Position numbers and translations under genes: made by a program. 64,000 nucleotides of DNA from Spirochaetia bacterium (lineage in GTDB: Bacteria > Spirochaetota > Spirochaetia > SZUA-6 > Bin103): the NCBI GenBank assembly GCA_965203055.1, contig OZ241863.1, positions 1,280,001 to 1,344,000 on the forward strand, written 5' to 3'. Position 1 is the first letter of the stretch. Every line of letters starts with the position of its first letter. Under the pieces are notes generated by a model. That model saw only the letters and a list, made by a program, of their open reading frames with translations, did not search any database and was not told where the DNA came from. This document shows, in pieces, positions 1 to 64,000 of the stretch.

Positions 1-390
1 CAGCTCGTTGCCGCCGATCGACACGGTCACCTTCTCGCCCTCGGCGCCGGTGAGCCCGTCCCAGGCGAACGGCTCGGAGCGGATCGTCAAGGCGCTCGGG
101 TCCGCTGCGTCAGGCAGCGGCAGCGCCGATGACCAAGCATCCTCTCCGATGTCCCAGCGCTGCTCGGCCGCCGCCGGAGTCGGGGCCGGCGCGGTCGGCG
201 ACCCGCCATTGCCCCCATTGCCGCCGGCTCCTCCGTTCCCCGCGCCGCCGGCGCCCGCGCCGCCGGTGCCGGTCGCGCCCGGCCGGGCCGTCTGCTGGCA
301 CGCCGCCAGCAGGGCGATGCCGGTGACCGCCGCCACCGCCAGCAGCGCGGCCTTGCCGCTCATCCTTCTTCCTCTATCCTTCCGTGCCAC
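1..390 (-). CDS. Predicted lipoprotein, 5' part only (runs off the window)
   Basis: Translated by hand (not in ORF track). GTG at 390 follows SD GGAGGAAGGA: MARKDRGRRMSGKAALLAVAAVTGIALLAAC-QQTARPGATGTGGAGAGG... Signal peptide with lipobox LAAC, Gly/Pro linker, open to position 1. Alternative ATG at 363. Confidence 0.75.
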   Translation of the reverse strand, partial: MARKDRGRRMSGKAALLAVAAVTGIALLAACQQTARPGATGTGGAGAGGAGNGGAGGNGGNGGSPTAPAPTPAAAEQRWDIGEDAWSSALPLPDAADPSALTIRSEPFAWDGLTGAEGEKVTVSIGGNEL

Positions 391-464
391 GTGATTCCTT
401 CCTCCTGGGCGCTCTGGGCGCGCCGGCCGCAGGCTGCCGCGGTCGGCTCGAATTTCCGTTTCAT

Positions 465-481
465 GGGGGGGGGGGGGGGGG
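465..481. repeat. G17 homopolymer (C17 on the lipoprotein coding strand)
   Basis: 17 consecutive G read directly, about 75 bp upstream of the lipoprotein start. Confidence 0.9.
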
Positions 482-488
482 TAGAGCA

Positions 489-697
489 TCACTCTTCTCC
501 TACCTGTATCCGAAGCGTCCGGTCGGCCAGGGTCTGGCGCGCCCAGAACAGGTTCTGGTACTGATCATTGCCGCTCGTCGCCAAGTTCGCGACCCCGGTC
601 GCGGTGGTGCCGCCGGTCGGCGCGCCAACAGAGCGATGCCGGCGGCCGCCGCGAGCGCCAGCAGCGCGGCCCTGCGACTCATGCCCTTCCTCGCCAT
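489..697 (-). pseudogene. Deleted/frameshifted paralog of the downstream lipoprotein
   Basis: MARKGMSRRAALLALAAAAGIALLA parallels the signal peptide of 1..390 but lacks the lipobox Cys. Continues in another frame as APTGGTTATGVANLATSGNDQYQNLFW... Confidence 0.55.
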
Positions 698-1009
698 CTT
701 CACGTTGTCGAATCCTTCCCGGCGCGCCGGACGAAGCATCGTCCACCATAATCCATGGTATCGACGGCGGTCGATCGGGTCAAACGCGGCCATCCAAAGC
801 ACTTCACTTATCGGTAATTTCCGTGGTGGGCCACGGCAGCCCGCCCCGCAGCCGCGGTCGGCCCGCGCCGCCGCGAGGACCGGAGTCGAAGACTCCTGCG
901 GCGTCGATCGGCTCCATCACCCACCTCAAAGCGCTTCCTCCCAGCAAACGCCTCGGCTCCGACGGACTCAGACAGAGAGGACCCGTCGCTCCGGCCGAGG
1001 AGGATCGCC

Positions 1010-1190
1010 TTAAGTTAAGTATCGTCCACCCGATCCCTGTCAAGAGCCGCGAGCGCGCGCAGGTCATCGCTCATCACCTGCCGCAACGGATCGAAGATCA
1101 CGTAGTAGCCGACCCCCATCCTGGCGTACTTCAGCCGCTTCTCCTCTCCCCGACCTCATTGCCTTTCCGGTTCGACACGATCTCCATAAC
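1010..1190 (-). pseudogene. Uma2-family endonuclease fragment (different subfamily from the adjacent pair)
   Basis: VMEIVSNRKGNEVG / frameshift / EKRLKYARMGVGYYVIFDPLRQV, matching the Uma2 EIVS...K...Y...GV..Y..FDP motif. Confidence 0.6.
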
Positions 1191-1293
1191 CGCACCGGAG
1201 GAGCGGCAGAAAGGCGATGCAGCGCCGGGCGCACTTCCAAAAAAGTGTGTTGGTGACTGCCGGCCGGAACCACCGGCCGGCGGGCGCCGGCGG

Positions 1294-2145
1294 TTATCTG
1301 CCTGGCGTGTCGTTCTCGCCCCGCTCGCGGAGCGCCGCCTCAAGCGCGGCGATGCGCGCTTCCGCCTGGCGCTGAGCGGCTTCCGCCCGGCTCTGGGCGG
1401 CTTCCGCCTGACGGCGGGCGGCGGCCTCGTCGTGGAGCCGGGCTTCCGCCTGGCTCTGGGCGGCTTCCGTCTGGCGGCGGGCGGCGGCTTCCATCTGCCA
1501 CCGCTGCTCCGCCCGCAGCCGCCCCTGTTGTTCTTCGTCCGACGACAGCAGATAGCTCCGCGTTACCGGATCGTACAACCGCAGCCCCTCCGCCTCCTGC
1601 CGCACTTCCAGCCCCAGCACCTCGCTCTGCAGCCGCAGCGTCCCGTCCGCCAATTCCTCCTCCGGCAGCCGCTGGTACCTTCCCCCGATCAGCTCCAGCC
1701 CCTGCAACGGCGGCCGCAGATAGTCCCCCGTCGGGTCGTATTGCCAGTACTCCCGCACTCCCAACCGCCGGTACGTCTCTCGCTTCGGCCCCTGATCCTT
1801 GTCCCGGGTGCTCGCCGAGGTGACCTCCAGCACGAAGTCCGGCCCCTTCGGTTCCTGCCACAACAGGTAGGAGTGGCGCGGTCGATTCTCTGCGCCGAAC
1901 ACCACGAACACGTCCGGCGCTACCGACTTCCTGGTTCTCCTCTGGTAGTAGATCAGCAGGTCGGCCGCTACGAACACGTCGTCGCGGTGGGCGTAGTGGC
2001 GCCGCAGCGCGTCGAAGGCGTAGACCAGGGGAATGAGTTGAAAATAGCTTTCCGCCAAAGGCTCACCGTCCGAACTGGGGTACTCGATCTCGACCGGAGC
2101 AACCGGAGCGAGTGCCGTGCCTGGCGCGCCTGCCGCGTAAGCCAT
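1294..2145 (-). CDS. Uma2 (DUF820) family endonuclease with coiled-coil tail, copy A, 283 aa
   Basis: YPSSDGEPLAES, APDVFVV, PDFVLEVTSAST, GVREYWQYDP motifs; SD GGAGG before ATG 2145; RQAEAAQ heptad tail. Confidence 0.9.
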   Translation of the reverse strand: MAYAAGAPGTALAPVAPVEIEYPSSDGEPLAESYFQLIPLVYAFDALRRHYAHRDDVFVAADLLIYYQRRTRKSVAPDVFVVFGAENRPRHSYLLWQEPKGPDFVLEVTSASTRDKDQGPKRETYRRLGVREYWQYDPTGDYLRPPLQGLELIGGRYQRLPEEELADGTLRLQSEVLGLEVRQEAEGLRLYDPVTRSYLLSSDEEQQGRLRAEQRWQMEAAARRQTEAAQSQAEARLHDEAAARRQAEAAQSRAEAAQRQAEARIAALEAALRERGENDTPGR

Positions 2146-2337
2146 CCGTGATCCTCCGCCGCCCACCATACTCCGAACGCGCCGGGTACCGCTACCGGAC
2201 ATGCGCAGCGGGCAGGAAAACCCCATGCTACAGAGGCTGGTCGGAGCCGCGCCGACGCGGAGGCCGGAGTGGCCAGCGACAATCAAGATGAGAACGTAGC
2301 GGCTACCTCCGGCCGCCAAGTAGGGCCTTGAGCAGGC

Positions 2338-2368
2338 GGGCAGCCGGGCAGCCGGGCAGCCGGGCAGC
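2338..2368. repeat. GGGCAGCC tandem repeat, about 4 units
   Basis: Read directly in the spacer between the two Uma2 copies. Confidence 0.7.
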
Positions 2369-2431
2369 TTGCCGAGCTGGCTGAGGATGTGCCGGGCATC
2401 GCGCCGCAAGGGCGCGCGTAGAGTCCAGCGG

Positions 2432-3283
2432 TTATCTGCTTGGCGTGCCGTTCTCGCCTCGCTCGCGGAGCGCCGCCTCAAGCGCGGCGATGCGCGCTTC
2501 CGCCTGGCGCTGGGCGGCTTCCGCCTGGCGCTGAGCGGCTTCCGCTTGGCGCTGAGCGGCTTCCGCTTGGCGCTGAGCGGCTTCCGCCTGCCGGCGGGCG
2601 GCGGCCTCGTCATGGAGCCGGGCTTCCGCCTGGCGGCGGGCGGCGGCTTCCCGCAGCCGCCCCTGTTGTTCTTCGTCCGACGACAGCAGATAGCTCCGCG
2701 TTACCGGATCGTACAACCGCAGCCCCTCCGCCTCCTGCCGCACTTCCAGCCCCAGCACCTTGCTCTCCAGCCGCAGCGTCCCGTCCGCCAACTCCTCCTC
2801 CGGCAGCCGCTGGTACCGTCCCCCGATCAGCTCCAGCCCCTGCAACGGCGGCCGCAGATAGTCCCCCGTCGGGTCGAACTGCCAATACTCCCGCACTCCC
2901 AACTCCCGGTACGTCTCTCGCTTCGGCCCCTGATCCTTGTCCTGGGTGCTCGCCGAGGTGATCTCCAGCACGAAGTCCGGCCCCTTCGGTTCCTTCCACA
3001 ACTGGTAGGAGTGGCGCGGCCGATTCTCCGCTCCGAGCACCACGAACACGTCCGGCGCCACCGAATCCATGGTTCCCTCGTTGTAGTAGATCAGCATGTC
3101 GGCCACCACGAACACGTCGTCGCGGTGGGCGTAGTGGCGCCGTAGCGCGTCGAAGGCATAGACCAGGGGAATGAGTTGAAAATAGCTTTCCGCCAAAGGC
3201 TCACCGTCCGAACTGGGGTACTCGATCTCGACCGGAGCAACCGGAGCGAGAGCCGTGCCTGCCGCACCTGCCGCGTAAGCCAT
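2432..3283 (-). CDS. Uma2 (DUF820) family endonuclease with coiled-coil tail, copy B, 283 aa
   Basis: Near-identical tandem duplicate of 1294..2145 at offset 1138 bp, including about 65 bp of upstream sequence; 21-bp repeats encode RQAEAAQ. Confidence 0.9.
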   Translation of the reverse strand: MAYAAGAAGTALAPVAPVEIEYPSSDGEPLAESYFQLIPLVYAFDALRRHYAHRDDVFVVADMLIYYNEGTMDSVAPDVFVVLGAENRPRHSYQLWKEPKGPDFVLEITSASTQDKDQGPKRETYRELGVREYWQFDPTGDYLRPPLQGLELIGGRYQRLPEEELADGTLRLESKVLGLEVRQEAEGLRLYDPVTRSYLLSSDEEQQGRLREAAARRQAEARLHDEAAARRQAEAAQRQAEAAQRQAEAAQRQAEAAQRQAEARIAALEAALRERGENGTPSR

Positions 3284-3362
3284 CCGTGATCCTCCGCCGC
3301 CCACCATACTCCGAACGCGCCGGGTACCGCTACCGGACACGCGCAGCGGGCGCACTTCCTGT

Positions 3363-3423
3363 TTGGTACCGATCCCGCCCCTCGAAGCCGCCGGAAGGCG
3401 TACTACGAGTACCGCGCCGCGCT
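3363..3423 (+). pseudogene. Short 3' remnant of a type IIG/IIL-like R-M gene; inverted copy at 55706..55766
   Basis: About 61 bp nearly identical to the reverse complement of 55706..55766, which encodes TDPALEAAGKAYYEYRAAL. Confidence 0.6.
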
Positions 3424-3488
3424 CAGGGCAGCCGCTTGGAAATGCGCCGCCGAGTCATGCCAGCAGGTGGCATATTCCGGGCCGGATA

Positions 3489-3525
3489 ACTTGACTCAAG
3501 TAGTTTCCATGATTATACTTATGTC
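3489..3525 (+). promoter_or_regulatory. Sigma70-type promoter for a leaderless HNH transcript, with a palindrome over the -35
   Basis: TTGACT(3491)-17 bp-TATACT(3514), then 6 nt to ATG 3526; ACTTGA-C-TCAAGT palindrome at 3489..3501; identical upstream of the copy at 55428. Confidence 0.75.
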
Positions 3526-4889
3526 ATGTACAATCATGCCTCCGACGAGGCCGTAACCACTACCGTATCCGCCCTCTCAGACGACCGCTTGCTGGAGCGG
3601 ACCAAGGAACTTTCCGGCATCGAACACCATCTCGAAGTGGTCGTGATCGACCACCTGCGCGAGATTCATAAGCGCCGCCTGTACCTGCGCCGCGGGTTTT
3701 CGAGCCTGTTCGATTACGCGGTGCGGGAGCTGGGTTACAGCGACGCCGCGGCGTGGCGTCGCATCAAGGCGATGCGGCTCTGCGCGGACGTCGAGGGCGT
3801 GCGGGAGCGCCTGCAGAATGGCTCGATGACGCTGAACGCGGCGGCGCAGTTGCAGCATGCGTTCGACCGGCAGGAGCGCAAGAAGGAACGGGCGGCGCGT
3901 AGCGCGCGGGGCGGGAGCGGGTTCGGGGCTGGCGCTCAGTCGCAGAACGGCTCGGCGCCGCCGCGGCCGGCGGAGCGGAAGCCGGAGCCGGTGCCGGTGC
4001 TGGACCCGGAGGCGCGGCGGGAGCTGGTGGAGCAGGCGTCCGGCAAGAGCAGCCGGGAGGTGATGCAGTTGCTGGCCGAGGTGGACCCGGAACTGGCGGC
4101 GCCGGCTGATCGTGTGCGGCCCCTGAGCGGCGGGCGCTGGGAGCTCAAGGCGGTGATCGACGATGAGTGCCGGCGGGGCTTGGAGCGGCTCCAGGGCCTC
4201 CTGTCCCACGTCGATCCGCACCTGACGATGGGGCAGCTCATGGGGCGGCTGGTGCGGGAAGGGCTCGACCGCCACGACCCGGCCCGACCGCCGCGCGGGC
4301 GGCGCGCCGCTTCGGCCAAAGGCGCCGAGCAAACTTCGGCTGCGAAGACGCAGGCGGCCTCGGTTCGCGGCGCTGCCTCGGCAGCGAAGCAGGAGGCGGG
4401 CGCGGACCGCGCCGCTCCTTCGGCGGCGAAAGTATCGGCTCAGGCGCCGGCGCCGCCGGGAGAGGAAGCCGCTGACCGCCCGGACACTTCGGCAGCGAAG
4501 CCGGCGACCGACACCACTTCGGCGCCGAAGACGCGGCGCCTCGGCCGACAGGCTGCGACGGCGGGCGCGGCGCGGGCTACGTCGCCGGCACGGACCGAAA
4601 CTTCGGCAGCGAAGGCCGGCGGCGCGACCGGCCGCGCCATCCCGGCGGCGGTCAAGCGCGAGGTGTGGCGGCGCGACCGGGGCCGCTGCCGCTACGTGGA
4701 CCGCGCCAGCGGGCGCCGCTGCGGCTCCCAACACCTGCTGCAGATCGATCACGTCGTGCCGTATGCTTGCGGCGGCGGCGCCGAGCCGAACAATCTCCGC
4801 CGCTGTGCGCCGCCCATCACCGCTACCGCCACGTCGGCGACGGATTCGGGCGCCCCGGCGAGGATCGTGAGGCGCCGGTAGATGGGTGA
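3526..4889 (+). pseudogene. DUF222-like/HNH endonuclease, copy 1, with a 1-nt frameshift in the HNH motif
   Basis: RAIPAAVKREVWRRDRGRCRY...RCGSQHLLQIDHVVPYACGG...NNL. One base is missing near 4800 relative to copy 4; LCAAHHRYRH continues in another frame to the stop at 4889. May be a read error. Confidence 0.8.
4333..4614 (+). repeat. Array of palindromic 15-bp repeats (ACTTCGGCNNCGAAG, encoding TSAAK/TSAPK) inside the HNH linker
   Basis: Copies at 4333, 4375, 4417, 4486, 4516 and 4600; start-to-start 42, 42, 69, 30, 84 nt, all in frame. Confidence 0.8.
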
Positions 4890-4997
4890 TCAATTTGGGA
4901 AATGCGCCCCAAGCCTCACCTCAGCGCGCTGTGGGCGGCGGCCGGCTGCTCAAACCCATCGCCGGAGGGGCGCGGCCGAAGGCCATCGCAGGCGCGC

Positions 4998-5033
4998 TTG
5001 ACGATACTTCCATATTTCGTTTATTGTAGAAAC
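4998..5033 (+). promoter_or_regulatory. Putative sigma70 promoter of arsR (leaderless)
   Basis: TTGACG-18 bp-TATTGT, then 6 nt to ATG 5034; AT-rich patch with no SD. Confidence 0.55.
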
Positions 5034-5441
5034 ATGGAGTCTGAATTCGATCCCTTGGCGGTGGAAGACGCCGCCTCGACCTTTGCGGCGCTCGGTTCGG
5101 AGCAGCGGCTGGCGGTCCTGAGCACCCTGGTGCGCGCCGGGCCGGCCGGCATCCCGAGCGGCACGCTGGGCGAACGCAGCGGGGTCACCGGCTCGACCCT
5201 GACCCACCACGTGCGCGTCCTGACCCAGGCCGGCCTGGTCCATCGCGTCAAGCGCGGCCGCTCGGTGATCTGCGCCGCGGCCGCCTATCCGAAGGTGCGG
5301 GCGCTTTCGGCCTACTTGCTGTCCGAATGCTGCACCGGCGATTCCGAATGCTGCGCCGCTGATTCCGAATGCTGCTGCGCCTCTCAGTCCGAGTGCTGCG
5401 CCGGCGGCGCGCTGCCCGCTACGCAAGCCGATCATGCCTGA
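5034..5441 (+). CDS. arsR: ArsR/SmtB family repressor with repeated Cys-Cys C-terminal tail
   Basis: FAALGSEQRLAVL...STLTHHVRVLTQAGLV winged HTH; tail SECCTGDSECCAADSECCCASQSECC; overlaps the permease start. Confidence 0.88.
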   Translation: MESEFDPLAVEDAASTFAALGSEQRLAVLSTLVRAGPAGIPSGTLGERSGVTGSTLTHHVRVLTQAGLVHRVKRGRSVICAAAAYPKVRALSAYLLSECCTGDSECCAADSECCCASQSECCAGGALPATQADHA

Positions 5442-6615
5442 ATCGACCGCCGCGCTCGGTGGGACCGCTTCGTTCCGCGGGACCGCCGCGGGGGCGTGCT
5501 GCCGAGACCGGCCCGGCGCCGCGTCTTCGCCGTCGCAGGCGCCGTCGCAGCCAAGTCCCCTGCGCCGCCGGTGGCGGGCGGCAGGTCATTGCCTGCGGCG
5601 GCTCGACGGGGCGTGGCTGGCGATCGGGCTGATCCCGGCCCTGCTCGCGCTGTTCGATCCCGGGCAGGCGCTGCCCGCCCTGCAGTTCGCCGGGGGAGCG
5701 ATCCTGCGGACCGGCGTGCTCATCGTCTGCGCGGTGCTGGCGGTGGCCTGGCTGAAGGCGGCCGACGCCGACCGGCTGCTGAGCCGGGCGTTCGCCGGAC
5801 CCGAGGTGCGGATGATCGCGCTGGGCGCGGTAGTGGGCGGGCTGGCGCCGTTCTGCTCCTGCGAGGTGATCCCCTTCATCGCCGCGCTGCTGGCGGTCGG
5901 GGCGCCGTTGTCGGCGGTGATGGCGTTCTGGCTCGCGTCGCCGTTGATGGATCCGGCGATGTTCCTGATTACCGCCGGCACCCTCGGCACCGGGTTCGCC
6001 GCCGCCAAGACGGTGGCGGCGGTGGCGCTCGGGCTGGCCGGCGGGCTGGTGGTGAAGGCGGGCGCCCGGAGCCCCGTGTTCGCCGCTCCGCTCCGGGCGC
6101 GGCCGGCCGCCGGCGCCTGCGCCGCCGCGTGCGGACCCGGCAGCGGCACCGGCGGCGGGTCCGATCCGCTGGCCGGCCGGCCGCAGTGGGCCTTCTGGCG
6201 CGAGCCGGCCCGCCGCCGGACGTTCCTCGGCACCGCGGCCGGGAACGCGCTGTTCCTGGGGAAGTGGCTGCTGTTGGCCTACCTGGTGGAGGCGCTGCTG
6301 CTGGAATACCTTCCCGCCGAGATGATCGCATCGGTCCTGGGCGGCGGCGGGCTGTGGCCGATCGTGCTGGGCGCGCTGGTCGGAGCGCCGGCCTACCTGA
6401 ACGGGTACGCCACCGTGCCGCTGGTCGAGGCGCTGCTGGCGCAGGGCATGTCGAACGGGGCGGCCATGTCGTTCGTCATCGCCGGCGGCGCCAGTTGCAT
6501 CCCGGCGGCGATCGCGGTCTGGGCGCTGGTCAAGCCGCGCGTCTTCGGCGCCTATCTCGGCATCGCGTTCGCCGGCTCCGTGGCCGCCGGCGTCGTCTGG
6601 AACGCGGTCGCCTGA
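5434..6615 (+). CDS. arsP: ArsP (DUF318) family permease
   Basis: Multi-TM protein with PFCSCEVIP, FWLASPLMDP and GAPAYLNG motifs; coupled to arsR. Confidence 0.8.
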   Translation: MPESTAALGGTASFRGTAAGACCRDRPGAASSPSQAPSQPSPLRRRWRAAGHCLRRLDGAWLAIGLIPALLALFDPGQALPALQFAGGAILRTGVLIVCAVLAVAWLKAADADRLLSRAFAGPEVRMIALGAVVGGLAPFCSCEVIPFIAALLAVGAPLSAVMAFWLASPLMDPAMFLITAGTLGTGFAAAKTVAAVALGLAGGLVVKAGARSPVFAAPLRARPAAGACAAACGPGSGTGGGSDPLAGRPQWAFWREPARRRTFLGTAAGNALFLGKWLLLAYLVEALLLEYLPAEMIASVLGGGGLWPIVLGALVGAPAYLNGYATVPLVEALLAQGMSNGAAMSFVIAGGASCIPAAIAVWALVKPRVFGAYLGIAFAGSVAAGVVWNAVA

Positions 6616-6641
6616 GCGCGCCGCAGGTCTCTTGGCTTAGC

Positions 6642-8138
6642 ATGTCCGCCGGCGCGTCTCCCGCACGGCTCCCGCCGCAGCTCCTGCGCGACCTGCGCCG
6701 CATGAATCCCTGGTGGGAGGGCGATCCGATGCCGCCGCAACCGCCCGCGCGCCGCCATCTGGTGACCTGGATACGCCGCCGTCTGGAGTCCGGCATCGCC
6801 CCGATCGTGGCGGTGCGCGGCCCGCGCCAGGTCGGGAAGACCACCGCCCAACTGCAGATCATCGCCGACCTGCTGGCCGAAGGCGTGCCTCCCGGCAACC
6901 TCCTGCGGGTCCAGTTCGACGAACTGGCGTCGTTGCGCGCGGTCGAGGAACCGATCCTGGCCATCGCCGACTGGTTCGAACGGAGCGTGGCCGAGGCCCG
7001 GTTCAACGAGCTGGCGCGCCGCGGCCGCACCGCCTATCTGTTCTTCGACGAAGTGCAGAACCTCGCCGGCTGGGACGCGCAGCTCAAGTCGCTGGTGGAC
7101 AATGCGGCGCTGAAGGTCGCCATCACCGGGAGCTCCGCGCTGCGTATCGAGCTGGGGCGCGACAGCCTGGCCGGGCGCGTCAGCACGGTCGAGGCCGGCG
7201 TGCTGTCGCTCACCGAGATCGCCGCGCTGCGCGCGCTGCCGGCGCCGCCGCCGCTGCTCCCGGACAACGGCCTGAGCCTGCTCATGGAGCAGGACTTCTG
7301 GCGGCGCCTGCGCGCCCACGGACTCATCCACGCGGCGGTCAGGGACGAGGCGTTTCGCCATTTTTCGGAGCGGGGCGGCTATCCGATCGTCCATAAGCAG
7401 GCGGCTGCCGACTGGGCCGTGCTCGCCGACCAGTTGCAGGAAACGGTGATCCGCCGCGTCATTCAGCATGACCTGCGCCACGGCGCCCGCGGCCGGCGGC
7501 GCGACCCCGCGCTGCTGGAGGAGATCTTCCGGCTGGCCTGCCGCCACGCCGGGCAGACGCCGGCGGCGGCCACCTTGGCGGAGGAAGCCCGGCTGACGCT
7601 GGCCGCCAACGTCGGCGTCCAGCGGGTGACCCACTACCTGCGATTCCTCGGCGACACCCTGCTGCTGCGCCTCATTCCGCCGCTGGAGATACGCCTCAAG
7701 CGCAAGCGGGGGAGCGCCAAGATATGCTTGGCCGATCACGGCTTGCGCGCCGCCTGGCTGCAGGAGCAGGTACCGCTGGCGCCCGATCGACTGGCGGCCG
7801 TTCCGGCGCTCACCACCCTTGCCGGCCATCTCGCCGAGAGCGTCTTCGGCTCGGTCGCGGCCACGATACCCGGCCTGGACATCGCCCACCTGCCCGCCCG
7901 GGGCGCGGACCGCGAGGTCGACTTCGTGTTGACCGCCGGCGCCCGGCGCGTGCCGGTGGAGATCAAGTATCAGCGCCGCATCGACCCCCTGCGCGACACC
8001 CTGGGCATCCGTTCGTTCGTCGAAAAATCGGCCAACAACGCCGCCTTCGGCGTGCTGATCACCCAGGCCGACGCCGCGCCCCTCGACGACCCGCGCATCG
8101 TCAGCCTGCCCCTCTCCACCTTCATGCTCCTCCGATGA
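6642..8138 (+). CDS. AAA_14 / DUF4143 ATPase
   Basis: NPWW, GPRQVGKTT, FFDEVQN, TGSS, GGYP, EVDFV...PVEIKY. Confidence 0.88.
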   Translation: MSAGASPARLPPQLLRDLRRMNPWWEGDPMPPQPPARRHLVTWIRRRLESGIAPIVAVRGPRQVGKTTAQLQIIADLLAEGVPPGNLLRVQFDELASLRAVEEPILAIADWFERSVAEARFNELARRGRTAYLFFDEVQNLAGWDAQLKSLVDNAALKVAITGSSALRIELGRDSLAGRVSTVEAGVLSLTEIAALRALPAPPPLLPDNGLSLLMEQDFWRRLRAHGLIHAAVRDEAFRHFSERGGYPIVHKQAAADWAVLADQLQETVIRRVIQHDLRHGARGRRRDPALLEEIFRLACRHAGQTPAAATLAEEARLTLAANVGVQRVTHYLRFLGDTLLLRLIPPLEIRLKRKRGSAKICLADHGLRAAWLQEQVPLAPDRLAAVPALTTLAGHLAESVFGSVAATIPGLDIAHLPARGADREVDFVLTAGARRVPVEIKYQRRIDPLRDTLGIRSFVEKSANNAAFGVLITQADAAPLDDPRIVSLPLSTFMLLR

Positions 8139-8172
8139 TGGCGAATCGAAGCGATAGCCGTGGTCGAGTCGG

Positions 8173-9066
8173 CTACCCCTTGACGGCGCCCGCGGTGAAG
8201 CCCTGGATCAGGCGGTCCAGGAAGAAGTTGTAGATCAGCCCGACCGGGATGGCGACGATCAGCGCCGAGGCGAGCAGCGGCTGCCAGAAGAAGACGTCGC
8301 CCAGGATCAGCTCCGACGGCACGCCGACGCTCAGGGTGCGCCATTCGGAGCGCTGGATGAAGACCAGCGCGTAGATGAACTCGTGCAGGGTCAGCGTGAA
8401 GCTGAACACGATCACGGAAATGATGCCCGGCCGCGCCAGCGGCAGCGCCACGCGCAGGAAGGCCCCGTAGGGATGGTAGCCGTCGACCTGCGCCGCCTCC
8501 TCGGTCTCCGGCGGGATCGACTTGAAGAAGCCCATCAGCAGCCAGGCGCTGAACGGCACCGTGATCGTCGGATAGACCAGGATCAGCGACAGCAGCGAGT
8601 TGTTCAGCCCCAGCGCCGCGACGATGCGGAACAGCGGGATGAACAGCAGCGTCGGCGGCACCAGGTAGACGATGAACATCAGGATGCCGGCGCGTTCCCC
8701 CCAGCGCCCGGTCAGGCGGGCCAGCGAATAGGCCGCCGGCAGCGCCAGCGCCAGCGTGATCACCACCACCGCCGCGCCCACCACCGCCGAGTTGCGGACG
8801 AAGACCGCGTAGTTGGTGTCATTGAACAGGTTGTCCAGGTGCTCCAGGGTCGGCGCCTCCGCGTAGTCGAACGGGTTGGCGTCGCGCCGGTAGAGGTCGC
8901 GGTCGGTCTGGAAGGTGGTGATGCCCATGATCAGGAACGGCGATGCTGCCAGCAGGCAGAACACCAGCACGGCCACGGTGTAGAGCGTGCCCTTGGCCAC
9001 GCGCCAGGGGCTGACGCGCGCGAACGAGCTCCGCGCCCGTTCCGGCGTCGCCGAGCCGCCGGCCAT
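8173..9066 (-). CDS. Carbohydrate ABC transporter permease (MalG-like)
   Basis: FFKSIPPETEEAAQVDG EAA loop; C-terminal GFTAGAVKG. Confidence 0.92.
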   Translation of the reverse strand: MAGGSATPERARSSFARVSPWRVAKGTLYTVAVLVFCLLAASPFLIMGITTFQTDRDLYRRDANPFDYAEAPTLEHLDNLFNDTNYAVFVRNSAVVGAAVVVITLALALPAAYSLARLTGRWGERAGILMFIVYLVPPTLLFIPLFRIVAALGLNNSLLSLILVYPTITVPFSAWLLMGFFKSIPPETEEAAQVDGYHPYGAFLRVALPLARPGIISVIVFSFTLTLHEFIYALVFIQRSEWRTLSVGVPSELILGDVFFWQPLLASALIVAIPVGLIYNFFLDRLIQGFTAGAVKG

Positions 9067-10013
9067 CAGCGCACCTGCGCCCGGCTGGCCGTGCGCAGCA
9101 GCACCACGGCCACGCCCAGCAGCACCGGGAAGATGAACAGCGCGATCGCCGCGCCCTGCGACAGATTGCCGCCGTCGATGCCGACCAGGAAGCTGTACAT
9201 CGGCAGCGTCAGCGTGTGGTTGATCGGCCCGCCGCGCGTCAGCACGTAGACCACCGTCAGATCGCCGAACGTGAAGATGAAGGAAAACAGCAGCGAGTTG
9301 AGCATGATCGGCAGGATCAACGGCAGCTTGACCTGGAACAGCGCGCGGAAGTAGCGCGCGCCGTCCGCCTTGGCCTGGTCGACCAGATCGGTGGGGATGC
9401 TCGACAGGCCGGCCATCAGGATCACCGTCGCCAGCGGCGTCATGCGCCAGACGTGCACGAATATCACCGACGCCTTGGCCAGCCAAGTCTTGCCCAGCCA
9501 AGTCAGGTTGCGGGACGGACCCCAGACCGTGCCGGGGCCGAGCAGGCCGATCTGCTCCAACACGTAGTCGATCGGGCTGTACTTGGAATCGAACATCCAC
9601 AGCCAGCCGATCGCGGACAGGGCCAGCGGCGTGGCCCACGGCATGATCAGCAGCAGCCGCGCCGCCCACATGCCGCCGCGCGCCCAGCCGTTCTGCGGCA
9701 GGGACGCCGTGAGGATCAGCGCCAGGACGTTGGCCAGGATCAGCACGAAGAACTGCGCGATGAGGGTAAACGCGAACGTGTTGCGCAGCGCGGCGTGGAA
9801 GTCGGGCGAGTTCCAGACGTTCCGGAAGTTGCGCAACCCGGCGTAGCTCAGGCTGGCGTTGCCGACCGTGGCGTCGCTGAAGCTGTAGGCGATGGCGGTG
9901 AAGAACGGCACGCCGATGAGCAGGGCGATGTAGAGCACCGCCGGCGCCAGAAAGACGAATCCCATGAGGCGGCGGTTGTCGAGCAGGCTGCCGCGCGCCC
10001 CGGCGGCGGTCAT
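9066..10013 (-). CDS. Carbohydrate ABC transporter permease (MalF-like)
   Basis: AGLSSIPTDLVDQAKADGA, LTRGGP; multi-TM. Confidence 0.92.
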   Translation of the reverse strand: MTAAGARGSLLDNRRLMGFVFLAPAVLYIALLIGVPFFTAIAYSFSDATVGNASLSYAGLRNFRNVWNSPDFHAALRNTFAFTLIAQFFVLILANVLALILTASLPQNGWARGGMWAARLLLIMPWATPLALSAIGWLWMFDSKYSPIDYVLEQIGLLGPGTVWGPSRNLTWLGKTWLAKASVIFVHVWRMTPLATVILMAGLSSIPTDLVDQAKADGARYFRALFQVKLPLILPIMLNSLLFSFIFTFGDLTVVYVLTRGGPINHTLTLPMYSFLVGIDGGNLSQGAAIALFIFPVLLGVAVVLLRTASRAQVR

Positions 10014-11056
10014 CGGCGGGCGGCCTCGGCTCCGGCACCGTCCAGCCGGTCGCCGCTGCGCCGGTCGAACCGGTGCGACGCCGTGACCGCGAACGGGTAG
10101 GACGCGCCCACCTGCAACGGCTTGGTCACGTTGCTCGGCAGCCGCGCCAGCGTCAGCCGCGGCTGGCCGCGAAAGTCGTCGATCTGGCCGTAGAGCAGGC
10201 GGTCGGCGCCCAGGTACTCGATGCGGGTGACGTGATAGTCGACCCGGCGCACGGCGCCTTCGCCCGGCGCCGCCGGCTGCAGATGCTCGGGCCGGAAGCC
10301 GAGCAGCTCCTCCTCGGCGACCGGCAACAGGTTCATCCCCGGCGAGCCGAGAAAGGTGGCGACGAAGGTGTTGGCCGGCCGGTCGTAGATCGCCTGCGGC
10401 GGTCCGACCTGCTGCACCAGTCCCCGTTCCATCACCACGATGCGGTCGCCCAGGCCCATCGCCTCGATCTGGTCATGGGTGACGAAGATGGTGGTGATGC
10501 CGAGCTCGCGCTGAAAGAACTTCAGCTCGTCGCGGGCATAGGCGCGCAGCTTGGCGTCCAGGTTGCTCAGCGGCTCGTCGAGCAGCAGGACCTCCGGCTC
10601 GGTCACGATCGCGCGGGCGATAGCCACCCGCTGCCGCTCGCCGCCGGAGAGCTGGCGCGGGCGCCGGTCGAGCAGATGATCGATGCTCACCTTGCGCGCC
10701 GCCTGCCGAACCCGCTCCTCCCGCTCCGCCCGGTTCCTGGTGCGCCCCTGTGCCTTGAGCGGAAAGGCGATGTTGTTGGCCACGGTCATGTGCGGATAGA
10801 GCGCGTAGGACTGGAAGACCATGGCGATGCCGCGCTTGCGCGGCGGCAGCGCCGTGACGTCGCGCGCGCCGATGCGCACGCTCCCTTCCGTGGGCTTCTC
10901 CAGGCCGGCCACCGTGCGCATCAAGGTGGTCTTGCCGCACCCGGACGGCCCGAGCACCACCAGGAACTCGCCCGACTCGACCTCCAGATCGACCCCGGCG
11001 ATCGCCACCACCTCGCCGAAGCGCTTCACGATCCCGGCAACGCGCACCGCGCTCAC
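10010..11056 (-). CDS. ABC transporter ATP-binding protein (MalK-like)
   Basis: [36 protein letters not shown]. Confidence 0.95.
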
Positions 11057-11155
11057 GCCCGTGCCTCAGCGCCCCGAATCGCCGCCGCCCCGCGAACATG
11101 CTTCCCGGCCGCGGCACGCATCAGCGCGGCCCTTCGCTCCGTGTTCCGCGCCGGC

Positions 11156-12481
11156 CTATTCGCCGCCGCGCAGGTAGCCGCGGGCGCGCCAGTCGGCGAA
11201 GATCTCCTCCGCGCGGGCATGCGCGGCGGCGACCGATTGCTCGGCGGTCTGCTCGCCCTTGGCGACCCTGGCGACCATGTTGACCACGACGTTCTCGCCG
11301 AAGACCTGCATCACCGCCGGGTTGGCGGTGCCGGGGTAGCCGATGTAGACCGACCAGTCGTTGACGGTCTCCAGTACCTTGAGCTTGTCGGCCGGCTGAG
11401 AGCCGAACGGATCGTTCCGCAGCCAACCGGTCAGTTCCGGCACCGTGCCGGCGTAGCACGGGAAGTTGTACAACTCGGAGTGGTACACCGCGTCGCGGTA
11501 GGTGGCCGTGTGATCCAGGATGAACCGCTTGGCCGCTTCCAGCTCCGCGCCCTGCACGTACTTGGGGATTACGTAGATCTGCCACACGTGGCTGGAGGCG
11601 AAGGCGCCGGCCGGTCCTTCCAGCGCCTGCACGAAGCCGATGTCGGCGGCGGCCTCCTCGTCGATCTTCTGCAGCGAGCGGTAGGCGGAGATCGAGTTGA
11701 GGATGTAGCTCAGCTCGCCGGCGATCAGCCCCTGGTTGTTGGAGGAGGCGGTCCAGCCGAACACCTCATCGGTCATGGCGTCGTTCTGCAGCCTGGCGTA
11801 GAACTCGACCGCCGCGATCGTCTCCGGGGAGTTGAGCACGACGTTCTCGTTCTCGTCCTGCACGCTGCCGCCGTGCGCCCAGATCACCGCGCGCGTGGCC
11901 ATGCGGCTGTCGAGCTCCGGGCTGAGGCCGATGCCGACCGGCACGCCGTGCCGTTCCATGATCGCCTTGCCGCCTTCGTACAGCTCGTCCCAGGTCGAGG
12001 GGCCGGCCGGCATGCCGACGCTCTCCCACAGGCTGATCTGGTAGTCGCCGGGGTCGGGGATGTAGCCGTGCGTGAAGCCGAAGTAGGTATCGGTGATCGG
12101 CAGGTAGCTGGTCGCCTGGCAGTTCGCGGTGCGCTCGCCGTGGGCGGCGGCCGCTGCCTCGTTGACGTCGTTGAGCGGATGCAGCCCTTCGATGAAGGCG
12201 GTGGCCGGGAACAACATCTCGACGATGCTGTGCCCTTCGCCGGCCTCGATGGCCGCGGCCAGCGCCGGCGGCAGCTCCGGCACGTTGACGTGATCGACGC
12301 GCACGCTGACGCCGTTCTCCTTGCCCCAGTTCTCCGCGTAGGCGTCGAACCACTCGTCGTACCGGGGGACGAAGTGACTCCACTGCAGGATGGAAAGTTG
12401 CACCTCCTGCCCCAGCGCCAGCGGCGCCCCGCCGGCCAGCAGCAGTGCCGCCAAAAGTCCTGACGTGCTCTTACGGCTCAT
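11156..12481 (-). CDS. Sugar ABC transporter substrate-binding protein
   Basis: Signal peptide MSRKSTSGLLAALLLAGG; LQWSHFVPRYDEWF; first gene of the ABC operon. Confidence 0.9.
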   Translation of the reverse strand: MSRKSTSGLLAALLLAGGAPLALGQEVQLSILQWSHFVPRYDEWFDAYAENWGKENGVSVRVDHVNVPELPPALAAAIEAGEGHSIVEMLFPATAFIEGLHPLNDVNEAAAAAHGERTANCQATSYLPITDTYFGFTHGYIPDPGDYQISLWESVGMPAGPSTWDELYEGGKAIMERHGVPVGIGLSPELDSRMATRAVIWAHGGSVQDENENVVLNSPETIAAVEFYARLQNDAMTDEVFGWTASSNNQGLIAGELSYILNSISAYRSLQKIDEEAAADIGFVQALEGPAGAFASSHVWQIYVIPKYVQGAELEAAKRFILDHTATYRDAVYHSELYNFPCYAGTVPELTGWLRNDPFGSQPADKLKVLETVNDWSVYIGYPGTANPAVMQVFGENVVVNMVARVAKGEQTAEQSVAAAHARAEEIFADWRARGYLRGGE

Positions 12482-12619
12482 CGCTCTCTCCTTCTCGTGC
12501 CCGTGTCGTCCGGCTGCGGCGATACCTCGCACCCGCCGGCCGCGGCCCACAGGCTACCGCATCGCCGCCCGCCTGCCAAGGCATGGACCGGCCCGTGGCG
12601 CATTCCAAAATGCAGGTAA

Positions 12620-12949
12620 GCGTCGGGCGGTCCACGTAGCGGCAGCGGCCGCGGTCGCGCCGCCACACCTCGCGCTTGACCGCCGCCGGGATGGCGCTGC
12701 CGGTCACGCCGCCCGGCTTCGCTGGCGAAGTCCGGGTCCGCGGCGGCGCAGCAGGCGGCGCGCACGCCGCAGCCGGCCGGCCGAGGCGCTGCGTCTTCGG
12801 CGCCGAAGTTACGTCGCCCGCCGGCTCGCTGCCGAAGTGACCGGGCGGTCAGCGGCTTCGTCTCCCGGCTGCGCCGGCGCCTGAGCCGATACCTTCGCCG
12901 CCGAAGGAGCGGCGCTGTCCGCGCCAGCCTCCTGCTTCGCTGCCGAAGC
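12620..12949 (-). pseudogene. DUF222-like/HNH family fragment, copy 2
   Basis: ASAAKQEAGADSAAPSAAK...AIPAAVKREVWRRDRGRCRYVDR, nearly identical to copy 4; frameshifted and truncated at both ends. Confidence 0.85.
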
Positions 12950-12962
12950 GACCACTATGCCG

Positions 12963-13868
12963 CTATTCGGTAGCGGCACAACCGCCCTTCTCAAAAAGAC
13001 TGATCAGTTCCTCCGGGGAGGTCGTTGACCGTCGCATACGTTTAACCGTTTTGGCGGGCACTTGGCTATCGTCATAGACACTGGCGTCAATGGTCCCGTC
13101 AGGAAACAGGTTAGCCATCACTATCAGGCCGTCGGTGAGCCGCAAGTGAATATCCAAGTCTCCATCTTCATCGTCGACGGTGATGCAAGGGCCGACCGTA
13201 TACGCAATCGCAGCTTGCACGACGCGGGCAGCCACATCAACAACATCGGCCTTGGGGAGTTTACCGTTGACACCCATAGCGAACTCTTGGATAGCAGAGC
13301 CCGCACCGTGAACATCTAGCACGAACCATCTGAGTGTTACCGGCCAATCATCGTTCTTTTGCATTTGATCGATCAAGTCGCTCGCATAAAGCTCCGTTTG
13401 TTCTGGGACCCGTCGAGGCGGATTACCGAACAGTTGACGCTTCAGTATCCTAGTATCACCATCCTCCCACATACGACCGGACTTGTTATTGCGACCCCAG
13501 GAAAGCCACGCCTCCACGGCCCGCCGGGGCGTCATCAGCACGATCTTCAACTTGGCGCTTCGCGACGGGTGTGTCAGGCCGGCAAGCGTATTGTCGATTC
13601 GCAAGTTGATATCGATCCATCTAGTACTCTGGCGGGCATGGGTAAATCCATCCGGTAGAGTGTCGTCCATGTCGAAGTGCACGACCAGCAGGTCGTAGTG
13701 TCCGAAATACGCGGCTCGTACGAAATCGGATACCTGCCGCAGTATGGCAGACAGACCACGTGCCGGCAGACTCATCGATTTGATCGTGACCGGACCCAAG
13801 CACCGTCTGATCAACCGCGCTGCAACTTCTTCGTCGCCCGGTCCTTCAGTGGCTAGAAGAACTCGCAT
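12963..13868 (-). CDS. TOPRIM-like (DUF4276/DUF4435-like) protein with an extra C-terminal region
   Basis: N-terminal LATEGPGDE and VHFDMDD acidic motifs; 2 nt downstream of the ATPase; lower GC than the flanks. Confidence 0.6.
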   Translation of the reverse strand: MRVLLATEGPGDEEVAARLIRRCLGPVTIKSMSLPARGLSAILRQVSDFVRAAYFGHYDLLVVHFDMDDTLPDGFTHARQSTRWIDINLRIDNTLAGLTHPSRSAKLKIVLMTPRRAVEAWLSWGRNNKSGRMWEDGDTRILKRQLFGNPPRRVPEQTELYASDLIDQMQKNDDWPVTLRWFVLDVHGAGSAIQEFAMGVNGKLPKADVVDVAARVVQAAIAYTVGPCITVDDEDGDLDIHLRLTDGLIVMANLFPDGTIDASVYDDSQVPAKTVKRMRRSTTSPEELISLFEKGGCAATE

Positions 13869-13870
13869 GG

Positions 13871-14971
13871 CTAAGCGGTCAGATCATCGAGCAGGCCGGT
13901 CTCCCAGAGTTCGCCGGGCAGGGACTCCGGCGAATCGGTTCCCAGCTTTTCCTTGGCTACTTCGAGCAACGGTTTGACGACCGTATATCCACCCGGCACT
14001 CTCGTAACCAGTCGGACCTCGCCGCGGTGATCATCGAGCTTGTTCAGAAACGAAGGACTGTGCGTGGTGACGACGATCTGTATGCGGTCGCGCCCGTCGA
14101 GACCATCATAGGCGGCTTCGGTGAGGACCTCGATCACCTCCGCATACCGCGAATGGTTGAAGCCTCGATCTATCTCCTCGATGGCGATCGTCGCCCCGGG
14201 CCGGGTAGTGTACAGCACGCACAGCATTCCTACCAACTGGCGATCGCCCCAGGAAAGATGGACCGCCGGGAACGGGTACTCCTGCCCCTTGTCGCGCAAA
14301 CCCCAGAACACTTTCCCGCCCGCCGTCCAAACATCGATGCTCTCCGTTTCGGCTCGAAACCGCCTAAAGCGGGTTTCCAACTGTTTGAAGCAGTCCGGAT
14401 CGGAGTCTTTCATGTTGGCCAGCACGCCGGCTACGCCGTACCCTTCCCTGGAAATATAGCTGTGCTCCGGATCGATCGGTTGTTCGATATTCCTGGGGTT
14501 CAGTTCGTAGCTTATGGTTGACTTGAGTACCTGCGAAACAGGTTCGATCTCAGGCTCGTCGGCATCCCATCCCGGATTCAAGATAGTGCCGGACAGAGGC
14601 TGGTGACTGCGACTGGCAACCGTGCTGTTGTCAGCGAGACGCATCAGCCGTTCTTCGGTGACCAGTGGCTTTCGATCTTCTTCACTCAGGCCAAGGACAT
14701 AGCGGTAGTTGGTCCCGGTAGCGACCTGAACCTCGAATCGGACCGCCGGGATCTGGCCTATGCCCTTCGTGCGCTGCCAACCGAGCGACCAGGGCGGCGG
14801 CCCGAACGCGCGATCTACGCCGCCCCGAGCGAAGTTTCCGAGCACCTGCAGGCTGTCCAGGATCGTGGTCTTCCCGGCGCCGTTTCTGCCGATCATGATC
14901 GTCAGGGGATCGAATTCGATTTCCGTGTCCACGAGCGTTCGGAATCCGTGAACCTTGAGTCGTTCCAGCAT
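13871..14971 (-). CDS. AAA_21/AAA_15 ABC-type ATPase
   Basis: MLERLKVHGFRTL, GRNGAGKTT, LSWGDRQ, IEEIDRGFNH, VTTHSP. Confidence 0.88.
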   Translation of the reverse strand: MLERLKVHGFRTLVDTEIEFDPLTIMIGRNGAGKTTILDSLQVLGNFARGGVDRAFGPPPWSLGWQRTKGIGQIPAVRFEVQVATGTNYRYVLGLSEEDRKPLVTEERLMRLADNSTVASRSHQPLSGTILNPGWDADEPEIEPVSQVLKSTISYELNPRNIEQPIDPEHSYISREGYGVAGVLANMKDSDPDCFKQLETRFRRFRAETESIDVWTAGGKVFWGLRDKGQEYPFPAVHLSWGDRQLVGMLCVLYTTRPGATIAIEEIDRGFNHSRYAEVIEVLTEAAYDGLDGRDRIQIVVTTHSPSFLNKLDDHRGEVRLVTRVPGGYTVVKPLLEVAKEKLGTDSPESLPGELWETGLLDDLTA

Positions 14972-14973
14972 CT

Positions 14974-15762
14974 TCAGTAGCCGAGCCGGCGCAGGTAGGC
15001 GCGCGCGGCGCGGCTGCGTTGCGCCTCGGCGAGCGGGGCGTCGCCGCGGCGCGGGCAGGCGGTGACCCAGCGCCGGAAGTCGAGTTCGGCCAGCGCCGCC
15101 ATGACCGCGCCGAAGTCGACCGCCTCGGCGGCGCCCACGTCGCACCACACCGGCTGGTAGGTCCCCTCCGGGTCGCGGGAGGTGGAGCCGTAGTCCTGCA
15201 GGTGGACGTAGTTCAGCCGCGGCGCGAACTCGCGGAGCGCGGCGACCGGATCGGCGCCCCAGAGCTGGGCATGCGACACGTCGATGCAGAGCCGGGCGCG
15301 CTCCAGCAACCCCACGTAGGCGCGCCAATCGGCGATGGAGTCCACCAGCGTGTTGGTGTGGATGTGATAGCTCAGCTCGATCCCGCAGGTGGCGCCGTAT
15401 TCGGCCCAGGCGTCCGCGGCCTCGGCGGCGGCGCGCAGGTCGGCGGCGGTGACGGCGCGGCCGCGCGGCTTGGGGCCGGTCATGAACATGAAGCAGTCGG
15501 CCTCCATCTCGGCCGCGAACTCGATCCGGCGGCGGTTGGCTTCGGTATTGCTCCAACTTCGATCTTCGGGGTTGCCGCACGCCGTATACACCGCCAGCGG
15601 CATGCCGGCGGCGGCGCAGATCCGCCGTACCCGGGCGGGCGAACCGAGCCAATCGAGGGGCAGCCGGCATTCCCAGCCCTGCCAGCCGGCGGCCGCCAGC
15701 TCGGCAAGGCAGCGCTCCAGGTCGGGTTCATGCCAATGGATGGCGCTGTAGCCGAGTTTCAT
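14974..15762 (-). CDS. Sugar phosphate isomerase/epimerase (AP_endonuc_2 TIM barrel)
   Basis: MKLGYSAIHW, YHIHTNT, CIDVSH, YVHLQD motifs. Confidence 0.85.
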   Translation of the reverse strand: MKLGYSAIHWHEPDLERCLAELAAAGWQGWECRLPLDWLGSPARVRRICAAAGMPLAVYTACGNPEDRSWSNTEANRRRIEFAAEMEADCFMFMTGPKPRGRAVTAADLRAAAEAADAWAEYGATCGIELSYHIHTNTLVDSIADWRAYVGLLERARLCIDVSHAQLWGADPVAALREFAPRLNYVHLQDYGSTSRDPEGTYQPVWCDVGAAEAVDFGAVMAALAELDFRRWVTACPRRGDAPLAEAQRSRAARAYLRRLGY

Positions 15763-16070
15763 GCCGCCGGGCTTCCTGCCGCCGAGGTCGGCGGGCGCCA
15801 TCGGTACCGGTTCGGGGCGCTGCATGGCACGAGATACTATCGAATTACCGATTCGCCCCGCAAGCGCGCGGGACTCTACTCTACTCTGGCAGCCGATCGC
15901 GTTGCTGGTCGCCGCGGCGCGCACGCTCACTTGCAGCGGGGCAGGTAGTGGCCGCCCCCCCCTTAGTGGTGTGACACTGCCGCCGCGCCCCTGGTATGCT
16001 CGGCGCCAGTGCCCGGCGGCGGCCCTGACTTGGCCGCCCGGCCCGATGCCGATTTGGCAGGAGGTGACCG

Positions 16071-16540
16071 ATGGAGAACTTGGCCGTGATCTTGATTGTG
16101 GTGGGTACGGGTGCCGGTATCACTACCGTGCTGCTGGTGGTAGGTGGAAGCCGCGCGAAGGCGACCCGCGCGGAGCTCGGCGGGAAGATTGAAGCCTTGA
16201 CCGCCGTCGTAAATCTATGGTCATCGAGGTGAAGGAGACCCGCGCGAAGATCGATACCCTGACCGGCGACGTGAAGGCGAACCAAGCGATGATCAGCGCC
16301 CTGGACAAGAAGATCGATCAGAATCACAACGTGATCCGCGCCGACATAGAAAGCCTGCGCCACCGCGCCGACATAGCAAACTTAGGCCATTCCTTGGCCG
16401 CTGTAATCGTTGGCCGCCCCCTGACTGATCCGGCGACCCAACAGTACCCGGCGCGCCCATGGGAAACGCGCCCAACGCCTGAAGCGCAAGGAACGCGCGG
16501 CCCCCAAGTCCGCACAGGAACCCCAACTGAACGCCCATAG
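16071..16540 (+). pseudogene. Membrane-anchored coiled-coil protein split by a 1-nt frameshift
   Basis: SD GGAGGT then ATG 16071: MENLAVILIVVGTGAGITTVLLVVGG (TM). Frame change near 16212 (GTAAATCT) into MVIEVKETRAKIDTLTGDVK... Confidence 0.55.
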
Positions 16541-16763
16541 CGCGCCCGTGCGGCCTTGGCGCCCGCCAGAATTGCGCTCACCCCCGCCCTGGTGGCCTGT
16601 AGCGCCGGGCGCGAGGACCATGCGTGGCGCTCAAACTCCTTTCGCCAGTTCTCCGGCGTGCGGCCGGACGGACCAGATCGACCATTATGCACGGCCTCGG
16701 TAGGGGGGAGCGGAGGCGCGCGGCGCCCGCGCCGTGCTACCGTAGCCTCGCCTGGAGGAATCG

Positions 16764-18023
16764 ATGGATACCACAATCGCCGCCGTGGAACGCATCCTGC
16801 TGTGGGTGCCGATGGCGCAGCGCATCCGCGTCGAGATGGAGCGGGCCGGCATTCACACCTGGTCGGAGGTCGAGGTGATTCGCGTGACTACCGAATCAGG
16901 GGTTACCGGCTGGGGCGAGACGCTGCAGAACTACACCTGGGGCCGCGCTGACGCCGACCGGCGCGTCATCGGCCGCTCGCCGTTCGAGCTGTACTGGGAC
17001 GACAGCCTGGGCGCCGGGCTGCAAATGGCGCTGCTGGACTTGGCCGGCAAGCTGGCCGGCGTGCCGGCGCACCGCCTGCTCGGGGCGCAGGTGCGCAGCC
17101 ACTGTCCGGTGTCGTTCTGGGACCACGACATGGCGCCGGAGCGGTACGCGGCGGAAGCGCGCGAGGCGGTGCGTCTGGGCTACACCGGCATGAAGATCAA
17201 GACGCGGCCCTGGTGGGACGTTACCGAGACCATCGCCCGTATCTCCGCGGCCACCCCGCCGTGGTTCGCCATCGACGCCGACTGGAACGACTTCCTGCTC
17301 GACGCTCCCACCGCGCTGCCGGTGCTGAGCGCCCTGGAAGCGGAGTTCCCGAAGATCAAGCTCTTCGAGGGACCGATTCCGGCCTCCGACGTCGACGGCA
17401 ACCGGCGGCTGCGCGCCGCGCTGCGGACGCCGATCGCGCACCACTACCCGGAGGAGCCGCAGGGGGTGGCGCGCAGCGAGTACTGCGACGGCTACGTGCT
17501 CGGCGGCGGCATCTCCGCGGTCTGCCGCGCCGGCCACTTCGCCGGCGCCGCGCGCATGCCGTTCTTCCTGCAGTTGGTCGGCACCGGGCTGACCGCCTCG
17601 CTGTGCCTGCATCTGGGCGCGGTGCTGGCCGCGGCGCGCTGGCCGGCGGTCACCGTGCATGAACTGTACGAGCACCACCTGCTCACCGCGCGCATCCCGG
17701 TCGCCGGCGGCTACGCTGCCGTGCCGGCGCGGCCGGGGCTGGGGATCGAGGTGGACGAAGCGGCGCTCGACCGCTACCGCGTCGCGCGGGCGGACACGAC
17801 CCTGCCGCGGCGGTTGATTCGCTATCGGCGGCCGTCCGGACTGACCGTCCACTTCGCGCCCGAGGCGCGGCCCGGATCGTCGATGTGGAGCTACTTCGCC
17901 GCCGGCAATCAACCGGCCTGCGAACGCGGCGTGATCACCGAGCTGCTCGACGACGACGGCAGCGCGGAGTTCCGGCGCCTGTACGAGCGCGCCGCGGCCG
18001 GTCCGGTGGTCGGTACCGGTTGA
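16764..18023 (+). CDS. Mandelate racemase/muconate lactonizing (enolase superfamily) enzyme
   Basis: GVTGWGE, ALLDLAGKLAGVP, KIK, IDADWN, PGLGIEVD; SD GGAGG. Confidence 0.9.
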   Translation: MDTTIAAVERILLWVPMAQRIRVEMERAGIHTWSEVEVIRVTTESGVTGWGETLQNYTWGRADADRRVIGRSPFELYWDDSLGAGLQMALLDLAGKLAGVPAHRLLGAQVRSHCPVSFWDHDMAPERYAAEAREAVRLGYTGMKIKTRPWWDVTETIARISAATPPWFAIDADWNDFLLDAPTALPVLSALEAEFPKIKLFEGPIPASDVDGNRRLRAALRTPIAHHYPEEPQGVARSEYCDGYVLGGGISAVCRAGHFAGAARMPFFLQLVGTGLTASLCLHLGAVLAAARWPAVTVHELYEHHLLTARIPVAGGYAAVPARPGLGIEVDEAALDRYRVARADTTLPRRLIRYRRPSGLTVHFAPEARPGSSMWSYFAAGNQPACERGVITELLDDDGSAEFRRLYERAAAGPVVGTG

Positions 18024-18057
18024 ACCGCGTGCCCCCCGCGTGCGCCGCGCCGGGCGC

Positions 18058-18558
18058 TCAGTCGGCGGGGAGCTCCTCCAGGTGCAAAGCGGTGGTGATC
18101 CGCATGCAACCGCGCAGGGTAACGGCTACCGGGCAGCGGTCGGCGTGAAACCGGTGGGCGCGCTCCGCCGCGGCGCGCCGGTCCGGGGGCAGCCGCAGAT
18201 GGTAGTCGACGTGCACCGCTCGGATGACCAGCACCGAGCCCTCTTTGCCTATGTATCCGGTCGCTTCGCTGGTGAGGAAGCCCTCACCGGCGGGTATGTC
18301 GCGCGCTTCCAGCGCGCCTCCCAACGTACCGGTCAGTCACCCGGCGGCGGCCGCTACCACGTAATCGAGCGTGGTGGTATGCGGCTCGTGAACCTGCGGA
18401 TCGACCCCGTAGTGTTGCGCCACTTCCGAATGAACCCCGAACCACACCGGCGCGGGCTCAGCCGGCAGGTGGGCGCGCCGCAACGGCCCCTTGATCCGCT
18501 CGATGCGTACCTGCGATTGATAGACGGTGTCCGACGGGACACCGGTCGAGTCAGCCAT
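18058..18558 (-). CDS. OsmC-like selenoprotein (Sec at TGA 18337..18339), 166 aa
   Basis: ORFs 18337..18558 and 18058..18324 are in frame across a single TGA: DYVVAAAAG-U-LTGTLGGAL. Second Cys in HADRCPV; downstream hairpin. Confidence 0.8.
18284..18336 (-). promoter_or_regulatory. Putative bacterial SECIS element
   Basis: After the UGA: ACCGG...GCGCGCT-GGA-AGCGCGC...CCGGT; G-led apical loop about 26 nt from the UGA. Confidence 0.65.
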
Positions 18559-18705
18559 ACGCCCACCTTACCCCTTGGCGGCGGTTTCCGCCACCCCCGC
18601 AAAGCCGCCAAGCCGCCCCCGGCGCTCCGCCGCCGGCGTTTGACTGCCGGGGCGAAACGGGCTACCAAACACAGGCGCGGCTGCCGGCGCCGCAAGCGAG
18701 CCTGG

Positions 18706-19743
18706 ATGGCGGAAACTCTCAGATACGGACTGATCGGGTGCGGCGGAATCGCGCGCGGCCACATGGGCGCCTACCGCCACCTGTTCGAGTTGGCGGCATG
18801 CTGTGACGTCTACGAGCCCGCGGCGCGCGCGTTCCAACGCCGGTTCGGCTTCCGGCGCACCTACGCCGACTTCCGCGCCATGCTCGACACCGAGCGCCTC
18901 GACTTCGTTACGGTGTGCACCTCCTCGACCCACGAGCGGCTCGACATCGTGCTCGCCTGCGCGGCCGCCGGCACGCACGTGCTGGTGGAGAAGCCGATGG
19001 CGCTCACCCGCGAACAGGCGCGGCGAATGGTGGCCGCCTGCGCCGCCGCTGGCGTCAAGCTCGCGGTGTCCCAGCAGTACCGCAACTTCCCGCACGTCAA
19101 GGCGGCCTTCGAGCTGCTCCACTCCGGCGCATTGGGAAAGCCGTTCCTGGGCGAACTGCGCATGGCGCACCTCGGCTGGTTCCCGCTCAAGGGCGCCAAG
19201 CGCAGCGACTACTTCGTGAAGTACGACAAGGTGCTGCTGCTCAACGGCACCGTCCACCACTTCGACATGCTGCGCTACCTGCTCGCCGCCGAGCCGCAGC
19301 GCATCTACACGCGCGCCGGGCAGGCGCCGTTCCGCACCGCCATCGGCGAACGCGGCGACACCTGGAGCGTCTCCACGGTCGATTTCCCCGGCTGCACCGT
19401 GCAGGTGTTCAACTCCTCCGACTGCCACGGCGGCACCGTCCAATGGGACGGTTGGATGCACCTCGAATGCGAGCGCGGCGCGCTGTATCTCAACCCCGAC
19501 GCCGATACGCCGTTGAAGGCGTACAGCGCGGAGCTGAAGGCGTGGATCGTGCCGGAGCTGCCGGCCCGCGACCAGTTTCGCAACCTCGCCTGGCAGGCCA
19601 CGGTGCGCCAGTTCACCCGGTGGATCGCCGGCGGCGCGGAACATCCCACCAGCGGCCGCGATAATCTCAAGACCCTGGCGCTGGTGTTCGCGGCCTACGA
19701 CTCGGCCGCGCAGGCGGCGCCGGTGGAGGTGGGTCCGACATGA
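18706..19743 (+). CDS. Gfo/Idh/MocA family oxidoreductase
   Basis: YGLIGCGGIA, HVLVEKPMA, HHFDMLRYL. Confidence 0.92.
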   Translation: MAETLRYGLIGCGGIARGHMGAYRHLFELAACCDVYEPAARAFQRRFGFRRTYADFRAMLDTERLDFVTVCTSSTHERLDIVLACAAAGTHVLVEKPMALTREQARRMVAACAAAGVKLAVSQQYRNFPHVKAAFELLHSGALGKPFLGELRMAHLGWFPLKGAKRSDYFVKYDKVLLLNGTVHHFDMLRYLLAAEPQRIYTRAGQAPFRTAIGERGDTWSVSTVDFPGCTVQVFNSSDCHGGTVQWDGWMHLECERGALYLNPDADTPLKAYSAELKAWIVPELPARDQFRNLAWQATVRQFTRWIAGGAEHPTSGRDNLKTLALVFAAYDSAAQAAPVEVGPT

Positions 19744-19781
19744 GCATGAGCATGAGCATGAGCATGAGCATGAGCATGAGC
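19740..19781 (+). repeat. (ATGAGC)7 microsatellite at the stop/start junction
   Basis: Seven exact units read directly. Confidence 0.95.
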
Positions 19782-20669
19782 GGCGGTCGGGTGCTGGGGG
19801 CGCCGCAACTCGCCGAGCTGCGGGAGCGCGGGTACTACCTGCTGCGCGGACTGATCGACGGCGCGGAAGCAGGGGAGTTGCTGGCGGAAACGCGGCGCCT
19901 GATCGACCGGGCGCCGGCCGAACCGGGCGCGCCGGACGACCTCCGCGGCATCCCCGTAAGCCAGCCCGAGGACTACGTATTTGCCCGTGACCCCGGCGGC
20001 CAACCGGTGCTGAACCGCATCAGGTTTCCGCTGTGGCGCTCGCGTCCGTTCCTGGAGGTATACGGCAATCCGCGCATCCTGCACGCCGCGAATGACCTGT
20101 ACGGCGATATGATGGTGCCGTTCGACGAATCGATCGTGCTCAAGCTTCCGTACCACGGCGCCGGCTTCGCGTGGCACCAGGATGGCTCCTTCAAGACCGG
20201 AGCGGCCGCCGAGCGCGGCCACAACTTCGGCATCTACCTGACCTCCTCTACGGTTGCCAACGGCGCGTTGCACGTGCTGCCCGGCTCGCATCGGCGCGGC
20301 ATTCTCGACTTGCAGGAGATGGAGTCCCAACACGGCTTTGCGCTGCCCGGCGCCGCCGCGGCGCCGGCGGGACCGGGCGATGCCAACGTGCACAGCCGCT
20401 CCATCGCGCACGGCTCGCCGCCCAACGCCTCACCCGAGCTGCGCGCGACCTGGTACGTCGGCTTCCACCACCGCGCCGCGATCAGCGGCGTGTGGGATGC
20501 GTCCGCAATCGAGGCGCGGCGGCTCCTGATCCCGCTCGCCGTGGAAGCGCGCCGGCGTTCCGGCCGCTTCCCGCAGGAGGAACCGTTCCCGTACCAACGG
20601 CTGGGGCTGAAGCCTCCCGCCGCCGGCGCCCGCGAGCGCGCCCTGCGGGCGCCCGGCCTGCACGTCTAG
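19740..20669 (+). CDS. Phytanoyl-CoA dioxygenase (PhyH) family protein
   Basis: WHQD, NGALHVLPGSH, HGSPPN. Confidence 0.88.
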   Translation: MSMSMSMSMSMSMSGGRVLGAPQLAELRERGYYLLRGLIDGAEAGELLAETRRLIDRAPAEPGAPDDLRGIPVSQPEDYVFARDPGGQPVLNRIRFPLWRSRPFLEVYGNPRILHAANDLYGDMMVPFDESIVLKLPYHGAGFAWHQDGSFKTGAAAERGHNFGIYLTSSTVANGALHVLPGSHRRGILDLQEMESQHGFALPGAAAAPAGPGDANVHSRSIAHGSPPNASPELRATWYVGFHHRAAISGVWDASAIEARRLLIPLAVEARRRSGRFPQEEPFPYQRLGLKPPAAGARERALRAPGLHV

Positions 20670-20816
20670 GCGGGACAGCATGATAGCCGCGCAGTCCAGG
20701 ATTGCTGTCTTGCCGGCGCCGTTGACTCCTGCCAGCACGTTTACGTGGTCCGAGAACTCGAGGGTGAGGTCGCGAATACCTCTGAAATTGGACAGCGTGA
20801 GAGAGCGGAGCTTCAT
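20670..20816 (-). pseudogene. N-terminal stub of an AAA/SMC-like ATPase
   Basis: MKLRSLTLSNFRGIRDLTLEFSDHVNVLAGVNGAGKTAILD; truncated where it meets the convergent PhyH gene. Confidence 0.75.
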
Positions 20817-20828
20817 CGTCGCCGGCTT

Positions 20829-21845
20829 TCAGGGAGCGTCGGACCAGTGGATCAGGGCGCCGAGCACGCCGTCGGGGTTGCCGTTCAGGATGCCGCGGTA
20901 GAGATCGGGGGCCGCGGCGCTGGTGACCCGGTGGGTCACGGTGTGCTCCCAGGGCAGGTAGCCGAGCGCCAGGTTGTGCATGATCATCTCGCGCGCCGGC
21001 TCCTCGCCGTCGTTGCAGGGGAAGAACATCCGCAGGCGCTTGCCGTGCGGCACCGGGTAGCGGAAGTGGATCGGCTCCTTGCCGTAGTGCCCCTGCCACA
21101 CGAACTTGCCCCCGGCCCGCGTCAGGGCGATGGCGGCGTCGACGTTGCGCGGCAGTCCGCTGGCCTCGAACACCACGTCGCAGCCTCCCGGCCAGCGCTC
21201 CTCGACGGCGCGCGCCGCGTCGGTGGCGGAGGCGTCGATCAGGTGGCGGGCGCCCAGCTTGCGCGCCACCTCCAGGCGCGCCGCGTCGCGGTCCACCGCC
21301 GCGACCACGCAGCCGCGCAGGTTGGCCCACATCACCACCGACAGACCCACCAGGCCAACCCCGAACACCAGCACCGAATCGCCGAGCCGCGGGTTGCTGA
21401 CGTCCACGCCGTGCAGGCCGACTCCCGGCAGCACGAAGGCGCTGGCCACGTCGACCGGCACCCCTGCGGGCAGCGGGGCGGTACCCGGACGGCGCCCGTC
21501 CACCACTGCGTGGCTGCAGTGCGTGCCGGCCACGGTGCATACCTGCTCGCCGCCGAGCAGCATGCCGGGACTGTTGCGGAAGTACACCAGCTCGCCGGGG
21601 GCGTAGCCGGCCACCGCGGCGCCGGCCGCCTCGACCACTCCGGTCGCCATGTAGCCGGTGCACAGCGGGTAGCTGACCCCGGCCAGCGCGGCGCGCACGA
21701 ACATGAACTCGGTGCCGATGCTGACCCCCGACCACAGCGTGCGGATCACCAGATCGTGGGGGCCCGGATCGGGCAGCGTAACCTCTTGCAGCGCGAACCG
21801 GCGCTGCGCGTCGCAAATCAGCGCGCGTGCGTTCACTTGGCCCAA
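20829..21845 (-). CDS. Medium-chain (zinc-binding type) dehydrogenase
   Basis: SGVSIGTE, GYMATGVV, VFGVGLVG, DVVFEASG. Confidence 0.88.
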   Translation of the reverse strand: MGQVNARALICDAQRRFALQEVTLPDPGPHDLVIRTLWSGVSIGTEFMFVRAALAGVSYPLCTGYMATGVVEAAGAAVAGYAPGELVYFRNSPGMLLGGEQVCTVAGTHCSHAVVDGRRPGTAPLPAGVPVDVASAFVLPGVGLHGVDVSNPRLGDSVLVFGVGLVGLSVVMWANLRGCVVAAVDRDAARLEVARKLGARHLIDASATDAARAVEERWPGGCDVVFEASGLPRNVDAAIALTRAGGKFVWQGHYGKEPIHFRYPVPHGKRLRMFFPCNDGEEPAREMIMHNLALGYLPWEHTVTHRVTSAAAPDLYRGILNGNPDGVLGALIHWSDAP

Positions 21846-22001
21846 CTCCTTATCTCCTCCCGTCGTGTTGATGATAGCAGTTTGTCGCCCTCCGGTGCCG
21901 GATGCGCGCGCGGCAGGGGAGGGCGGCCTGAAGGGCAGCCGCTGGAGCGCCCGCTTACGACACCTGCGGCTGGGGCCGAACCCTCGTCAGGGGAGCCCGT
22001 G

Positions 22002-22669
22002 TCAGGGGAGGGGAGACCCCTGGCCGGACCCGCGGGCGGGCGCCGTCGGCTCCGGGTCGAGGAACACCTCCCGGTACAGCGCTTCGATGCGCCCGACTTC
22101 GGCGCCGGTCAGCGCGGCGAACTCCTGCGTCCGGCCGCGGCGCGACAGCTTTCCGTCGTTCTGGCGCAGGAACCGGAACAGCAGGTCGGTCAGCCGGTCC
22201 GGCATGTCGACGATCAGGTTCAGTCCGGCGCGAAACGCATCGTGGCGCCGCAGAAACTCGGCCTCGTCCGGCAGATGGCGCTCGATGGTGTGTTGCACGC
22301 ATCCGTACAGGAACTCGGCGTGCGGGGTGGCATCGAAGAACCGGTAGAAGTCAGCGGTGTCGTTCAATACGGCGACGTTGCCGCCGGCGGTCACCTTCCA
22401 GTCTACCGCCGGCAGCAGCCGCGTCGAGTAAGGGTCAGGTGGCCGGCCAGGCTGGGCGGGGGCGCGTAGCGCGGCGAGTAGATGCGCCAGCCGTCCTGCG
22501 CCACGAGGCGGTGCCGCTCCCCGATGGCGCTCAGCGTGCGCGGGAGCGGCACGTTCAGGCCGCAGGCGTCGATGAGCGCCGCGTAGCCCGCCGGAGCGGC
22601 GGTTACGGGAAGGCGCTGGTCCCGAAAAACGCTAACTGGCGGTGAAAAACAGTGCCGGATGGCCCTCAC
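22002..22669 (-). pseudogene. Fic-family protein with its central catalytic region deleted
   Basis: N-terminal PAGYAALIDA..L.VPLP...GHLT is joined near 22430 to C-terminal LNDTADFYRFFDATPHAEFLY...QNDGKLS; no HPFxxGNGR motif. Confidence 0.7.
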
Positions 22670-22704
22670 CCATTCAGACGCGACTGCAGGTGTCCGGGTA
22701 GGGA

Positions 22705-23667
22705 TCACCCGCGGTCCTCGATGATCGTGTCTGAAATCGGGCCGCCCCTTATGGGTACGCCCGGTATTCCGGTAGGCTTGCCTCCGTTCCAGCGCAAGGC
22801 CCCGCGGCGAGCCGCGGCGCGGACCGCTTGGCGGGCAGGGGAGGCCGGCTCCACGGCGGGGCGGCCGTTGCGCTCCACCCATACGCCGCAGGGGCCGCCG
22901 TCCGCGCTCTCTTCCAGAGACGCTTCGCGGCCATCCATATCCAGCACCGGGAAATAGTGGCGGGCCACCTGCCGCGCCTCGCCGGCGACGTAGTGGGCGA
23001 TCAGCGCCCGCCGGAAGCGGCTGCGGCTGCGGTTCGGCAGGCTGCCGTGGATCACCTGGCCGTTGAAGAACAGCACGTCGCCCGGCTCCATGACTACCTC
23101 GACCGGCGTCAGGCCCGCCGGCAGCGGCACCGTGACCGCGGTGAAGCTCACCTCGCGGTCGGCCTGTTCGGTGCACAGCACGGGCACGTCATGGGTGCCC
23201 GGCACCAACTGCAGGCAACCGTTCTCGCGGTCGCAGCGGTCTACCGCCATCCAGGCGGCGATGCAGGTGCCCGGCTGCGCGCGCAAGTAGTACTGGTCCT
23301 GATGCAGGGCCTGCCCGCGCGCGCCCGGCGGCTTGAAGTAGTACATGGTCTGCACCGCGTAGGGATCGCGCCCGGCAAGGGCGTTGAGCCAGCCCCGCAG
23401 GCGCGCGTCGAGCAACCAGGCGCGGCTCACCGAATCATGCCGGTGCGGGTGCATGAGGCGCGGGTACTCGGCCAGCGGATCGCGCGCGTCGCCGATTCCG
23501 TCGCCGGCCGGCAGCGCGCCGGCGGCCAGCCGGCTCCGGCGCATGGCGTCGAAGTGCTCGCGCAGGCGGTCGACCTCGGCGCCCGGGAACAGGCCGGGCA
23601 CCAGGGCGAAGCCATGCTCGCGGTAGTGCCGCGCCAGAGACGAATCGAGGGCTGTCGCATGCGCCAT
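22705..23667 (-). CDS. Phytanoyl-CoA dioxygenase (PhyH) family protein
   Basis: KPPGARGQALHQD, NGCLQLVPGTH, IHGSLPNRS; SD AAGGAG. Confidence 0.9.
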   Translation of the reverse strand: MAHATALDSSLARHYREHGFALVPGLFPGAEVDRLREHFDAMRRSRLAAGALPAGDGIGDARDPLAEYPRLMHPHRHDSVSRAWLLDARLRGWLNALAGRDPYAVQTMYYFKPPGARGQALHQDQYYLRAQPGTCIAAWMAVDRCDRENGCLQLVPGTHDVPVLCTEQADREVSFTAVTVPLPAGLTPVEVVMEPGDVLFFNGQVIHGSLPNRSRSRFRRALIAHYVAGEARQVARHYFPVLDMDGREASLEESADGGPCGVWVERNGRPAVEPASPARQAVRAAARRGALRWNGGKPTGIPGVPIRGGPISDTIIEDRG

Positions 23668-23901
23668 CGGGTTGCTCCTTTGGCCGGCCCGCCGGACTTG
23701 CGCGCGCCGCCGCCTGGGGGTTCGCCGTCCGTCCCCGGCTAAGCTGAACGGGCGGACTTCAGCGGCACCGCCACCGTGCCGGCGGCCGTGTTTGCAGTAT
23801 AGGCCCCCTGCGGCGCAAGCAACAGCCTTGAGCTGTACGGCAGGCAGACACGCGTGGCCCGCGCCGGGGTATTCTGAGCCCTGAGGCATCGTACCGGCAC
23901 C

Positions 23902-25497
23902 ATGCGCAAGTTCAACACCGAAGGCCCCGTCGTCGCCGCGGATCACTACCTCGTCCCGCCGCTGCAGCGGGTGAATCTCGGCGAGGTGCTGGACCTGATA
24001 AGGGACAAGCGCTACTTCGTGCTGCACGCGCCCCGGCAGACCGGTAAGACGTCGCTCCTCCTGGCGCTGCGCGACCTGCTCAACAGCGGCGCCGAAGGCC
24101 GCTTCCGTTGCGTGTACGTCAACGTCGAAGGCGCGCAGGCGGCCCGGGAAGACGTGGCCCGCGCCATCCGCGCCGTCATGAGCCGCCTGGCCTCGCGGGC
24201 GCGGCGGCTGGGCGACGATTTCCCGGACCAGGTCTGGGCGGACCTGCTGGCGAAGTGCGGACCCGACGACGCTCTGGCCGAACTGCTGACGCAGTGGAGC
24301 GCGGCGGATGCGCGCCCCCTGGTGCTGTTGATCGACGAGATCGACGTGCTGATCGGCGACGCGCTGCTGGCGGTGTTGCGCCAGTTGCGGGCCGGCTACG
24401 ACGAACGCCCGTCCGGCTTTCCGCAGAGTATCGCGCTGTGCGGCGTGCGCGACGTGCGCGACTACCGCATTCACGCCGACTCGCGGAACGAGCCGATAGC
24501 CGGAGGCAGCCCGTTCAACGTCAAGGCGGCGTCGTTGCGCCTGGGGGACTTTACCGAGACCGAGGTGCGCGCCCTGCTCGCGCAGCACACCGCGGAGACC
24601 GGGCAGCCGTTCACGCCGGAGGCGCTCGCTGCGGTATGGAATCAGACCCGCGGGCAGCCGTGGCTGGTGAACGCGCTTTGCCGCCGCGCCTGCTTCGACG
24701 CCGAGGGCGGCCGCGACCGCGCGCGCGGCATCACGCGCGATGCCATTCTCGCCGCCCAGGAGCACCTGATCGTGAGCCGCCAGACTCACCTCGACCAGCT
24801 CGCCGACAAGCTGCAGGAAGCGCGCGTGCGGCGCGTGGTCGAACCGCTGCTGAGCGGCGCCGCCGAGAGCGCGTTCACGGCGCGCGACCTGGAGTACGTC
24901 CGCGACCTGGGTCTGGTCGCGCCGGAGGAAGCGCCGCGCATCGCCAACCCGATCTACGCGGAGGTGGTGCCGCGCGAGCTCACCAGCGCGGCGCAGGCGG
25001 GCCTGGTGCAGGAAACCGCCTGGTACGTCGATGGCGCGGGCCGGCTGGAAGTCGACAAGCTGCTCGCCAGCTTCCAGCAGTTCTTCCGCGAGCACTCCGA
25101 ACATTGGGTGGCGCGCTTCGACTACGCCGAAGCGGGGCCACAGCTCCTGTTGCAGGCGTTCCTGCAGCGCATCGTGAACGGCGGCGGCCGCATCGAGCGG
25201 GAGTATGGCCTGGGCCGCGGCCGCACCGACCTGCTCATCATCTGGCCGCGCGGCGGCGGCGCGCCGCCGCCTGCCGAGGACCGGTTCGTGGTCGAGTGCA
25301 AGGTGCTGCGCGGCAGCCTGCAGCGGACGGTGGCGGAGGGCCTGGAACAGACCGCCGGCTACCTGGACCGCTGCGCCGCGCAGGCCGGCCATCTGGTGAT
25401 CTTCGACCGTACCGCCGGGAAGCGCTGGGCAGACAAGCTGTTTCGCCGCGCGCAACGCTCCGGCGACGGACGCCCCATCACCATCTGGGGAATGTAG
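23902..25497 (+). CDS. AAA ATPase with C-terminal PD-(D/E)XK-like domain
   Basis: MRKFNTEGP, HAPRQTGKTS, LIDEID, REYGLGRGRTDL...VECK. Confidence 0.88.
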   Translation: MRKFNTEGPVVAADHYLVPPLQRVNLGEVLDLIRDKRYFVLHAPRQTGKTSLLLALRDLLNSGAEGRFRCVYVNVEGAQAAREDVARAIRAVMSRLASRARRLGDDFPDQVWADLLAKCGPDDALAELLTQWSAADARPLVLLIDEIDVLIGDALLAVLRQLRAGYDERPSGFPQSIALCGVRDVRDYRIHADSRNEPIAGGSPFNVKAASLRLGDFTETEVRALLAQHTAETGQPFTPEALAAVWNQTRGQPWLVNALCRRACFDAEGGRDRARGITRDAILAAQEHLIVSRQTHLDQLADKLQEARVRRVVEPLLSGAAESAFTARDLEYVRDLGLVAPEEAPRIANPIYAEVVPRELTSAAQAGLVQETAWYVDGAGRLEVDKLLASFQQFFREHSEHWVARFDYAEAGPQLLLQAFLQRIVNGGGRIEREYGLGRGRTDLLIIWPRGGGAPPPAEDRFVVECKVLRGSLQRTVAEGLEQTAGYLDRCAAQAGHLVIFDRTAGKRWADKLFRRAQRSGDGRPITIWGM

Positions 25498-25868
25498 TCC
25501 CTCGGGCCTACAGGCCGCCGGGGGCGCCGGAGGGCACCGGCGGGGCTGTTTGACACACTGAATCTGTTGCTCTACGATACGATCTACTCTGAAATCGATC
25601 TGGCCGCGAACGCGAATCGGTGTCCCGCACAAGTCGGTCATCACGCGGAATACCACAGCCCATCATGCGGATACTGGGAACAGTTACCCATCGGTCCGCG
25701 GGCAAATACGCGCGTGAAATCCAACAACTATTCAGGGGGAACATCTGCGTGTCGGATCGATTTCAAGACGGCCCGGCACTTGGAGAGGCGCGCATGGACC
25801 ACCGGCCCAAGCAGACGAAACTCCGCAGCGCAGCCTCGTACGCGGACAGATCAAAGGAGAGAGAGGAC

Positions 25869-26479
25869 ACGAAGCTTCTCAAGAAGACGGTCCTGGTGAT
25901 CGTTCTCATGGTTGCGCTGACGGTCAGCGCATTCTCGCAGGTGTACGTGTCCGCAGGAGGAAGTGCGCTGCTACCAGTGGAGATCGGCAGCAGCAGCGCC
26001 GCCAGCATAGAATACGGACTCGGCATTCGCGGCAGCGGCGCTGTCGGGTACGATCTGAACAACGGAGTGTTGGCGGAAGTCGAAGTGTCCTACTCGCGAG
26101 CGAACGCCAACGAAGTGTGCATCAATGACCGCTGCGTAGCAAGCTCTCAAACTTATGACGAAGCACCATTCGTCGGCACTACGTCGATCATGGTCAACGC
26201 TCAGTACGAGCTTGAAACCGGGTTTCCTGTTTGGCCCTATTTGGGGATTGGCGCCGGTTTTCAGGCTTTTTTCCGGTCGTACGGGAAACTGAAAACGGGA
26301 ACCACTCCAGAAAATCCCGACATTCTTTGGTTTTCGACCAGTCAGGCGCGCGCAGGAATCGCAGTTGACGTTGGAAGTGGTGTTGTCATACGTGCGGGTT
26401 TGGCGTCGGCACTATGAGCCCCGTGGCCGACTTCGTATTTCATCGGATCGACTTGGCGGTGCTCTACTTCATCCCGTAA
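25869..26479 (+). pseudogene. Outer-membrane beta-barrel (opacity/OmpA-like) with ACG start and 3' frameshift
   Basis: Purine-rich SD then ACG-KLLKKTVLVIVLMVALTVSAFSQ signal peptide; GAVGYDL, MVNAQYE, PYLGIGAG strands; frame shift near 26398 into FGVGT...HRIDLAVLYFIP*; low GC. Confidence 0.65.
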
Positions 26480-26493
26480 AGCCGCGGCGGCGT

Positions 26494-29400
26494 TTACCAG
26501 AGGTACAGGCCGCCGGTCGCGGCGAGCCACAGGCCGCAGGCGGTGACCTTCAGGCCGGCGGCGGAGACGGCGCGGCGGTATTCTTCCACCTGCGGCCGAT
26601 AGCGTTCTTTCAGAAGCTGGACGCCCCGGGGCTCCGGGGCGGGCAGCGCGTCGGTCTTGTAGTCGGCCAGCACCCAGCCGTCCGCTTCCTCGAACGCCAA
26701 GTCCACGAATCCTTCCACGTAGCGGTCGCGGCCTTCGTCGTACCATGCCACCGGCAACTCGCGCAGCACGCGCCGCGCGGCGCGCACCCGCTGCATGGCG
26801 GGACTGTCGATGATGGCGGCGGCGGCGCGGGTCACCTCGTCGATCAGCTCGGGCGAGCCTTGCGCCGCGGCCAGCCGCTGCGCCCAGGCGGCAGCGCTGG
26901 CGGCGTCGCCAAGCGCGCAGCGGCTCAGCACTTCGTGCACCAGCGAGCCGCGGCGCAGTCCCGTCGAGGAGCCCACGAAGGTGACGCCGGCGGCGCCGTC
27001 GGCGGTGGCCAGCGCGCGGTCGGCGTCGCCGAAGCGGGTCAGATCGGTCTCCGGCGCGCTGCGGTCGCGGGGCTCGGTTTCGCGCGGTTCCTTGCGCGCT
27101 TCCGCGGCCAGCAGCGACGGGGAGGTGTATTGCGGTCCCTGCCGAACGCGCTCGCCCCGCTGCGCCCGGCGCTCCTGCCAGCGGGCGGCGAGGTCGGCGG
27201 GAAAGTCGATCGGCACCGGTTTCGGCAGCGGGCGCGGTTCCGGGAGCTCCTGGTCCAGCATGATCCGCCCGCCGCCCGGCGCTTCCCGCAGGCCGCCGTC
27301 GAACACCGCCACCCAGGAGGGCAGCGCCGGGAGATGGACGAACATGCCGGGGCGCTCCTCCGAGCGGAAGGCCGACACCACCAGCAGGTCGCGGGCGCGG
27401 GTGGCGGCCACGTACAGCAGCCGCGCCTGCTCGGCGCGTCCGTAGGCTGCTTCGCGGGCCGCGGCGGCGGCGAAGCCCGGCGTGCGGAAGCGGTTGTCAC
27501 GGCGGCCGACGGCGAACTCGATCACGCCGCGTTCGCGGTCCGCCACCGAGCGCGCCGCATTCTGGTTGGCGCCGGAGCTGAGCTTGGCGAGGATCACTAC
27601 CGGGAACTCCAGCCCCTTGGCGCCGTGCACGGTCATGACGCGTACTACGTCGTCGTCCGTTTCCACCAGGTGCAGGTCGCGCTCGCCGCCGCTTTCGCCC
27701 TGGCGCGAGGCGAGCCAGCGGACGAAGGGGCGCAGCGCGTCCGCCTCGCTGACGGCGAACTCGGCGGCGCGGTCCACGATCGCCCGCAGGTTGGCGGCGC
27801 GTTGCCGTTCGCGGCTGGTAATCAGCAGCGGTTCGGCCAGGAAGTTGTCGCGGATGGCGCGGTCCACCAGAAACGGCAACGTCAACTCGCTCTTGGCCTG
27901 GTACAGGTCCGCCAACCGCCGCAGCGCCGCTCCGATCCGACTGTCCGGGAACTTCGGCGCCAGCAGGCTGAAGCTGCCGTGCTCCAGGCGGTGCTGCAGC
28001 AGCTCGGCGTCGGAGCAGCAGAAGGCCGCGGACTTCAGCGCCGCCACCAGGGAGACCTGATCGCTCGGGTCGTCCACCGCGCGCAGAATCGCGGCCAGAT
28101 CGTTGATCTCCTGATGCTGAAAGAAGTCGCGTCCGCCATCGACGACGTAGGGGATGCCGCGGCGGGCCAATTCCTGCGTATACCCGTCCAGCGCGGTGCG
28201 GGTCTCCACCAGGATGCAGATGTCGCGCAACGCGACGCCGCGCGCGTCCGAGTCGCCCGGCGGCGGCGCGTCGGTCCGCCAGCGCGGATTGGCAGTGAGA
28301 TCGGCGATCAAGCGCGCCACCGCGGTCGCTTCCTCCCGGCGCAGTTCGTTGAGCCTGGCCTCATGCAGGGGCAGCTCGGGATAGAGCAGCGCCACCCGCG
28401 GCCCACCGGCGGCCGCGCGGTAGGCGTGAATCGGCTGGTACTTCGGCTGCGCCCCGGGGAACTGCGGGTCGGGCGTGAGCACCGCGCCGAAGGTGGCGTT
28501 GACCCAGTCCGTGATCTGCGGCAGCGAGCGGAAGTTCTGCGAGATCGTCGCGATGCGCGCGCGGCCCTCCGGCTGCCGCTGGAACACCTGCCGGGCGCGC
28601 AGGTAGGTATCGATGTCGGCGCGCCGGAAACGGTAGATCGATTGCTTCGGATCTCCGACGATGAACAGCTTGCCCGGCTGCAGCGTTACCTCGTGCCAGG
28701 CGCGCGGCCCCGAGCCGCCCGGCCCCCCGCCGCCCGGCGGCGGGGTGTCATCGGCGGCGAGCAGAAACACGATTTCGGCCTGCAGCGGGTCGGTGTCCTG
28801 GAATTCGTCCACCAGCAGAAATCGAAACCGTTCGCGCAGCGCGGCGCGCACCTGCTCATCGCCGGCCACCAGCGCCCGCGCCTCGATCAGCAGGTCGTCG
28901 AAGTTGAGCTTGCCGGCGCGCCGCCGCGCCGCGGCCGCGCTCGTCACGAACGCGCCGAGCGCGGCGCTGAGGCGGTACAGGGCATCGTCGTTGAGGCCCG
29001 CGCGCCACCCGATGAGTCGGTCGCGCGCCGCCTCCTGCAGTTCGCGCATACGCGCCAGCGCCTCGGCCGAGCGCCAGTTGCCGCGGTTGCCCCGTTGCGG
29101 CCGGAAGGCCAAGTCATGCAGCGCCGCCTCCACCAGCGCCGCCCGCAGGTCACCGGCGGCGCGGCCGGCAAGCTGCTCCACCTCCGCCAGCCCGCGCCGC
29201 AGCTCGCGGAAGCTGCGCAGGCAGGCGTCGGCATCGCCGCGGCAGGCGGCGGCGAGTTGGCCGCCCTCCGCGCATAACGCCTGCAGTTCCCGCAGCACCC
29301 GGTCGGCGGCGGGCTGGCGCGCCGCGCTGCCGGACAGCCGCAGCTCGCGGTGCCGGTCCAGGATTTCGGCCACTTCGTGCACCGTATCCAGCGTCATGCC

Positions 29401-29925
29401 CAGCCTCACGCAGCGTTCCACCGCCGCGAGGTGCGCTCCCTCCAGGTTCCAGATCCAGTCGTCCCACTGGTCCCGGAAGTCGACCCGGCTGGTTACTTCG
29501 TCGAGCTGTTGAAAACCGGGGTTGACGCCTGCTTCGAGGGGGAACTCGCGCAGCAGACTGGAAGCAAAGGCGTGGATGGTCTCGACGTGCGCGCTCACCA
29601 GGCCGCGCAGGGCCGCCCGATAGCGGGCGCGCTCCGGCTCGGCGGCGGCCTCCAGCCGCTCGTGCAGGCGGTCCCTGACCCGGGCGCGCAGCTCTCCCGC
29701 CGCCTTCTCGGTGAAGGTAATCACTACCACTTCCTGGATCTCGGCGCCGCCGCGGCGAATGATCTCGACCACGCGGTCGACCAGAATGCGCGTCTTGCCG
29801 GTGCCGGCGCCCGCTTCCAGGAAGAAGCAGGCGGCCAGGTCGGAGGCGGCGGCAGAGCGGATCTCCTGGTCGACCGGCGGCCGGCCGCCGGCCGGCGCGG
29901 CCGCGGCGCGCGGCGGCGGGGTCAT
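26494..29925 (-). CDS. addA: AddA-like UvrD helicase / PD-(D/E)XK nuclease
   Basis: EAGAGTGKT, TFTEKAAGEL, VDEFQDTD, VGDPKQSIYRFR, MTVHGAKGLEF, YVAATRARD, GFVD...DYKTD. Confidence 0.9.
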   Translation of the reverse strand: MTPPPRAAAAPAGGRPPVDQEIRSAAASDLAACFFLEAGAGTGKTRILVDRVVEIIRRGGAEIQEVVVITFTEKAAGELRARVRDRLHERLEAAAEPERARYRAALRGLVSAHVETIHAFASSLLREFPLEAGVNPGFQQLDEVTSRVDFRDQWDDWIWNLEGAHLAAVERCVRLGMTLDTVHEVAEILDRHRELRLSGSAARQPAADRVLRELQALCAEGGQLAAACRGDADACLRSFRELRRGLAEVEQLAGRAAGDLRAALVEAALHDLAFRPQRGNRGNWRSAEALARMRELQEAARDRLIGWRAGLNDDALYRLSAALGAFVTSAAAARRRAGKLNFDDLLIEARALVAGDEQVRAALRERFRFLLVDEFQDTDPLQAEIVFLLAADDTPPPGGGGPGGSGPRAWHEVTLQPGKLFIVGDPKQSIYRFRRADIDTYLRARQVFQRQPEGRARIATISQNFRSLPQITDWVNATFGAVLTPDPQFPGAQPKYQPIHAYRAAAGGPRVALLYPELPLHEARLNELRREEATAVARLIADLTANPRWRTDAPPPGDSDARGVALRDICILVETRTALDGYTQELARRGIPYVVDGGRDFFQHQEINDLAAILRAVDDPSDQVSLVAALKSAAFCCSDAELLQHRLEHGSFSLLAPKFPDSRIGAALRRLADLYQAKSELTLPFLVDRAIRDNFLAEPLLITSRERQRAANLRAIVDRAAEFAVSEADALRPFVRWLASRQGESGGERDLHLVETDDDVVRVMTVHGAKGLEFPVVILAKLSSGANQNAARSVADRERGVIEFAVGRRDNRFRTPGFAAAAAREAAYGRAEQARLLYVAATRARDLLVVSAFRSEERPGMFVHLPALPSWVAVFDGGLREAPGGGRIMLDQELPEPRPLPKPVPIDFPADLAARWQERRAQRGERVRQGPQYTSPSLLAAEARKEPRETEPRDRSAPETDLTRFGDADRALATADGAAGVTFVGSSTGLRRGSLVHEVLSRCALGDAASAAAWAQRLAAAQGSPELIDEVTRAAAAIIDSPAMQRVRAARRVLRELPVAWYDEGRDRYVEGFVDLAFEEADGWVLADYKTDALPAPEPRGVQLLKERYRPQVEEYRRAVSAAGLKVTACGLWLAATGGLYLW

Positions 29926-32900
29926 GGTTGGCGGCCCCGGCCTCGCTGGTCCCGGCCTTGCTGCGCGGGCGCGATACGGCGGAACGGCTCCATGAGCCGG
30001 TCGCTGCCGGCGGACTTGCGCTTCGCATAGTCGGCGACGCGGGTGTGGCACACGTCGCGGTAATCGCACCACCGGCAGTTCGCGCGGCCTTCGCCCGGCT
30101 GGTAGAAGAAGGCGCCGGAGGCGATCGCCTCGGCCATGGCGGCCAATACCTCGCCGAAGCGCGGGTCCGCGGCCAGTTGCGCGCCGCTCAACGGGAGGCG
30201 CCGGTAGGCGGCGCGTTCGCTCACGTAGTGCAGCTCGGCGCTGCATTCGGCCATCTCGGCCTGCTGCAGGTGGGCGGCGGCGTGCAGGTAGACCGGCAAC
30301 TGCAGGGAGCGGCCCGCGCGGTAGCCGATTGCGGAATCGCGCCCGCCGGCGCCGGTCTTGTAATCCACGATGCGCGGGCCGTCGGCGCCGCGGTCGATGC
30401 GGTCGATGCGCCCGGAGAATCGCAGCCGCCGGTGGCCGGCCGCGACCGGCACGCCGCGAAACTCCCGTTCGGCGGCGACCGGCTGCCAGGCGCCGCCGCC
30501 CGCCGCGTCCGGAGCGTCCGATGCGCCGGCCTGCCGCTGCTCCTGCTCCAGATAGGCGGCCAGTTCCTCCTCCACCTGGCGGCGAATCAGGTTCCAGGAG
30601 AGCGGCAGCCCGGTGACGCCGGCCGGCAGCTCGGCGAAGCGCCGCTCCATGATCTGCGCCAGCGCCGCATCGGCGCCGTCCAGAAACTCCGCCCAGGAGG
30701 CGCCGGATGCCGAACCGGCAAGAAACCGCTGCACCAGCTCGTCGAGGATGGCGTGCACCAGGTTGCCGCGCTGCAGGGGCGCGATCTGCAGGGTCTGCTC
30801 CGGCTCGCCGCGGGCGCGGACGCGCAGCACCTGGGAGAGGAAGAAGCGATAGGGACACACCGCGAAGTTCTCCAGCGCGGTGGCGGTCAGATCGCGCTCC
30901 AGGGTGCCGCGGGCGGCTACCAGCGCGGCCGGAACGACGCCGTCGAACGGGCCGAAGCGGCGCGTGCGGCGCTCCGCCTGCTGGGCGCGGACCGCGTCGA
31001 TGGTGGGCCACAGCGGTTCGATCGCGGCCACGGCCGGCTTGCCGCCCGCGCCCTGCTCCAGCACGTGCCAGCGCAGGTCGGATGCATCGAGCGCCCGCAG
31101 CGCGGCATCGGCGCCGGCGCCGGCGAATCCGATGCGCGCCGGCAGGCGCTGATACCAGTCGCCGGCGTTCCGCTCCAGCGCCGCGGCGGAGAGAAAGCCG
31201 CCGGCCAGGTCGCCCACTTCTTCGAGCAGGAAGCTGGAGGGCAGCCGCACGTTGGTCGAGCTGGTGCCGCGCCGCGGGTAGGAGAGGGTGAGGCGTTCGC
31301 CGGCGGCCTGACAGGCCAGCTCGAACAGCAGCCGCTCCTCCTCGAGCCGCTGCCCCTTGAGCGGCAGGTAGCTGGCGTTGCCGGCGCGGCGGTTGAGCTG
31401 CTGCCGCTCGGCGTCCAGCAGCAACGGATCCTGGCGAATGACCGGCGGAAAGGAGCGTTCGGCGCAGCCGGTGACGTATACGCGCCGAAAGCGCACCAGG
31501 CGGGCGCTCATCACGTTGCCGACGAACACCCCGCTGCGCTGGAAGTTGCCGCCGCGCACGCTCGCCTGGCGAATGGCGGTCTCGGCGGCCTGGCGAAACC
31601 GCTCGGCGGTGGCGGCGACGGCGCCGCGGCGGGTGGCGGCCTGGTCGAGTACCGCCAGTTTGCGGATGCGGTCGGCGATCGTCTCCCATTCGTCGCTGCC
31701 GGCCGCCGCCGGCATGAACCGCGCCAACAGCTCCAGAAAGCGGCCGGCATGCTCCTGCCAGGCGGCCGCGGCCAGCGCCTGCTGCGCGGCGCCCGCCAGC
31801 GCGCGCACCACGGCGTGCAACTCGCCCGCCGCGGCCAGCGCTTCCGCGGTGCGCTCCTCGTCGGCGCCGGGCGCGGCCTGGCGGCGGTGAAAGGTTAGCA
31901 CCGAGTCGAACTCCTCCCACCCCTTGACCAGTCCCAGCTCCTTGCTCAGCGCTTCCCAGCGCGCCGGGCGCGGCGTCAGCGGGGGAGCGCCGCCGGCGGC
32001 CTCGGCCTCGGCTTCGATCCAGGCCAGGTCGATCCCGGGCAGCGAGAGCAACTCCAGCAGCGGGCCGCGGCGCGGTTCGGCATACAGCAACTGCAGCAGG
32101 TTGAGGGCGGCCCGTCCTATGGCTGAGCGCCGCACCGGCTTGCCGGTGGAGCGGTAGTGGGGCACCCCGGCCCGGTCCAGCACGCCGCAGATCAGTTCGT
32201 CGTAGACCGGGTCCATGCGGTGCAGGATGGCGATTTCTCCCGCCGGCACGCCCGCTTCCAGGTCTTCCAGCACGCGGCGCACCGTCTCCTCGGTCTCCGC
32301 CTGGCGGTCGGCGCAGGAAAACACCGCGCGGCGGGCGCGCGGCGCGCGCGCGGCCGGGCCGGCGTCCAGCGACACCAGCCGCAGGCCGCACTGCCGCAAC
32401 CGCTCGACCGTCTGGTGGGCGAACGCGAACTGCTCGGCGCCGGCGTTCCACGGCAGGAACATGCGCGCCGGCATTGCGCGCACCAGCCGCGCCAGCATCC
32501 GGAGCTGCAGGGCGTTGACGTCGTAGATGCCGTAGATCAGGACCTGCCGCGCGCCGGGCGCGCAGCGCTGCAGAATGGCGGCGGTCTGCGCCGGCGCCGC
32601 GGCCGCGGCCTGCTCCACGGTGGCGGTGGCGTCGCTGAAGGGGGCGAGCGCCTGCCGGTAGGCGGCGGCGATCGCCGCCAGCGCACGCAGCCACGGGCGC
32701 GGCGCGGCCGCGGCTACCAGCGGCGCGGCGATGCCGCCCTCGCGCAGGTCGCGCAGGGTGGCGGCCACGGCGTGCACCATGCTGGCCTCGGCGAGGCGGT
32801 GCCCGGGATGGCCGCGGCCGGGCGCGCGTTGCTCGGCGATCACCTGTTCGAGCAGGGGAACGTGCGCGCCGTCGGGCAGCGGCGGCGCGGCGCGGCCGCC

Positions 32901-33185
32901 GGCCGCTTCCGCGGCGCCGCCCGGCAGCGCCAGTTCGCCGGCCAGGTCCATCAGCGTCACGAAGCGCACGTTGGCCGCCGCCCGCAGCGCGCGCGCCAGC
33001 CGGCGGCGCAGGTAGACGTGCTGCAGGTGCGAACCTGCCACCACCAGCACCGGCGCCACCGGATCGTTCCCCTTGGCGGCGCGCACCGCGGCCACGAACT
33101 CCCGCTCCAGCGCGGCGAGGTCCGCGCTCACCACCAGGGTGGAGCCGGCGCCCGGCGCTGCGTCCGGCGCCGCGTCTCGCGTCAC
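29922..33185 (-). CDS. addB: AddB-like inactive helicase / nuclease with Fe-S cysteines
   Basis: CPYRFF, GRIDRID...DYKTG, LQLPVY, C.WCDYRDVC; GTG start overlaps the upstream stop; ATGA overlap with addA. Confidence 0.85.
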   Translation of the reverse strand: MTRDAAPDAAPGAGSTLVVSADLAALEREFVAAVRAAKGNDPVAPVLVVAGSHLQHVYLRRRLARALRAAANVRFVTLMDLAGELALPGGAAEAAGGRAAPPLPDGAHVPLLEQVIAEQRAPGRGHPGHRLAEASMVHAVAATLRDLREGGIAAPLVAAAAPRPWLRALAAIAAAYRQALAPFSDATATVEQAAAAAPAQTAAILQRCAPGARQVLIYGIYDVNALQLRMLARLVRAMPARMFLPWNAGAEQFAFAHQTVERLRQCGLRLVSLDAGPAARAPRARRAVFSCADRQAETEETVRRVLEDLEAGVPAGEIAILHRMDPVYDELICGVLDRAGVPHYRSTGKPVRRSAIGRAALNLLQLLYAEPRRGPLLELLSLPGIDLAWIEAEAEAAGGAPPLTPRPARWEALSKELGLVKGWEEFDSVLTFHRRQAAPGADEERTAEALAAAGELHAVVRALAGAAQQALAAAAWQEHAGRFLELLARFMPAAAGSDEWETIADRIRKLAVLDQAATRRGAVAATAERFRQAAETAIRQASVRGGNFQRSGVFVGNVMSARLVRFRRVYVTGCAERSFPPVIRQDPLLLDAERQQLNRRAGNASYLPLKGQRLEEERLLFELACQAAGERLTLSYPRRGTSSTNVRLPSSFLLEEVGDLAGGFLSAAALERNAGDWYQRLPARIGFAGAGADAALRALDASDLRWHVLEQGAGGKPAVAAIEPLWPTIDAVRAQQAERRTRRFGPFDGVVPAALVAARGTLERDLTATALENFAVCPYRFFLSQVLRVRARGEPEQTLQIAPLQRGNLVHAILDELVQRFLAGSASGASWAEFLDGADAALAQIMERRFAELPAGVTGLPLSWNLIRRQVEEELAAYLEQEQRQAGASDAPDAAGGGAWQPVAAEREFRGVPVAAGHRRLRFSGRIDRIDRGADGPRIVDYKTGAGGRDSAIGYRAGRSLQLPVYLHAAAHLQQAEMAECSAELHYVSERAAYRRLPLSGAQLAADPRFGEVLAAMAEAIASGAFFYQPGEGRANCRWCDYRDVCHTRVADYAKRKSAGSDRLMEPFRRIAPAQQGRDQRGRGRQP

Positions 33186-35413
33186 GACAACTCGACGATG
33201 GCGTGGACATCGACGCGCGGTACCACGAAGCGCGCGCCGGCCTCCGCGCCGGCACCCGCTTCCGCGCCCGCGGAAGCGGCCGTTACCGCCAGCTCCTCTC
33301 CCGCCGGCTGCAGAACCGCCCGCCGCACCGCGAAGCGGGTGCGCACCTCCAGTTCGTAGACCGGGATCTCTTCGGTGATCACGCTCGCCTTGGTGCGCAC
33401 CGGCCCGCCCGGCGTGCGGTTGACTAGGTGCAGCCAGCGCACCCGCTCCGGCGCGCGCTCCCACAGCACCGCCTCCACGGTGGCCGGACCGCGCACCTCC
33501 AGCGGCGGCGCGGCGCCGGCGGCCCAGCGCACCGCGTTCTCCAACAGCGCGCGAAAGTCGGGGTGGCCGTAGTCGTGGTACGCCTGTCCGAGCGGCTGCG
33601 GGAAGTACACCACCCGGCCCGCGCCGAACTGCTGGCTCACCGCCGCCGGGTAGGGCGTGTCCTCCTGCGGCGGTGAGCCCATCATCATCCCCCGCATCGG
33701 GTTGACGATCACCCCGTGGCCCTGCGCGCCGGCGCGCGGCGCCACCTTGAGCTGCAGCTTGTGCCACAGCGTCATCGGCCAGCCCGGTTCCAGGCCGGCG
33801 GTCAGCGGCCCGGCGCGGTCGTAGCGCATGAAGCCGTAGGTGAACGCGAACGGCTCCAGGTAGTCGCAGCCGAACAGGTCGGCCAGCAGGAAGTTCTCCC
33901 GCGGGCGCCCGAACTCGTCCGCCAGCGAGGTGCGGAAGGTCGCCACCAGCCCGCCGCCGGCCGCCACGAAGCGGCGCAACCCGGCCGCCAGCGCGTCGCT
34001 CATGCACACCACGTTGGGCAGCACCAGCACGCGCGGGCTGCCGGCCCGCCCCTCGGCGATGCGGCGTTCGGTCACCACGCCGTGCAGCACGCGGCGCTCC
34101 AACAGCGCCTCGTGCACGCCCTCCAACCCGGCCAGGTGGGCCTGCGCGTGGTGCTCCTGGGCGAAGTCCTGGCTCCGCTTCGACCATACCAGGTCGGCGT
34201 AGCGCACCCGCCGCGCGCCGGCGGCGCGGTCCGGCAGCCACGGCTCGCGCGCCCGCACCTGCTCGAACGCCGCCTCCATCCGCCGCAGCGAAAGCTGATC
34301 GAGGCCGCCGTCCGGGCGCACCTGGTCGTAGTATTGGATGAAGCCGCCGTTGGCGGTGATGGTCGCCATCTCGGTGAACAGCATCGGCACCGGCTTCACC
34401 TGGTAGCCGCGCACCATGTGCATCGAGCCCGCGCCGCTCCCGCCGCCCGCCCCGCCGGCCGCGCCGCCGTCGCCGGTCGCGGCGCCCCCCTGGCCGCCGG
34501 TGTTGAAGAAGCGCCAGCTTTCGATCTCATAGGGGCGGTCGGGGGTGAAGGCGTCCTGCATGCGGCACCACAGCGCCAACCCGCCGTAGCCGTCGCGGTA
34601 GTGGAACTCGCGGCTCACGTAGTCGTCGCAGTCGTTGAACCAGGCGTCGGCGGCCGCCTGAAAGCCGCTGCCGTTGTGAGTCACCGTCAGGTCCGGGTTC
34701 ACCGCGCGGATCGCGCCGATGATCTCGTGCAGCGCGCGCCGGTTCATGGTCTGGCGCCACCGGTAGTAGCGGCGGAAGCCGGCGTCGCGCCGGTCCGCCG
34801 CGTCCGGCAGCTCGCGCCCGCGGTCCTCGCGGTAGAGCTCGCGGCAGGTCTCGCAGTAGCAGATCGTGGTGCGCCCGAACCAGCCGAACCCGTCCAGCCA
34901 GTAGCCGTCGAAGTCGTAGCGCTGCGCCAGCTCGCGAACGATGTTCTTGATATATTCGCGCGCCGGTCCGAGGAGGCAGATCACCGGCGCCACGTCGCCC
35001 GACGGCACCAGCGGCGCCGTGTTGGTGCGCACCACCGGGCGGCCGTCGGCGTGGCGCGCGGCGTAGGACGCCACCAGGCCGCCGCGCCGCTCGCGCGAAG
35101 TCTGCACGTAGTACAGCAGCGTCATGTCGACTTCGCGGCAGGCGGCGGAGAACTCGCGCATCAGGTCGCGCGCGCCGATGGCGCGGTGCTTGTGGCCGTA
35201 GCGCGTGTCGTAGTAGCAGTTGCCCTGGTTGTCCTTGGCGTGTACGTAGAGCGCCTGGACGCCGGCCCGATGCAGCCGCCGCACGATGGCCGCCGGATCG
35301 ACCGCGCCCAGGTTGCCGGGCTGGCCGATCGGCATCTGGTCGGCCGAATCGGGCATCTGAAAGTCCAGCAGGTAGGCCCTCCTGCGCTCCTCGAACCACT
35401 TGCGCCTGCTCAC
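33182..35413 (-). CDS. Glycosyl hydrolase (GHL6/GH42-like with trimerisation domain)
   Basis: HAKDNQGNCYYDT, YDFDGYWLDG, LVLPNVVCMSD, GGGLVATFRTSL. Confidence 0.75.
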   Translation of the reverse strand: MSRRKWFEERRRAYLLDFQMPDSADQMPIGQPGNLGAVDPAAIVRRLHRAGVQALYVHAKDNQGNCYYDTRYGHKHRAIGARDLMREFSAACREVDMTLLYYVQTSRERRGGLVASYAARHADGRPVVRTNTAPLVPSGDVAPVICLLGPAREYIKNIVRELAQRYDFDGYWLDGFGWFGRTTICYCETCRELYREDRGRELPDAADRRDAGFRRYYRWRQTMNRRALHEIIGAIRAVNPDLTVTHNGSGFQAAADAWFNDCDDYVSREFHYRDGYGGLALWCRMQDAFTPDRPYEIESWRFFNTGGQGGAATGDGGAAGGAGGGSGAGSMHMVRGYQVKPVPMLFTEMATITANGGFIQYYDQVRPDGGLDQLSLRRMEAAFEQVRAREPWLPDRAAGARRVRYADLVWSKRSQDFAQEHHAQAHLAGLEGVHEALLERRVLHGVVTERRIAEGRAGSPRVLVLPNVVCMSDALAAGLRRFVAAGGGLVATFRTSLADEFGRPRENFLLADLFGCDYLEPFAFTYGFMRYDRAGPLTAGLEPGWPMTLWHKLQLKVAPRAGAQGHGVIVNPMRGMMMGSPPQEDTPYPAAVSQQFGAGRVVYFPQPLGQAYHDYGHPDFRALLENAVRWAAGAAPPLEVRGPATVEAVLWERAPERVRWLHLVNRTPGGPVRTKASVITEEIPVYELEVRTRFAVRRAVLQPAGEELAVTAASAGAEAGAGAEAGARFVVPRVDVHAIVELS

Positions 35414-35434
35414 CTGAATCTCTTCCTGTTCTTC

Positions 35435-37021
35435 CTAGAAGAACGGAGCGCGGTTCCAGGCGGCCTGGTATACCCGCTCGTACTCGGCCAGGCCGGCCTG
35501 CCGCAGCTCGGTCAGATACGCCTCCCACTCGGCGTCCGAATCGATATCCTTCTGGCCCATCACGAACTTCAGGGTGTGCTCCTTGAAGGTGTCCTGCATG
35601 ACGGTCTCCAAGTCCACCTTGTCCTCGATTTCCTGCGGCGTGAACCCGCCGTACACGAATCCGACCGCCGGCAGATGGTCGAAGTCCTCCTTGGCGGTGA
35701 GCATCGGCCGGTGGCGCACGTTCATCGCCAGGAATTCGGGGAACTCGCCGGCGTAGCCGCCGAGACCGTAATCCTTCAACGTGCGCTGCGCGTCCGGGTG
35801 CCCGGACGCCTTGATGTCGTCGCGGTAGGTCGGTACGCCGTCCATCCAGGTGAAGGTCTCTCCTTCGATGCCGGCGGTAATGGCCTGGGTCCCCTCGTAG
35901 GTGAGGAGCCATTCGGAGAACTCCATCCAGCGCGCGAACTTGGCGCTCGAAATGTCCATCTTGGCGGTGAACGTGGCGCCGAACGGTTGCCCGGCCGGAT
36001 TCTTGTAAGCCAGCATCGGCCGGTCGGCGTAGGCGCGCACTTCGGTCTTGGGAACCACCCACTTGGCGTCGGGATACTGCGACCGCTGCAACTGATCGAA
36101 GAATCCGGCCCAGCTCAACCAGCCGCCGGCAATGAAGGATTGATTGTTGGCGATGCGCGCTTCCCACTGCTCCAGGGTGATGGTGCCGGCTTCCTTCTCC
36201 ATCAGCTCCTCCTCGTAGAGCGTGCTCAGGTACTTGAGCAGGTCGCGGTACTTGTCGGTCGCCGGCCCGTACACCACGGCTCCCGCGTCCTGATCATAGA
36301 TCGGACCGCCCCAATCGTAGGTGCGGAACGACTCGCGCAAGCCCATGGTGGCGGACCCCGGCCAGCCCCACTTGTGGGTCCACGGCACCGACTCCGGATA
36401 CTCAACCTTGAACGCCCGGAGTACCTCCAGCAGCTCGTCGGTGGTGCTCGGAAACTGCAATCCCAGCTTGTTGAACTCGGTCTCGTTGTACATGTAGCCG
36501 CGGTCGAGCGGCCACGGATACTTGGTCGGCAACACGTACATCTTGCCGTCGCCGGCAGACATCAGAGAGCGCATGAATTCCCATTCTTCGTCGCTCCACT
36601 GCGCCCGGTAATTGGGCATCCGGTCGAGGTAGTCGTCGACCGCGACGAAGAAGCCGCCGGGTATGTGGTTCAACATCATTACCCGCTGCGGGGACACGTT
36701 CCAGTTCCAGTTCATGTGCAGTTGCTCCGGGAAGTCGCCGCTGGCGAACATCACCGGCAACTTGGTGTCCACTTCATTGCGCGGCACGTACACCCACTCG
36801 TATTCGAGCCCGAACCGGTCGCGCAGGATGTCCTGGCGGATGTCCATCACTGCCTTGGGCTCGTTGGCGTGCAGGTCGTAGGTGAGCGCCGTGATGGTGG
36901 CGACTTCCAGCTCCTCGACCGCGCCCGCCTCCTCCGTTCCCGCGGCGAACAGCGGCGCCGCGGCCACGGCCGCCGCCGCGGCCGCCGCCGCGGCCAGTAA
37001 CGATAGCTTCATCTTCTTCAC
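35435..37021 (-). CDS. ABC transporter substrate-binding protein (LplA-like)
   Basis: Signal peptide ending ...PLFAAG; KLPVMFASGDFPE, PSTTDEL. Confidence 0.88.
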   Translation of the reverse strand: MKKMKLSLLAAAAAAAAAVAAAPLFAAGTEEAGAVEELEVATITALTYDLHANEPKAVMDIRQDILRDRFGLEYEWVYVPRNEVDTKLPVMFASGDFPEQLHMNWNWNVSPQRVMMLNHIPGGFFVAVDDYLDRMPNYRAQWSDEEWEFMRSLMSAGDGKMYVLPTKYPWPLDRGYMYNETEFNKLGLQFPSTTDELLEVLRAFKVEYPESVPWTHKWGWPGSATMGLRESFRTYDWGGPIYDQDAGAVVYGPATDKYRDLLKYLSTLYEEELMEKEAGTITLEQWEARIANNQSFIAGGWLSWAGFFDQLQRSQYPDAKWVVPKTEVRAYADRPMLAYKNPAGQPFGATFTAKMDISSAKFARWMEFSEWLLTYEGTQAITAGIEGETFTWMDGVPTYRDDIKASGHPDAQRTLKDYGLGGYAGEFPEFLAMNVRHRPMLTAKEDFDHLPAVGFVYGGFTPQEIEDKVDLETVMQDTFKEHTLKFVMGQKDIDSDAEWEAYLTELRQAGLAEYERVYQAAWNRAPFF

Positions 37022-37113
37022 GTCGGTTCCTCCTGTCGTGAGTCGTTGCCACGGTGCGCCGCGCGGCGCACCCGAATCCGTTTTCCCTCCGGCTCACCTC
37101 CTTCCGGCGGCAA

Positions 37114-38013
37114 TCAATCCTTCAACGATCCGAGCATCACGCCCTTGACCAAGTAGCGTTGGATGAACGGATACAGCACCAGCATCGGCAGCATGGTAAT
37201 CGCGATCAGGCCGTACTTGATGCCCTGGATGGCCACCGCCTCCTGCTCCATCAAGTCGTTGCGGCCATATTGATCCTGCATGAACGACAGGCGCGCCATC
37301 TCGGTGCGCATCACGATGTCGCGCAGCACCAACTGCAGCGGATACTTCCTGGTGTCGTAGAGATAGATCATGGCATCGAAGAACGCGTTCCAGTGGCTCA
37401 CCGCGTAGAACAGCGCGATGGTCGCCACGCCCGCCTTGGCCAGCGGCAGCACGATGCGCACCAGCACCGCGGTCTCCCGCGCCCCCTCCAGGAAGGCCGA
37501 CTCCTCCAGCTCCTCCGGCACCTGCTTGAAGAAGGTGCGCATCACCAGCAGGTTGAACGCGCTGATGGCGATCGGCACCGTGAGCGCCAGGTAGGTATCG
37601 TACATGCCGAGCGCCCGCACCACCATGAAGCGCGGAATCAGGCCGCCGCTGAAGAACATGGTCACCACGATCATCACCGTGAAGGAGCGCCGAAACGGCA
37701 GCCGCCGCTTGGCCAGCGGATAGGCCATGGTCACGGTAAAGGTGAGGTTGATGGCCGTGCCCAACAGCGTGATGGTGATGGAATTGAGAAACGAGCGCGG
37801 GATCATCGGATCGCTGAACAGGATCGAATAGTGCCGGAGCGAGAATCCGACGGGCAGGACCGATACGTGTCCGGCGATGATGTGGTAGGTCTCGCTGACC
37901 GAGTTGGAGAGAATGTTGAGCACCGGGAAGATGGTGGTGAGCAGCACCACGGCGATCACCCCGTGCACCGCCAGCCCGACGAACCGTGACGACAGCGAGC
38001 GGTCGACTACCAC
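37114..38013 (-). CDS. Carbohydrate ABC transporter permease (LplC-like)
   Basis: MFFSGGLIP, ELEESAFLEGA, YPFIQRYLVKGVMLGSLKD; GTG start at 38013. Confidence 0.92.
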   Translation of the reverse strand: MVVDRSLSSRFVGLAVHGVIAVVLLTTIFPVLNILSNSVSETYHIIAGHVSVLPVGFSLRHYSILFSDPMIPRSFLNSITITLLGTAINLTFTVTMAYPLAKRRLPFRRSFTVMIVVTMFFSGGLIPRFMVVRALGMYDTYLALTVPIAISAFNLLVMRTFFKQVPEELEESAFLEGARETAVLVRIVLPLAKAGVATIALFYAVSHWNAFFDAMIYLYDTRKYPLQLVLRDIVMRTEMARLSFMQDQYGRNDLMEQEAVAIQGIKYGLIAITMLPMLVLYPFIQRYLVKGVMLGSLKD

Positions 38014-38980
38014 AGGCTTTCGTCCGCTACCTTGCGCGCGCTGTAGTTGGCAATCACCAGCAGCAGCAGATTGACCACCGAATTGAACATGCCGACCGCG
38101 GTGGCGAACGAGTAGTCGAACTTGACGATGCCGCGGCGGTACACGTAGGTGCCGATGACGTCGGCCACTTCGTAGGTGAGCGGGTTGTACATCAGGAGGA
38201 TCTTCTCCACGCCCACGTTGACGAAGCTGCCGATGCGCAGAATGAGCAGGATCATGATGACGGGCAGAATCGACGGCAGCGTGATGCTGCGGATCTTCTG
38301 CCAGCGGGTCGCGCCGTCGATCGCCGCCGACTCGTACAGCGACGCCGGGATGCCGTACATGGCGGCCAGATAGACGATCGCGCCCCAGCCGATGCCGGCC
38401 CAGATGCCGGATCCCACGTAGAGCGGCCGAAACCAAGCCGACTCGGCCATGAAGTAGATCGGTTCGATGCCGAGGCGGCTGAGCAGCCAGTTGACGTAGC
38501 CGTCGCTGGGCGAGAACAGCATCACCATCATGGCGACCACCGAGACGGTGGAGATGAAGTGGGGGAGGAAGCTGATCGTCTGGGCGAACTTGCGGTAGAA
38601 GGTGTTGCTCACCTCATACAGACACACCGCGAACAGGATCGACGCCGGAAACTCGAACAGGACCGAGTAGAAGCCCAGCAGCACGGTGTTGCGCAGCAGC
38701 GGAAAGAACTTCGGGCCGGTGAAGAAGTCGATGAAGTGCCGGAAGCCGATCCAGGGACTGGTGAGGTAGTTGGCGACCACCCCCTGGCCATACTTGGGGG
38801 CATAGTCCACGAATGCGAACGAGATGCCGTAGATCGGGAGATAATGGAAGAGGATGAAGTACAGCGCGCCGGGAGCAATGAGATAGAGCAGCGCGCGGTT
38901 CTTCCTGATCTCGCCCCACAGGGCCGGGCGCTGCCCGCGCGCCGCCGCGGTCGACCCCGGCGCGCTTTGGATTACGTTTA
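38007..38980 (-). CDS. Carbohydrate ABC transporter permease (LplB-like), start uncertain
   Basis: FLPHFIS, LYESAAIDGA. Family-like sequence extends upstream of GTG 38810 (WGEIRKNRALLYLIAPGALYFILFHYLPIYG), but no in-frame ATG/GTG/TTG occurs before the upstream TAG. Confidence 0.85.
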
Positions 38981-39073
38981 CCGCTGTAGGCGTTCCACCG
39001 GATCGAGGCTCGACAATGCGGCTACCGATAGCAGACCCCTATCCGGCTGTCAAGCTCGCGCCGGGTGGGTGGG

Positions 39074-39262
39074 TCAGGGTGTCGGGTGTGTCAGCGGGTC
39101 AGGTCGTGGATCTTCCAGGACGCCGCGAAACAGCATGCCGTCCGGCCCGCCGCGCAGCTCCAGCGCCGCCGCCGGGGGCAGGGGAGTCCACCCGATCTCC
39201 TCCGCATGCCGCACCATCGGAAACTGCGCCGCCCCCGCCTCCGTGATCCCGCCCCCCGTCAC
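39074..39262 (-). pseudogene. hsdR: Type I R-M HsdR N-terminal stub
   Basis: [23 protein letters not shown]...ALELRGG..GMLFR resembles HsdR N-termini; GTGA overlap with the AIPR remnant. Confidence 0.6.
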
Positions 39263-39815
39263 AAAGCCCTACCGATCCGCCGCCGGAACGCGGCAAGCGC
39301 TGGCTTGGACACGGAGACTTGCCGGTTCATCGCAGCTCCTCTGCTTCCGGCTCCAACAGGTCGACCAGGTCGGCCCGGCGGAAGGCCGCGGCCAGCCGTT
39401 GCAGCGCCGAAGTGGTCGCGGCCCCTGAACCGGGCCTGATGCGGCCGGCGGCGCCAGACTGCGAGCACCGCTTCCGCGACCGCGGCGCTGGTGAACTCGT
39501 CGGCCGCCGGCGCCCGGTCCTCACGCTTGGTCCGGTACCGTACCCCAACCCGGAGATCGACGTAGCGAGGTCCTGTTGGCGCCGGTCGTTCGCGCGCAGG
39601 TCGCGCAGATCGACCGGGTTCTGACTGTTGGTGGCGAACGTGATCGCCTCCACCAGGGCGTCGTCATGCCGCTCCAGCTCGTAGATGCGGACCAGCACCT
39701 CCGCCGCTTCGATCTTCTGCTCGTCGTTGCCCAGCCGAAGCTCGCCGGCAAGAAGGTCGGCATGCCGCTCGACGATGCCCGACACCTGTTGATCGATGAT
39801 CTGCGCCGCCAGGTG
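39259..39815 (-). pseudogene. AIPR family protein, internally deleted and frameshifted
   Basis: VLVRIYEL...ITFATNSQNPVDLRDLRAND..Q AIPR motif; short N-terminus LAAQIIDQQV fused directly to it. Confidence 0.75.
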
Positions 39816-39821
39816 AGGTCA

Positions 39822-41123
39822 TCATTCATTCCGGCGGGCGGCGGCGCGGGCCGCGTGGCGGTGACGGTAACGGTGATGCGCGGCGCACAGCAGACGGAGA
39901 TTATCGGGCTCGGCGCTGCCGCCGAGCGCATACGGGAAGACGTGATCGACCTGCAGCAGGTAGCGGGAGCCGCAGCGCCGCCCGCTGCCCCGGTCCACGT
40001 AGCTGCAGCGGCCCTGATCGCGCTCCCAGACCTGCCGCTTGACCGCGGCGGGGATAGCGCGGCCGGCTGCGCGCGGCTTCTCCGGCTTGACGGCGGCGGC
40101 ATCCGCCGGCCGCGCCGGCCGCTTCTCCGCCGGCGGGGCCGGCCGTTGCGCGTCGCACTCCGTCTTCGGCGCCGAAGTGCGGGTGGCGGCGGTCGGGGCC
40201 GGCCGTTTCGCTGGCGCGACGGCGGTGCGGGCCTCGTCCGCCCGCTCCATCGCCGGCGAATTCCCGGCACCCGCGGGCAGCGCAGCCGATTCGGCCCGTT
40301 TCTTCGGCGCCGAAGTTTGCGCGGCGTCCGCGGGCCGGTTGGCGGTGCGCCGGCCGCGCGGAGGCCGGGCCGGGTCATGGCGATCCAGCGCCTCCCGTAC
40401 CAACCGGCCCATGAGCTGGCCTGCCGTCAGGTGCGGATCGACGTGGGAAAGAAGGCCCTTGAGCCGCTCCAGCCCATGCCGGCAATCGTCGTCGATTACC
40501 GCCTTGATCTCCCACCGCCCCGCGCCCAGCGGGCGCATCCGCTCCGCCGGCGCCGCCAGCTCGGGAGCGGCGTTCGCCAACAATTCCTGCACCTGCCGCG
40601 TGCTCCTGCCGGCCGCCTGCTCCACCAGCGCCCGCCGCGCCGACGCGTCCAACATCGGCGCCATCGCCGGCCCCGGCGCTGGCCGCGGTTCCGCCGGCCG
40701 GGCCGGTCCCGATGTCGGCGCCGTCGAGCCGGCTCCCGCCCCTGCGCTGCGCCCCGCGCGCCCCCGCTTGCGCTCCTGCTGATCGAAGGCGTTCTGCAAC
40801 TGCGCCGCCGCGTTCAGCGTCAGCGAGCCGTCCCGCAGCCGCTCGCGCGCGCCTTCGACATCCGCGCACAACCGCATCGCCTTGATGCGCCGCCAGGCCG
40901 CCGCGTCGCTGTATCCCAGCTCGCGCACCGCGTAATCGAACAGGCTGGAGAAGCCCAGCGTCAGATACAGACGGCGCCGGTGAAGCTCGCGCAGATGATC
41001 GATGACCACCACCTCAAGTTCGTGTTCCAGCCCGGACAACTCCTTGATCCGCTCCAACAATCGCTGGTCGGAAAGAGCGGAGACCGTGGTCATGATCTCT
41101 ACGTTCGAGCTCGCATTATCCAT
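39822..41123 (-). CDS. DUF222-like/HNH endonuclease, copy 3 (intact, 433 aa)
   Basis: Same N-domain (GFSSLFDYAVRELGYSDAAAWRRIKAMR) and a complete HNH (CSY...RCGS...VDHVFPYALGG...NLRLLCAAHH). Confidence 0.88.
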   Translation of the reverse strand: MDNASSNVEIMTTVSALSDQRLLERIKELSGLEHELEVVVIDHLRELHRRRLYLTLGFSSLFDYAVRELGYSDAAAWRRIKAMRLCADVEGARERLRDGSLTLNAAAQLQNAFDQQERKRGRAGRSAGAGAGSTAPTSGPARPAEPRPAPGPAMAPMLDASARRALVEQAAGRSTRQVQELLANAAPELAAPAERMRPLGAGRWEIKAVIDDDCRHGLERLKGLLSHVDPHLTAGQLMGRLVREALDRHDPARPPRGRRTANRPADAAQTSAPKKRAESAALPAGAGNSPAMERADEARTAVAPAKRPAPTAATRTSAPKTECDAQRPAPPAEKRPARPADAAAVKPEKPRAAGRAIPAAVKRQVWERDQGRCSYVDRGSGRRCGSRYLLQVDHVFPYALGGSAEPDNLRLLCAAHHRYRHRHAARAAARRNE

Positions 41124-41158
41124 GAAGACAATATACTCAAGAGATGGATCAGAGGCAA
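41124..41158 (-). promoter_or_regulatory. Sigma70-type leaderless promoter of HNH copy 3
   Basis: TTGCCT-17 bp-TATATT, then 6 nt to ATG; same geometry as copies 1 and 4 despite different sequence. Confidence 0.65.
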
Positions 41159-41191
41159 GCTTCATTCGATAATAAACTTTGCGAAGTGTGG

Positions 41192-41620
41192 TCACCGTAG
41201 ATCATCTACGCCGATCTCGCTCGTCATCAATATCCGAAGAAGCGATCTGAACAGCTCTTCCAATAATGCGGCCTTACGCCGATGGAAGTCGACGGCTTTG
41301 CGCACCTTGCTCAGCGCTTGCACGATGGCCTGTTGTTCGCGTTTCGGAGGTTGCGGCACGTTGAGCGCGGCCAGCCTGCTGCAGGACAGATTCGGGATCG
41401 TGGTCCTGTTGCCGGCGCCTTCGAAGATGCCGAGCTGCGTGAACGCAGACTGCAGGAAGTACACGTAGAAGCGGGGCTCCACGTCTTCAATCGGGCGCAG
41501 TCGATGCAGGTGATTCTGGAACGACATCGTTTCCACTTCGCCGTTCCAGATCGCCGCGCGGCCGATCTCGCCGCCTTCGCACACCAGCAGGTCGCCGGGC
41601 CGCAGCAGCCCGCTGTGTGG
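41192..41620 (-). pseudogene. hsdS: Type I R-M HsdS C-terminal fragment
   Basis: [54 protein letters not shown]; no N-terminal half. Confidence 0.82.
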
Positions 41621-41670
41621 ATGGTCCTCCTGCGCGGCCCCGCCGCTGGCGTACCGCGTCAGCGGTTAGA

Positions 41671-42390
41671 TTAGAGCCGTTCGGGAACTTCCAGGTAACG
41701 TACCCCGGCGGCCGCGGCGCGTTCCCGGTCGGCGGCATCGATCCGATACCCGGCGATCAGTGGGACCGCCTCCTCGCCGAACACCGCGGCAAGCGTATCC
41801 GCGCTGTTGCGGCTGCGGACGATGTCGTCGGCATCGATCCGATTGGCAACTTCGACGGCGACCCAGACCGGCGTGCGTTCGCGCCGCCGCCGCCCGCGCA
41901 GAATGATGTCGGTAGCGATGACCCGGTGCTCCTGCGCCGCGCTGATACGGCCCTCGTCGGCGGCCGTTGCGACCCGATCGGCAAAATCCTCAGGACACTG
42001 GTGCACGCCGCTCTGGATGATGCGGACGCGCCGCAGCTCCATGAGCTGACTCAGCAGCGGCTGAATCCTGCGGTGCACTTTCATCTCCAGGTCCGAGCCC
42101 TTCAGGTATCCGACGTCGGTCTTGAGGCCTGCCACGTCGGTCTTGAGGACCGTCACGTCGGCCTGGAGGTCCTTCACATCGGCCTGCAGGTTCGTCACCT
42201 TGGCCTGCAGGTCCGTCACGTCCTTCTTGAGCTCGGCAATATCTTTCTCGATGCGGTCCAGCCGTGCGGGCATGCCGAGAAACTCGTTGGTGAGCATGGC
42301 GCGCAACAACATCCGCTGTGCCTCGGGGTTGGCCTGCAGCTCGGCGATGATGCGGGCCACCAGCGATTCCGGTTTCAGTTGTCCAGCCAT
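41671..42390 (-). CDS. Coiled-coil protein with a possible C-terminal restriction-endonuclease-like domain
   Basis: 21-bp heptad repeats (DVTDLQAK/DVKDLQAD) followed by ATDIIL...VAVEVANRID. Confidence 0.7.
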   Translation of the reverse strand: MAGQLKPESLVARIIAELQANPEAQRMLLRAMLTNEFLGMPARLDRIEKDIAELKKDVTDLQAKVTNLQADVKDLQADVTVLKTDVAGLKTDVGYLKGSDLEMKVHRRIQPLLSQLMELRRVRIIQSGVHQCPEDFADRVATAADEGRISAAQEHRVIATDIILRGRRRRERTPVWVAVEVANRIDADDIVRSRNSADTLAAVFGEEAVPLIAGYRIDAADRERAAAAGVRYLEVPERL

Positions 42391-42545
42391 GTGTGGTCCC
42401 ACGTCCCGATCGAACCTATATGGCGAGCGCGGCTCCGGTCAAGCCTCCGGCCTCCCTCCGAAGCGCCGGGGTCGGTTGGTTGACAGCATCCGTTGACACG
42501 AAGCCGACCGGAAGGCATCTTCTGACCGTAGGAGGGGAGGCGCCC

Positions 42546-42610
42546 ATGAAGACGGACGACCGAATCCGGCGACGCGCATGGCTCGGTCTCCTGGACCCCG
42601 CCGCCGGGTA

Positions 42611-42611
<1 letters not shown>
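42546..42611 (+). CDS. 21-aa ORF coupled to zwf
   Basis: SD GGAGGGGAGG, ATG 42546, MKTDDRIRRRAWLGLLDPAAG*, TAATG overlap with the zwf start. Confidence 0.4.
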
Positions 42612-44191
<1,580 letters not shown>

Positions 44192-44209
44192 GCGCCGCCG
44201 GCGGCCGGC

Positions 44210-45712
44210 ATGGCGACCCGTCCCAACGTACTCCTGATCACCACCGATCACTGGCCCGCGGCGCTGCTCGGCTGCGCCGGCCACCCGGTGATCCAGACTC
44301 CCACCCTCGACGCGCTGGCCGCGAGCGGCGCGCGCTTCACCAACGCCTACTCCGAGTGCCCGGTCTGCATCCCGGCGCGCCGCACCCTGATGACGGGAGT
44401 CAGCCCGCGCACCCACGGCGACCGCAACTTCGGCGAAACGCTGCCGATGCCGGCGCTGCCCACGCTGGCGGGAACCTTCTCCGGCGCCGGCTATCAGGCG
44501 TACGCGGTAGGCAAGCTGCACGTCTACCCGCAGCGCAACCGCATCGGCTTCGACGACGTGATCCTGGACGAGGAGGGGCGCGCGCAGTACGGCGTGACCG
44601 ACGACTACGAGTTGTTCCTCGGCGATGCCGGATACGCCGGGCAGCAGTTCTTCCACGGCATGAGCAACAACCGCTACGTGAGCCGGCCATGGCACCTGCC
44701 GGAGCGCACCCACGCCACCAACTGGGCCACCGCGGAGCTGGTCCGCACCATCAAGCGCCGCGACCCCACCCGCCCGGCGTTCTGGTATCTCTCCTACCGC
44801 CACCCGCATCCGCCGCTGGTGCCGCTGGCCGCCTACCTCGACCTGTACCGCGGGCAGCCGCTCGACGAGCCGCGCTGCGGCGCCTGGGCGGCCGATCCCG
44901 AGCGCCTGCCGCTGGCGTTGCGCGCCGCGCGCGAGCGCGAGGCGTACCTGGCGGCGCCGGAACAGACCGCGGCCGCCCGGCGCGCCTTCTACGCGCTCTG
45001 CACCCATATCGATCATCAGCTCAGCGTGATCCTCGGCACGTTGCGGGAGGAGGGGCTGCTCGACGCCACCGTGATCTGCTTCACCGCCGACCACGGCGAC
45101 ATGCTCGGCAACCACGGGGTGTGGGCCAAGCGGCTGTTCTACGAACCGTCGGCCAACGTGCCGTTGCTGCTGGTGGGGGCCGACGCCGCCGGCGCGCGTG
45201 TGGAGCGCGGGGTGGATCAACGCCTAGTGGGGCTGCAGGACGTGATGCCGACGCTGCTCGGCCTGGCCGGAATCGCAGTCCCGGACAGCGTGGAAGGCCG
45301 CTCGGCGGTGACCGGCGCGCCGCGCCCGTGGCTCTACGGCGAGCTGGGCGAAGATCACTTCGCCGGGCGCATGCTGCGCGCCGGGCGCTACAAACTGATC
45401 TACTACCCGGCCGGCAACCGCTGCCAGCTCTTCGATCTGCAGGCCGATCCCCATGAACTGACCGATCTGGCGGCGGCTCCCGCCGGCCCCGAGGCGGGCG
45501 CGATGCTCGCGCGCCTGCAGCGGCTGCTGATCGAGCAACTGCACGGCGGCGACCGCGCCTGGGTGCGCGCCGGCGAACTGGTGGGGGTGCCCGATCCGGC
45601 CTACCGCGCCGGCCCCAACAAGGGCCTGTCCGGCCAGCGCGGCGGCCACTGGCCGCCGCCCCCGCGCACCGACCAGCAACAGATCCAGTGGTTCACCGGC
45701 ACTACCTGCTGA
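44210..45712 (+). CDS. Sulfatase (formylglycine-dependent)
   Basis: RPNVLLITTD, CIPAR, GKLH, ADHGDMLG. Confidence 0.92.
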   Translation: MATRPNVLLITTDHWPAALLGCAGHPVIQTPTLDALAASGARFTNAYSECPVCIPARRTLMTGVSPRTHGDRNFGETLPMPALPTLAGTFSGAGYQAYAVGKLHVYPQRNRIGFDDVILDEEGRAQYGVTDDYELFLGDAGYAGQQFFHGMSNNRYVSRPWHLPERTHATNWATAELVRTIKRRDPTRPAFWYLSYRHPHPPLVPLAAYLDLYRGQPLDEPRCGAWAADPERLPLALRAAREREAYLAAPEQTAAARRAFYALCTHIDHQLSVILGTLREEGLLDATVICFTADHGDMLGNHGVWAKRLFYEPSANVPLLLVGADAAGARVERGVDQRLVGLQDVMPTLLGLAGIAVPDSVEGRSAVTGAPRPWLYGELGEDHFAGRMLRAGRYKLIYYPAGNRCQLFDLQADPHELTDLAAAPAGPEAGAMLARLQRLLIEQLHGGDRAWVRAGELVGVPDPAYRAGPNKGLSGQRGGHWPPPPRTDQQQIQWFTGTTC

Positions 45713-46382
45713 CCGCGCCGGGGCTGTCGGGGTCGCCTGGTCCGCTGCCGGGGCTGCCCGGTCCGCTGCCGGTTTCGCCCGGTCCGCTGCCGGGTTCGCC
45801 CGGTCCGCCGCCGGGGTCGCCGGCCGGTCCGGCGCCCGGCCACGGTTCGCCGGCGGTCTGCAGCTCCTCCTGCTCCACCTTCTCGAGGAACGGGCGGAAG
45901 CCGCGCGCGAGGTAGTTGGGCAGCGCGTGCGGGTGATCGGCGGTGCAGGTGTGCAGCCACACGCGCCCGCCGCCCAGCTCGCGCGCGCGGCGCACCGCGT
46001 CGCACAACAGATGGCCGCCGAGGCCGCGCCCGGTGCAGCGCGGCACCAGTCCGAACTGCGTGATCTCCACGCCGGCCTGATCCGGTTCGCTGCCGGCCAC
46101 CAGCTCGAAGTAGCCGCCGGGGGCGCCGTCTACCCAGGCAACCCAGGTCTCCAGACCGGGGCGCCGCAGGTAGGCTTCCCAGGCGGCGTAGCTCCACGGC
46201 AGGCGCCGCGTCCAGTTCCACCGGTAGCCCACCGCGGTATACAGGAAGCGGCAGAATTCGGGGCTGACCGCGGCTACCCGCCGCAGCTCGCAGGCGGGCC
46301 GCGGCCGGGAGGGCGGGCGCAACGGCGCCCCGGCCGGCAATTCCAGCCAGGTCGTGCGCACCGGGCCGCGGGTCACGGCCAT
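45702..46382 (-). CDS. GNAT N-acetyltransferase with Gly/Pro repeat tail
   Basis: FGLVP..TGRGLGGHLL, VWLHTCTADHPHALPNYLARGF; 21-bp repeats near 45715..45840. Confidence 0.88.
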   Translation of the reverse strand: MAVTRGPVRTTWLELPAGAPLRPPSRPRPACELRRVAAVSPEFCRFLYTAVGYRWNWTRRLPWSYAAWEAYLRRPGLETWVAWVDGAPGGYFELVAGSEPDQAGVEITQFGLVPRCTGRGLGGHLLCDAVRRARELGGGRVWLHTCTADHPHALPNYLARGFRPFLEKVEQEELQTAGEPWPGAGPAGDPGGGPGEPGSGPGETGSGPGSPGSGPGDPDSPGAVSR

Positions 46383-46444
46383 GCGGTTACTTCCATGCGG
46401 TCACCTCCAATCGGCGCCTCGGCGGCGCCGGCTGCCGGCGTTGG

Positions 46445-47314
46445 TCATCTCCAGTCGGTCCACGAATGGCGCGCTTCGTAACCCGCCGCGGCGCGCGCCT
46501 TGGCGCTGCTCACGAACGACTGGCGGCCGGTCAGGTCGACCGGAATCGCGCTCAGCAGCTCCGGGCGCAGCCGCGCCACCAGCTCGCGCGACTCCTCCGG
46601 CGCGCGGTGGTCGGCCGCGGTGAGCAGGTAGCAGGAGGCGGGCGGCAGCCGCTCCGCGGCGTCGAACAGCAGGCGGTGACCGCGCGCCGCGTCGCGGATG
46701 TCGACGTAGTGCCACAGCGCCGGGTCCCACTCGGTGGTGGGGCTGACGGCGCCGGCATGCGCCTGCAGCGCCTGCGGGGTCCAGATCCAGGCCGGCCGGC
46801 AGCCGATGGCGCGGATGCCGTGCGCGCGCCAGAACCACTCCAGCAGCAACTCGCCGGCCTGCTTCGAGAACACGTAGGAGTCGGTGACCCATCCCGGGTG
46901 GTCGTCGTCCAGCGGCAGGTAGCGGTAGGTGGTGGCGCCGCCCTTGACGGTGACGATCGAGCTGGTCTGCACCACCAGCTTGACGCCCGCCTCCGCGGCC
47001 GCGGTGAGCAGGTAGTAGAGTCCGAGCACGTTCACCCGGACGGTGGTGTCGAACGGCGGCGCGGTGTCGTCGCTGCGCTCCGCGCGGTCGGTAGCGTAGG
47101 GGATCGCGCCCAGGGCGACGATCGCCTCGGCGCCGCTCTCGGCGACCACCCGCCGGCAGTCGGCCACGTCGGTCAGGTCGCCCGCCAGAAAGGGCAGGTG
47201 GGCGCGGTCCTCAGGCGGCGGGCGCAGGTCGGTGAGCGCCACCTCGTGATCGGCGAACTCGCGCGCCACGTAGCCGGCCAGCCGGCCGCTGCCGCCGGTT
47301 ATCAGTACCTTCAT
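46445..47314 (-). CDS. NAD-dependent epimerase/dehydratase
   Basis: ITGGSGRLA, YVFSK, YVDIRDAA. Confidence 0.9.
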   Translation of the reverse strand: MKVLITGGSGRLAGYVAREFADHEVALTDLRPPPEDRAHLPFLAGDLTDVADCRRVVAESGAEAIVALGAIPYATDRAERSDDTAPPFDTTVRVNVLGLYYLLTAAAEAGVKLVVQTSSIVTVKGGATTYRYLPLDDDHPGWVTDSYVFSKQAGELLLEWFWRAHGIRAIGCRPAWIWTPQALQAHAGAVSPTTEWDPALWHYVDIRDAARGHRLLFDAAERLPPASCYLLTAADHRAPEESRELVARLRPELLSAIPVDLTGRQSFVSSAKARAAAGYEARHSWTDWR

Positions 47315-47418
47315 CCCTGCTCGACTCCTTGCCGCCGCTCAACGCCCGGGCGCGGGAACCCGCCGGCCAATCCGCCCGCCGCGGCGCCGCCAACGAGCCG
47401 GCGCCGCGCGGCGCTTGC

Positions 47419-47455
47419 TTGACGCATGTTGTAACCCACCCGTAGGATTCGCGCC
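47419..47455 (+). promoter_or_regulatory. Putative sigma70 promoter of the ABC operon (leaderless)
   Basis: TTGACG-18 bp-TAGGAT, then 7 nt to ATG 47456; no SD. Confidence 0.5.
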
Positions 47456-48433
47456 ATGGCCAACCGGATCGAGGCCGCCGCGGTCGCGGTCGCAGTGCCT
47501 CGCCGCCAGCGCTTCATCAAGGTGCTGGTGAAGAAGCGCTACCTGTACCTGATGATGGTGCCGGTGCTGGCCTGGTACGTCATATTCCAGTACCTGCCGA
47601 TGTACGGCATCGTGCTGGCGTTTCAGGACTTCCGCTTCTCGCGCGGCTTCGCCAGCCCGTTCGTCGGCTTCGACAACTTCACCCGGCTGCTTACCGACAA
47701 GAATTTTCAGCTCGCGTTTCGCAATACCGTGGTCATAAACGTGCTGCGCTTCATCTTCGGCGTGCCCGCGCCGGTGCTGTTCGCGCTGCTGCTCAACGAG
47801 GTGTTCCACCCCGGCTACAAGCGGGTGGTGCAGACGGTGACCTACCTGCCGCACTTCGTGTCCTGGGTCGCCCTGGCCGGCATCATCAACACGCTGCTCA
47901 CCAGGGACACCGGCGCCGTCAACGTGGCGCTGGCCGCGCTCGGCTTCGAGCAGGTCGGCTTCCTGATCGACAACCGCTACTTCCGCTGGGTGCTGATCGC
48001 CACCGAGCTGTGGAAGGAGGTCGGCTGGACGTCGATCATCTATCTGGCCGCGATCGCCGGCATCGATCCGACGCTCTACGAATGCGCGCAGGTGGAGGGC
48101 GCGAAACGGCGCCAGATGGCATGGCACATCACCTTGCCATGCATCTCCAATACCGTCGCCATCATGGCGATCATCTTCCTGGGCCATATCCTGGCGATCG
48201 GCTTCGATCAGATCTTCAACCTGTACAATCCGGTGGTCTACGAAACCTCCGACATCCTCGACACCTACATCGTCAGAAACCTGCAGCAGAACCCGAAGTT
48301 CGGGCTGCTGTCCGCGGCCAGCATGATCAAGTCGGTGGTCGGGCTGGCGCTGCTGATCGCCGCCAACAACGCGGTCAAGCTGTTCGGTCTGGAAGGCATC
48401 TACGCGTCGCGCGGCGTGGGGGCGGTGCGCTGA
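47456..48433 (+). CDS. Carbohydrate ABC transporter permease (LplB-like)
   Basis: YLPMYGIVLAF, YLPHFVSW, LYECAQVEGA. Confidence 0.93.
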   Translation: MANRIEAAAVAVAVPRRQRFIKVLVKKRYLYLMMVPVLAWYVIFQYLPMYGIVLAFQDFRFSRGFASPFVGFDNFTRLLTDKNFQLAFRNTVVINVLRFIFGVPAPVLFALLLNEVFHPGYKRVVQTVTYLPHFVSWVALAGIINTLLTRDTGAVNVALAALGFEQVGFLIDNRYFRWVLIATELWKEVGWTSIIYLAAIAGIDPTLYECAQVEGAKRRQMAWHITLPCISNTVAIMAIIFLGHILAIGFDQIFNLYNPVVYETSDILDTYIVRNLQQNPKFGLLSAASMIKSVVGLALLIAANNAVKLFGLEGIYASRGVGAVR

Positions 48434-48435
48434 AC

Positions 48436-49287
48436 ATGGCCCGCCGGCGGATGGAACCGTTCGACCTGTTCAACTATTTCCTGTTGCTGCTGGCGACGCT
48501 GGTCACGCTGTATCCGTTCTGGTACATCCTGGTGATCGCGACCGCCACCGAGCGCGGCTTCTTCGCCGACTATTACCACGTCATTCCCAAGAGCTTCACG
48601 CTGGCCAGCTTCCAGACCGCGCTGTCGCGGCCGCTGGTGTACGTCGCCTTCTTCATCAGCGTGGTGGTGACCACGGCCGGCACCGCGCTGAGCCTGCTGC
48701 TCACCTCGATGGGCGCCTACGTCCTCTCCAAGAACGACCTTCCGGGCCGCAACTTCTTCTTCCGGCTGATCATCTTCACCATGTTCTTCAGCGGCGGGCT
48801 GGTGCCGCTGTACATCCTGCTGACCTCGATGGGCATGCGCAACTCGCTGCTGGTGCTGTTCGTGCCCAACGCCATCAACACCTTCAACCTGATCCTGATG
48901 AAGAACTACTTCGCCACCTCAGTGCCGCAAAGTCTCGAAGATTCGGCCAAGATCGACGGCTACAACGAGATCCAGATCCTGTTCCTGATCGTGCTGCCCA
49001 CCTCGATGCCGATCGTGGCCACCATGGGGCTGTTCTACGCCGTGTTCTTCTGGAACGACTGGTTCTTTCCGATGCTGTTCATCTCCGACGCCAAGCTCTA
49101 TCCCCTGTCGATGGTGATGCGCAACCTGGTGGTGAACGCCTCCTCGATCTTCGTGCCGAGCGACGTCGTGCCGCAGATGCTCAAGGCCGCGGTGATCGTC
49201 ATCAGCATCGTCCCCATCATGATGGTCTATCCGTTCATTCAGAAGCACTTCGTGAAGGGCATCATGCTCGGCGCGGTCAAGGAGTAG
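48436..49287 (+). CDS. Carbohydrate ABC transporter permease (LplC-like)
   Basis: MFFSGGLVP, SLEDSAKIDG, YPFIQKHFVKGIMLGAVKE. Confidence 0.93.
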   Translation: MARRRMEPFDLFNYFLLLLATLVTLYPFWYILVIATATERGFFADYYHVIPKSFTLASFQTALSRPLVYVAFFISVVVTTAGTALSLLLTSMGAYVLSKNDLPGRNFFFRLIIFTMFFSGGLVPLYILLTSMGMRNSLLVLFVPNAINTFNLILMKNYFATSVPQSLEDSAKIDGYNEIQILFLIVLPTSMPIVATMGLFYAVFFWNDWFFPMLFISDAKLYPLSMVMRNLVVNASSIFVPSDVVPQMLKAAVIVISIVPIMMVYPFIQKHFVKGIMLGAVKE

Positions 49288-49387
49288 CGGTGCGCGGCGC
49301 GCGTCGGCCCGGCCCCGCACGACACGGCTCTGCAAGAATCAGCGCAGCGTTGTCTGCAATCTTCATATTTTCAGAAGGAGGTGTCGA

Positions 49388-51049
49388 ATGACATCAACAT
49401 CACGAACCTTTTTCAGGCGGGCAGGCGCCCGCGCCGCGGCGCGGCGGCGCCCGCGCCGCGGCGCGGCGGCGGCGGCGTGCGCCGCTCTGCTGGTCACCAT
49501 GGGCGGGGCGGTCTGGGCTGCCGGCGAGGGAGAAGCCGGAGCCGCGGGCGGCGCCGTCGAGATCGTTCCGATCAAGGTGTTCGTGCCCGGTCCGCTGCGC
49601 ATGGACCCGGAGGCCGATCCGAGCATCATGGAGATGGAGCGGCGCCTGAACATCGACTTGCAGATCGAGGGCGGCCCCTGGGATCAGGTGTGGTCGAAGC
49701 TCAATCTGATGGTCGCGTCGGGCGATCCGCTGGATATCATGCACGTCTCCAATCAGGGGCAGAACGCGTGGCAGCAGTGGGCCCAGGAGGGACTGGTCGT
49801 CAACCTCGACGAGCACGTCACCCCGGAGGAACATCCCTACAGCTACAAGGTGATGAACGCCGACACGTTCAAGCCGCTGGCGATCGATGGCGCGCACTAT
49901 TACGTGCCTGGTACCCATCACGGCGGCGACTGGCAGTTCCGCATCCGCCGCGACTGGCTGGACAACCTGGGGATGGAGATGCCGACGACGCCGGATGAGT
50001 TGTACGCGGTGCTCAAGGCGTTCAGCGAGGGCGATCCGGACGGCAACGGCAAGGACGACACCACCGGATTCGTCGCCAATGGCGACCGCAACGGCTGGGG
50101 CCTGGGGCCGATCTTCATGGCCTACAACGCCAGCGGCGGGATCAAGGATCTGGAGCTGCAGGATGACGGCACGGTGATTTCGCTGGCCACCCACGACGGC
50201 ACCCTGGAGGCGATCAAGTTCGCCAACCGGCTCTACCGCGAAGGCGCCCTGAACACCGACTTCATCAACCACGCCACCAACGAGGAGGCTTCCAATCAGT
50301 GGATCTACTCCAACCGCGGCGGCGCGTTCTGGGCGCCGGGAGCGTACGTCTTCCCGGACCGCGTGGCGCGCATCGGCGTGGCGGAGGCGCAGTTCGCGTC
50401 GCCCAATCCGCCGGTGGTCGCTCCCGGCTACAAGCTCAACGGCGGCGGCGTGGCGTGGTGGCTGCTGCTCGGCATCTCCGCCGACTCCGAGTACGTCGAC
50501 AAGTCGCTGGAGACCATCGAGTTCGCCAACAGCCGCGCGGGCCGCGAACTGTTCGTGGCCGGGGTCGAAGGCCGCCACTGGAGCAACATGGTCGACGGGC
50601 TGTACGACCTCGACTTCGAGGCCTGGAAGCAGGATTACGACGTCGACCTGGTGAACAAGTCGTGGCCGCGCTGGTGGGGCTTCTTCACCACCACCCACGG
50701 CTACATCCCGGTGGCCGAGCATCCCACTTTCGAAGAGGCGATGGCCAACGTCGAGATCTGGGCCAACCGCGCCGACTACGAGTTGGGCGGCACCTTCCGC
50801 CACGCGGTTTCGGAGTCGAAGACGTTGTTCCGGCCCAACCCGATGGATCAGGTCACCCTGGGCGAGGTGGAGGATATCCGGGTGAACCTGGACGAGAACG
50901 TGCGCGCCCCGCTGTTCGCGAAGATGCTGATCGCCGGCACCGAGGCGGAGATCGACGCGCTGTGGGCGGAGTATCAGCAGGCATTGCAGGACAACCGCTA
51001 CGCCGAGTTCCTGCAGGCCTACCAGGACTACGCCGACGCCAACCTGTAG
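49388..51049 (+). CDS. ABC transporter substrate-binding protein
   Basis: SD AAGGAGGT; signal peptide; IRRDWLDNLG, PTTPDELY, DPDGNGKDDT. Confidence 0.9.
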   Translation: MTSTSRTFFRRAGARAAARRRPRRGAAAAACAALLVTMGGAVWAAGEGEAGAAGGAVEIVPIKVFVPGPLRMDPEADPSIMEMERRLNIDLQIEGGPWDQVWSKLNLMVASGDPLDIMHVSNQGQNAWQQWAQEGLVVNLDEHVTPEEHPYSYKVMNADTFKPLAIDGAHYYVPGTHHGGDWQFRIRRDWLDNLGMEMPTTPDELYAVLKAFSEGDPDGNGKDDTTGFVANGDRNGWGLGPIFMAYNASGGIKDLELQDDGTVISLATHDGTLEAIKFANRLYREGALNTDFINHATNEEASNQWIYSNRGGAFWAPGAYVFPDRVARIGVAEAQFASPNPPVVAPGYKLNGGGVAWWLLLGISADSEYVDKSLETIEFANSRAGRELFVAGVEGRHWSNMVDGLYDLDFEAWKQDYDVDLVNKSWPRWWGFFTTTHGYIPVAEHPTFEEAMANVEIWANRADYELGGTFRHAVSESKTLFRPNPMDQVTLGEVEDIRVNLDENVRAPLFAKMLIAGTEAEIDALWAEYQQALQDNRYAEFLQAYQDYADANL

Positions 51050-51060
51050 CGGCGGCCCGC

Positions 51061-51104
51061 CAAGCCCGCCGCCGCAGCGTCAGCGCGGCGCGGCGGCGGG
51101 CTTG
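51061..51104. terminator. 15-bp perfect inverted repeat between convergent genes
   Basis: CAAGCCCGCCGCCGC-14 nt-GCGGCGGCGGGCTTG, 12 nt after the SBP stop; no U-tract. Confidence 0.6.
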
Positions 51105-51239
51105 AGGCGCCGGACGGGGAGGGTCCCGCGGCCGCGCGCGGATCAGGCGGACGGATGCGGCGGTCCGGCGGCGCCGGTCGAGAGGGCTGCGGGCAGCGCG
51201 GGCGCTCTCAGCGGCGCCGCCCGGCTCACCTGGCCAGGG

Positions 51240-52232
51240 CTAGGCGGTCGGTTGCGGCGCCGGCGCCCGCTGCGGGCGCCGGTCGTAGGGCGTCCAGCCG
51301 CGCTGCGGGCCGGGCGGCCGGCGGCGTTCGTAGCTTTGGCGGAGGCGGTTGAATGCCTCCGCCGAGCGCACCTCCGAGTCGGGGGCGCGGGCGCTGCGCA
51401 CGACGAAGTCGGCCTCCGGCGGGTAGCAGGCGATCTCGCCCTCCGGCCGGTCCCAGGTGAAGTCCTGCGGGGCCTCGCCGACGTTGTTGGGCACCGCGGC
51501 GTCCTGGTAGCGCAGGTCCAGGCTCCAGCGCACCACGCCGGAGCGGTTGGGCGTCGAGCAGTGCGGCGTGAGATTGGTGAGCAGCAGGACGCCGCCGAGG
51601 GGCACCGGCACCGCGAGCGGCGCCGCCGTGGGCGGCAGGTCGGGGTCGTCGATGGCCAGGTAGCCGTGGGGGCCGTTGGCGTAGTGGCGCACCACGCCGC
51701 GGCGGTGGGCGCGCGGCATCACTTCCAGGCAGCCGTTCTCCACGGTCGCGTTCACCAGCGGGATCCAGCAGGTCACGATCAGGTCGCGGTCGCAGTGCGG
51801 GTTGAAGTACCCCGAGTCCTGGTGCCAGGGAACCACCCCGCGCCCCATGCCAGGTATCTTGGGGCGCACGCGGTAGACTGACGACGCCACGATCTCCGGC
51901 CCGATGAGGGACTCCACCACCGCCAGCAACCGGGGGTGGGTGATGACGCCGAACAGCGCCGGCCCGCTGTGCCCGCCGCCGCCCGCGCCCACGATCGGTT
52001 CGAGGATCTCCTCGGTTTCCCGGTAGATGCAGGTGAGGCGCCGTTCGAACGGTTCTTCCTCGTACAGCCGCGAGAGCTTGCCGGCGGCCTGCAGGTCGAC
52101 CGCGGCGCGGTGAATCACCGCGGTGAATTCGTCCCGCAGCGGCTCCAGATCGGCCGCCGCGAACACGTCGGGCACCAGGAGATACCCCTCGCGCTCGAAG
52201 AACTCGGTCTGCCGCCCGCTGAGTACGCTCAT
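51240..52232 (-). CDS. Phytanoyl-CoA dioxygenase (PhyH) family protein
   Basis: VPWHQDSGY, ENGCLEVMP, PHCSTPN; SD GGAGG. Confidence 0.9.
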   Translation of the reverse strand: MSVLSGRQTEFFEREGYLLVPDVFAAADLEPLRDEFTAVIHRAAVDLQAAGKLSRLYEEEPFERRLTCIYRETEEILEPIVGAGGGGHSGPALFGVITHPRLLAVVESLIGPEIVASSVYRVRPKIPGMGRGVVPWHQDSGYFNPHCDRDLIVTCWIPLVNATVENGCLEVMPRAHRRGVVRHYANGPHGYLAIDDPDLPPTAAPLAVPVPLGGVLLLTNLTPHCSTPNRSGVVRWSLDLRYQDAAVPNNVGEAPQDFTWDRPEGEIACYPPEADFVVRSARAPDSEVRSAEAFNRLRQSYERRRPPGPQRGWTPYDRRPQRAPAPQPTA

Positions 52233-52372
52233 GCTCCTCCCCCTCTGCGCGCAAACTATGGTCCACATTCGCGGGCTCCGGCAACCGACACGTCCGCCGC
52301 GCGGGCGCCCACCCCCTGCGCGCGGATTGCATGCTACGATTGCGGCCGCCCAATTACAGGGAGGAGTGACCG

Positions 52373-52795
52373 GTGACCGAGGAGTGGCTGCAGTTCCTGC
52401 GCGACCTCGCGCAGCGAAGAACCGCGCAGGCGCGGCGCGAGGCGCATCGAGCGGAGCGGTTGCGGTGGCGGTGGCTGGCGGCCGGACTTGCGGAAGCGCA
52501 GCGGCTCGCGCTGACCTTTGCCGTGGTGGACCCCGATCTGCACCAAGTGGTGCTGTTCGGCTCGCTGGCCACCGGCGAGTTGGGCAACCGGCAGCCGGAC
52601 GTCGATCTGGCGGTGGAGTCCTCCCGCTACCTGCAACTGGTGGCAATCGCACTGGACAGCCCGTTCAAGGTCGATGTCGTCGATCTTGCGACCGCCCGTC
52701 CGGCCATCCGCCAGGCGGTCGCCCGCTACGGTAAGGTGATATTCGATGCACGATCGAACGCGAATCGAGACGTTGCTGGCCGAGCTGGACGCTGA
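52373..52795 (+). CDS. Minimal nucleotidyltransferase (MNT antitoxin)
   Basis: VLFGSLATG...DVDLAVE, FKVDVVDL; SD GGAGGAG. Confidence 0.8.
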   Translation: MTEEWLQFLRDLAQRRTAQARREAHRAERLRWRWLAAGLAEAQRLALTFAVVDPDLHQVVLFGSLATGELGNRQPDVDLAVESSRYLQLVAIALDSPFKVDVVDLATARPAIRQAVARYGKVIFDARSNANRDVAGRAGR

Positions 52796-52985
52796 CATCG
52801 GCGATTTGGGCGGCCCGGTCGCGGCCAACCGCAAGGCCGCCGGCCGCAACCTCTACGGCTCGCGGCTCGACCCCGACCGGGTGCGCGGCGTGCAATCTCG
52901 CGTGCCGTCCGCGGTGGCCGCGTTGCGCGCGGCGCACGACCGCTTCAGCGCCGCACTGCGAATCATTGCCGAGGCACTCGACTGA
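52746..52985 (+). pseudogene. HEPN-type toxin with central deletion
   Basis: N-terminal helix joined directly to RNLYGSRLDPDRV; only 79 aa; follows the MNT gene. Confidence 0.6.
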
Positions 52986-53030
52986 CCGCCGCAAACCGGG
53001 TATCGTAGCGTCGTTGCCGGAGCCGTTTCG

Positions 53031-53104
53031 GGGCAATTAGCTCAGCTGGATAGAGCGCTGGCCTCCGGAGCCAGAGGTCGTGGGTTCGAATCCCGCATTG
53101 CCCG
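53031..53104 (+). tRNA. tRNA-Arg(CCG)
   Basis: Cloverleaf: acceptor GGGCAAT/ATTGCCC, D arm GCTC/GAGC, anticodon arm CTGGC-CTCCGGA-GCCAG, T loop TTCGAAT; CCA not encoded. Confidence 0.97.
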
Positions 53105-53140
53105 ACTACCCGCGCCGCTCGTACGCCCGCGTCACGCGCG

Positions 53141-54559
53141 TCAGCGGGCTGGTTGAGCTTCCTGCGCTTGCCGGCGCAGGGCCTGATTGCGCAACGCCTG
53201 CTCGCTGACCCGTTCCGGGTCGACGATGTTCAACAGCTCCCGGTGCAGGGCGGCCCGCAGTGGGCGCCGGCCCTCGGCGGCGGCCAGGTCGGTGAACTCG
53301 CCGGGATCTTCGCGCAGGTCGAAGAGCTGCGGCGCGTGTCCTGCGTAGTAGTTGTACTTGTAGTCGCCGCGCCGGATCATGAACCCGCCGGTGAGCATGC
53401 CCTGGGCGTGGTACTCGCTGAACACCGCCCGGTTCGCGGCCTCCGCTCCCGGCCTCGGCCCGTCGAGAAGCTCCTTGAGACTGATGCCCGGCAGACCGTC
53501 CGGCGGCTCCAGGCCGGCGAGGTCGAGGATGGTCGGCAGCAGATCGACCAGCGACACGTTGGCGCCAATCCGCTGCCCGCCGGCCACGTGCGGCGCGCTG
53601 ACGATCAGCGGTACGCGCACCGACGACTCGTAGAAGCACTGCTTCTGCCAGATGCCGTGCCGGCCGGCCATCTCGCCGTGGTCGCTGAGGTAGATCACCA
53701 CCGTGTCGTCGCGCAGCGCGCTGCCTTCGACGACGCGCAGCATCCTCCCCACCAGGTCGTCGGTAAGGGTCACCAGCCCGTAGTAGCTGGCCAGCGCGCG
53801 CCGCTGCAGCGGCTCCGGCAACACCTCGTCATTGCGGAAGAAGTAGCGCAGTTGGCGGATCGCCGGGTGCTGATCCTGCAGGGTCTCGCCGCGCAGGTCA
53901 GCGGGAGTCACGCGCTCCGGGTCGTACTGCCGGTAGTAGCGCGGCGGGCAGGTGAGCGGAAAGTGCGGGTACATCAGGCCGCATACCAGCAGCCACGGGC
54001 GGCCGGAAGGGCAGGCCGCCTTGCCCTCCAGGAAGCGGGTGCTCAGGTCGGTCGCCGTGCGGTCGTAGTCGTACCAGGCGCCGCGCCCGGGACCGCACTC
54101 GGTGACGTGGGAATTGCTCGCGCGCCGCGCCTCCGGGGTGCGCCGCGGCGCGCCCCGGCCCGTCCACGAGTCCAGGTCATCGAGCAGCCGGGTGGTAAAG
54201 CCGCGCAGCCGGTCGCGGCCTACCAGGTGCGTGCGCCCGCACAGTACGGTTTCGTATCCGGCGGCGGTGAGGTAGTGGCCGAACGTCGGGACCTCGGCGG
54301 GCAGCGGCGCACCGTTGTCCCACACCCCGATCCGGTGGCTGTACTGCCCGGTGAGGAAGGACATGCGCGACGGACCGCAGATCGGGTTGTTGCAGTAGGC
54401 GCTGTCGAACACGGTTCCGCCGGCGGCGAGGCGGTCCAGGTTGGGGGTGCGCGCGAGCGGATGGCCGGCGCACCCCATCGCCGCCGGATCGTGCTCGTCC
54501 GACATGATGATGAGCAGGTTGGGCCGGCGTCCAGGTGTGGGAACGGGCTCCGGTGCCAC
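53141..54559 (-). CDS. Sulfatase (choline-sulfatase-like)
   Basis: PNLLIIMSDEHD, CGPSR, SDHGEMAG, WQKQCFYE; start uncertain (GTG 54559). Confidence 0.9.
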   Translation of the reverse strand: MAPEPVPTPGRRPNLLIIMSDEHDPAAMGCAGHPLARTPNLDRLAAGGTVFDSAYCNNPICGPSRMSFLTGQYSHRIGVWDNGAPLPAEVPTFGHYLTAAGYETVLCGRTHLVGRDRLRGFTTRLLDDLDSWTGRGAPRRTPEARRASNSHVTECGPGRGAWYDYDRTATDLSTRFLEGKAACPSGRPWLLVCGLMYPHFPLTCPPRYYRQYDPERVTPADLRGETLQDQHPAIRQLRYFFRNDEVLPEPLQRRALASYYGLVTLTDDLVGRMLRVVEGSALRDDTVVIYLSDHGEMAGRHGIWQKQCFYESSVRVPLIVSAPHVAGGQRIGANVSLVDLLPTILDLAGLEPPDGLPGISLKELLDGPRPGAEAANRAVFSEYHAQGMLTGGFMIRRGDYKYNYYAGHAPQLFDLREDPGEFTDLAAAEGRRPLRAALHRELLNIVDPERVSEQALRNQALRRQAQEAQPAR

Positions 54560-54645
54560 TTCCGGCGGCGACCGTAGGTAAGCGTCAGGCCGCTTGGCGG
54601 CCAAGCCCGGTCCCAGGGTAAGGTGACGTTTCTCGGCGATCTTGA

Positions 54646-55428
54646 TCACCGGTCTACCGGCTCCTGCCGATCCTCGCCGGGGCGGCCGAATCCGGCGCCG
54701 GCGTGGCGGTAGCGATGATGGGCGGCGCACAGCAGCCGGAGATTGTTCGGCTCGGCGCCGCCGCCGCAGGCATACGGCACGACGTGATCGATCTGCAGCA
54801 GGTGTTGGGAGCCGCAGCGGCGCCCGCTGATGCGGTCCACGTAGCGGCAGCGGCCCCGGTCGCGCCGCCACACCTCGCGCTTGACCGCCGCCGGGATGGC
54901 GCGGCCGGTCACGCCGCCCGGCTTCGCTGCCGAAGTTTCGGTCCGCGGCGGCGCAGCCGGCTGCGCGCACGCCGCAGCCGGCCGGCCGAGGCGCCGCGTC
55001 TTCGGCGCCGAAGTGGCGTCGGTCGCCGGCTTCGCTGCCGAAGTGTCCGGGCGGTCAGCGGCTTCGTCTCCCGGCTGCGCCGCCGCCTGAGCCGATGCCT
55101 TCGCCGCCGAAGGAGCGGCGCTGTCCGCGCCGGCCTCCTGCTTCGCTGCCGAGGCAGCGCCGCGAGCCGAGGCCGCCTGCGTCTTCGGCGCCGAAGTTTG
55201 CTCGGCGCCTTTGGCCGGCGCGGCGCGCCGCCCGCGCGGCGGTCGGGCCGGGTCGTGGCGGTCGAGCCCTTCCCGCACCAGCCGCCCCATGAGCTGCCCC
55301 AGGCGGCGCTTCTGAATCTCGCGCAGGTGGTCGATGCGGGAAAGTTCCTTGGTCCGCTCCAGCAAGCGGTCGTCTGAGAGGGCGGAAACGGTAGTGGTGA
55401 CGGCCCCGGCGGAAGCCTGATTGTTCAT
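54646..55428 (-). CDS. DUF222-like/HNH endonuclease, copy 4, with in-frame internal deletions (260 aa)
   Basis: KELSRI|DHLREIQKRR|LGQLMGRLV junctions relative to copy 1; repeat linker and complete HNH retained. Confidence 0.8.
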   Translation of the reverse strand: MNNQASAGAVTTTVSALSDDRLLERTKELSRIDHLREIQKRRLGQLMGRLVREGLDRHDPARPPRGRRAAPAKGAEQTSAPKTQAASARGAASAAKQEAGADSAAPSAAKASAQAAAQPGDEAADRPDTSAAKPATDATSAPKTRRLGRPAAACAQPAAPPRTETSAAKPGGVTGRAIPAAVKREVWRRDRGRCRYVDRISGRRCGSQHLLQIDHVVPYACGGGAEPNNLRLLCAAHHRYRHAGAGFGRPGEDRQEPVDR

Positions 55429-55465
55429 GACATAAGTATAATCATGGAAACTACTTGAGTCAAGT
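55429..55465 (-). promoter_or_regulatory. Sigma70-type leaderless promoter of HNH copy 4
   Basis: Identical to 3489..3525: TTGACT-17 bp-TATACT, then 6 nt to ATG. Confidence 0.75.
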
Positions 55466-55589
55466 TTCGTCGGGCTAGGAAACCGCAAGCGGCGTGATTC
55501 AGGGAGCATTTCCAAGCGACTGGACGTTCCATCAGATGCTACTGCCGAGAATGTCGCGGTCGGCAAAAGGGCGCGATCTGCCGGGTACC

Positions 55590-55766
55590 GAGGGGCCGGC
55601 TTTCGGCGCCCGCAGCGGGCTTCGGCGCTGGCGCGGGCGGCGTTGAGGGCAAGCAGGCGGGCGAGCACTTCGTCGCGGACTCCGGCGCGGTCCATGGCGG
55701 CGTGCAGCGCGGCGCGGTACTCGTAGTACGCCTTGCCGGCGGCTTCGAGGGCGGGATCGGTACCAA
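55590..55766 (-). pseudogene. C-terminal remnant of a type IIG/IIL (MmeI/Eco57I-like) R-M enzyme
   Basis: ALEAAGKAYYEYRA|ALHAAMDRA|VRDEVLARLLALNAARA: conserved C-terminal helices with internal deletions. Confidence 0.65.
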
Positions 55767-55946
55767 CAAATTGGAAGCGCGCCCCCGCGCCTGGAGGCGC
55801 AAGACCGCCCACGGGAATTCCTGATAACCCGGTTTCGCGGCGCGAAGGCTTGACCTGATCGGCGGACCTGCTAAGATTCGATGACCTAGTGAGCGGCACG
55901 CCGTCTCGCCTTGAGCGACGTCGCGTGAGCTGCCGAGGAGAGGAAC

Positions 55947-56224
55947 ATGGGCGAGAAAACGATGACCGCCAGTGCTCTGCGCCAGCACCTGATCGACAAG
56001 GCGACCGCGGACAGCGAGTTTCGCAACCAACTGGTAGCGGAACCCAAGGCCGCGATCGAGGCGGAAACCGGCCTCACCGTGCCCTCCGAGTTCAACGTCG
56101 AGGTGCACCAGGACACGGCGACTACCGGTCACCTGGTCCTGCCGCCTCCGCCGAGCTCGGAGAAGCCGATCTGGCGCAGGCCGCCGGCGGCTACGACTGG
56201 TCCACTTTTGGACAAAACTGGTAG
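55947..56224 (+). CDS. NHLP (nitrile-hydratase-like leader) RiPP precursor with a 1-nt frameshift
   Basis: KATADSEFRNQLVAEPKAAIEAETGL.VP....VEVH...HLVLPP, then in the shifted frame SAELGEADLAQAAGG|YDWSTFGQNW*; SD GAGGA. Confidence 0.8.
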
Positions 56225-56335
56225 CCGCCGGCCGCTACGGGTGTCCTGCCCCACCGGCGGGCACACTCAGCGCTATAGGCCGCCCCCGCCTGGTCTTGAT
56301 TGCCGCTCTCCGGATCATACTGCTACGATGCGGTA

Positions 56336-57412
56336 ATGAGCCCCGGACGCGAGTCCCGCCCCCGCTACGACGAGCGGTACAAGATGCTGTTCGCCTTCCC
56401 GCGCATGGTCCAAGACCTCGTGCGCGCCTTCTTCAGCGGCGAGCAGCTCGCTACCGTTGACTTCTCGACGCTGCAGAAGCTGTCGGCGGAGTACGTCAGC
56501 GACGAGTTGCTGAAGCGCCACGGGGACGCCGTATGGCGGCTGCGGGTGGGAGACGAGTGGGCCTATCTGCTGGTGCTGCTGGAGTTCCAGTCGCGCGATG
56601 ACTACTACATGGCGTTGCGCATCCTGGTCTACGTCAGCCTGATGTACCAGGAGTGGTTGCGCAACGAGAGTCGGAGGAGGCGGGACGGACAGGACGGGCA
56701 GGAGGCGCGCCGCTTGCCGGCGGTGCTGCCGGTAGTGCTCTACAACGGCACGGCGCCGTGGGACGCGCCGCAGGAAGTGGGCGAGTTGATCGCGCCGGTG
56801 GGGCAGTGGCTGGCGGCGTACCAGCCGGCGCAGCGCTACTTCGTAGTGGACGAGCAGCGGGTCGGGGCGGACACGGTGCCGCGCGGGAATCTGATGCGGG
56901 CGGTGGTGGGGCTGGAGCAGAGTCGGTCGCCGGAGGACTTGTTGCGGGTAGCGAACGCGCTGGCGGAGTGGCTGGCGGGGTCGGAACACGAGGAGTTGCG
57001 ACGGGTGTTCGAGGACTGGCTGCGGAGTTCGATGGAGCGGATCAAGCGGAAGGGGGAGAAGCTGCCGGAGATGAAGAACCTGGAGGAGGTACGGATGACG
57101 CTGGAAGATCGAGTGAAGGAGTGGCCGGCGCAGTGGATGCGGGAAGGCCGCGAGCAAGGCCTTGCGCAGGGACTTGAGCAAGGACTTGCGCAGGGACTTG
57201 AGCAAGGCCGCGAGCAGGGACTTGAACACGAACGAGCGCTGTTGCGCCGTATGGCAGCGTTGCGGTTCGGTGCGGAGGCCGGCGAGCGTGCGGCGGCTCT
57301 GATGGCGGATATCGGGGAAGCGGATCAACTGGCCGACGTCGGCGACTGCCTGGTGCAGTCCGGCGACGGCGACCAATTTCTGGCACGAGTAGCGTCTATC
57401 GCGCAGGCGTGA
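56336..57412 (+). CDS. Rpn/YhgA-like PD-(D/E)XK nuclease (Transposase_31 family)
   Basis: DERYKMLF, RHGDAVWRL, LLEFQS, PAVLPVVLYNG; GREQ/GLEQ 12-bp repeats in the C-terminus. Confidence 0.9.
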   Translation: MSPGRESRPRYDERYKMLFAFPRMVQDLVRAFFSGEQLATVDFSTLQKLSAEYVSDELLKRHGDAVWRLRVGDEWAYLLVLLEFQSRDDYYMALRILVYVSLMYQEWLRNESRRRRDGQDGQEARRLPAVLPVVLYNGTAPWDAPQEVGELIAPVGQWLAAYQPAQRYFVVDEQRVGADTVPRGNLMRAVVGLEQSRSPEDLLRVANALAEWLAGSEHEELRRVFEDWLRSSMERIKRKGEKLPEMKNLEEVRMTLEDRVKEWPAQWMREGREQGLAQGLEQGLAQGLEQGREQGLEHERALLRRMAALRFGAEAGERAAALMADIGEADQLADVGDCLVQSGDGDQFLARVASIAQA

Positions 57413-57565
57413 TGGCAGTCAGATCGTGCTCGGTGAGACGGAACCGCGCGAGTTGCGAGCGGACGAAGCTGTCGTAGACGTCGCCCAGGCGCTCCTGGTA
57501 TTCCTCGTCGAGGTCGTTGTGCCACTGCTTGACGAGTACCGGCAGCTCAGGAGCCAACCCAACGG
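57396..57565 (-). pseudogene. Extreme C-terminal fragment of a BREX-2 PglX
   Basis: GLAPELPVLVKQWHNDLDEEYQERLGDVYDSFV...LTEHDLTA resembles the QWHN..D..Y...G C-terminus of type 2 PglX. Confidence 0.6.
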
Positions 57566-57645
57566 CACGGCTGCGGCGGGCGGCGACGGGACCTGACGAC
57601 GCGCCCGAATCTGCCTGCGACCGCGGTGAACGAGGAGAATCCTGC

Positions 57646-58839
57646 ATGCCGGTGAATGCTCAGTGGCGCCCGTTGGCGGAGGTGCGCAAGGAGTTGCGGG
57701 TGCGGTGGTACCGCAGCCCGATCGAACCGGCGAAGCTGCGCGAGTTGATGCGACGCAGCGACCTGCGCGGCGCGTTCCAGGCCGTGGGGCACTTGGCGCT
57801 GGCCGCCGGCACCGGCGCGCTGACCTACTATCTGTTCACCCAGCGGCTGTGGGCGGCGTTCGCGCTGGCGCTGCTGTTCCACGGCGGCGTGACCAGCTTC
57901 TTCTTTGCCGCCTGCCACGAGCTGGATCACGGCACGGTGTTCAAGACCAAGTGGCTCAACCGCTTGTTCCTGCGCATCTACGCGTTTCTGGCGTGGTTCA
58001 ACTACCACGACTACGCGCTCAGCCACACCTATCATCACCGTTACACGCTGCACCCGGACGGCGACCGCGAAGTGGTGCTGCCCAAGACGCCGTCGCTGCG
58101 CGCGCTCTACCTGCTGCAGTTGTGCACCTTCAGCGTCACCGGCGGCTTCGAGTCCAACGGATTGATCCCGCTGCTGCACGGCGTGGGCGGCACCGCCTTC
58201 GGCTTCTTCCCCGGCCCTTCGGCGCGGAGCGCCCCGGGGGCTGCCGGGCGCGTCGGCGAGGCGTGGGTGCGGGCGCTGTACGAAGCTCACCCCGAGGAGC
58301 GCGCCAAGTCGGTGCGCTGGGCGCGGCTGACGCTGCTGGGCCATGCCCTGGTGATCGTTGCCGGGGCGGCGTCCGGACTCTGGCTGCTGCCGCTGCTGGT
58401 GAGCTTCCCGCTGCTGTTCGGCAACGTGTGGCGCTACTTCGTGGGCGTGCCGATGCACTGCGGTCTGCGCGACAACGTGCCCGACTTCCGCAAGTGCGTG
58501 CGTTCGATCACGTTGGACCCGCTGTCCACGTTCGTGTACTGGCGCATGAACTGGCACCTGGAGCACCACATGTACGCGGGCGTGCCGTGCTACAACCTGC
58601 GCCGCCTGCGCCGCGCGCTGGCTGCCGACCTGCCGCCGGCGCGCACGTTGTTCGGCGCCTGGCGCGAGATGCGCGCCATCTGGAAGCGGCAGCAGAGTGA
58701 GCCCGGCTACCAGTACGACACCCCGGTGCCGGCGCCGGCGCGCGCCGCGGCGTCCGCCGGCCGCAACGACGACGATGATGATCTCGGCGCCTCGATCGGC
58801 GACCTGGCGCCCGGGATCCTGGCCCGCGCCGGCGCTTAG
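57646..58839 (+). CDS. Membrane fatty-acid desaturase family protein
   Basis: Three His boxes HELDH, HTYHH, HLEHH; TM segments; SD GAGGAG. Confidence 0.88.
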   Translation: MPVNAQWRPLAEVRKELRVRWYRSPIEPAKLRELMRRSDLRGAFQAVGHLALAAGTGALTYYLFTQRLWAAFALALLFHGGVTSFFFAACHELDHGTVFKTKWLNRLFLRIYAFLAWFNYHDYALSHTYHHRYTLHPDGDREVVLPKTPSLRALYLLQLCTFSVTGGFESNGLIPLLHGVGGTAFGFFPGPSARSAPGAAGRVGEAWVRALYEAHPEERAKSVRWARLTLLGHALVIVAGAASGLWLLPLLVSFPLLFGNVWRYFVGVPMHCGLRDNVPDFRKCVRSITLDPLSTFVYWRMNWHLEHHMYAGVPCYNLRRLRRALAADLPPARTLFGAWREMRAIWKRQQSEPGYQYDTPVPAPARAAASAGRNDDDDDLGASIGDLAPGILARAGA

Positions 58840-58872
58840 CCGGCCGCCCGGCGCAGGCTTACTCTAATCTAA

Positions 58873-59694
58873 CTAACGGTCGCCGCCGCCGATGGAGGCC
58901 AGCCCCCTGCGGAAGTAGGCCCCGACCGTGAAGTAGAGCACGATGACCGGCAGCATGTAGATCAGGCACATGGTCGCCAGCTTGGGGAAGTCCACGTCCT
59001 CGTCCAGTCCGAAGGCGGTGAACAGCCCCACGGAGACCGGGTACCGGTCGGTACTGCTGAGCAGCACCAGGGGCATGATGAAGCCGCCCCACGCGGCATC
59101 GAACGACAACACGCCCACCGCGCCGATTCCGGGCACGATGAGCGGCAGGACCACCGCGCGGAGGATCTTCAGCCGGGTGGCCCCGTCGAGTTGCGCCGCC
59201 TCCTCCAGTTCGACCGGCACGGCGTCGATCGAGCCCTTCATGATCCACAGGTTGAACGGCGTGGTGATGCCGACGTACACCAGGATCAGGCCGAAGTGAG
59301 TGTCGAGCAGCCCCAGCGCCAGCATCATCCCGAACACCGGTACGATGATCAGCGTCGATGGAATGACGCGGGTGAGGATGATCGCGTACATCAGCGTCGC
59401 CTTGCCGCGGAACGTGCCCCGCGACAGGGCGTAGCCGCCGGTCACGCTGGCGGCCAGCGCGAGCACGGTGGTGGAGCCGGCGATGAGCAGGCTGTTGCGC
59501 GTCCAGCGCAGGGTCTGTCCGGTGAACGCCGCGCGCAGATTGTCGAACGTGGGCTGCGCCGGGAGGCGCAACCGCAGATTCGCCTGCGTCGAGAGTGAGG
59601 TGAAGATCAGCCACAGGTAGGGCGCGAACACGTAGATCAGCAGGACCGCGAACGCCAGATAGACGGCGCCGCGCAGCAGCCTAGACCGCAACAC
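58873..59694 (-). CDS. Carbohydrate ABC transporter permease
   Basis: VPVELEEAAQLDGA. Confidence 0.92.
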   Translation of the reverse strand: MLRSRLLRGAVYLAFAVLLIYVFAPYLWLIFTSLSTQANLRLRLPAQPTFDNLRAAFTGQTLRWTRNSLLIAGSTTVLALAASVTGGYALSRGTFRGKATLMYAIILTRVIPSTLIIVPVFGMMLALGLLDTHFGLILVYVGITTPFNLWIMKGSIDAVPVELEEAAQLDGATRLKILRAVVLPLIVPGIGAVGVLSFDAAWGGFIMPLVLLSSTDRYPVSVGLFTAFGLDEDVDFPKLATMCLIYMLPVIVLYFTVGAYFRRGLASIGGGDR

Positions 59695-60550
59695 GGTTCA
59701 GCCTGATGTAGAGCAGCCCCAGTCCCACCGTCAGCGCCAGAATCACGGTGCTCGCCGCGCCGGCGTAGCCGAGGGCCATCTGCTGGAACGCCTCGTTGTA
59801 GAGGTAGATGGCGAATACCTCGGTGCGCCCGAGCGGACCGCCGCCGGTCAGCCCGTACACCATGTCGAACGCCAGCAGGGTGCCGAAGGTGCTCATCAGC
59901 ACGGTCAGCAGGATGCTGTAGCGGATCATCGGGAGCTTGATTCGCAGGAAGGTCTGCCAGGCGGAGGCGCCGTCGATCTTGGAGGCGTCGTAGACGGTTG
60001 AGGGAATGCTCTCCAGACCTGACGACAGCAGGATGAACGCCACCGCCATGCCGCGCGACCAGTTGGCCATGAGAATGGAGATCAGCGGGTAGTTGCGCAG
60101 CCAGTCGATGCGCGTCAGGCCGATGAGCTGCAGCAGATCGTTGAGCGAGCCGTAGTCGACGTTCAGTACGCTGCGCCACATGTAGCCGACCACCAGGCCC
60201 GGCGTCAGCCACGGAATGAGCATGCTCACCGAGATCACCTTGGTGAAGCGGATGCGCGGCACTCTGATCAGGTTGGCATACAGCAGGCCAAGCGCGACGT
60301 GCCCGATCACGGCCAGCAGCACGAAGGAAAAGGTGACCGCGGCGCTGTTGTAGAAGTCGCGGTCCTGCAGCAGGCGCGCGAAGTTGCGCAGGCCGACGAA
60401 GCTCACCCCGCGGGTTGCATCGGCCCACAGGTTGAAGTCGGTGAACCCGAGGGCGAAGGTCCAGAAGAACGGCGCCACGAACACGGCCATGATCATGGCC
60501 AGTCCCGGCACGAGAAACAGATAGGGTTGTCGCCGCAGTCGTTGCGCCAC
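59681..60550 (-). CDS. Carbohydrate ABC transporter permease
   Basis: IPSTVYDASKIDGA, LTGGGPLGRT. Confidence 0.92.
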   Translation of the reverse strand: MAQRLRRQPYLFLVPGLAMIMAVFVAPFFWTFALGFTDFNLWADATRGVSFVGLRNFARLLQDRDFYNSAAVTFSFVLLAVIGHVALGLLYANLIRVPRIRFTKVISVSMLIPWLTPGLVVGYMWRSVLNVDYGSLNDLLQLIGLTRIDWLRNYPLISILMANWSRGMAVAFILLSSGLESIPSTVYDASKIDGASAWQTFLRIKLPMIRYSILLTVLMSTFGTLLAFDMVYGLTGGGPLGRTEVFAIYLYNEAFQQMALGYAGAASTVILALTVGLGLLYIRLNRVAV

Positions 60551-60576
60551 CGGCGCGCCTTCAGCTTCCTCCCGCG

Positions 60577-61989
60577 CTAGAACTCGTAGTCCAGCTTGAC
60601 CCTGTCCGGCCCCATGAGCTGCTCCATCTCACGCGCGAAGTTGCGCATTGCCTCGACTGCGGTCCACTCGCCGATGATGATCCGGCCCACCGCTTCGCGG
60701 ATCGCATTGTCGGGGCCGCCGGCAAAGCCGGCCACGAAGTGCGGCTTCATGTAGGTGTATTCCAGCCAGGTGCTGGTCTCGGCGAGGAACTCGTTCGCCT
60801 GGAAGGTGGGGTGCCGCATCACGTCCCAGCGGGTCGCCGCCTGCCCCTTGGTGGCGTTGTACTTGGCCTGGCGCTCGGTGGCGGAGAGAAATTCGATCAG
60901 TTGCCACGCGAGGTCGGCCCGCTCGGTGCTGCTGGCGGGTATCATGTAGTTCCAGCCGCCCGACTGCGACACCCAGTCCTGCCCGCGGAAGCTGGCGCCG
61001 GGTTCCTTGGCCGGCATCCTGGCGTAGCCCACGGTCTCTTGCAGGTCGGGGATCGGGTGCGACCGGCCTTCGCTCCAGTGGAACATGTAGGCCCACGAAC
61101 CGTACAGGTTGATCGCGCCGGCGCCACTCTGGAAGGCCTCGATCGACCAGTCGTTGGCCTGTCCGCCAACCGCGCGCTCGGGATCGAGCAGGCCGCGCTC
61201 GGTCATGGTCTGGTAGAACTCGAACACGTCCAGGAGCGGCTGGCTGGCGACGATCCACTTGTCGTCGTCGTAGTCGTAGAGCTGGCCGCCGGCGCCGTTG
61301 AACAGCAGGTTGAAGCGGCTGAACGTTACCTGCCCGCCGGCTTCCTTGCCGCCGATGAACAGCAGCGGCGTGACCTCGGGGAGGGCGGCCTTGATCTGCT
61401 CCGCGGCGGCGAGGATCTCGTCCCAACTGGTCGGCTGCCAGTCGCGGTCGAGCCCGGCCTGGGCGAACAGGTCCTTGCGGTAGTAGAGGGGAATGGCGCT
61501 GGACTGAATCGGGATCATGTAGACGTGGCCGTCGTGGCCCATCCAGCGGACGAACGGGTCGATCACCTGATCCCACAGCTCCCAATCCGCCACGTAGTCG
61601 TCGAGCGGCATCAGAAACCCGGCGCGCATGTAGTTCTGCGAGCGGCCCGTTTCCTCGAACAACAGATCGGGCCCCTGGCCGGAGCGCAGCTCCAGGGTGT
61701 TCTTGGTGGCGTATTCCGCGTTCGGACCCGCGAACCGCTGCAGATCGACGGTTACCGGGGTACCGGCGGCGGCCATCATCCGCTCGAACTCCGCGACGTC
61801 GGCGTCGGTGTCGGCGTCGAAACCGGGTGTGTTGGGCCGCAGCTTGAAGGTGAGCACCACCGGCTCGCCCGGCTCGGCAGGCTCGGCCGCGGTTCCCTCC
61901 TGGCCGGCCGCGCCCAGCGGGATGGCGGCCACCCCGGCCAGCAACAACGCGGTCACTACGTACTTCGCGAGCTTGGCATTCATCATCAA
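60577..61989 (-). CDS. Sugar ABC transporter substrate-binding protein
   Basis: Signal peptide; LYYRKDLFAQAGL, QPTSWDEIL; SD GGGAGG. Confidence 0.92.
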   Translation of the reverse strand: MMMNAKLAKYVVTALLLAGVAAIPLGAAGQEGTAAEPAEPGEPVVLTFKLRPNTPGFDADTDADVAEFERMMAAAGTPVTVDLQRFAGPNAEYATKNTLELRSGQGPDLLFEETGRSQNYMRAGFLMPLDDYVADWELWDQVIDPFVRWMGHDGHVYMIPIQSSAIPLYYRKDLFAQAGLDRDWQPTSWDEILAAAEQIKAALPEVTPLLFIGGKEAGGQVTFSRFNLLFNGAGGQLYDYDDDKWIVASQPLLDVFEFYQTMTERGLLDPERAVGGQANDWSIEAFQSGAGAINLYGSWAYMFHWSEGRSHPIPDLQETVGYARMPAKEPGASFRGQDWVSQSGGWNYMIPASSTERADLAWQLIEFLSATERQAKYNATKGQAATRWDVMRHPTFQANEFLAETSTWLEYTYMKPHFVAGFAGGPDNAIREAVGRIIIGEWTAVEAMRNFAREMEQLMGPDRVKLDYEF

Positions 61990-62278
61990 TCGCCTCCCTT
62001 ACGCTCTGCGCCGCCGTCCGGCAGCACTACACTGTCCGGCGGCGCCGCCTATTGTGAACCGTGATCCGCGGTCTTGCAAATGCGGGTAGGCGTTGGGGGG
62101 CGTCGGGCGGCTGGCGGCCGCGAACCGGACGTGACCCCTTGCGAAGATCTGCCGTAGATTGTCGGATCAACGGAATGCCGCCGCTATCTGATCGGAGCGG
62201 AGACGCCGCTCCGTCGCTGCTCACCCATTATCTGAGCGAGGCCATCGACATCCTTGATGGCCGAACCGGGGCTCGCTG

Positions 62279-64000
62279 ATGCCGATCGATCGGCGGGAGC
62301 TGCTGAGCGATCTGCGGCGGCAGCTCCGGCTGCTGGAGCGGGACCTGGCCGCGCGCGCCGACAGCGTGCCGGAAATGGCCGCGGCGCTGGAAGCGGAGTA
62401 TCAGGCGGCGCGCGCCGCCGAGCGCACCGCCGCCACCTTCCGCGTCTGGCGCGCCGGCGAACTCACCCAGGCCGCAGTCGCGTGGCTGCTCGGCGCCGTG
62501 TTCGTGCGCTTCATCGAGGACAACGGGCTGATCGACGAGCCGCTGATCAGCGGCCCGCACCGTGCCATCGATCGGGCGGAGGAGCGCCAGCTACGCTACT
62601 TTCGCTCCCATCCCACCGCGACCGACCGCGACTACCTGCTACACGGGTTCGCCGCCGTCGCCCGCCTGCCGGCGCTGGCCATGCTCTACGACCGCGCCCG
62701 CAACCCGGTGTGGCGCCTCGGCATCTCCGGCGACGCCGCGCGCGGCCTGCTGGAGTTCTGGCGCACCGTGAACCCGGACACCGGCGTGCTGCGCCACGAC
62801 TTCACCGACCCCGAATGGGACACTCGCTTCCTGGGCGACCTGTACCAGGACCTGTCCGACGACGCCAGGAAGCGCTACGCCCTGTTGCAGACGCCGGAGT
62901 TCGTCGAGGAGTTCATCCTGGAGCGCACGCTGACGCCGGCGCTGGAACAGTTCGGGCTGGCCGCAGTGCGCCTGATCGACCCGGCCTGCGGGTCCGGTCA
63001 CTTCCTGCTCGGCGCGTTCCAGCGGCTGCTGCGCCGGTGGCGCGCGCGCGAGCCCGAAGCGCCGAAACAGGAACTGGCGCAGCGCGCGCTGGGCGCCGTG
63101 CACGGCGTGGACGTCAACCCGTTCGCCGCGGCGATCGCGCGCTTCCGGCTGGTGGTGGCGGCGCTGCGGGCGAGCGGCATCAGGCGCCTGCAAGAGGCGC
63201 CGGCGTTCCCGCTCAACGTGGCCGCGGGCGACAGCCTGCTCCACGGACGCCGCTTCGGCGAGCTGGACCTGGGCAGCGGCGCGGAACAGCACGCGCTCAC
63301 CGGCCAGGCGGAGTTCGCGCACGCCTTCCAGTCCGAGGACCTCGAGGCCCTGAACCGCATCCTCGGCCGGCAGTATCACGTGGTGGTAGGGAATCCGCCC
63401 TACATCACGGTGAAGGACAAGGCGGTCAACCAGTTGTACCGCGCACGCTACACGACCTGCCACATGAAATATGCCTTGAGCGTGCCATTCGCCGAGCGAT
63501 TGTTCGATTTGGCGCTGCGCGGCGAGTCGGCCGGGTACGTCGGACAGATCACCTCCAACTCGTTCATGAAGCGCGAGTTCGGAAGAAAGCTCATAGAACG
63601 TCTCATGCCGTCGGTCGATCTCACCCACGTAATAGATACCTCGGGCGCGTACATTCCGGGGCATGGGACTCCGACGGTAATCCTCATCGGTCGAAATCAG
63701 GCGCCTGCTTCCGAAACGGTTCGTGCAGCGCTTGGAGTAAGGGGTGAACCGGAACCGCCGACCGATCCTGCAAACGGGAAGGTCTGGACTGCGGTTGTCG
63801 ACCAGATCGACTTACCCGGAAGCGAATCGGAATGGATGAGCGTGTCTGACGTATACCGCAAGACATTTTACGATCATCCCTGGTCGATCAGGGGCGGAAT
63901 AGCTCGAGAATTACAGAGTCACTTGGAGTCGGAGTCGCCGCTAGTACTCGATGAGATTGTTACCGACGTGGGTATTACGGCGGTTACCGGAGAGGACGGA
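62279..64000 (+). CDS. pglX: BREX type 2 (Pgl) adenine methyltransferase PglX, 5' part (runs off the window)
   Basis: Translated by hand: MPIDRRELLSDL..., AVAWLLGAVFVRFIEDNGL, TRFLGDLYQDLS, LLQTPEFVEEFIL, IDPACGSGHFL, VVGNPPY, NSFMKREFG, GAYIPGHGTPT; open to 64000. Confidence 0.9.
   Translation, partial: MPIDRRELLSDLRRQLRLLERDLAARADSVPEMAAALEAEYQAARAAERTAATFRVWRAGELTQAAVAWLLGAVFVRFIEDNGLIDEPLISGPHRAIDRAEERQLRYFRSHPTATDRDYLLHGFAAVARLPALAMLYDRARNPVWRLGISGDAARGLLEFWRTVNPDTGVLRHDFTDPEWDTRFLGDLYQDLSDDARKRYALLQTPEFVEEFILERTLTPALEQFGLAAVRLIDPACGSGHFLLGAFQRLLRRWRAREPEAPKQELAQRALGAVHGVDVNPFAAAIARFRLVVAALRASGIRRLQEAPAFPLNVAAGDSLLHGRRFGELDLGSGAEQHALTGQAEFAHAFQSEDLEALNRILGRQYHVVVGNPPYITVKDKAVNQLYRARYTTCHMKYALSVPFAERLFDLALRGESAGYVGQITSNSFMKREFGRKLIERLMPSVDLTHVIDTSGAYIPGHGTPTVILIGRNQAPASETVRAALGVRGEPEPPTDPANGKVWTAVVDQIDLPGSESEWMSVSDVYRKTFYDHPWSIRGGIARELQSHLESESPLVLDEIVTDVGITAVTGEDG

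Follow-up and report, generated by a model that had tools for sequence, protein, structure and literature searches.

In-frame dyad units under nucleotide-level constraint in the linker-coding region of a multicopy HNH nuclease element from a Spirochaetia bacterium

In the 64,000-nucleotide stretch of Spirochaetia bacterium DNA analysed here (the window), a multicopy HNH nuclease gene carries short palindromic units that are translated in frame within the region encoding a disordered linker. We found that the constraint on these units acts on nucleotides and not on the peptide, and that this nucleotide-level constraint reaches across two genera. An initial annotation of the window had suggested selection on the nucleic acid as well as on a TSAAK peptide, and only the first of these proposals was borne out. 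As a tentative explanation, to which we give somewhat less than an even chance, the units may be dyad sites on double-stranded DNA that would be bound by a dimeric protein, most likely the product of the element itself.

The element is 1.47 kb long, and BLAST against the window's own genome returned 29 full-length copies and about 20 fragments. In its product, a helical N-domain is joined by a disordered linker to an HNH nuclease. Most of the full-length copies share sharp ends corresponding to positions 3429 and 4893 of the window and are 90-94% identical. Most genomic copies extend about 43 nt further to the left and about 64 nt further to the right, and the window copy is devoid of both extensions. 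Its sigma-70-type promoter (Table 1) has a score for which 0.1 sites are expected in shuffled sequences. The -10 hexamer ends 6 nt upstream of the ATG at 3526, a gap which suggests that a leaderless mRNA starts at this ATG. TATAYTT-type -10 hexamers at an equally short distance from the ATG recur in most of the diverged subfamilies. After position 4801, the window copy is missing one base that is present in the other 28 of the 29 aligned copies. The reading frame is thereby shifted before the last conserved His residues, and the C-terminal part of the HNH motif of the window copy is lost. The element family is present in 20 of the 23 genomes of the same bacterial family, with tens of matches in most of the 20 other family genomes that have a match.

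Copies 2 and 4 of the window (Table 1) are 89% and 93% identical to copy 1, respectively, and share its spacers, as had been noticed in the initial annotation. Copy 2 holds four units (at 12717, 12795, 12893 and 12935) and copy 4 holds six within 54922-55196. The identity of copy 4 is 93% over window positions 4229-4893 (54642-55301 in the copy) and 85% over 3429-3628. Copy 3, the protein of which is 69% identical and interrupted by no stops, likewise keeps the repeat with different spacers as originally described: two perfect units at 40164-40177 and 40302-40315 lie between unrelated spacers.

Table 1. Features of the HNH element and its units in the window
Feature	Position	Strand	Description	Basis
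Copy 1	3429..4893	+	1465-bp core (promoter, ORF and short tail)	BLAST against own genome
Promoter	3491..3519	+	Sigma-70-type, TTGACT-17-TATACT	10/12 positions scored
ORF	3526..4881	+	451 aa; helical N-region, disordered linker and HNH domain	ORF list
Linker-coding region	4291..4635	+	Residues ~256-370, Ala/Pro/Thr/Ser-rich, predicted disordered	Model and pN/pS
Unit 1	4333..4347	+	ACTTCGGCTGCGAAG; ACT TCG GCT GCG AAG (TSAAK); arms CTTCG/CGAAG perfect	
Unit 2	4375..4389	+	GCCTCGGCAGCGAAG; GCC TCG GCA GCG AAG (ASAAK); one arm mismatch (C at position 2)	
Unit 3	4417..4431	+	CCTTCGGCGGCGAAA; CCT TCG GCG GCG AAA (PSAAK); one arm mismatch (final A)	
Unit 4	4486..4500	+	ACTTCGGCAGCGAAG; ACT TCG GCA GCG AAG (TSAAK)	
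Unit 5	4516..4530	+	ACTTCGGCGCCGAAG; ACT TCG GCG CCG AAG (TSAPK)	
Unit 6	4600..4614	+	ACTTCGGCAGCGAAG; ACT TCG GCA GCG AAG (TSAAK); nearest to HNH domain	
Copy 2	12627..12949	-	Fragment (linker and HNH start)	89% identity to window 4375-4704
Copy 3	39822..41195	-	Diverged intact paralogue, 457-aa ORF	74.5% DNA identity
Copy 4	54642..55522	-	N-domain internally deleted, linker and HNH intact	BLAST

The intact paralogue P0001 matched the HNH family PF01844 over residues 398-436 with 28.0 bits (cut-off 21.4). The window ORF matched only HNH_5, at 17.3 bits where this model requires 27.5, and does not contain a complete HNH motif. HNH families of the PHROGs collection matched the element protein with an E value of 1.6e-9, and HNH domains were the only matches of its sequence profile against the PDB. 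In a PADLOC search for defence systems, the HNH part was matched, though only weakly. An assignment as RNA-guided IscB was considered and rejected, as NCBIfam model NF040563 scored 23.8 bits over the HNH part only with an equivalog cut-off of 175. The N-region had been called DUF222-like. Neither P0001 nor the window ORF gave a Pfam match to PF02720 (DUF222) at E<=1, and what stands of this claim is a lead from a language-model search, in which the nearest neighbour of the N-region was a DUF222-named cluster (score 0.94); 12% of the proteins in this cluster carry PF02720. A protein search with the N-region returned only close relatives carrying PF01844, none of which provided a name.

Structural comparisons gave two further leads. 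Residues 32-188 matched KorB (8qa8_A, Z 6.4, rmsd 3.3, 99 residues aligned), the ParB DNA-binding domain (6s6h_B, Z 6.2 at rmsd 7.8), KorB with its operator (1r71_A, Z 5.5) and Spo0J (1vz0_A, Z 5.2), all of them below the tool's guide value of Z 8. Residues 205-252 of the predicted model matched the ribbon-helix-helix of TraM (3omy_B) at Z 6.0, again below 8 (rmsd 2.1, 48 of 50 residues). Some ten other chains with this fold followed at Z 4.1-5.6, all below the guide value. Foldseek returned nothing at E<=0.001 for either model, with KorB/ParB-type matches at E about 2, and no KorB/ParB-type domain was matched in the PDB profile search. The resemblance of the region just upstream of the linker to a KorB/ParB helix-turn-helix and a ribbon-helix-helix thus weakly suggests that the N-region binds DNA, and we treat it as a lead only. 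The linker itself had a pLDDT below 50 for residues 265-368 in the P0001 model, and pN/pS in the annotated frame was 1.08 for the linker, 0.31 for the N-domain and 0.23 for the HNH domain.

The linker-coding region of the window copy contains six units with the consensus n-CT-YCG-NNNN-CG-RAG, exactly at the positions originally reported for them and all in the frame of the ORF (Table 1). As the initial annotation had it, the spacing keeps the frame: start-to-start distances are 42, 42, 69, 30 and 84, all multiples of 3. The CTTCG/CGAAG arms and a perfect 14-bp palindrome were also confirmed. The palindrome spans 4517-4530 in unit 5. Of 39 genomic linkers, 31 have an identical unit 5 and 30 an identical unit 6. 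Unit 3 ends with AAG in 32 of these linkers and with AAA in the window copy. The use of ACT for Thr in most units holds for only four of the six, the other two using GCC and CCT. When the window was searched with CTTCGGCNNCGAAG allowing at most one mismatch, 27 matches were obtained at 19 distinct sites, perfect palindromes being counted on both strands. In the shuffled window 0.71 matches are expected, with a maximum of 4. All of the 19 sites but one stray at 24693 lie within the four HNH copies.

Selection on the nucleotides became evident when the units were compared with their own codon context. A total of 165 strict units was counted in 67 diverged linkers. Upon redrawing of the codons with the peptides kept, only 2.4 units (domain codon usage) or 11.8 units (linker usage) are expected, and codon shuffling gave an expectation of 1.5. 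In the 73 units encoding TSxxK, ACT was used 70 times, TCG 72 times and AAG 73 times, whereas in the domains encoded by these genes 5.4% of the Thr codons are ACT. Genome-wide the figure is 2.6% (11.9% before TCG), and only two of 18 TSxxK motifs outside the element use ACT. The third-position T even outlasts replacement of the first residue: CCT encodes it in 14 of 18 PSxxK, GCT in 12 of 19 ASxxK and TCT in two of three SSxxK units. In 88 residue-conserved four-fold domain columns, the commonest third base has an average share of 0.68, and T has a mean of 4.9% and a maximum of 33%. Within the window's own genome, the minor-allele fraction was 0.0175 in the unit arms, 0.062 in the linker spacers and 0.063 at third positions of the N-domain. 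The synonymous positions of the units are therefore not free to vary. A TSAAK/TSAPK peptide motif with codons frozen by descent would account for a motif that is in frame in nearly all homologues (all but one of 246 units lie in one reading frame of the translated linker). However, the peptide alternates between S/P/A, A/T/P/V, A/P/S/E and K/E while the third codon positions stay fixed, and both the expected unit numbers and the rarity of ACT elsewhere contradict such a motif.

The same applies to the idea of a repeat-spacer array that delivers guides. It draws on the fact that the gene encodes a nuclease, the HNH part of which is touched by the IscB model, albeit with a score far under the cut-off. 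The units are only 14-15 nt long, they are translated, and their predicted occupancy as RNA hairpins is low. Nor are all spacers unique, as had been assumed: window positions 4336-4430 form a 42-nt tandem repeat of 2.3 copies with 77% matches, and another linker, L051, contains an 81-nt tandem array of 2.9 copies. This shows that, as an array grows, a unit and its spacer are duplicated together in tandem. The spacers are thus diverged duplicates; with a pN/pS of 1.08-1.14 they evolve neutrally. They matched none of 50,697 phage records and gave only partial chance matches of 15-28 nt in the own genome outside the element. Taken together, a peptide motif or a guide array is largely refuted as an explanation, and we assign to it hardly any probability.

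Tandem growth, together with the dozens of copies per genome, would also suit units that are functionless and are kept alike by duplication and by gene conversion among copies, i.e. by concerted evolution. Array L051 argues against this. Unit and spacer are of the same age within the array, and yet its three 81-nt copies agree at 45 of 45 compared positions in the units and at 141 of 198 in the spacers. In addition, the same 14-mer is found across subfamilies whose domains are 45-65% identical to P0001 and whose synonymous sites are randomised, the unit centres are position-specific rather than homogenised, and conversion tracts limited to 14 nt appear implausible. We consider concerted evolution without function a quite improbable account. 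On inspection for helical phasing, 58 of 178 unit spacings were multiples of 21, with 25 expected. We base no conclusion on this, since common ancestry and the tandem periods account for the peaks at 42, 81, 84 and 114.

The units are symmetrical in a way that goes beyond a single conserved word. Counting of five-nucleotide arms followed by N4 and the reverse complement in 68 linkers yielded 88 cases for CTTCG, 28 for CTCCG and six for the next best arm. The second arm type, CTCCG...CGGAG, converts TSxxK to TPxxE, and perfect palindromes are formed both by TSAPK (centre GCGC) and by TSPAK (centre CCGG). Arms and centres thus show changes that preserve symmetry. The symmetry extends outwards as well: T at position 15 was found in 38 of 123 units with A at position 0 but in only three of 44 others. 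At position 3, the 168 strict units have T (99) or C (69); position 12 is A in 129 and C7 is kept in 164 of them.

Such a dyad around a 4-nt centre could also be a short hairpin in mRNA, antisense RNA or single-stranded DNA, with pairing rather than the duplex sequence being selected and with roles as a structure signal for processing, stability, pausing, nicking or priming. The exchange of CTTCG for CTCCG arms is a double, pair-preserving change, the enrichment of the A0.T15 pair points in the same direction, and isolated units are predicted to fold as RNA with -4.8 to -7.7 kcal/mol. Furthermore, G12 accompanies C3 in seven of 16 de-replicated units and T3 in five of 63. This association of positions 3 and 12 is not predicted by a homodimer site alone, and base pairing fits it better. 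On the other hand, 14 of 83 de-replicated units have a mismatch at the central pair, 3.12 (C.A in eight, G.A in four, T.C in one and C.C in one), with fixed flanking bases, and five further units have T.G. The numbers of T.G and C.A, five and eight, reveal no strand asymmetry, so that mismatches of the G.U type favour neither strand. Pair-preserving changes are almost absent from positions 1, 2, 4, 5, 10, 11, 13 and 14, which looks like sequence reading rather than pairing alone. C7 is conserved despite its location in the loop, and the loops belong to none of the stable tetraloop classes known to us. In linker context, the mean predicted stem probability was low, with 0.22 for T:A units and 0.35 for C:G units in the sense strand and 0.19 and 0.23, respectively, in the antisense strand. 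Free hairpins at the units are therefore weakly supported, and we regard selection for pairing as unlikely, though it is not a reading to be neglected.

Another possibility arises from the fact that the conserved positions of the units coincide exactly with the second and third codon positions in the annotated frame, a pattern that an overlapping frame would also give. In the sense +1 or the codon-aligned antisense frame, the conserved letters would be the first two codon positions, and the unit would be read as L-R-(R/Q)-R-(S/R), CTN CGN CGN CGN AGN being palindromic by construction. Those positions that vary (3, 6, 9 and 12) coincide exactly with the wobble positions there, conservation of C7 and R8 would be accounted for by the start of a codon, and pN/pS for the linker is 0.66 (+1) and 0.67 (aligned antisense) compared with 1.08 in the annotated frame. 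However, stops occur between the first and the last unit in 30 of 59 linkers (+1) and in 14 of 59 (aligned antisense). Moreover, wobble is not free: position 3 is restricted to T and C although CTG is the expected Leu codon, and the prevailing A at position 12 gives the rare CGA. Excess variation at first codon positions is expected anyway in an Ala/Pro/Thr/Ser linker, in which all codons are NCN, and the link between A0 and T15 is not predicted. An overlapping coding frame accordingly has, in our judgement, very little probability.

The motif is nearly confined to the element. Within the own genome, 215 of 254 CTTCG-N4-CGAAG sites lie in element copies. The 15-mer ACTTCGGCGCCGAAG was found in 20 of the 23 genomes of the family and was absent from all 17 genomes that were searched in the order's other families. 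The number of strict units per linker is one to five in diverged linkers and six in the window copy. Two of 68 linkers have no strict unit, and neither has a Ca. Eisenbacteria homologue from outside the family (43% identity over the C-terminal part), which indicates that the units are not indispensable to this kind of protein. Unit-like sites at the element ends or by the promoter were not consistent across subfamilies. A candidate operator, a unit-like word just upstream of the -35 hexamer matching at 11 of 14 positions in the window family, was rejected for lack of conservation in other subfamilies.

This distribution bears on the question of what reads the units. A host factor (recombinase, methyltransferase or restriction system, nucleoid protein) or the enzyme of another element could be the reader, or the units could be recombination hot spots that reshuffle linkers. 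The demonstrated nucleotide constraint would suit any such reader, the number of units in the arrays varies through duplication or deletion of unit-bounded blocks, and the REP13E12 repeats of Mycobacterium tuberculosis host prophage phiRv1 with its attB site according to the review PMC9317374. Recombination or cleavage may take place at the units. With the motif so nearly confined to the element, however, a host factor would have no other targets, and the 39 sites outside the element vary in centre and context. We therefore see a reader from outside the element as rather improbable.

Given these findings, we prefer the proposal that the units would be bound as duplex DNA by the element's own protein. 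The linker stretch has a dual role, encoding an unconstrained tether predicted to be disordered and carrying a nucleic-acid signal, a 14-16-nt dyad, (A)CT-YCG-NCRN-CG-RAG(T), held by selection on nucleotides, with CTTCGGCGCCGAAG as the putative duplex target. As the element is almost all coding, cis sites must fall inside the ORF, and the disordered linker would probably be the cheapest place for them. Once bound, the protein could recognise its own copy of the element or regulate it; autoregulation and cis-tethering of the HNH domain are examples. A more specific version would be an as yet undescribed mode of spread, in which the protein loads on the linker palindromes or their single-stranded hairpins, HNH is positioned to nick and copying of the element starts; it seems to us doubtful. 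Were this version correct, a mobile element would have hidden its cis-acting sites in the codons of its own disordered linker. Irrespective of the reader, the units provide a clean natural example of dual coding, with a nearly free protein reading and a constrained nucleic-acid reading. They call for caution in annotation, as low-complexity linkers of mobile elements can hide cis elements. The 14-mer and the adjoining candidate DNA-binding region also offer a testable handle on HNH-only repeat elements.

Signals written over codons and a palindrome inside the gene of its binding protein are known already. We found no description of an array of dyad sites that lies specifically where a selfish nuclease gene encodes a disordered linker and whose every letter is preserved between genera while the codons around it drift. 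Literature searches on REP13E12 and DUF222-HNH proteins led to the DIVE paper and its preprint and revealed no linker dyads, the exact 14-mer as text was found in no paper, and searches on palindromic in-frame repeats and coding-region cis sites found nothing describing these units. CRISPR arrays are non-coding and have repeats of 23 nt or more. The units resemble them, as well as REP/BIME sequences, in being short, partly palindromic repeats with variable sequence in between. A CRISPR array was rejected since the units are shorter and translated and the spacers stem from duplication and matched nothing foreign, and dispersed palindromes of the REP/BIME or MITE type were rejected since most sites lie inside copies of one element rather than being dispersed extragenically. 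Ribbon-helix-helix repressors (TraM-sbmA, CopG, NikR, omega) are small dimers whose operators are short and either symmetric or repeated, with several sites frequently following one another. The likeness of residues 205-252 to the TraM N-domain is structural only and concerns a predicted model with Z below 8; a difference is that the operators of these repressors are intergenic while the units described here are translated. PARCEL repeats are tandem 25-residue amphipathic domains (PMC2996958). They share with the units their location in ORFs, dyad symmetry of the DNA, a tie to mobile DNA and variable number, but PARCELs are selected as protein whereas our units comprise 14 nt (five codons) and their peptide is not conserved. 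Membership in this class was rejected, with unconstrained spacers and a linker predicted to be disordered.

Another parallel is offered by the parB (spo0J) gene of Bacillus subtilis, the coding strand of which includes a parS palindrome (PMC4333373). In both cases a palindrome lies within a coding strand. That of parB is bound by the dimeric helix-turn-helix protein which the gene encodes, such palindromes, KorB operators among them, measuring 13-16 bp, and the protein of the element may likewise bind its units. KorB and ParB were the best fold matches of residues 32-188, with Z values of 5.2-6.4 that lie below the guide and from which we do not claim membership. In contrast to the units, parS in parB is a single site, without an array and without placement in a disordered linker, and ParB contains a CTPase domain and acts in partition, nothing of which was seen in the element.

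In overall architecture the element is most similar to REP13E12, a repeat of about 1.4 kb with several copies per genome and a helical N-region followed by an HNH nuclease. To our knowledge, neither an explanation of how REP13E12/DUF222-HNH repeats spread nor a description of conserved dyads in the linkers of REP13E12 has been published. The REP13E12 repeat genes of M. tuberculosis go back to Gordon et al. (1999), as cited in PMC10589994. Both are multicopy repeats of similar length (1465 bp for the core described here) with the same order of helical N-region and HNH domain. The proximity of the N-region to a DUF222-named cluster adds to the likeness; differences are the missing Pfam match to DUF222 and the copy number, which here amounts to 29 full copies and about 20 fragments in the window's own genome. 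If the dyads prove to be the sites at which the element's own protein loads to nick and start copying, they would provide the first mechanistic lead for the spread of DUF222-HNH (REP13E12-like) repeats.

Six in-frame units begin at window positions 4333, 4375, 4417, 4486, 4516 and 4600, just as the initial annotation had described, inside the linker-coding DNA of a multicopy HNH nuclease gene. A search of the 64-kb window with CTTCGGCNNCGAAG, allowing at most one mismatch, returned 27 matches at 19 distinct sites, with 0.71 expected from a shuffled control, and 18 of the 19 fell in four HNH copies. Genome-wide, 215 of the 254 CTTCG-N4-CGAAG sites lay inside element copies; arms of the same base composition as CTTCG gave a mean of 13.5 sites in the whole genome.

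The genome (4.56 Mb, 68.8% G+C) carries 29 full-length copies of the element at 90-94% identity plus about 20 fragments, and 13 of the 29 have an uninterrupted frame of 447-461 aa between the usual ATG and stop codon. One base that the 28 other aligned copies have after 4801 is missing from the window copy, which puts the last part of its HNH motif out of frame. The intact 454-aa paralogue P0001, used as reference protein, matched the Pfam HNH model with 28 bits (cut-off 21.4), and its N-region had no Pfam match. The promoter, TTGACT-17-TATACT, ends 6 nt upstream of the ATG, and a similar -10 recurs equally close to the ATG in diverged subfamilies, which suggests from sequence that the transcript would be leaderless. 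The spreading unit is thus a promoter plus one gene and little else.

Features of the element and its surroundings in window coordinates
Feature	Position	Strand	Remark
ORF, 451 aa	3526..4881	+	ORF call
1465-bp repeat around the 451-aa ORF	3429-4893		ends common to most of the 29 full-length genomic copies
Copy 1	3429-4893	+	451-aa ORF, HNH end frame-shifted
Copy 2	12627-12949		fragment
Copy 3	39822-41195		diverged paralogue, intact
Copy 4	about 54642-55522		internal deletion
Upstream ORF, longer	1294-2613	-	C-terminal AEAAQRQ-type repeats
Upstream ORF, shorter	2432-3355	-	Uma2 (putative restriction endonuclease), PF05685, E 3.7e-18; C-terminal AEAAQRQ-type repeats
Antisense ORF, 438 aa	3577-4893	-	codon-aligned through almost the whole gene
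Winged-helix regulator	5034-5438	+	HTH_20, E 1.3e-8; Cys-rich tail with four SECC repeats
Predicted ArsP-type permease	5434-6612	+	PF03773, E 1.4e-33
Unit-like word just upstream of -35	3470-3490		11-nt palindrome, arms TCCGG/CCGGA
Word of about 12 nt (GGAAATGCGCC and neighbouring bases)	3437-3449; 4898-4909		near left end of core; just beyond right end

Several features at and beyond the element borders were also recorded. The unit-like word upstream of the -35 recurs at the same place in the homologous locus L003 and, read by eye, matches 11 of 14 unit positions in most copies of the window's own family; it is not conserved in other subfamilies. Most genomic copies extend beyond the core by about 43 shared nt on the left and about 64 on the right, the latter with a short GGGACT-type microsatellite whose length varies; the window copy lacks both extensions. 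The two ORFs directly upstream are overlapping paralogues, and pieces of the region they occupy recur beside other HNH copies in the genome. The regulator and permease directly downstream look like a metal- or metalloid-responsive pair.

Of 23 further genomes from the bacterial family, 20 contain relatives of the protein, and most of these 20 give tens of matches; in other families of the order, relatives turned up in 2 of 17 genomes, and there at no better than E around 1e-4. This wide family made a test of constraint on the units possible. From 78 loci, 75 linkers were extracted; seven linkers nearest to that of the window's family (L032, L098-L103) were set aside and the remaining 68, alignable at the units only, were analysed, one out-of-frame linker being left out of codon-based counts. 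The best tblastn segments of these loci had 44-65% protein identity to P0001. Among 5-nt arms facing their reverse complement across 4 nt, CTTCG had 88 occurrences and CTCCG 28, the next in rank reaching 6, and all but one of the CTTCG units started at codon position 2. For codon counts, units were redefined by peptide alone to avoid circularity. The 73 TSxxK units used ACT in 70, TCG in 72 and AAG in 73 cases, and the 29 TPxxE units ACT in 26, CCG in 29 and GAG in 28. By comparison, ACT makes up 5.4% of 717 Thr codons and TCG 28% of Ser codons in the folded domains that these genes encode; across 1518 further long ORFs of the genome, ACT accounts for 2.6% of Thr codons, 11.9% before TCG, and for 2 of 18 when the peptide is TSxxK. 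The third-base T was retained even where the first residue is not Thr (CCT in 14/18 PSxxK, GCT in 12/19 ASxxK, TCT in 2/3 SSxxK). When peptides were kept and codons redrawn, 2.4 strict units were expected at domain usage and 11.8 at the linkers' own usage, units included; codon shuffling left 1.5, and 165 were observed. As a yardstick of saturation, 88 residue-conserved four-fold columns from the domains of 30 homologues had a mean share of 0.68 for the commonest third base, with T averaging 4.9% and never exceeding 33%. These counts, redraws and yardstick values together make it clear that synonymous positions in the units do not vary freely. The proposal that selection acts on the nucleic acid is thus supported, and we regard it as very probable that the units are kept by such selection.

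Variation among the 29 copies in the window's genome was compared by region. The minor-allele fraction was 0.0175 in the unit arms and 0.020 at the units' third codon positions, against 0.062 in the rest of the linker, where the usual codon-position order is lost, and 0.063 at N-domain third positions. In the annotated frame pN/pS was 0.31 for the N-domain, 0.23 for HNH and 1.08 for the linker (1.14 with units masked). Tandem duplication of a unit together with its spacer enlarges the arrays, as in the window (4336-4430, 42-nt period, 2.3 copies) and in the homologous locus L051 (81-nt period, 2.9 copies), whose three tandem copies are identical at 45/45 compared unit positions and at 141/198 spacer positions. 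The idea that hairpins are processed into guides found no support: the spacers are duplicates drifting neutrally, the linker had no match in 50,697 phage records, and its five spacers had only 15-28-nt partial matches in the genome outside the element.

In an overlapping frame, sense +1 or codon-aligned antisense, every unit would translate to L-R-(R/Q)-R-(S/R). Base conservation falls precisely on the second and third positions of the annotated codons, a run of such overlapping-frame codons is automatically a palindrome, and linker pN/pS is about 0.66 in both frames. However, the stretch from the first unit to the last contains stops in 30 of 59 linkers in the +1 frame and in 14 of 59 in the antisense frame, the supposed wobble bases are biased towards rare codons, and first positions should in any case be the most variable in an Ala/Pro/Thr/Ser linker, where every codon is NCN; we consider this explanation very improbable. 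In the window the 438-aa antisense ORF reads the units as L-R-(R/C)-R-S; a codon-aligned antisense frame is typically open in high-G+C genes. Functionless concerted evolution, an alternative frame, a peptide-only constraint and a guide array share what probability the readings below leave over.

The consensus of 168 strict units is (A)-C-T-Y-C-G-N-C-R-N-C-G-R-A-G, numbered from 0 at the first base of the first codon, and its dyad symmetry shows in several ways. TSAPK (centre GCGC) and TSPAK (centre CCGG) are both encoded by perfect palindromes, and a double change that preserves pairing, to CTCCG...CGGAG, replaces Ser...Lys by Pro...Glu. With the preceding A, 38 of 123 units are followed by T, without it 3 of 44, against a background of 8.7% T at that codon position. 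After linkers were collapsed to 28 clusters, the central pair 3.12 was T.A in 57, C.A in 8, C.G in 7, T.G in 5, G.A in 4 and other in 2 units. Units mismatched there retain their flanking bases, stems are predicted at low probability within the linker (sense 0.22 and 0.35, antisense 0.19 and 0.23, for two paired classes), wobble-type mismatches favour neither strand, and C7, a loop position in a hairpin, is kept in 164 of 168 units. For these reasons we read the units as sequence recognition at a symmetric site rather than as free hairpins. Hairpins acting in RNA or single-stranded DNA are kept alive by the association of G12 with C3 (7/16 units, against 5/63 with T3), but pairing at 3.12 is not strictly kept and stem probabilities reach only 0.19-0.35, and we judge such hairpins unlikely.

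With respect to a reader of these sites, the N-region is confidently helical in the P0001 model, whereas pLDDT stays below 50 in the linker (residues 265-368); folded alone, the N-region gave a mean pLDDT of 80. Its best structural comparisons were with KorB (8qa8_A, Z 6.4, rmsd 3.3, 99 residues aligned), a ParB DNA-binding domain (6s6h_B, Z 6.2 but rmsd 7.8), KorB with operator (Z 5.5) and Spo0J (Z 5.2); Foldseek ranked ParB, Noc and SopB at the top at E of about 2. Residues 205-252 resembled the TraM ribbon-helix-helix domain (Z 6.0, rmsd 2.1, 48/50 residues), followed by about ten more ribbon-helix-helix chains. All these matches fall below the tools' reliability guides and are a lead, not an assignment. 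Dimers of the ParB/KorB and ribbon-helix-helix fold types bind DNA at symmetric or repeated sites. We tentatively propose that the units are duplex DNA sites for a dimeric binder, with the element's own N-region as the likeliest candidate. As the element is nearly all ORF, the linker would be the cheapest place for cis sites, and binding could mediate autoregulation, tether the nuclease in cis or form a step in copying. We judge use of the units by a host factor or another element unlikely too, slightly more so than the hairpins.

Eight aligned sequences have Tyr instead of Trp at P0001 position 205, with Gly or Ala, not Trp, at position 77. All seven sequences with CTCCG...CGGAG (C.G) units are among them; the eighth, L079, has no C3-type unit. 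Since the Tyr205 sequences form one clade, a possible reader-site link between residues 77/205 and the C.G unit type is only a lead.

In gene architecture and copy behaviour the element matches DUF222-HNH or REP13E12-type repeats, but P0001 gave no Pfam DUF222 match. In the literature listings searched, and in the passages cited here, we came across no account of dyad units conserved in such genes' linkers. PARCELs share dyad symmetry inside ORF repeats; they differ in being, according to the passage cited, 25-residue domains selected as protein (PMC2996958). In Bacillus subtilis parB, as the cited passage describes, a parS palindrome lies in the gene's own coding strand (PMC4333373), an arrangement of a site within its own gene like that proposed for the units.
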